Both the position numbers and the translations under genes were made by a program. From positions 1-13,318 of the forward strand of contig BTVV01000152.1 of NCBI GenBank assembly GCA_045863855.1: a stretch of DNA of 13,318 nucleotides, in the 5' to 3' direction. A model generated the notes under the pieces. The model worked only from the letters and a program-made list of their open reading frames with translations, was not told the origin of the DNA and did no database searches. This DNA is from Planctomycetota bacterium. GTDB taxonomy: Bacteria; Planctomycetota; SZUA-567; H5-PLA8. Shown piece after piece: positions 1 through 13,318 of the stretch (its first letter is position 1; every line of letters starts with the position of its first letter).

Positions 1-103
1 GTCGGGCCCTCAGGAGGGGTGCGGGCGCCCCCTCCTCTCAGTCTCTGTAAAATAAATCCCCCGACCGGGCGGGGGGGGGCCGCGCGGACCCCCCCCCCAC
101 GCC
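1..103. repeat. GC-rich palindromic region with two adjacent stem-loops (REP-like or terminator-like)
   Basis: AGGAGGGG (12-19) pairs with CCCCTCCT (29-36); GTCGGG (1-6) pairs with CCCGAC (60-65); G9 (71-79) pairs with C10 (89-98), flanked by GGCG/CGCC. Function is not determinable here. Confidence 0.55.
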
Positions 104-122
104 TGTTTAAGGCAGGAGCGAT

Positions 123-857
123 ATGAGCACACTGGACGATTTTGTACGGACAGCCGAAGACATTCTCAAAACGTACGGTACGCAGCCGGCGGTGGCTGGT
201 GCGATCCTGAAGGCGGCCAGTTCGGCGGCCCTGAAGGTCCACGGCGTTTCGGATGTGATCGTGAGCGGGTACGACCGTGTAACGCTGGTGGTGCAAGGCA
301 CGTGCGAAGATCACGCCAAAGTGGGCGGCGAGTACGTGACTGTACACCATCGGTCGCTGGACCTGCGAGTGGCCGGATTGGACACAAACGGCCAGGTACA
401 AGCGGCGAAGGAACTGGCGCGGGCGCTTGCGGAATTCGAGCGCTTAGGGGATGGCGCTTACGTCTGGATTGTACCGGATGGCTACATGGCGGCGCTTTCC
501 GAGCGCGAAAAGCGCTGGGACCGGGAAGGCGGCGGGTACTTCTCGCATGAATCGATGTGCGTTCAGAATACGGGAAAGCGTGCGACGCGCTGCGAACTCT
601 TCATCTACTTCGAACCTGCCGGGCGTGAAGTGCTGCGGCATGAGTTCGAGATTCCTGCCGAGCGGAGCATCCATCTGCGTCTGGATAAGCTGCCTGTGCG
701 GCACGGTGAGCCGTTCGTGCCAAAGGGCGTACCGGTGGGCTATAAGATTGTGAGTCACAATGCGCCGGTGGTCGTACAGGGCAGCCGCATTCTGACGAGC
801 GGGAAAGACAGCGAGTTCGCGAGTTTCGGCACCACGATGGCGTGGGCGCCTTCGTAA
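123..857 (+). CDS. Sensory rhodopsin transducer (ASRT)-family domain protein with ~110-aa N-terminal extension
   Basis: SD AGGAG at 114-118. Residues ~111-244 follow the ASRT pattern as I recall it: GAYVWIVPDGY, SHESMCVQNTG, IYF, IPAERSIHLRLDKL, PVVVQGSRI, TTMAW (cf. GRTCWAIAEGY, SHETVCILNAG, IYY, VPARRTKHVRFNDL, PIVVQHTRL, STIAY). Confidence 0.85.
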   Translation: MSTLDDFVRTAEDILKTYGTQPAVAGAILKAASSAALKVHGVSDVIVSGYDRVTLVVQGTCEDHAKVGGEYVTVHHRSLDLRVAGLDTNGQVQAAKELARALAEFERLGDGAYVWIVPDGYMAALSEREKRWDREGGGYFSHESMCVQNTGKRATRCELFIYFEPAGREVLRHEFEIPAERSIHLRLDKLPVRHGEPFVPKGVPVGYKIVSHNAPVVVQGSRILTSGKDSEFASFGTTMAWAPS

Positions 858-874
858 GCTTCCAAGGATAGCGC

Positions 875-1552
875 ATGGGACAGCGGTTGTTTGCGTTCAC
901 GGTGGAAGCGCAGCCCGCGGATGGCTGGCCGCGGCTGGAGGCGGCCCTCGCCAGCGCGCGGCGCGGTCCGCTCGTTCCGGGCGGCGTGTGCTGGGATGCG
1001 GCCGGCATCCGACATGCGATGAATGCGCTAGGCCGGGCAGGTCTTGCATCCATTTGGGTTCATACCGGCGCTCGAGTCTGCGGCGATCCGCGGGCGGTAA
1101 CCTTAGAAGCCGAAAACGGCCGCTCAGTGCTCTCCCCGGCCGAACGCTGCGGCCACTTAGACGAACTGGCTAAGGGGAACTGGGCGGAAGCGGCGCATGC
1201 GCTATTACGCAACGAGCCCTGGGATGCGTTTTTCCTTCGCGTTACGGATACGGATGCCGCGGGCGATTCCGCGCTGGCTCGAATCGTGCAAGGACTTTCG
1301 CCGGACATCGGCGTATTCGGCTTTATCGGCGTTCAGGCGTATTTGCGTACGCGCTCGTCAGATGCCAGTCCGCTGAGTGTCGCGCGAGCCGAATCGTTGT
1401 TGCCTACCGCGTTGCGCTTACTAGATTTGCCGCTCCCCGGCGCACTCGAAGCGCTGGCGATGGACTTGAACGCCGCGCCGGCCGCTGAGGGGTACTCCCG
1501 CGAAGACGAGGAGGCGATCCAAGCGCGCTTGGAGGACTTGGGCTACTTGTAG
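875..1552 (+). CDS. Short, degenerate alkaline phosphatase/nucleotide pyrophosphatase-superfamily-like protein (probably non-catalytic)
   Basis: SD AAGGA at 864-868. C-terminal YSREDEEAIQARLEDLGYL tail typical of AlkP/NPP/sulfatase-like proteins; LLPTALRLLDLPLP resembles the DxAPTxLxLLGxxxP motif; EPWDAFFLRVTDTD resembles WDxFxVxFxxxD. No SDHG motif; only 225 aa. Confidence 0.6.
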   Translation: MGQRLFAFTVEAQPADGWPRLEAALASARRGPLVPGGVCWDAAGIRHAMNALGRAGLASIWVHTGARVCGDPRAVTLEAENGRSVLSPAERCGHLDELAKGNWAEAAHALLRNEPWDAFFLRVTDTDAAGDSALARIVQGLSPDIGVFGFIGVQAYLRTRSSDASPLSVARAESLLPTALRLLDLPLPGALEALAMDLNAAPAAEGYSREDEEAIQARLEDLGYL

Positions 1553-1623
1553 ACGTACTTTTTTCCTGGTCGCCTTCCGCTTCCGGCTGTACGAAGGACA
1601 GTACACGAGCATGGGAGGCCGAG

Positions 1624-2685
1624 ATGGATCCGCTGCAGCCGCGCCCAGACCTTTACAATGTTACGTTCGCCGCCGATTCGTTTAACGGTATGCCGCACCG
1701 AAGGCTGGGCCGCTCGGGGCTGCGCGTTTCGAACGTAGGGCTGGGCACCTGGAAATTCGGCTTTCCGGATAGCGGTGACGGGTCGCGTGTGGACGAGCCC
1801 ACGGCATATCAGATTCTCGACCGCGCTATCGTGCTAGGCGTCACGTTTTGGGATACGGCCAACCGCTACAACAACGCATCCGGCAACAGCGAACGCATCT
1901 TGGGCCGCTGGCTGCGCCAAAACTCAGATCAGCGCCGCAATGTGGTTTTGGCCACCAAGTGCTACGGCGGGATGGATGGGTCTTCGCCGAATCATTCGCG
2001 CCTGTCGCGGACGAACATCCTCGAATCTGTATACGCCAGCCTGGCACGGTTGCAGGTCGAGTACCTGGACGTGCTGTACTTCCACCGTTTCGATGCCGAA
2101 ACTCCGGCGGATGAAAGCTTGTCCGCGATCGACGACCTTGTGCGGCGGGACTTGGTGCGCTACTTCGCGGTCTCCAATTTCTCGGCCGATCAGCTTTCCC
2201 TATACCGGGCGCTGGAGCGTGACTTTGGCCCACGCGTGCGCGTGACGGCGGTTCAGAACCGCTTCGATATTCTGACGGACGAAGACGAAGCGCATCGCGG
2301 GGTGCTCGATTACTGCGCACGCCATGAGATTTCGTATGTGGCCTACAGCCCGCTCGCTAAAGGATTGCTGACCGAGCGCTACCTGGAGCCGTCGAAGGCC
2401 GGCCCCGGTGACCGACTGTATGACGAAGGCGAACTCGCCCGCCGCGCCGATTCGAAGACGCTCGAGATTCTGCAGCAACTAAGCGGTTGCGCGCGCGAAT
2501 GGAACCTCAAGCTTGGACAACTGGCGTTGGCCTACATGCTCACCTTGCCCGGCATGGGTCCGCTGATCCCATCTTCCTCATCGATCGAACAACTCGAAGC
2601 CAATGCGGCGGCGGGAAAAGTCGCGCTTAGCGCCGAACAAGCCTCACGCGTTCGCGAGATCCTGGCCGAGCGGTCGCCGGCATGA
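1624..2685 (+). CDS. Aldo/keto reductase
   Basis: SD GGAGG at 1614-1618. RRLGRSGLRVSNVGLGT, WDTANRY (catalytic D/Y), LATK (K), YFHRFD (H), VSNF, YSPLAKGLLT: full AKR tetrad and cofactor motifs. Confidence 0.95.
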   Translation: MDPLQPRPDLYNVTFAADSFNGMPHRRLGRSGLRVSNVGLGTWKFGFPDSGDGSRVDEPTAYQILDRAIVLGVTFWDTANRYNNASGNSERILGRWLRQNSDQRRNVVLATKCYGGMDGSSPNHSRLSRTNILESVYASLARLQVEYLDVLYFHRFDAETPADESLSAIDDLVRRDLVRYFAVSNFSADQLSLYRALERDFGPRVRVTAVQNRFDILTDEDEAHRGVLDYCARHEISYVAYSPLAKGLLTERYLEPSKAGPGDRLYDEGELARRADSKTLEILQQLSGCAREWNLKLGQLALAYMLTLPGMGPLIPSSSSIEQLEANAAAGKVALSAEQASRVREILAERSPA

Positions 2686-3689
2686 GAGTACGGGAACTGG
2701 GTCTGCTCGCGCTGATTTTTGCGCTGGCGAGCGCAAGGGCCCAGGAAGCCTCCGCCGTTGCATCGGCCCCGCTGCTGAGGTTTGAAATAAAGGACCGCCG
2801 CCTGCAACTGGCGCCTTGGAGCGCCGAACAAGCCAAGGATCCCGGGGCTGCCCTGAAAGCTTGGGTCCTTGAGCGGGAAGGGCAGGCCGAACTGGGCGAA
2901 GAACGTCTCGGAAACAAGAGTCTGGTCGTCTCGGCCAGATCCGGCCGCCACGAGTATGTACTCGAAGTAGAATCCAACATTACGGGAATTCGTTTACAGC
3001 GGAATGCGCTCGGCGAAACGGCGAGCCCCTGGTGTATTGAGGCCTCAAGCGCCCGCCAGAGCCGCATTCGGCTCTTGATCGACTTACCCGGTCAGAATCG
3101 CCGCGCGGTCTACGAAGAGGGCCGGGGACTCACGCTCGTCGCCGAAGGAAAAGAAGAACACTACGAAGCACCGGATTTCCTGACGCTGCTCATGCGAGAT
3201 ACGGCGCGCGTGCAGATTAATCTGCTGCGCCCATTCACCGATGCCGGGATCGGGCTGGCTCCGAGCGCCTATTGGCCGCCCGCCATGGCCATTGCCGTGA
3301 CCGGTTTTACTCCGCCCAACCCGGAGTTGGTTCCCCGGCTTGAAGCGCTTGTTCAAAGGCTTCAAAGCGAGAAACGTGAAGATCGCGATGCCGCCACGGC
3401 CGAGTTGATCAAGCTGTATCCGCTGGGCGTTAAGTTCCTCGACGATGCCGCGGCCAAGGCTGAAGCTCCCGAGTCGAAGCTTCGTCTGCAGCGCGTACTT
3501 TTGGCGCATCCGACGATTCAGCAACTTAAGCCTTGGGTCGCCGAACAAAAGTTACACGAAGACCGCGCGTATCTGATGGACCTGTTCGTGAATGCCCCGC
3601 TTTTTAAAGCTGCCGCGCGTGCGCGCTTGGCGGAACTGCTGGGGAAGGACTACGGGGACGAGCCTGCGGCATGGCCCAAGCCGGAATAG
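2682..3689 (+). CDS. Hypothetical exported protein with C-terminal HEAT-like helices
   Basis: ATGA overlap with the AKR stop. Signal peptide-like MRVRELGLLALIFALASARA|QE. LVQRLQSEKREDRDAATAELIKL...PESKLRLQRVL resembles a HEAT-like helical motif common in planctomycete proteins. Confidence 0.75.
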   Translation: MRVRELGLLALIFALASARAQEASAVASAPLLRFEIKDRRLQLAPWSAEQAKDPGAALKAWVLEREGQAELGEERLGNKSLVVSARSGRHEYVLEVESNITGIRLQRNALGETASPWCIEASSARQSRIRLLIDLPGQNRRAVYEEGRGLTLVAEGKEEHYEAPDFLTLLMRDTARVQINLLRPFTDAGIGLAPSAYWPPAMAIAVTGFTPPNPELVPRLEALVQRLQSEKREDRDAATAELIKLYPLGVKFLDDAAAKAEAPESKLRLQRVLLAHPTIQQLKPWVAEQKLHEDRAYLMDLFVNAPLFKAAARARLAELLGKDYGDEPAAWPKPE

Positions 3690-3695
3690 CAGGCG

Positions 3696-4277
3696 TTATT
3701 CGGCGTTCGTCCAGGTGGTGTCCGGGTTGTAGGCGGTCAGGTGCCCTGTGTCCGCCAGGCCACGGTCCTTCTGATAGATCAAACCTACCTGCCCGATCTG
3801 GAACGAATTGCGCCCGGTGCTGTCGTAGGACTGTGGAATCGCGCTGAGTCCGTATCCGCCCAAAAGGTTGGTTCCCGACAAATAGGACTTGGAGCCCCCC
3901 GATACGTTGGCTCCCTGGCCCGTTAGCACGCGAAATACGTATCCGCCCTTCGGGGTGCTGGCGGTTGGATCGCCTTCCGCCACGGCGATCGACTTGTCCA
4001 CCAATTGAATATCGCCCGACCCCGAAGTGAGTTCGAACAGGCTGGCGTCCCCGCGCAGCGCCGTCGCATACTCCAGGACGCCGTCGCCGTCCCAGTCGGA
4101 TCGATGGTAGATCTCCTGGGCTTCCGCGTACGCTTTACACGACCCGAGGCACGCCACTTCGTTGGCGGCCATCTTGGATCGGACCATATTAGGAACGGCA
4201 ATCGAGGCCACAATGGCGATGACGGCCACTACAATCATCAGTTCGATCAACGTAAAGCCGCGCTTGTGGGTCAGCAT
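3696..4277 (-). CDS. Prepilin-type N-terminal cleavage/methylation protein with DUF2950-like C-terminal domain
   Basis: KRG|FTLIELMIVVAVIAIVASIAVP class III signal peptide with E5. NE...AYAEAQ..Y...DWDGDGVLEYA and GYVFRVLTGQG...GG...Y...GGYGLSAIP..Y..TG..SF...G.IYQKD.G match the C-terminal half of DUF2950. ATG 4277 preferred over TTG 4289, which directly abuts the SD-like GGGGAG. Confidence 0.85.
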   Translation of the reverse strand: MLTHKRGFTLIELMIVVAVIAIVASIAVPNMVRSKMAANEVACLGSCKAYAEAQEIYHRSDWDGDGVLEYATALRGDASLFELTSGSGDIQLVDKSIAVAEGDPTASTPKGGYVFRVLTGQGANVSGGSKSYLSGTNLLGGYGLSAIPQSYDSTGRNSFQIGQVGLIYQKDRGLADTGHLTAYNPDTTWTNAE

Positions 4278-4298
4278 GCAAGTACCCAATCTCCCCGG

Positions 4299-5114
4299 TT
4301 AGGTGTTTAGCAATCGCTTCAGGCCTTCGGCGTAGTTTTTCAGAACCGGCTCGGCCCTTCCGCCGTCGCCGACCTTGTGAATCACTTCCACCGAGGCGTA
4401 AAGGTCCGCGCCGGCCCGTTGCAGCAGACGTAGCGGTTCGGCGTGATCGATTTCCCCTTCGCCCAACAGGACCGTTTCCATCTTCAGTCCATCGGGCGTG
4501 TAGCGGCCGTCGTGTACATGCAGGTGCTTCACGCGTGCGCCGAGTTTGACGAAGCTTTCTGTGGGCGACTCGAGAAAGCGCTGCGTGTGCATCAGATCCC
4601 ACAGCGCAGCGAAAGCCGGGTGATCCACGGCGTCCACCACTGCGGCCACCATGTTGCTGCGGCACCAAGCGTCGTGGGATTCGAGGCAGACCGTCACGCC
4701 GCGGTCGCGCGCGGCGTCGAGGACGGGGCGTACCGTATCGGCCGCGCGGCGCACGATGCCGCGCAATTCGCCTCCTCCGAATGCTCCGCCGAAAATGCGC
4801 ACGCGCCCCGCGCCGATGTCGCCGGCCAAGTCGATATACTTGCGCAGGGTTTCGGCATGCTGGTGCCGCTCGGCTTCATCGTCGCCGGCAATGCGTACGC
4901 CCGTGGCTATGCAGCAGATGGCCAGTCCTTCGTCGGCGAAGCGCTTGCGGATGGCCTTGCGCTGGTCGGCCGTGAGCGTCAACTCCACTCCGCCTTTATG
5001 CCCCCACTCGGGGCGCGGCTCGTAGCCGGCATAGCCGTACTTCTTCATCGCTGCGATGGTTTCGTCCAGCGTCCAATCGGGGCAAACGCTGCTCATTGTG
5101 GCCAAGCGGATCAT
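4299..5114 (-). CDS. Sugar phosphate isomerase/epimerase family (xylose isomerase-like TIM barrel)
   Basis: GYAGYEPR, RVRIFGG, and putative metal ligands in LESHD, WDLMH, HLHVHD, SVEV. Start set to ATG 5114 with GAGG SD upstream; the longer start overlaps the SDR gene. Confidence 0.9.
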   Translation of the reverse strand: MIRLATMSSVCPDWTLDETIAAMKKYGYAGYEPRPEWGHKGGVELTLTADQRKAIRKRFADEGLAICCIATGVRIAGDDEAERHQHAETLRKYIDLAGDIGAGRVRIFGGAFGGGELRGIVRRAADTVRPVLDAARDRGVTVCLESHDAWCRSNMVAAVVDAVDHPAFAALWDLMHTQRFLESPTESFVKLGARVKHLHVHDGRYTPDGLKMETVLLGEGEIDHAEPLRLLQRAGADLYASVEVIHKVGDGGRAEPVLKNYAEGLKRLLNT

Positions 5115-5143
5115 GATGGTTTCCTCGTGCTTTCGTCGACCGT

Positions 5144-5950
5144 TTAACCGGGCCAAGACTGCAAGCCGCCGTCCACCCGGATCACCTGCCCGCTGATGTG
5201 TGCGGAGAGCGGACTGGCGAGAAACGCAATCGCATCGGCGACCTCTTCGGGCTTTCCAAAGCGTAACAGCGGTGTGGACTCGTCCAAGAACTTGGGGTCT
5301 ACCGTTCGCGTGGCCTTGAAGCGGGCGGTCACCGTCGCTCCGGGGCTAACGGCGTTCACGCGGACGTTGTGCTCGCGGCACTGGTTGGCCAGCGTGCGCG
5401 TGTAATGCACGATGGCTGCTTTGGCCACCGCGTAGGCGCCGCTGTTGACGTGGCCGGTATGCGCGTCGCCGCTGCCGATATTGATCACCGCGCCGCGCTT
5501 GCGCTCGAGCATGCCCGGCACCACGGCGCGGCAACAGAGCATCGTTCCGAATAGGTTACGGTTGAAAATCGCCTGCACGTCTTCCCAGGCCACAAACAGA
5601 TTCTCGTTCGGGTTGGGCTTCCCGCCTTTGGCCGCAATATCGCCGCCGGCCACATTGGCCAGGATCGAGATCGGTCCCAGCGCGGCTTCTGTACGCTTGA
5701 CCAGCTCGACGATGGCTTCTGGATTCCCGATGTCGCCGGTGACGCCCACGGTTCTGACCCCAAAGCGCGTCAATCGGGCGGCCACTTCGTCCAGATTCTT
5801 CGCTTCGCCGAATTCGGCCGGGGCCTCCTGCGAGATATCGTGCACCGCGACATGCGCGCCCCACTCGGCCAGCCGGGAAACCACGGCATGGCCCAGCCCT
5901 CGGCCAGAGCCCGTCACCAGCGCCACTTCACCCTTGAGAATCTGATCCAT
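5144..5950 (-). CDS. Short-chain dehydrogenase/reductase (classical SDR, probably NAD-preferring)
   Basis: VTGSGRGLG, acidic residue after beta2 (HDIS), NVAG, NIGS, YAVAK (YxxxK), VRVNAVSPG, ISGQVIRVDGG. Confidence 0.95.
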   Translation of the reverse strand: MDQILKGEVALVTGSGRGLGHAVVSRLAEWGAHVAVHDISQEAPAEFGEAKNLDEVAARLTRFGVRTVGVTGDIGNPEAIVELVKRTEAALGPISILANVAGGDIAAKGGKPNPNENLFVAWEDVQAIFNRNLFGTMLCCRAVVPGMLERKRGAVINIGSGDAHTGHVNSGAYAVAKAAIVHYTRTLANQCREHNVRVNAVSPGATVTARFKATRTVDPKFLDESTPLLRFGKPEEVADAIAFLASPLSAHISGQVIRVDGGLQSWPG

Positions 5951-5968
5951 CGCATTCGTTCCTTAACG

Positions 5969-6994
5969 TTACGGCTTCAGCGCGATTTTGACCCGGTCAC
6001 CCGGATCGTTGGCCAGCCGGTCGAAACCGGCTTGGCCTTCTTCCAGCGGCAGGATATCGATCCAGCGCTCCAGCTTGATCTGCCCGCCCGCCACGAGGTT
6101 GAATGCTTCGAGGAAGTCGCGGTTCGTGTAGGCGTAGCTGCACTGCAAGCGGATCTCTCGGCGCACAAGATCGGTGAAATCGAACTGCGTCTCGGGGTGG
6201 TCGATGCCCAGCAATAGGGCGGTCCCGCCGCGTACCAATGCCGCGGCCGATTGCTGGCGGCAGATCGGGAATCCCACGGCCTCGAAACCCAGGTCTACAC
6301 CCCGGCCGCCGGTGAGTTTTTTGATCTCGGCGACGACATCCTGGGACTTGGGATCCAGCGTGGTCTCGGCGCCCAGTTCCTTGGCCACGGCCGCGCGCTT
6401 GGAGTTGGGCTCGATCACCGCGACGACGCGTATTCCGCGCAGGCGCGCGATGACAAGCGTCGCGATGCCCAGCGTCCCGCCGCCCCAGATCGCTGCGGTG
6501 GGAAACAGGCCGGCGTGAACCGGCGCATGCCCGACCAAGTGCACCGCATTGGCCAAGGGTTCGATCATCACGGCATCGCCTTCGCCGACGCTTGCCGGCA
6601 GCGGCAGCACCTGGCGAGCGGGAAGCTTGACGTACTCGGCAAAGGCGCCCGGAACTTGGTCCATACCGATCAGGTACCAGTCGAGACAGACGTTCTGGCG
6701 GCCGGCGCGGCACATTTCGCACTGCCCGCAAGCCACCAGCGGATTGACCGCCACCCGCTGGCCCTTGAGCGCCGGGTCAACGCCCGATCCGCATACGGCC
6801 ACATGGCCGTGGGTCTCGTGCCCCATCACCAGTCCGGGCTGGCGGCGCGGACTGCGGCCCACGAAGCCGTGCATGTCGGAGCCGCAGATGCCCGTCGCGG
6901 CGACCTTGACGAGGACTTCGCCCGCCCCCGCTTGCGGTTGATCCATCCCGCGCAGTTCGACTTTGCGCGTCGCGGCCAAATAAAGCGCTCTCAT
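5969..6994 (-). CDS. Zinc-dependent medium-chain (sugar/polyol) dehydrogenase
   Basis: GICGSDMH, GHE, structural Zn CGQCEMC...C, IEPLA, GGGTLG Rossmann motif. AAGGAG SD at 7001-7006 (minus strand) supports ATG 6994. Confidence 0.95.
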   Translation of the reverse strand: MRALYLAATRKVELRGMDQPQAGAGEVLVKVAATGICGSDMHGFVGRSPRRQPGLVMGHETHGHVAVCGSGVDPALKGQRVAVNPLVACGQCEMCRAGRQNVCLDWYLIGMDQVPGAFAEYVKLPARQVLPLPASVGEGDAVMIEPLANAVHLVGHAPVHAGLFPTAAIWGGGTLGIATLVIARLRGIRVVAVIEPNSKRAAVAKELGAETTLDPKSQDVVAEIKKLTGGRGVDLGFEAVGFPICRQQSAAALVRGGTALLLGIDHPETQFDFTDLVRREIRLQCSYAYTNRDFLEAFNLVAGGQIKLERWIDILPLEEGQAGFDRLANDPGDRVKIALKP

Positions 6995-7016
6995 GTCCGT
7001 CTCCTTGAAAGACAAG

Positions 7017-7787
7017 CTATTGTGCCGTCCAGCCGCCGTCGACGAAGAGCGCGCTCCCGGTTACGAAGCTCGAAGCGTCGCTGGCCAAAAACAGCGCCGC
7101 GCCGGCCAGTTCGTGCAGATCGCCCCAGCGCCCCATCGGAATCTTGGCCACGAAGGCCTGATATTTGGCCGGATCGTTGAGCAGTGGAAGATTCATCTCG
7201 GTCGCGAACGGACCCGGGCAGATCGCGTTGGCCGTTACGCCCTGGGCGGCCCATTCAAGCGCCATGACTTTGGTCAGATTGAGTACCCCGGCTTTGGCCG
7301 AGGCGTACGGCGCGCGTCCCGCAATCGCGATGACCGAGAGAATGGAGCCCAAGTTGATCACGCGGCCCCAACGGCGTTCGCACATGCCTGGAGCAAGCGC
7401 ACGCGCCATCAGCCAAGGCGCCTTCAGGTTGACCGCCAATACCGCATCGAAATCTTCTTCCTTCAATTCGGCAATGCTGCCGCGGATGTTAATGCCGGCG
7501 TTGTTGACCAGAATATCGATGGGGCCGAGGCGCTCCGCCGCCGAAGCGGCGATGCGCTCCACATCGGCGGCCTGGGTCACGTCGCCGGCCAAAGCCAGCG
7601 CTTTACGGCCAGTGCTGGAGGCAATCACTTTTGCGGCGGATTCGACCTGATCGGCGTTGCGCGCGACCAGTGCCACATCCGCGCCGGCCTGCGCCAAGGC
7701 GGTGGCGATCGTTTCGCCCAGGCCCTTGCTGCCGCCGGTGATCAGCGCACGCCGGCCATCGAGCTTGAATCTGTCCAGCACATTCAT
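7017..7787 (-). CDS. Short-chain dehydrogenase/reductase, gluconate 5-dehydrogenase/KduD-like (probably NADP-preferring)
   Basis: [21 protein letters not shown] (basic, NADP-type), [48 protein letters not shown] 7787 avoids overlap with the upstream gene. Confidence 0.93.
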
Positions 7788-7792
7788 CGAGT

Positions 7793-8803
7793 TCACGGAG
7801 CGCTCGATCCCTTTGGAGCCATCAATCCGCGCGAACGCGCCCACTCGGCGCTGGCGCGAAGCTGCTCAAGTTCGAAGGCGACCAAGTCCGCCGATCCGGC
7901 GCCCAGCTCCCACGGAGTGCGCCATTCCTCATGCTCGGCAAGTAAACCTTTGCGCGCGGCGGCCAATCCCGCGGCCAGTGCTTCGGCCGGGCGCGGCGAA
8001 TAACCGCTCCACCAGGACGGATTCAGCACCCGTACATGCCGGGCCTCCAATGCGCCGGGTTCCAGAGCCGCAGGCAATTCGGCGTGGTGAACTTTGAGTT
8101 CCTTAAGCAATGCCTCGAAGGGTATCGCTCCATGCCCAGTCGCGCAACGCAGCAGTCGGTAGCCTTCAGCGGTCCATTGGACCTTGTAGTCTTTTAAATG
8201 TACATGTCTCACGCGTGGAGCGACGGCGCGGACAAAGGCGATGGGATCTTCGCCGACAGCCAGCGCGTTTCCGGTGTCGAGGCAGATTCCGACATGCGGG
8301 CCGTACGGCGCGCAGAGTCCCAGCAGCTCGACGCTCGTGAAATCCTGGTGATTCTCAATGGCTAAGGCGATGCCTGCATCCGCGGCGCGTGGCGCACTTC
8401 CGGCCAGTGCCAGCACGACGCCTTCGAAAACTTCGCGCCAAGGCGGTTTGTGGAAGGCCCGCCCGCCAGCCAGAACAGAAGTCGCCGAAACGCGGAGGAT
8501 GCGCGCGCCCAGCCGTGCCGCCAGTTTCAAACTGGCCTGAATATCGTTCAAGCGTGCCGTCTGGCTGGCCACGGGTTGCGCATCCATTTGAGCGAGGCGC
8601 TCCAGGAGGCTGTTCCAGCCGGTATCGTCGAGGTTCTCGAGCAGCGGCATCGGGATTTCTACGACGCGCGCGCCGAGTTCGGCGGCCAAGTCGAGATACC
8701 TTGAGAGACCCCAAGGATCGGGGTTGGCGCGCGGCGTACCTCCGCCCGGCCAGCCTAAGACGGTGTACGAGACCCCGTACGGATTGATGCCCACGCGGAG
8801 CAT
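7793..8803 (-). CDS. Sugar phosphate isomerase/epimerase family (xylose isomerase-like TIM barrel)
   Basis: [43 protein letters not shown] metal-binding pattern, plus a C-terminal extension. Confidence 0.9.
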
Positions 8804-8814
8804 AAGGGATGATC

Positions 8815-10074
8815 TCAGCGGGCTTCGCGCAACGCTTTGAGCGCCGCTTCGGCCCGATCTCGGTAGGGCGTTTCCAGGCAGCGTTCGAAATCCTGCGCGG
8901 CCAGATGCGCGCTGCCCTGAGCGGCGCGCACTTCGCCGCGCAAATAATAGGCGGCGTGGTACTCGGGAAATAAATTCACGGCCGCTTCCAGCGCGGACAG
9001 TGCGGAATCGGCTTGCCCTAACTTATGCGCGGAAAGTGCTTTCATGTAATACAGCCGTGCGTATTGCTCGTCCTTTTGGAGCGCGCGGTCCAGGAGCGCC
9101 AGCGCGGCGCCGTGGTCTCCGGCTTTTTGTTTGGCCATGGCTTCACGGTACGCCGTGTCGTCGACGGTTTCGGACAATTGGTTGACAAAGGCCAGATAGC
9201 CCGTTTCGAGGGGCGCCCATTCGTCTTCCAGGATAACCTTCTGCGTCTGCGCCACGTTCTCCGCTTCGCTGGCTTGGGGGCCTAATGCGCGGTATAGCCG
9301 AGGCAGCACCTTGGCGTCACGCATCTGTGAATCTTCCAGCAAATAGCGCACGAAGCCCCACGCATGAAGGTAGTGTGTACGCGCGTCTTCGATCCAGGCC
9401 GGTCCGCGAAAGCCCAGCAGTTCCTTCAATTTCGTGTTCGGATTCGGTCCGCCTCCCAGCACATGCTTGCGGAAGTCGCGCAGATGTTCGCGCGCCGGTC
9501 CTAGCTTGAGCTTGATTCCGTCGGTCATATCGGCGTCTTCTACGCATTCTCCGAGTCCCGCGTCCAGCCAAGGCGGAGGTTCGGGGATCCACGAGCGCAG
9601 AAGCGCACTGGCCGCGACGTGGCGCAAGCGCGACTGCATCGGGACAGGTGGCAATGTGTAAGCCGCCAACACGCGCCGTTCGGGAAAGCTGCTGGGTACG
9701 TACGTGTAACTGCCCATCCAAGGCGCTTTGCGCGCGGTCAGAAATTTTGCGCAGTCGGAGCGCTTATCGAATAGCGCCACGTACAGCCGTTCGGGCACCG
9801 GCGCGTCGTTAGGAAGCTGGAGCAAACCAAATAGTTGAGGAATCGACTTGGAAAGTCCGGGTAGCGCACTGAGCACCACCGACTCCGGCGCATCGGAAAC
9901 GATCGAGACAAAGGGAGCTTCGTGAATCTTGAACGTCCCGCCGACGAGTTGCTGGAGTTCGGCTTGGAGCGTCTCCGCCGGCTTCCCGTCCGCGCCCCAA
10001 GCCGAGTACGCGGTGGCTCCGCATAGGATCCAGCCAACCAGCGAGAACTTGAAGCGTAAGATGTGCCCGACCAT
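8815..10074 (-). CDS. Exported DUF1570-like (zincin-fold) domain plus C-terminal TPR protein; zinc motif degenerate
   Basis: Signal peptide-like N-terminus (…ATAYSAWG|ADG). RLYVALFD, LRHVAASALL, PPWLDAGLGE, YLHAWGFVRYLL parallel the DUF1570/peptidase MA layout (HExxH, PxWxxEGxAE, YxxSWxxVxYL). About 3 TPR-like repeats follow (AALALLDRALQ…, ALSALEAAVNLFPEY…, AAQDFERCL). Confidence 0.75.
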   Translation of the reverse strand: MVGHILRFKFSLVGWILCGATAYSAWGADGKPAETLQAELQQLVGGTFKIHEAPFVSIVSDAPESVVLSALPGLSKSIPQLFGLLQLPNDAPVPERLYVALFDKRSDCAKFLTARKAPWMGSYTYVPSSFPERRVLAAYTLPPVPMQSRLRHVAASALLRSWIPEPPPWLDAGLGECVEDADMTDGIKLKLGPAREHLRDFRKHVLGGGPNPNTKLKELLGFRGPAWIEDARTHYLHAWGFVRYLLEDSQMRDAKVLPRLYRALGPQASEAENVAQTQKVILEDEWAPLETGYLAFVNQLSETVDDTAYREAMAKQKAGDHGAALALLDRALQKDEQYARLYYMKALSAHKLGQADSALSALEAAVNLFPEYHAAYYLRGEVRAAQGSAHLAAQDFERCLETPYRDRAEAALKALREAR

Positions 10075-10080
10075 GGCAGC

Positions 10081-10108
10081 ATCGTAAGCGCTCGCGCCCA
10101 CTTGCCAA
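10081..10108 (-). promoter_or_regulatory. Candidate sigma70-type promoter for the - strand operon (possibly leaderless)
   Basis: Minus strand TTGGCA (10108-10103) - 16 nt - TACGAT (10086-10081) - 6 nt - ATG 10074; no SD before this ATG. Confidence 0.35.
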
Positions 10109-10123
10109 GCGTCAACGGCGAGG

Positions 10124-10151
10124 TTGCGGGAATGTGGTCAACGGTTACGCT
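10124..10151 (+). promoter_or_regulatory. Candidate sigma70-type promoter for the Gfo/Idh/MocA gene
   Basis: TTGCGG (10124-10129) - 16 nt - TACGCT (10146-10151), upstream of SD GGGGAGG (10180-10186). Confidence 0.3.
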
Positions 10152-10197
10152 GCAGCACTTCGTTCACACACTCAAAAAAGGGGAGGCGCCACGCATC

Positions 10198-11475
10198 ATG
10201 GGGGAGCGGAAGAAATACGTGTTGGCCGGCACGGGGAGCCGGGGATTGGGGATGTTTGCCGGACCCATGCTTAAGGACTTTACCAAATACTGCGAGCTGG
10301 CAGCCATTTTCGATGCCAATCCGGACCGCATCAAAGCCGCTAACGGATTGCTGGGTACCAACTTAAAGGGTTATACCGACTTCGACTCGATGCTCGAAGA
10401 GGTCGACCCCGATGCGGTCATCGTGACTACTCGTGACGACACGCACGCCCAGTTCATCGAAAAAGGCTTAAGGGCCGGTAAGCGGGTCATCAGCGAGAAG
10501 CCGTTGTGCGTAAACGCCGATCAGGCGCGCCGAATCCTGGCCACCGCCAAACAGGTGCGGAAGAATCCCAAAGCGCGATGCTTCGTTACGCACAACATGC
10601 GTTACGGCATGGCTGTAAACGAGATGAAGAAGGTGCTTGCCTCAGGAGCCATTGGTGACCTTAAGCACGTGCAGTTTCAAGAAAACCTCGACCGCAGGCA
10701 CGGAGCGGACTACTTCCGGCGTTGGCATCGGCTGAAGCGCAATAGCGGCGGCTTGCTGATCCATAAGGCCTCCCACCATTTCGATGTGCTGAATTACCTT
10801 GTGGACGATCTGCCGGACGAATTGGTTGCGCAAGGTGGGCTCACGCTTTACGGGAAGAACGGACCTTTCCGCGCCAAGCGCTGCCTGGAATGCAAGCACA
10901 CTTCAAAGTGCGAATTTTTCGTCGATATGTTCCAGAACGAGCGCGTCCGCAAGTTGTACCGGGAGGCCGAGAAAGCCGACGGATATTTGCGTGATGGGTG
11001 CGTATTCGACAAAGAAATCGATATCGAGGACCAAGTGGGCGTCCTGTACACGTACCGGAAGGGTGTCAAAGTTGTCTATAACTTGGTTGCCTTTGCCAGT
11101 TACGAGGGTTGGGTGATCCAGTTGGAAGGAACCGACGGGCGGCTGGAACTGCACGAAGTACACGATACCAGTTGGCTTTCTGCGAATCCCACTAACCAAG
11201 GTGCTTCTCCGAACTTGGGAAAGCGATTGCATCTTTACCATAAGTCCAGGGGTTATAAGGAAATAGCGATTCCAGAGGGCAAGGGTGGCCACGGCGGCTC
11301 CGATCCTCAACTGCGGCATGATTTCTTCGGCCGGCCGTTCGATTCCAAGCCCACCGACCGTATGGCTCCGGTGGAAGAAGCGGTTCAGGCTGTTTTGATC
11401 GGCCATGCCGCAAACGTATCTCTTGCTCGAAGTAGTAAAGTGGTGCACGTACAGGACTTCTTGAAGCGAGGTTAA
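10198..11475 (+). CDS. Gfo/Idh/MocA family oxidoreductase (YteT-like, Cys-containing insert)
   Basis: LAGTGSRG, D.N, DAVIVTTRDDTH, SEKP, HNMRY, HGADYFRRWHR...SGGLLIHKASHHFD, GGHGGSD. SD GGGGAGG supports ATG 10198. Confidence 0.93.
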   Translation: MGERKKYVLAGTGSRGLGMFAGPMLKDFTKYCELAAIFDANPDRIKAANGLLGTNLKGYTDFDSMLEEVDPDAVIVTTRDDTHAQFIEKGLRAGKRVISEKPLCVNADQARRILATAKQVRKNPKARCFVTHNMRYGMAVNEMKKVLASGAIGDLKHVQFQENLDRRHGADYFRRWHRLKRNSGGLLIHKASHHFDVLNYLVDDLPDELVAQGGLTLYGKNGPFRAKRCLECKHTSKCEFFVDMFQNERVRKLYREAEKADGYLRDGCVFDKEIDIEDQVGVLYTYRKGVKVVYNLVAFASYEGWVIQLEGTDGRLELHEVHDTSWLSANPTNQGASPNLGKRLHLYHKSRGYKEIAIPEGKGGHGGSDPQLRHDFFGRPFDSKPTDRMAPVEEAVQAVLIGHAANVSLARSSKVVHVQDFLKRG

Positions 11476-11481
11476 CCTGCG

Positions 11482-11512
11482 GGGAGGGGGCACGTTCTTC
11501 TTGCCCCCTCCC
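11482..11512. terminator. Perfect 11-bp stem-loop just after the oxidoreductase stop (terminator-like or REP-like)
   Basis: GGGAGGGGGCA (11482-11492) / TGCCCCCTCCC (11502-11512) with a 9-nt loop. No clear U-tract follows. Confidence 0.5.
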
Positions 11513-11624
11513 TGGATTCATCTAAAATGCGCCGAGTGGCGGAGTTGTTCGTACGTCACGGGCTATACTGAGCTTTACGGATGTTTTTGGAAGTTGGGCA
11601 CGGGGCGATAAGGGGAGTCGCTAG

Positions 11625-13318
11625 ATGGCGGCACCTTCACAGTCCGATTCGGACGCGCCTCCGGCGGTGGATGCCGGTGCGTCGCCGGCAGCCCCCATGC
11701 AGTCGATGGGGCCGTACCGAATTAACGGCGAATTGGGCCGGGGCGGCATGGGGGTCGTGTACAAGGCGGTACACGACACGCTGGAACGCCCGGCTGCGCT
11801 CAAGCTTCTGCCTACCGAATTCGCGTCCAACCCCGAATACGTCTCGCGCTTTTTGCGTGAGGCGCGAGTGGCCGCGACGTTACGCCACGACCACATCGTC
11901 CAGGTTTACGACGCCGGGATGGTCCAGGGCCGCTACTACATGGCCATGGAATTGGTCGACGGTACCTCCTTGGGTAAGTACATCGATAAGAGCGGGCCGG
12001 TGGCCGAGGCGGAAGGTTTGCGCATGTTGCTCCAGGCCGCTGAGGGGTTGGCCGCGGCGCACGAGAAAGACTTGGTTCACCGGGACATCAAGCCCGACAA
12101 CCTGCTGCTCGACGAAAAGATGAACGTCCGGATCGTGGATTTTGGACTGGTGATGGAATCTGCCAGCACCACGCACCTTACGGTCACCGGGGCGACGATG
12201 GGCACGCCGCTGTACATGAGTCCCGAGCAGGTAGATGGCGAGAAGGCCGATGGGCGCAGCGACATATACAGCTTGGGCGTGACGTTCTACCGCGCTTTCA
12301 CGGGGCATTTGCCCTTCGAAGGCGGTTCGATGATGAACTTGCTGTACAAGCACAAGTTCGAAGCCCCTGAAGACCCCAAGAAATACAAGCCAGAGCTTTC
12401 GAAGAACCTCTGCAATCTATTGCTGACCATGATGGCCAAGCGCCGCGAGGATCGGCCGCAGAGCGCAAAAGATCTCGCCGATCTGGTGCGGAAGGTCCAG
12501 CAGGGCAAAAAGATTCCGCCGCCGCCCGCGGTGCCGTTGCCGCAAGAGAGCATGAACTCCAGCGGAGTTGCCAAAGGCTCCATAACTATCACCGTGCCGT
12601 CGGCCTTGGCTGGAAAAGGAAAGTGGTTGGCGTTGGGAGGACTGGCGGCACTCTTGACGTTCGGTGTCCTCGGCTGGTTGATTTGGGGCCGAAAGGGCGG
12701 GGGGGAGGCCGGTACGGCGTCGGCGGGCGCTTCGGAAGCAAGCGGTACGACGGAGCAGCCAGCCCCACCCAATCCGGCGGCGAATTCCACGGAAACGCCA
12801 GGTGCTCCTTCGCCGCCCGTTGACCCCGTGCCCGCCGATCCGCAACCCGCCCCCAGCCCGTTTGCCACGGCGTTGGCAGAGGCCGAACGCTTCCAAGGGC
12901 AAGGCGATCTGCTTGGCGCGGCGCAGTCCTATCGTTTGGCCGCGGCGCAAGCGCCGCTCCCGGCGGAACGCGAGCCCCTTTACGCCAAAGCCGCCGATCT
13001 GGAATATCGGCATTGGTCCGCGAGGGGCAAGTCCGCCGAAGCACAGGGAAAGCTTCTGGAGGCGGTGAGCTACTTCGACCAGGCGCTGACGGCCAAGCCG
13101 GATTCGGACCTGCGCAAGCATCGCGACGCATTGGCCATGCAGGCCGTCAGGCCGGATCCGATCTCTTCGTATCTGGTGGCCGGGCAAAAGGCGTTGCGCG
13201 CGAAAGATTACGTGGCGGCCAAAGCCAACTTCGAGCAAGTGGTGGGTCAGCAGCCGGGCAACGCCGAGGCGAAAAAGGGCCTCCAGATTGCGGACGCATG
13301 GCTCGCGCTCGTATCGGG
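11625..13318 (+). CDS. Hanks-type Ser/Thr protein kinase with TM helix, Pro-rich linker and TPR-like repeats (3' truncated by window)
   Basis: Translated by hand (missing from the ORF track because it has no stop). SD AGGGGAG at 11611-11617. LGRGGMGVVYKA, AALKLL, RFLREA, HRDIKPDN (H at 12078), DFGL, GTPLYMSPEQ, DGRSDIYSLG. TM WLALGGLAALLTFGVLGWLIW (12624-12686). Then a P/A/S-rich linker and helical repeats (EAVSYFDQALTAKP, AKANFEQVVGQQPGNAEAKKGL). Confidence 0.95.
   Translation, partial: MAAPSQSDSDAPPAVDAGASPAAPMQSMGPYRINGELGRGGMGVVYKAVHDTLERPAALKLLPTEFASNPEYVSRFLREARVAATLRHDHIVQVYDAGMVQGRYYMAMELVDGTSLGKYIDKSGPVAEAEGLRMLLQAAEGLAAAHEKDLVHRDIKPDNLLLDEKMNVRIVDFGLVMESASTTHLTVTGATMGTPLYMSPEQVDGEKADGRSDIYSLGVTFYRAFTGHLPFEGGSMMNLLYKHKFEAPEDPKKYKPELSKNLCNLLLTMMAKRREDRPQSAKDLADLVRKVQQGKKIPPPPAVPLPQESMNSSGVAKGSITITVPSALAGKGKWLALGGLAALLTFGVLGWLIWGRKGGGEAGTASAGASEASGTTEQPAPPNPAANSTETPGAPSPPVDPVPADPQPAPSPFATALAEAERFQGQGDLLGAAQSYRLAAAQAPLPAEREPLYAKAADLEYRHWSARGKSAEAQGKLLEAVSYFDQALTAKPDSDLRKHRDALAMQAVRPDPISSYLVAGQKALRAKDYVAAKANFEQVVGQQPGNAEAKKGLQIADAWLALVS

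Follow-up and report, generated by a model that had tools for sequence, protein, structure and literature searches.

An ASRT-family protein of Planctomycetota and Poribacteria carries an additional N-terminal domain without a recognized relative

Introduction

The locus described here raises the question of what an ASRT-family protein does in a neighbourhood of sugar-metabolism genes with no rhodopsin in view, and what is added by the domain of no recognized family that precedes the ASRT domain in the same polypeptide. ASRT-family proteins are widespread, and structures have been solved since 2003 and 2007, but to our knowledge no function has been proven for any of them outside Anabaena. The window, i.e. 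the whole stretch of DNA that was analysed, is an entire 13,318-nt contig (C152) from a Planctomycetota assembly of 6.9 Mb that is 94% complete. A sequence-only reading of it had proposed that the product of the first large ORF is a two-domain ASRT, possibly a sugar sensor or a scaffold for an adjacent redox pathway.

The stand-alone ASRT-like family is defined by a Trp in strand 1, an Asn in strand 2, and a strand with the signature SHEshChhN (PMC2739507, de Souza, Iyer and Aravind 2009). The 2009 definition of this group, ASRAH family 1, covers stand-alone versions only (PMC2739507). In TM1070 of Thermotoga maritima, the His and Cys of the SHEshChhN strand touch a bound diol, and ASRT-like proteins have been predicted to sense sugars inside the cell and to act on neighbouring enzymes through protein contacts (PMC2739507).

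Results

The two-domain ORF is a genuine gene near a contig end

The ASRT gene (ORF 123-857, forward strand) starts with ATG and encodes a protein of 244 aa, hereafter P0001. The features of the locus are collected in Table 1. The closest named relative is encoded in L002, a locus from a Planctomycetota MAG of the same genus, and displays 91% protein identity. The stretch 101-140, which includes both the Shine-Dalgarno-like motif and the start codon, is almost unchanged in L002. ORF 123-857 is a genuine gene, conserved to a degree far beyond what chance would give. Inspection of the N terminus of P0001 revealed no apparent signal peptide, and the protein is predicted to be cytoplasmic.

Table 1. 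Features of the ASRT locus. Coordinates are those of the window.
Feature	Position	Strand	Remarks
Error-rich contig end (better reading), a G/C-skewed version of the 3' end of the sulfatase-family gene upstream and its intergenic region	1..100	.	Co-linear with L002, with many changes to G or C
AGGAG Shine-Dalgarno-like motif	114..118	+	4 nt before ATG
Two-domain ASRT-family gene (P0001)	123..857	+	244 aa; 455 homologous clusters; full-length relatives in 80/80 loci
N-terminal orphan α/β domain	123..446	+	Residues 1-108; helix, helix, four strands, helix
ASRT (ASRAH family 1) β-sandwich domain	453..845	+	Residues 111-241; Pfam PF07100
Subfamily-specific long loop between strands 1 and 2	498..542	+	Residues 126-140; gaps vs TM1070 and ASRT
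Pocket signature S141-H142-E143-S144-M145-C146-V147-Q148-N149	543..569	+	SHEshChhN signature
g2, downstream partner gene	875..1552	+	225 aa; 17-nt gap after ASRT stop
Aldo/keto reductase gene	1624..2685	+	Pfam E 1.6e-69; same strand as ASRT gene and g2

Because the gene starts 123 nt from the contig end, behind an error-rich stretch, its N-terminal part could in principle be an artefact, arising either from a mis-called start or from chimeric assembly. We give this explanation practically no credence. The same start, AGGAG motif, and N-domain are found in L002, where they lie inside a 995-kb contig, and the N-domain is kept in full-length relatives encoded by closed Poribacteria chromosomes. 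Moreover, no alternative in-frame ATG precedes the ASRT domain, the first internal Met being residue 122, and the N-domain folds at a pLDDT of 92.7. The first ~100 nt of the window more likely represent an error-rich contig end, as judged by comparison with L002. Another contig of the same genome, C211, ends in bases that overlap the first ~70 nt of the window. Window nt 3-50 were considered as the true end of the upstream hydrolase gene, which was dropped since C211 shows this end intact.

P0001 contains an ASRT domain with a conserved pocket

The ASRT motifs that had been recognized in this ORF from nt ~453 correspond to a bona fide Pfam match. The PF07100 profile aligns with residues 111-241 over profile positions 2-118 of 119, with an E-value of 3e-18 and a score of 66.3 bits (cut-off 25). 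The nearest solved structures by sequence are 1NC7 (TM1070), with an E-value of 4e-11, and 2II7/2IIA (Anabaena ASRT), with E-values of about 4e-6. In the AlphaFold2 model of the full-length protein (mean pLDDT 80.8), the ASRT domain displays pLDDT values of 76-91 outside its loop and tail. A Foldseek search with this model retrieved 1NC7 (E 3e-9, 33-35% identity, TM by target 0.78) and 2II7 (E 2e-6, TM by target 0.69-0.81). The predicted ASRT domain therefore matches the eight-stranded β-sandwich fold of these two structures. ASRT and TM1070 were the only proteins found in this search, in which the N-domain had no match. How the N-domain is placed relative to the ASRT domain is a low-confidence part of the prediction (pTM 0.58).

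The residues that characterize ASRT-like proteins were inspected in an alignment of 50 family members. W115, H142, E143, C146, and N149 are invariant (50/50), and position 141 is Ala instead of Ser in a single sequence. W115 and N149 are the strand-1 Trp and the strand-2 Asn that are features of the ASRT-like family. Considering that the Trp and the SHExxCxxN pocket residues are invariant, the best-supported reading is that the ASRT domain of P0001 has a small-molecule pocket. The binding of a sugar-like small molecule, which had been suggested for this protein, is the most reasonable reading of the pocket residues that are kept, as far as can be judged from their conservation.

The region between strands 1 and 2 is extended. 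Residues 126-140 (SEREKRWDREGGGYF) form a loop for which the alignment opens 4+5 gap positions versus TM1070 (1NC7) and 6 versus Anabaena ASRT. Within this loop, E129, W132, G136, Y139, and F140 are invariant in the 50 sequences, and a short helix is predicted at residues 127-134 with low confidence (pLDDT 52-65). The short extra loop that had been reported in the sequence-only reading is therefore real, but it is not a unique feature of P0001 because its length varies across the family. Between the PDG and SHE motifs, this loop measures 11-20 residues in the compared family sequences, that of P0001 being the longest seen. At the C terminus, the motif QGSRILTSG..S.FASFGT.MAW is specific to the two-domain subfamily. 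Over its whole length, the 50-member alignment, which covers two phyla, has 42 invariant positions, almost all of them within the ASRT domain. This number exceeds the usual need of a plain binder, and an enzyme fits it equally well.

TM1070 is the best match of P0001 both by sequence and by fold. The two proteins have the same strand-1 Trp and the same SHExxCxxN pocket strand, and TM1070 is from a rhodopsin-less organism and adjoins metabolic genes, a setting that P0001 appears to share. However, whereas TM1070 is a single domain of ~120 aa that forms tetramers, P0001 has in addition the 108-residue N-terminal α/β domain, a loop between strands 1 and 2 that is 9 residues longer, and the C-terminal motif of its subfamily. 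P0001 also scores only 66 bits on the Pfam ASRT profile, in contrast to 99-191 bits for stand-alone ASRTs of Planctomycetota. By all criteria of sequence and fold that were checked, P0001 thus belongs to the ASRT-like family, but it breaks the stand-alone architecture of ~125 aa, being a 244-aa protein with a conserved extra domain at the N terminus.

Anabaena ASRT (2II7, 2II8, 2II9, 2IIA) belongs to the same Pfam family and has the same fold as P0001. It is reported to bind DNA, to form loops in it, and to increase the expression of a reporter (PMC8660804). P0001 might likewise be a DNA-binding regulator, which would fill a gap in the window, where, in agreement with the sequence-only reading, no classical transcription regulator of the HTH type is found among the 13 large ORFs. 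We consider this highly unlikely. The DNA-contact residues named in the same report (R109, Q110, and N113) align with K228, D229, and F232 of P0001 and are not kept (PMC8660804). In the family, the majority residues at these positions are Glu (32/50), Asn (33/50), and Phe (50/50), respectively. The P0001 family also differs from Anabaena ASRT in being two-domain and acidic, with a median pI of 4.8 for the whole protein and 4.9 for the ASRT domain. Finally, VIA-align identified no DNA-binding fold above background in the N-domain.

The N-domain has no recognizable relative outside the two-domain family

When residues 1-110 were searched separately, only chance-level rows were obtained in Pfam at E ≤ 10 (best E 0.12) and in NCBIfam at E ≤ 1. 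The N-terminal domain that had been described as unexplained is thus matched by nothing in either database. Its structure was nevertheless predicted with confidence when folded alone by AlphaFold2 (pLDDT as above, pTM 0.85). This model had no match in the PDB at E ≤ 0.001 using Foldseek, the best E-value being 0.04, and residues 1-108 had no usable match in the ESM Atlas. VIA-align, which was run against 48,161 representative chains, placed the N-terminal domain of OxsB first (Z 5.4) and the small domain of class-III aminotransferases next (Z 4.8), with a YbjN-family protein (Z 4.2) and type III secretion chaperones (Z 3.1-4.0) below. Because models without a real match typically reach a best Z of 7-8 with this tool, which none of these scores exceeds, none of the look-alikes is a reliable relative.

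Among them, the YbjN/AmyR family and the type III secretion chaperones (e.g. 5FR7, 3TU3, and 4JMF) are small α/β sandwiches that resemble the N-domain. These alignments extend over 76-90 of the 108 residues, with Z-scores of 3.1-4.2 that are below the tool background of 7-8, and there is no sequence signal between these proteins and the N-domain. The resemblance is a lead, not membership. YbjN/AmyR and type III secretion chaperone folds act as protein-docking dimers.

A set of 34 N-domains taken from the DNA of the loci was aligned (alignment A2). The resulting profile was searched against 1.84 billion representative proteins and had 20 matches at E ≤ 0.001, consisting of members of the two-domain family, truncated or frameshifted fragments, and one low-complexity repeat protein. 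The latter (P0130, 809 aa) was set aside as a relative because of its repeats. No free-standing N-domain gene was found with this profile, the short matches being truncated or frameshifted copies. At the sensitivity of the tools used, the N-domain therefore appears to exist only in fusion with the ASRT domains of the two-domain clade.

In alignment A2, only Y18 and G59 are invariant, whereas L37, G41, V57, G69, and L102 are near-invariant. The median identity to P0001 is 20% for the N-domain versus 61% for the ASRT domain, i.e. the N-domain changes at three times the rate of the sandwich, and it has no catalytic-looking invariant residues. These two properties suggest that the N-domain may be a docking or oligomerization module.

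The fusion is common, and probably arose once

A word-indexed search of 5.8 billion proteins identified 455 homologous clusters at E ≤ 0.001. Among the 120 clusters listed, 117 have a length of 230-259 aa, mostly covering 83-100% of the query. The possibility had been raised that homologues lack the N-terminal part. It is dispelled by these lengths and by the alignment of 50 members. It had also been asked whether the fusion is common and already annotated. Common it is, yet annotated only by the misleading ASRT or rhodopsin-transducer name. The names of relatives in the databases are "sensory rhodopsin transducer" or "hypothetical protein" only, and the N-domain is without a model. In the openly accessible literature, we found no account of a two-domain ASRT or of an ASRT in Poribacteria.

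A scan of one genome per species showed that relatives are encoded by at least 123 species genomes. The best 80 of the 123 stretches, all of which encode full-length relatives, originate from Candidatus Poribacteria (72), Planctomycetota (5), and "uncultured bacterium" (3). In Planctomycetota, a PF07100 match is present in 18 of 301 sampled genomes, but the two-domain type (62-65 bits, in an open frame of about 250 aa) was found in only three, all belonging to the same taxonomic family as the genome of the window. The remaining carriers encode either stand-alone genes of 121-150 aa (99-191 bits) or giant repeat proteins. A search for shorter forms yielded five matches. Three are stand-alone ASRTs with 38-39% identity, and the other two, with 72-75% identity over 28-43% of the query, look like fragments.

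A maximum-likelihood tree was then computed from the ASRT domains of 17 two-domain proteins (from 121) and 11 stand-alone proteins, two of the stand-alone rows being clipped by a few N-terminal residues. All two-domain ASRT domains are separated from the stand-alone ones by a long branch (1.69 changes per site, support 100/99), and the internal branches within this clade are short. Such a topology is consistent with a single fusion event followed by strong constraint, and it points to an ASRT fusion that arose once and was kept in Poribacteria and in some Planctomycetota.

Conserved neighbours differ between Planctomycetota and Poribacteria

A Pfam scan of the 13 large ORFs of the window identified, among others, an aldo/keto reductase, two xylose-isomerase-like TIM barrels, two SDRs, a Zn-ADH, and a GFO/IDH/MocA oxidoreductase. 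None of the 13 encodes a rhodopsin, as had been noted before. That P0001 is nonetheless a true rhodopsin transducer, whose rhodopsin is encoded on an unassembled part of the genome, is suggested by its family name only, although a gene could be missing from an assembly of this completeness. We regard the chance of this as vanishingly small. Rhodopsin linkage has been reported only for Nostoc/Anabaena (PMC2739507). The 6.9-Mb assembly has no match to Bac_rhodopsin (PF01036), which is weak evidence because 14 control genomes gave none either. In addition, there is no rhodopsin among the Pfam-scanned neighbouring ORFs of 12 related loci.

In Planctomycetota, the ASRT gene is part of a conserved array on one strand, in the order GFO/IDH/MocA oxidoreductase, Thr-type sulfatase-family hydrolase, ASRT gene, g2. 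A sulfatase-family gene is found directly upstream of the ASRT gene, with GFO/IDH/MocA before it, in all four Planctomycetota loci that have upstream sequence, although in one of these (L004) a PIN gene lies between the two. In the genome of the window, this upstream part is on contig C211, which ends in an intact sulfatase-family gene (residues 2-454, 98% identity to L002) preceded by a GFO/IDH/MocA gene (91% identity to L002). All six upstream hydrolases examined display an IPT.P motif, in which Thr takes the place of the Cys or Ser of formylglycine sulfatases, and lack an Arg two positions after the Pro. Considering this Thr at the formylglycine position, the substrate may be either a sulfate or a phosphate ester.

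Downstream, g2 directly follows the ASRT gene in all five Planctomycetota loci. Its product has no match in Pfam even at E ≤ 10, and only three further relatives were found among 5.8 billion proteins. An Atlas model of g2 resembles alkaline-phosphatase-superfamily clusters of the Phosphodiest, sulfatase, and metalloenzyme types. The TM by query reaches 0.73 at most, and we take this resemblance as no more than a lead. An alignment of seven g2 sequences shows the kept motifs NEPWD, PDIAV, PT.L, and, at the C terminus, RLEDLGYL, with no conserved His or Asp metal ligands among them. Judging from this model, g2 probably has a degenerate alkaline-phosphatase-superfamily fold, which is predicted to be inactive. 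The aldo/keto reductase gene after g2 is kept with 97% identity in L002 and with 74% in L003, whereas L004 and L005 do not have it at this place. The adjacent redox pathway, which had been put forward as the partner of the ASRT protein, corresponds to a cluster at 4299-8803 on the opposite strand that is kept in L002 only, i.e. within the same genus. This cluster is therefore not the conserved partner of the ASRT gene. In Planctomycetota, this role falls instead to the upstream GFO/IDH/MocA oxidoreductase and sulfatase-family hydrolase, and to the downstream g2.

None of these Planctomycetota neighbours recurs in Poribacteria. There, the only recurrent neighbour is a conserved gene of ~110 aa that belongs to no known family. 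It immediately precedes the ASRT gene, in the same orientation, in 57 of 75 loci. We considered its product as a relative of g2, but there is no BLAST link between the two, and the consensus looks unrelated. The other neighbours vary and include a YibE/F membrane protein, DUF433/DUF5615 pairs, PhyH, and an NAD-dependent sugar dehydratase. Because Poribacteria have the most members of the family but different neighbours, no single operon context explains the whole family.

Discussion

Our best explanation, which we would back about as readily as doubt, is that P0001 binds a sugar-like small molecule in the pocket of its β-sandwich and acts through protein contacts with the enzymes of its operon, not with a rhodopsin. 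H142 and C146 would be part of the lining of a pocket that accommodates a sugar, a sugar ester, or the product of its hydrolysis or oxidation. The N-domain would serve as a lineage-specific docking or oligomerization module, and P0001 might tune or escort the neighbouring enzymes, by analogy with the role suggested by de Souza, Iyer and Aravind for the stand-alone members of the ASRT-like family. The contrast in sequence identity between the two domains (20% versus 61%) fits a conserved binding core that is joined to an adaptable contact module.

Alternatively, P0001 could be an enzyme rather than a sensor, the pocket residues His142, Cys146, and Glu143 catalysing a simple conversion of a sugar, for instance anomer interconversion or epimerization, whose product would feed the GFO/IDH/MocA oxidoreductase after de-esterification by the hydrolase. 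The extreme conservation of the family (42 invariant positions in 50 sequences from two phyla), the short branches inside the two-domain clade, the His/Cys/Glu triad in the pocket, and the position of the gene between enzymes on one strand all speak for catalysis. However, no activity of any ASRT-family protein is mentioned in PMC2739507 or in the passages covered of PMC8660804, and catalysis by the sandwich leaves the added N-domain unexplained. We therefore view an enzymatic role as possible but doubtful, and favour a binding protein that acts by contacts.

The most far-reaching reading, which appears improbable to us, is that Planctomycetota and sponge-symbiotic Poribacteria share a cytoplasmic pathway, not described so far, of which the two-domain ASRT would be the hallmark subunit. 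The sandwich would either act catalytically on an esterified sugar or cyclitol or channel it as a substrate, and the N-domain would be a new fold that docks the sandwich onto atypical or degenerate proteins of the alkaline phosphatase superfamily. If true, this would be the first defined biochemical role for the ASRT family.

The two-domain subfamily offers several handles on function. Its strongly conserved pocket is suited to mutagenesis and ligand screens, its N-domain, without a known relative, should mark the contact surface, and the fixed operon of Planctomycetota, with its oxidoreductase and Thr-type sulfatase-family hydrolase, narrows the candidate ligands. In Poribacteria, which are uncultured sponge symbionts, the two-domain ASRT is a near-universal, unannotated protein. 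With a Pfam-style model of the N-domain, hundreds of "rhodopsin transducer" annotations would be put right in organisms for which a link to rhodopsin has yet to be shown.

That the sandwich can be combined with other domains is also seen in ASRAH families 2 and 3, which comprise amidase-fused tetrads of Chloroflexi and lipoprotein dyads of actinobacteria (PMC2739507). The fusion in P0001 is of another kind, since these proteins are secreted, contain two or four copies of the sandwich, and lack the His/Cys pair of the pocket (PMC2739507). P0001, which is predicted to be cytoplasmic, has a single sandwich, which retains the family-1 pocket, and the domain joined to it is neither an amidase nor any other known domain.

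Genes adjoining the ASRT gene

The 225-aa protein encoded immediately downstream of the two-domain ASRT gene (g2) has no Pfam match, and a search of 5.8 billion proteins returned only three relatives. Its structural look-alikes belong to the alkaline-phosphatase superfamily fold. Because none of the metal-binding His or Asp residues is conserved, g2 may be a pseudoenzyme.

In Poribacteria, 57 of 75 loci, within the series L009-L081, have a same-strand gene for a protein of ∼110 aa upstream of the two-domain ASRT gene. This protein, which also has no Pfam match, is highly conserved, with motifs including WIPT.EQL, KLPYP, GWEY.TYFREWAADYGTYID, and GERWMV. Several Poribacteria loci (L022:8822-9927 and similar) carry a tandem of small DUF433/DUF5615/DUF433 genes, which are toxin-antitoxin-like, 3' of the ASRT gene.

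Locations of genes in the window, related loci, and contig C211
Gene	Location	Strand	Remarks
225-aa protein (g2)	875-1552	+	Directly 3' of ASRT gene, always so in Planctomycetota loci
335-aa protein	2682-3689	+	Signal-peptide-like N terminus; no family
DUF2950 protein	3696-4289	-	Prepilin-type N-methylation motif; adjoins 335-aa protein gene
Sulfatase family, Thr-type	L002:6573-7937; L002:4145-5506
Sulfatase family, Thr-type	L003:6557-7897; L003:4009-5418
Sulfatase family, Thr-type	L004:6534-8000; L005:6470-7990
Sulfatase family, Thr-type	C211:14-1372		Own-genome contig
∼110-aa Poribacteria protein	L016:7607-7951 (example)	Same as ASRT gene	About 320-430 nt upstream of ASRT gene

Sulfatase-family proteins

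In the sulfatase-family proteins of the related Planctomycetota loci L002-L005 and of C211, another contig of the window's own assembly, the formylglycine Cys/Ser is replaced by Thr, the motif reading IPT.P, not C.P.R. These Thr-type proteins look cytoplasmic, and their genes lie in tandem with GFO/IDH/MocA oxidoreductase genes. Sulfate and phosphate esters are both candidate substrates. When the window's own 6.9-Mb genome was searched with one sulfatase-family query, 70 matching stretches were found, although in some cases a single gene accounts for two of them; the sulfatase-family complement of this genome is large.

Other ORFs and the contig end

The 335-aa protein is retained in L002, the nearest named relative, and partly in L003. 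Two ORF overlaps were noted, one of 52 nt (7793-7844) between the same-strand SDR (7017-7844) and TIM-barrel (7793-8803) genes, and one of 39 nt (10063-10101) between the divergent TPR (8815-10101) and GFO (GTG start at 10063) genes. In both cases, the upstream start has probably been over-called.

At the start of the window, ∼100 nt run co-linear with both L002 and the end of contig C211 (L093:1-120). Compared with both, this stretch contains many substitutions to G or C, including runs of G9 and C10, and has the look of a contig end rich in errors. In the genome, C211 in reverse orientation is probably adjacent to the window contig.
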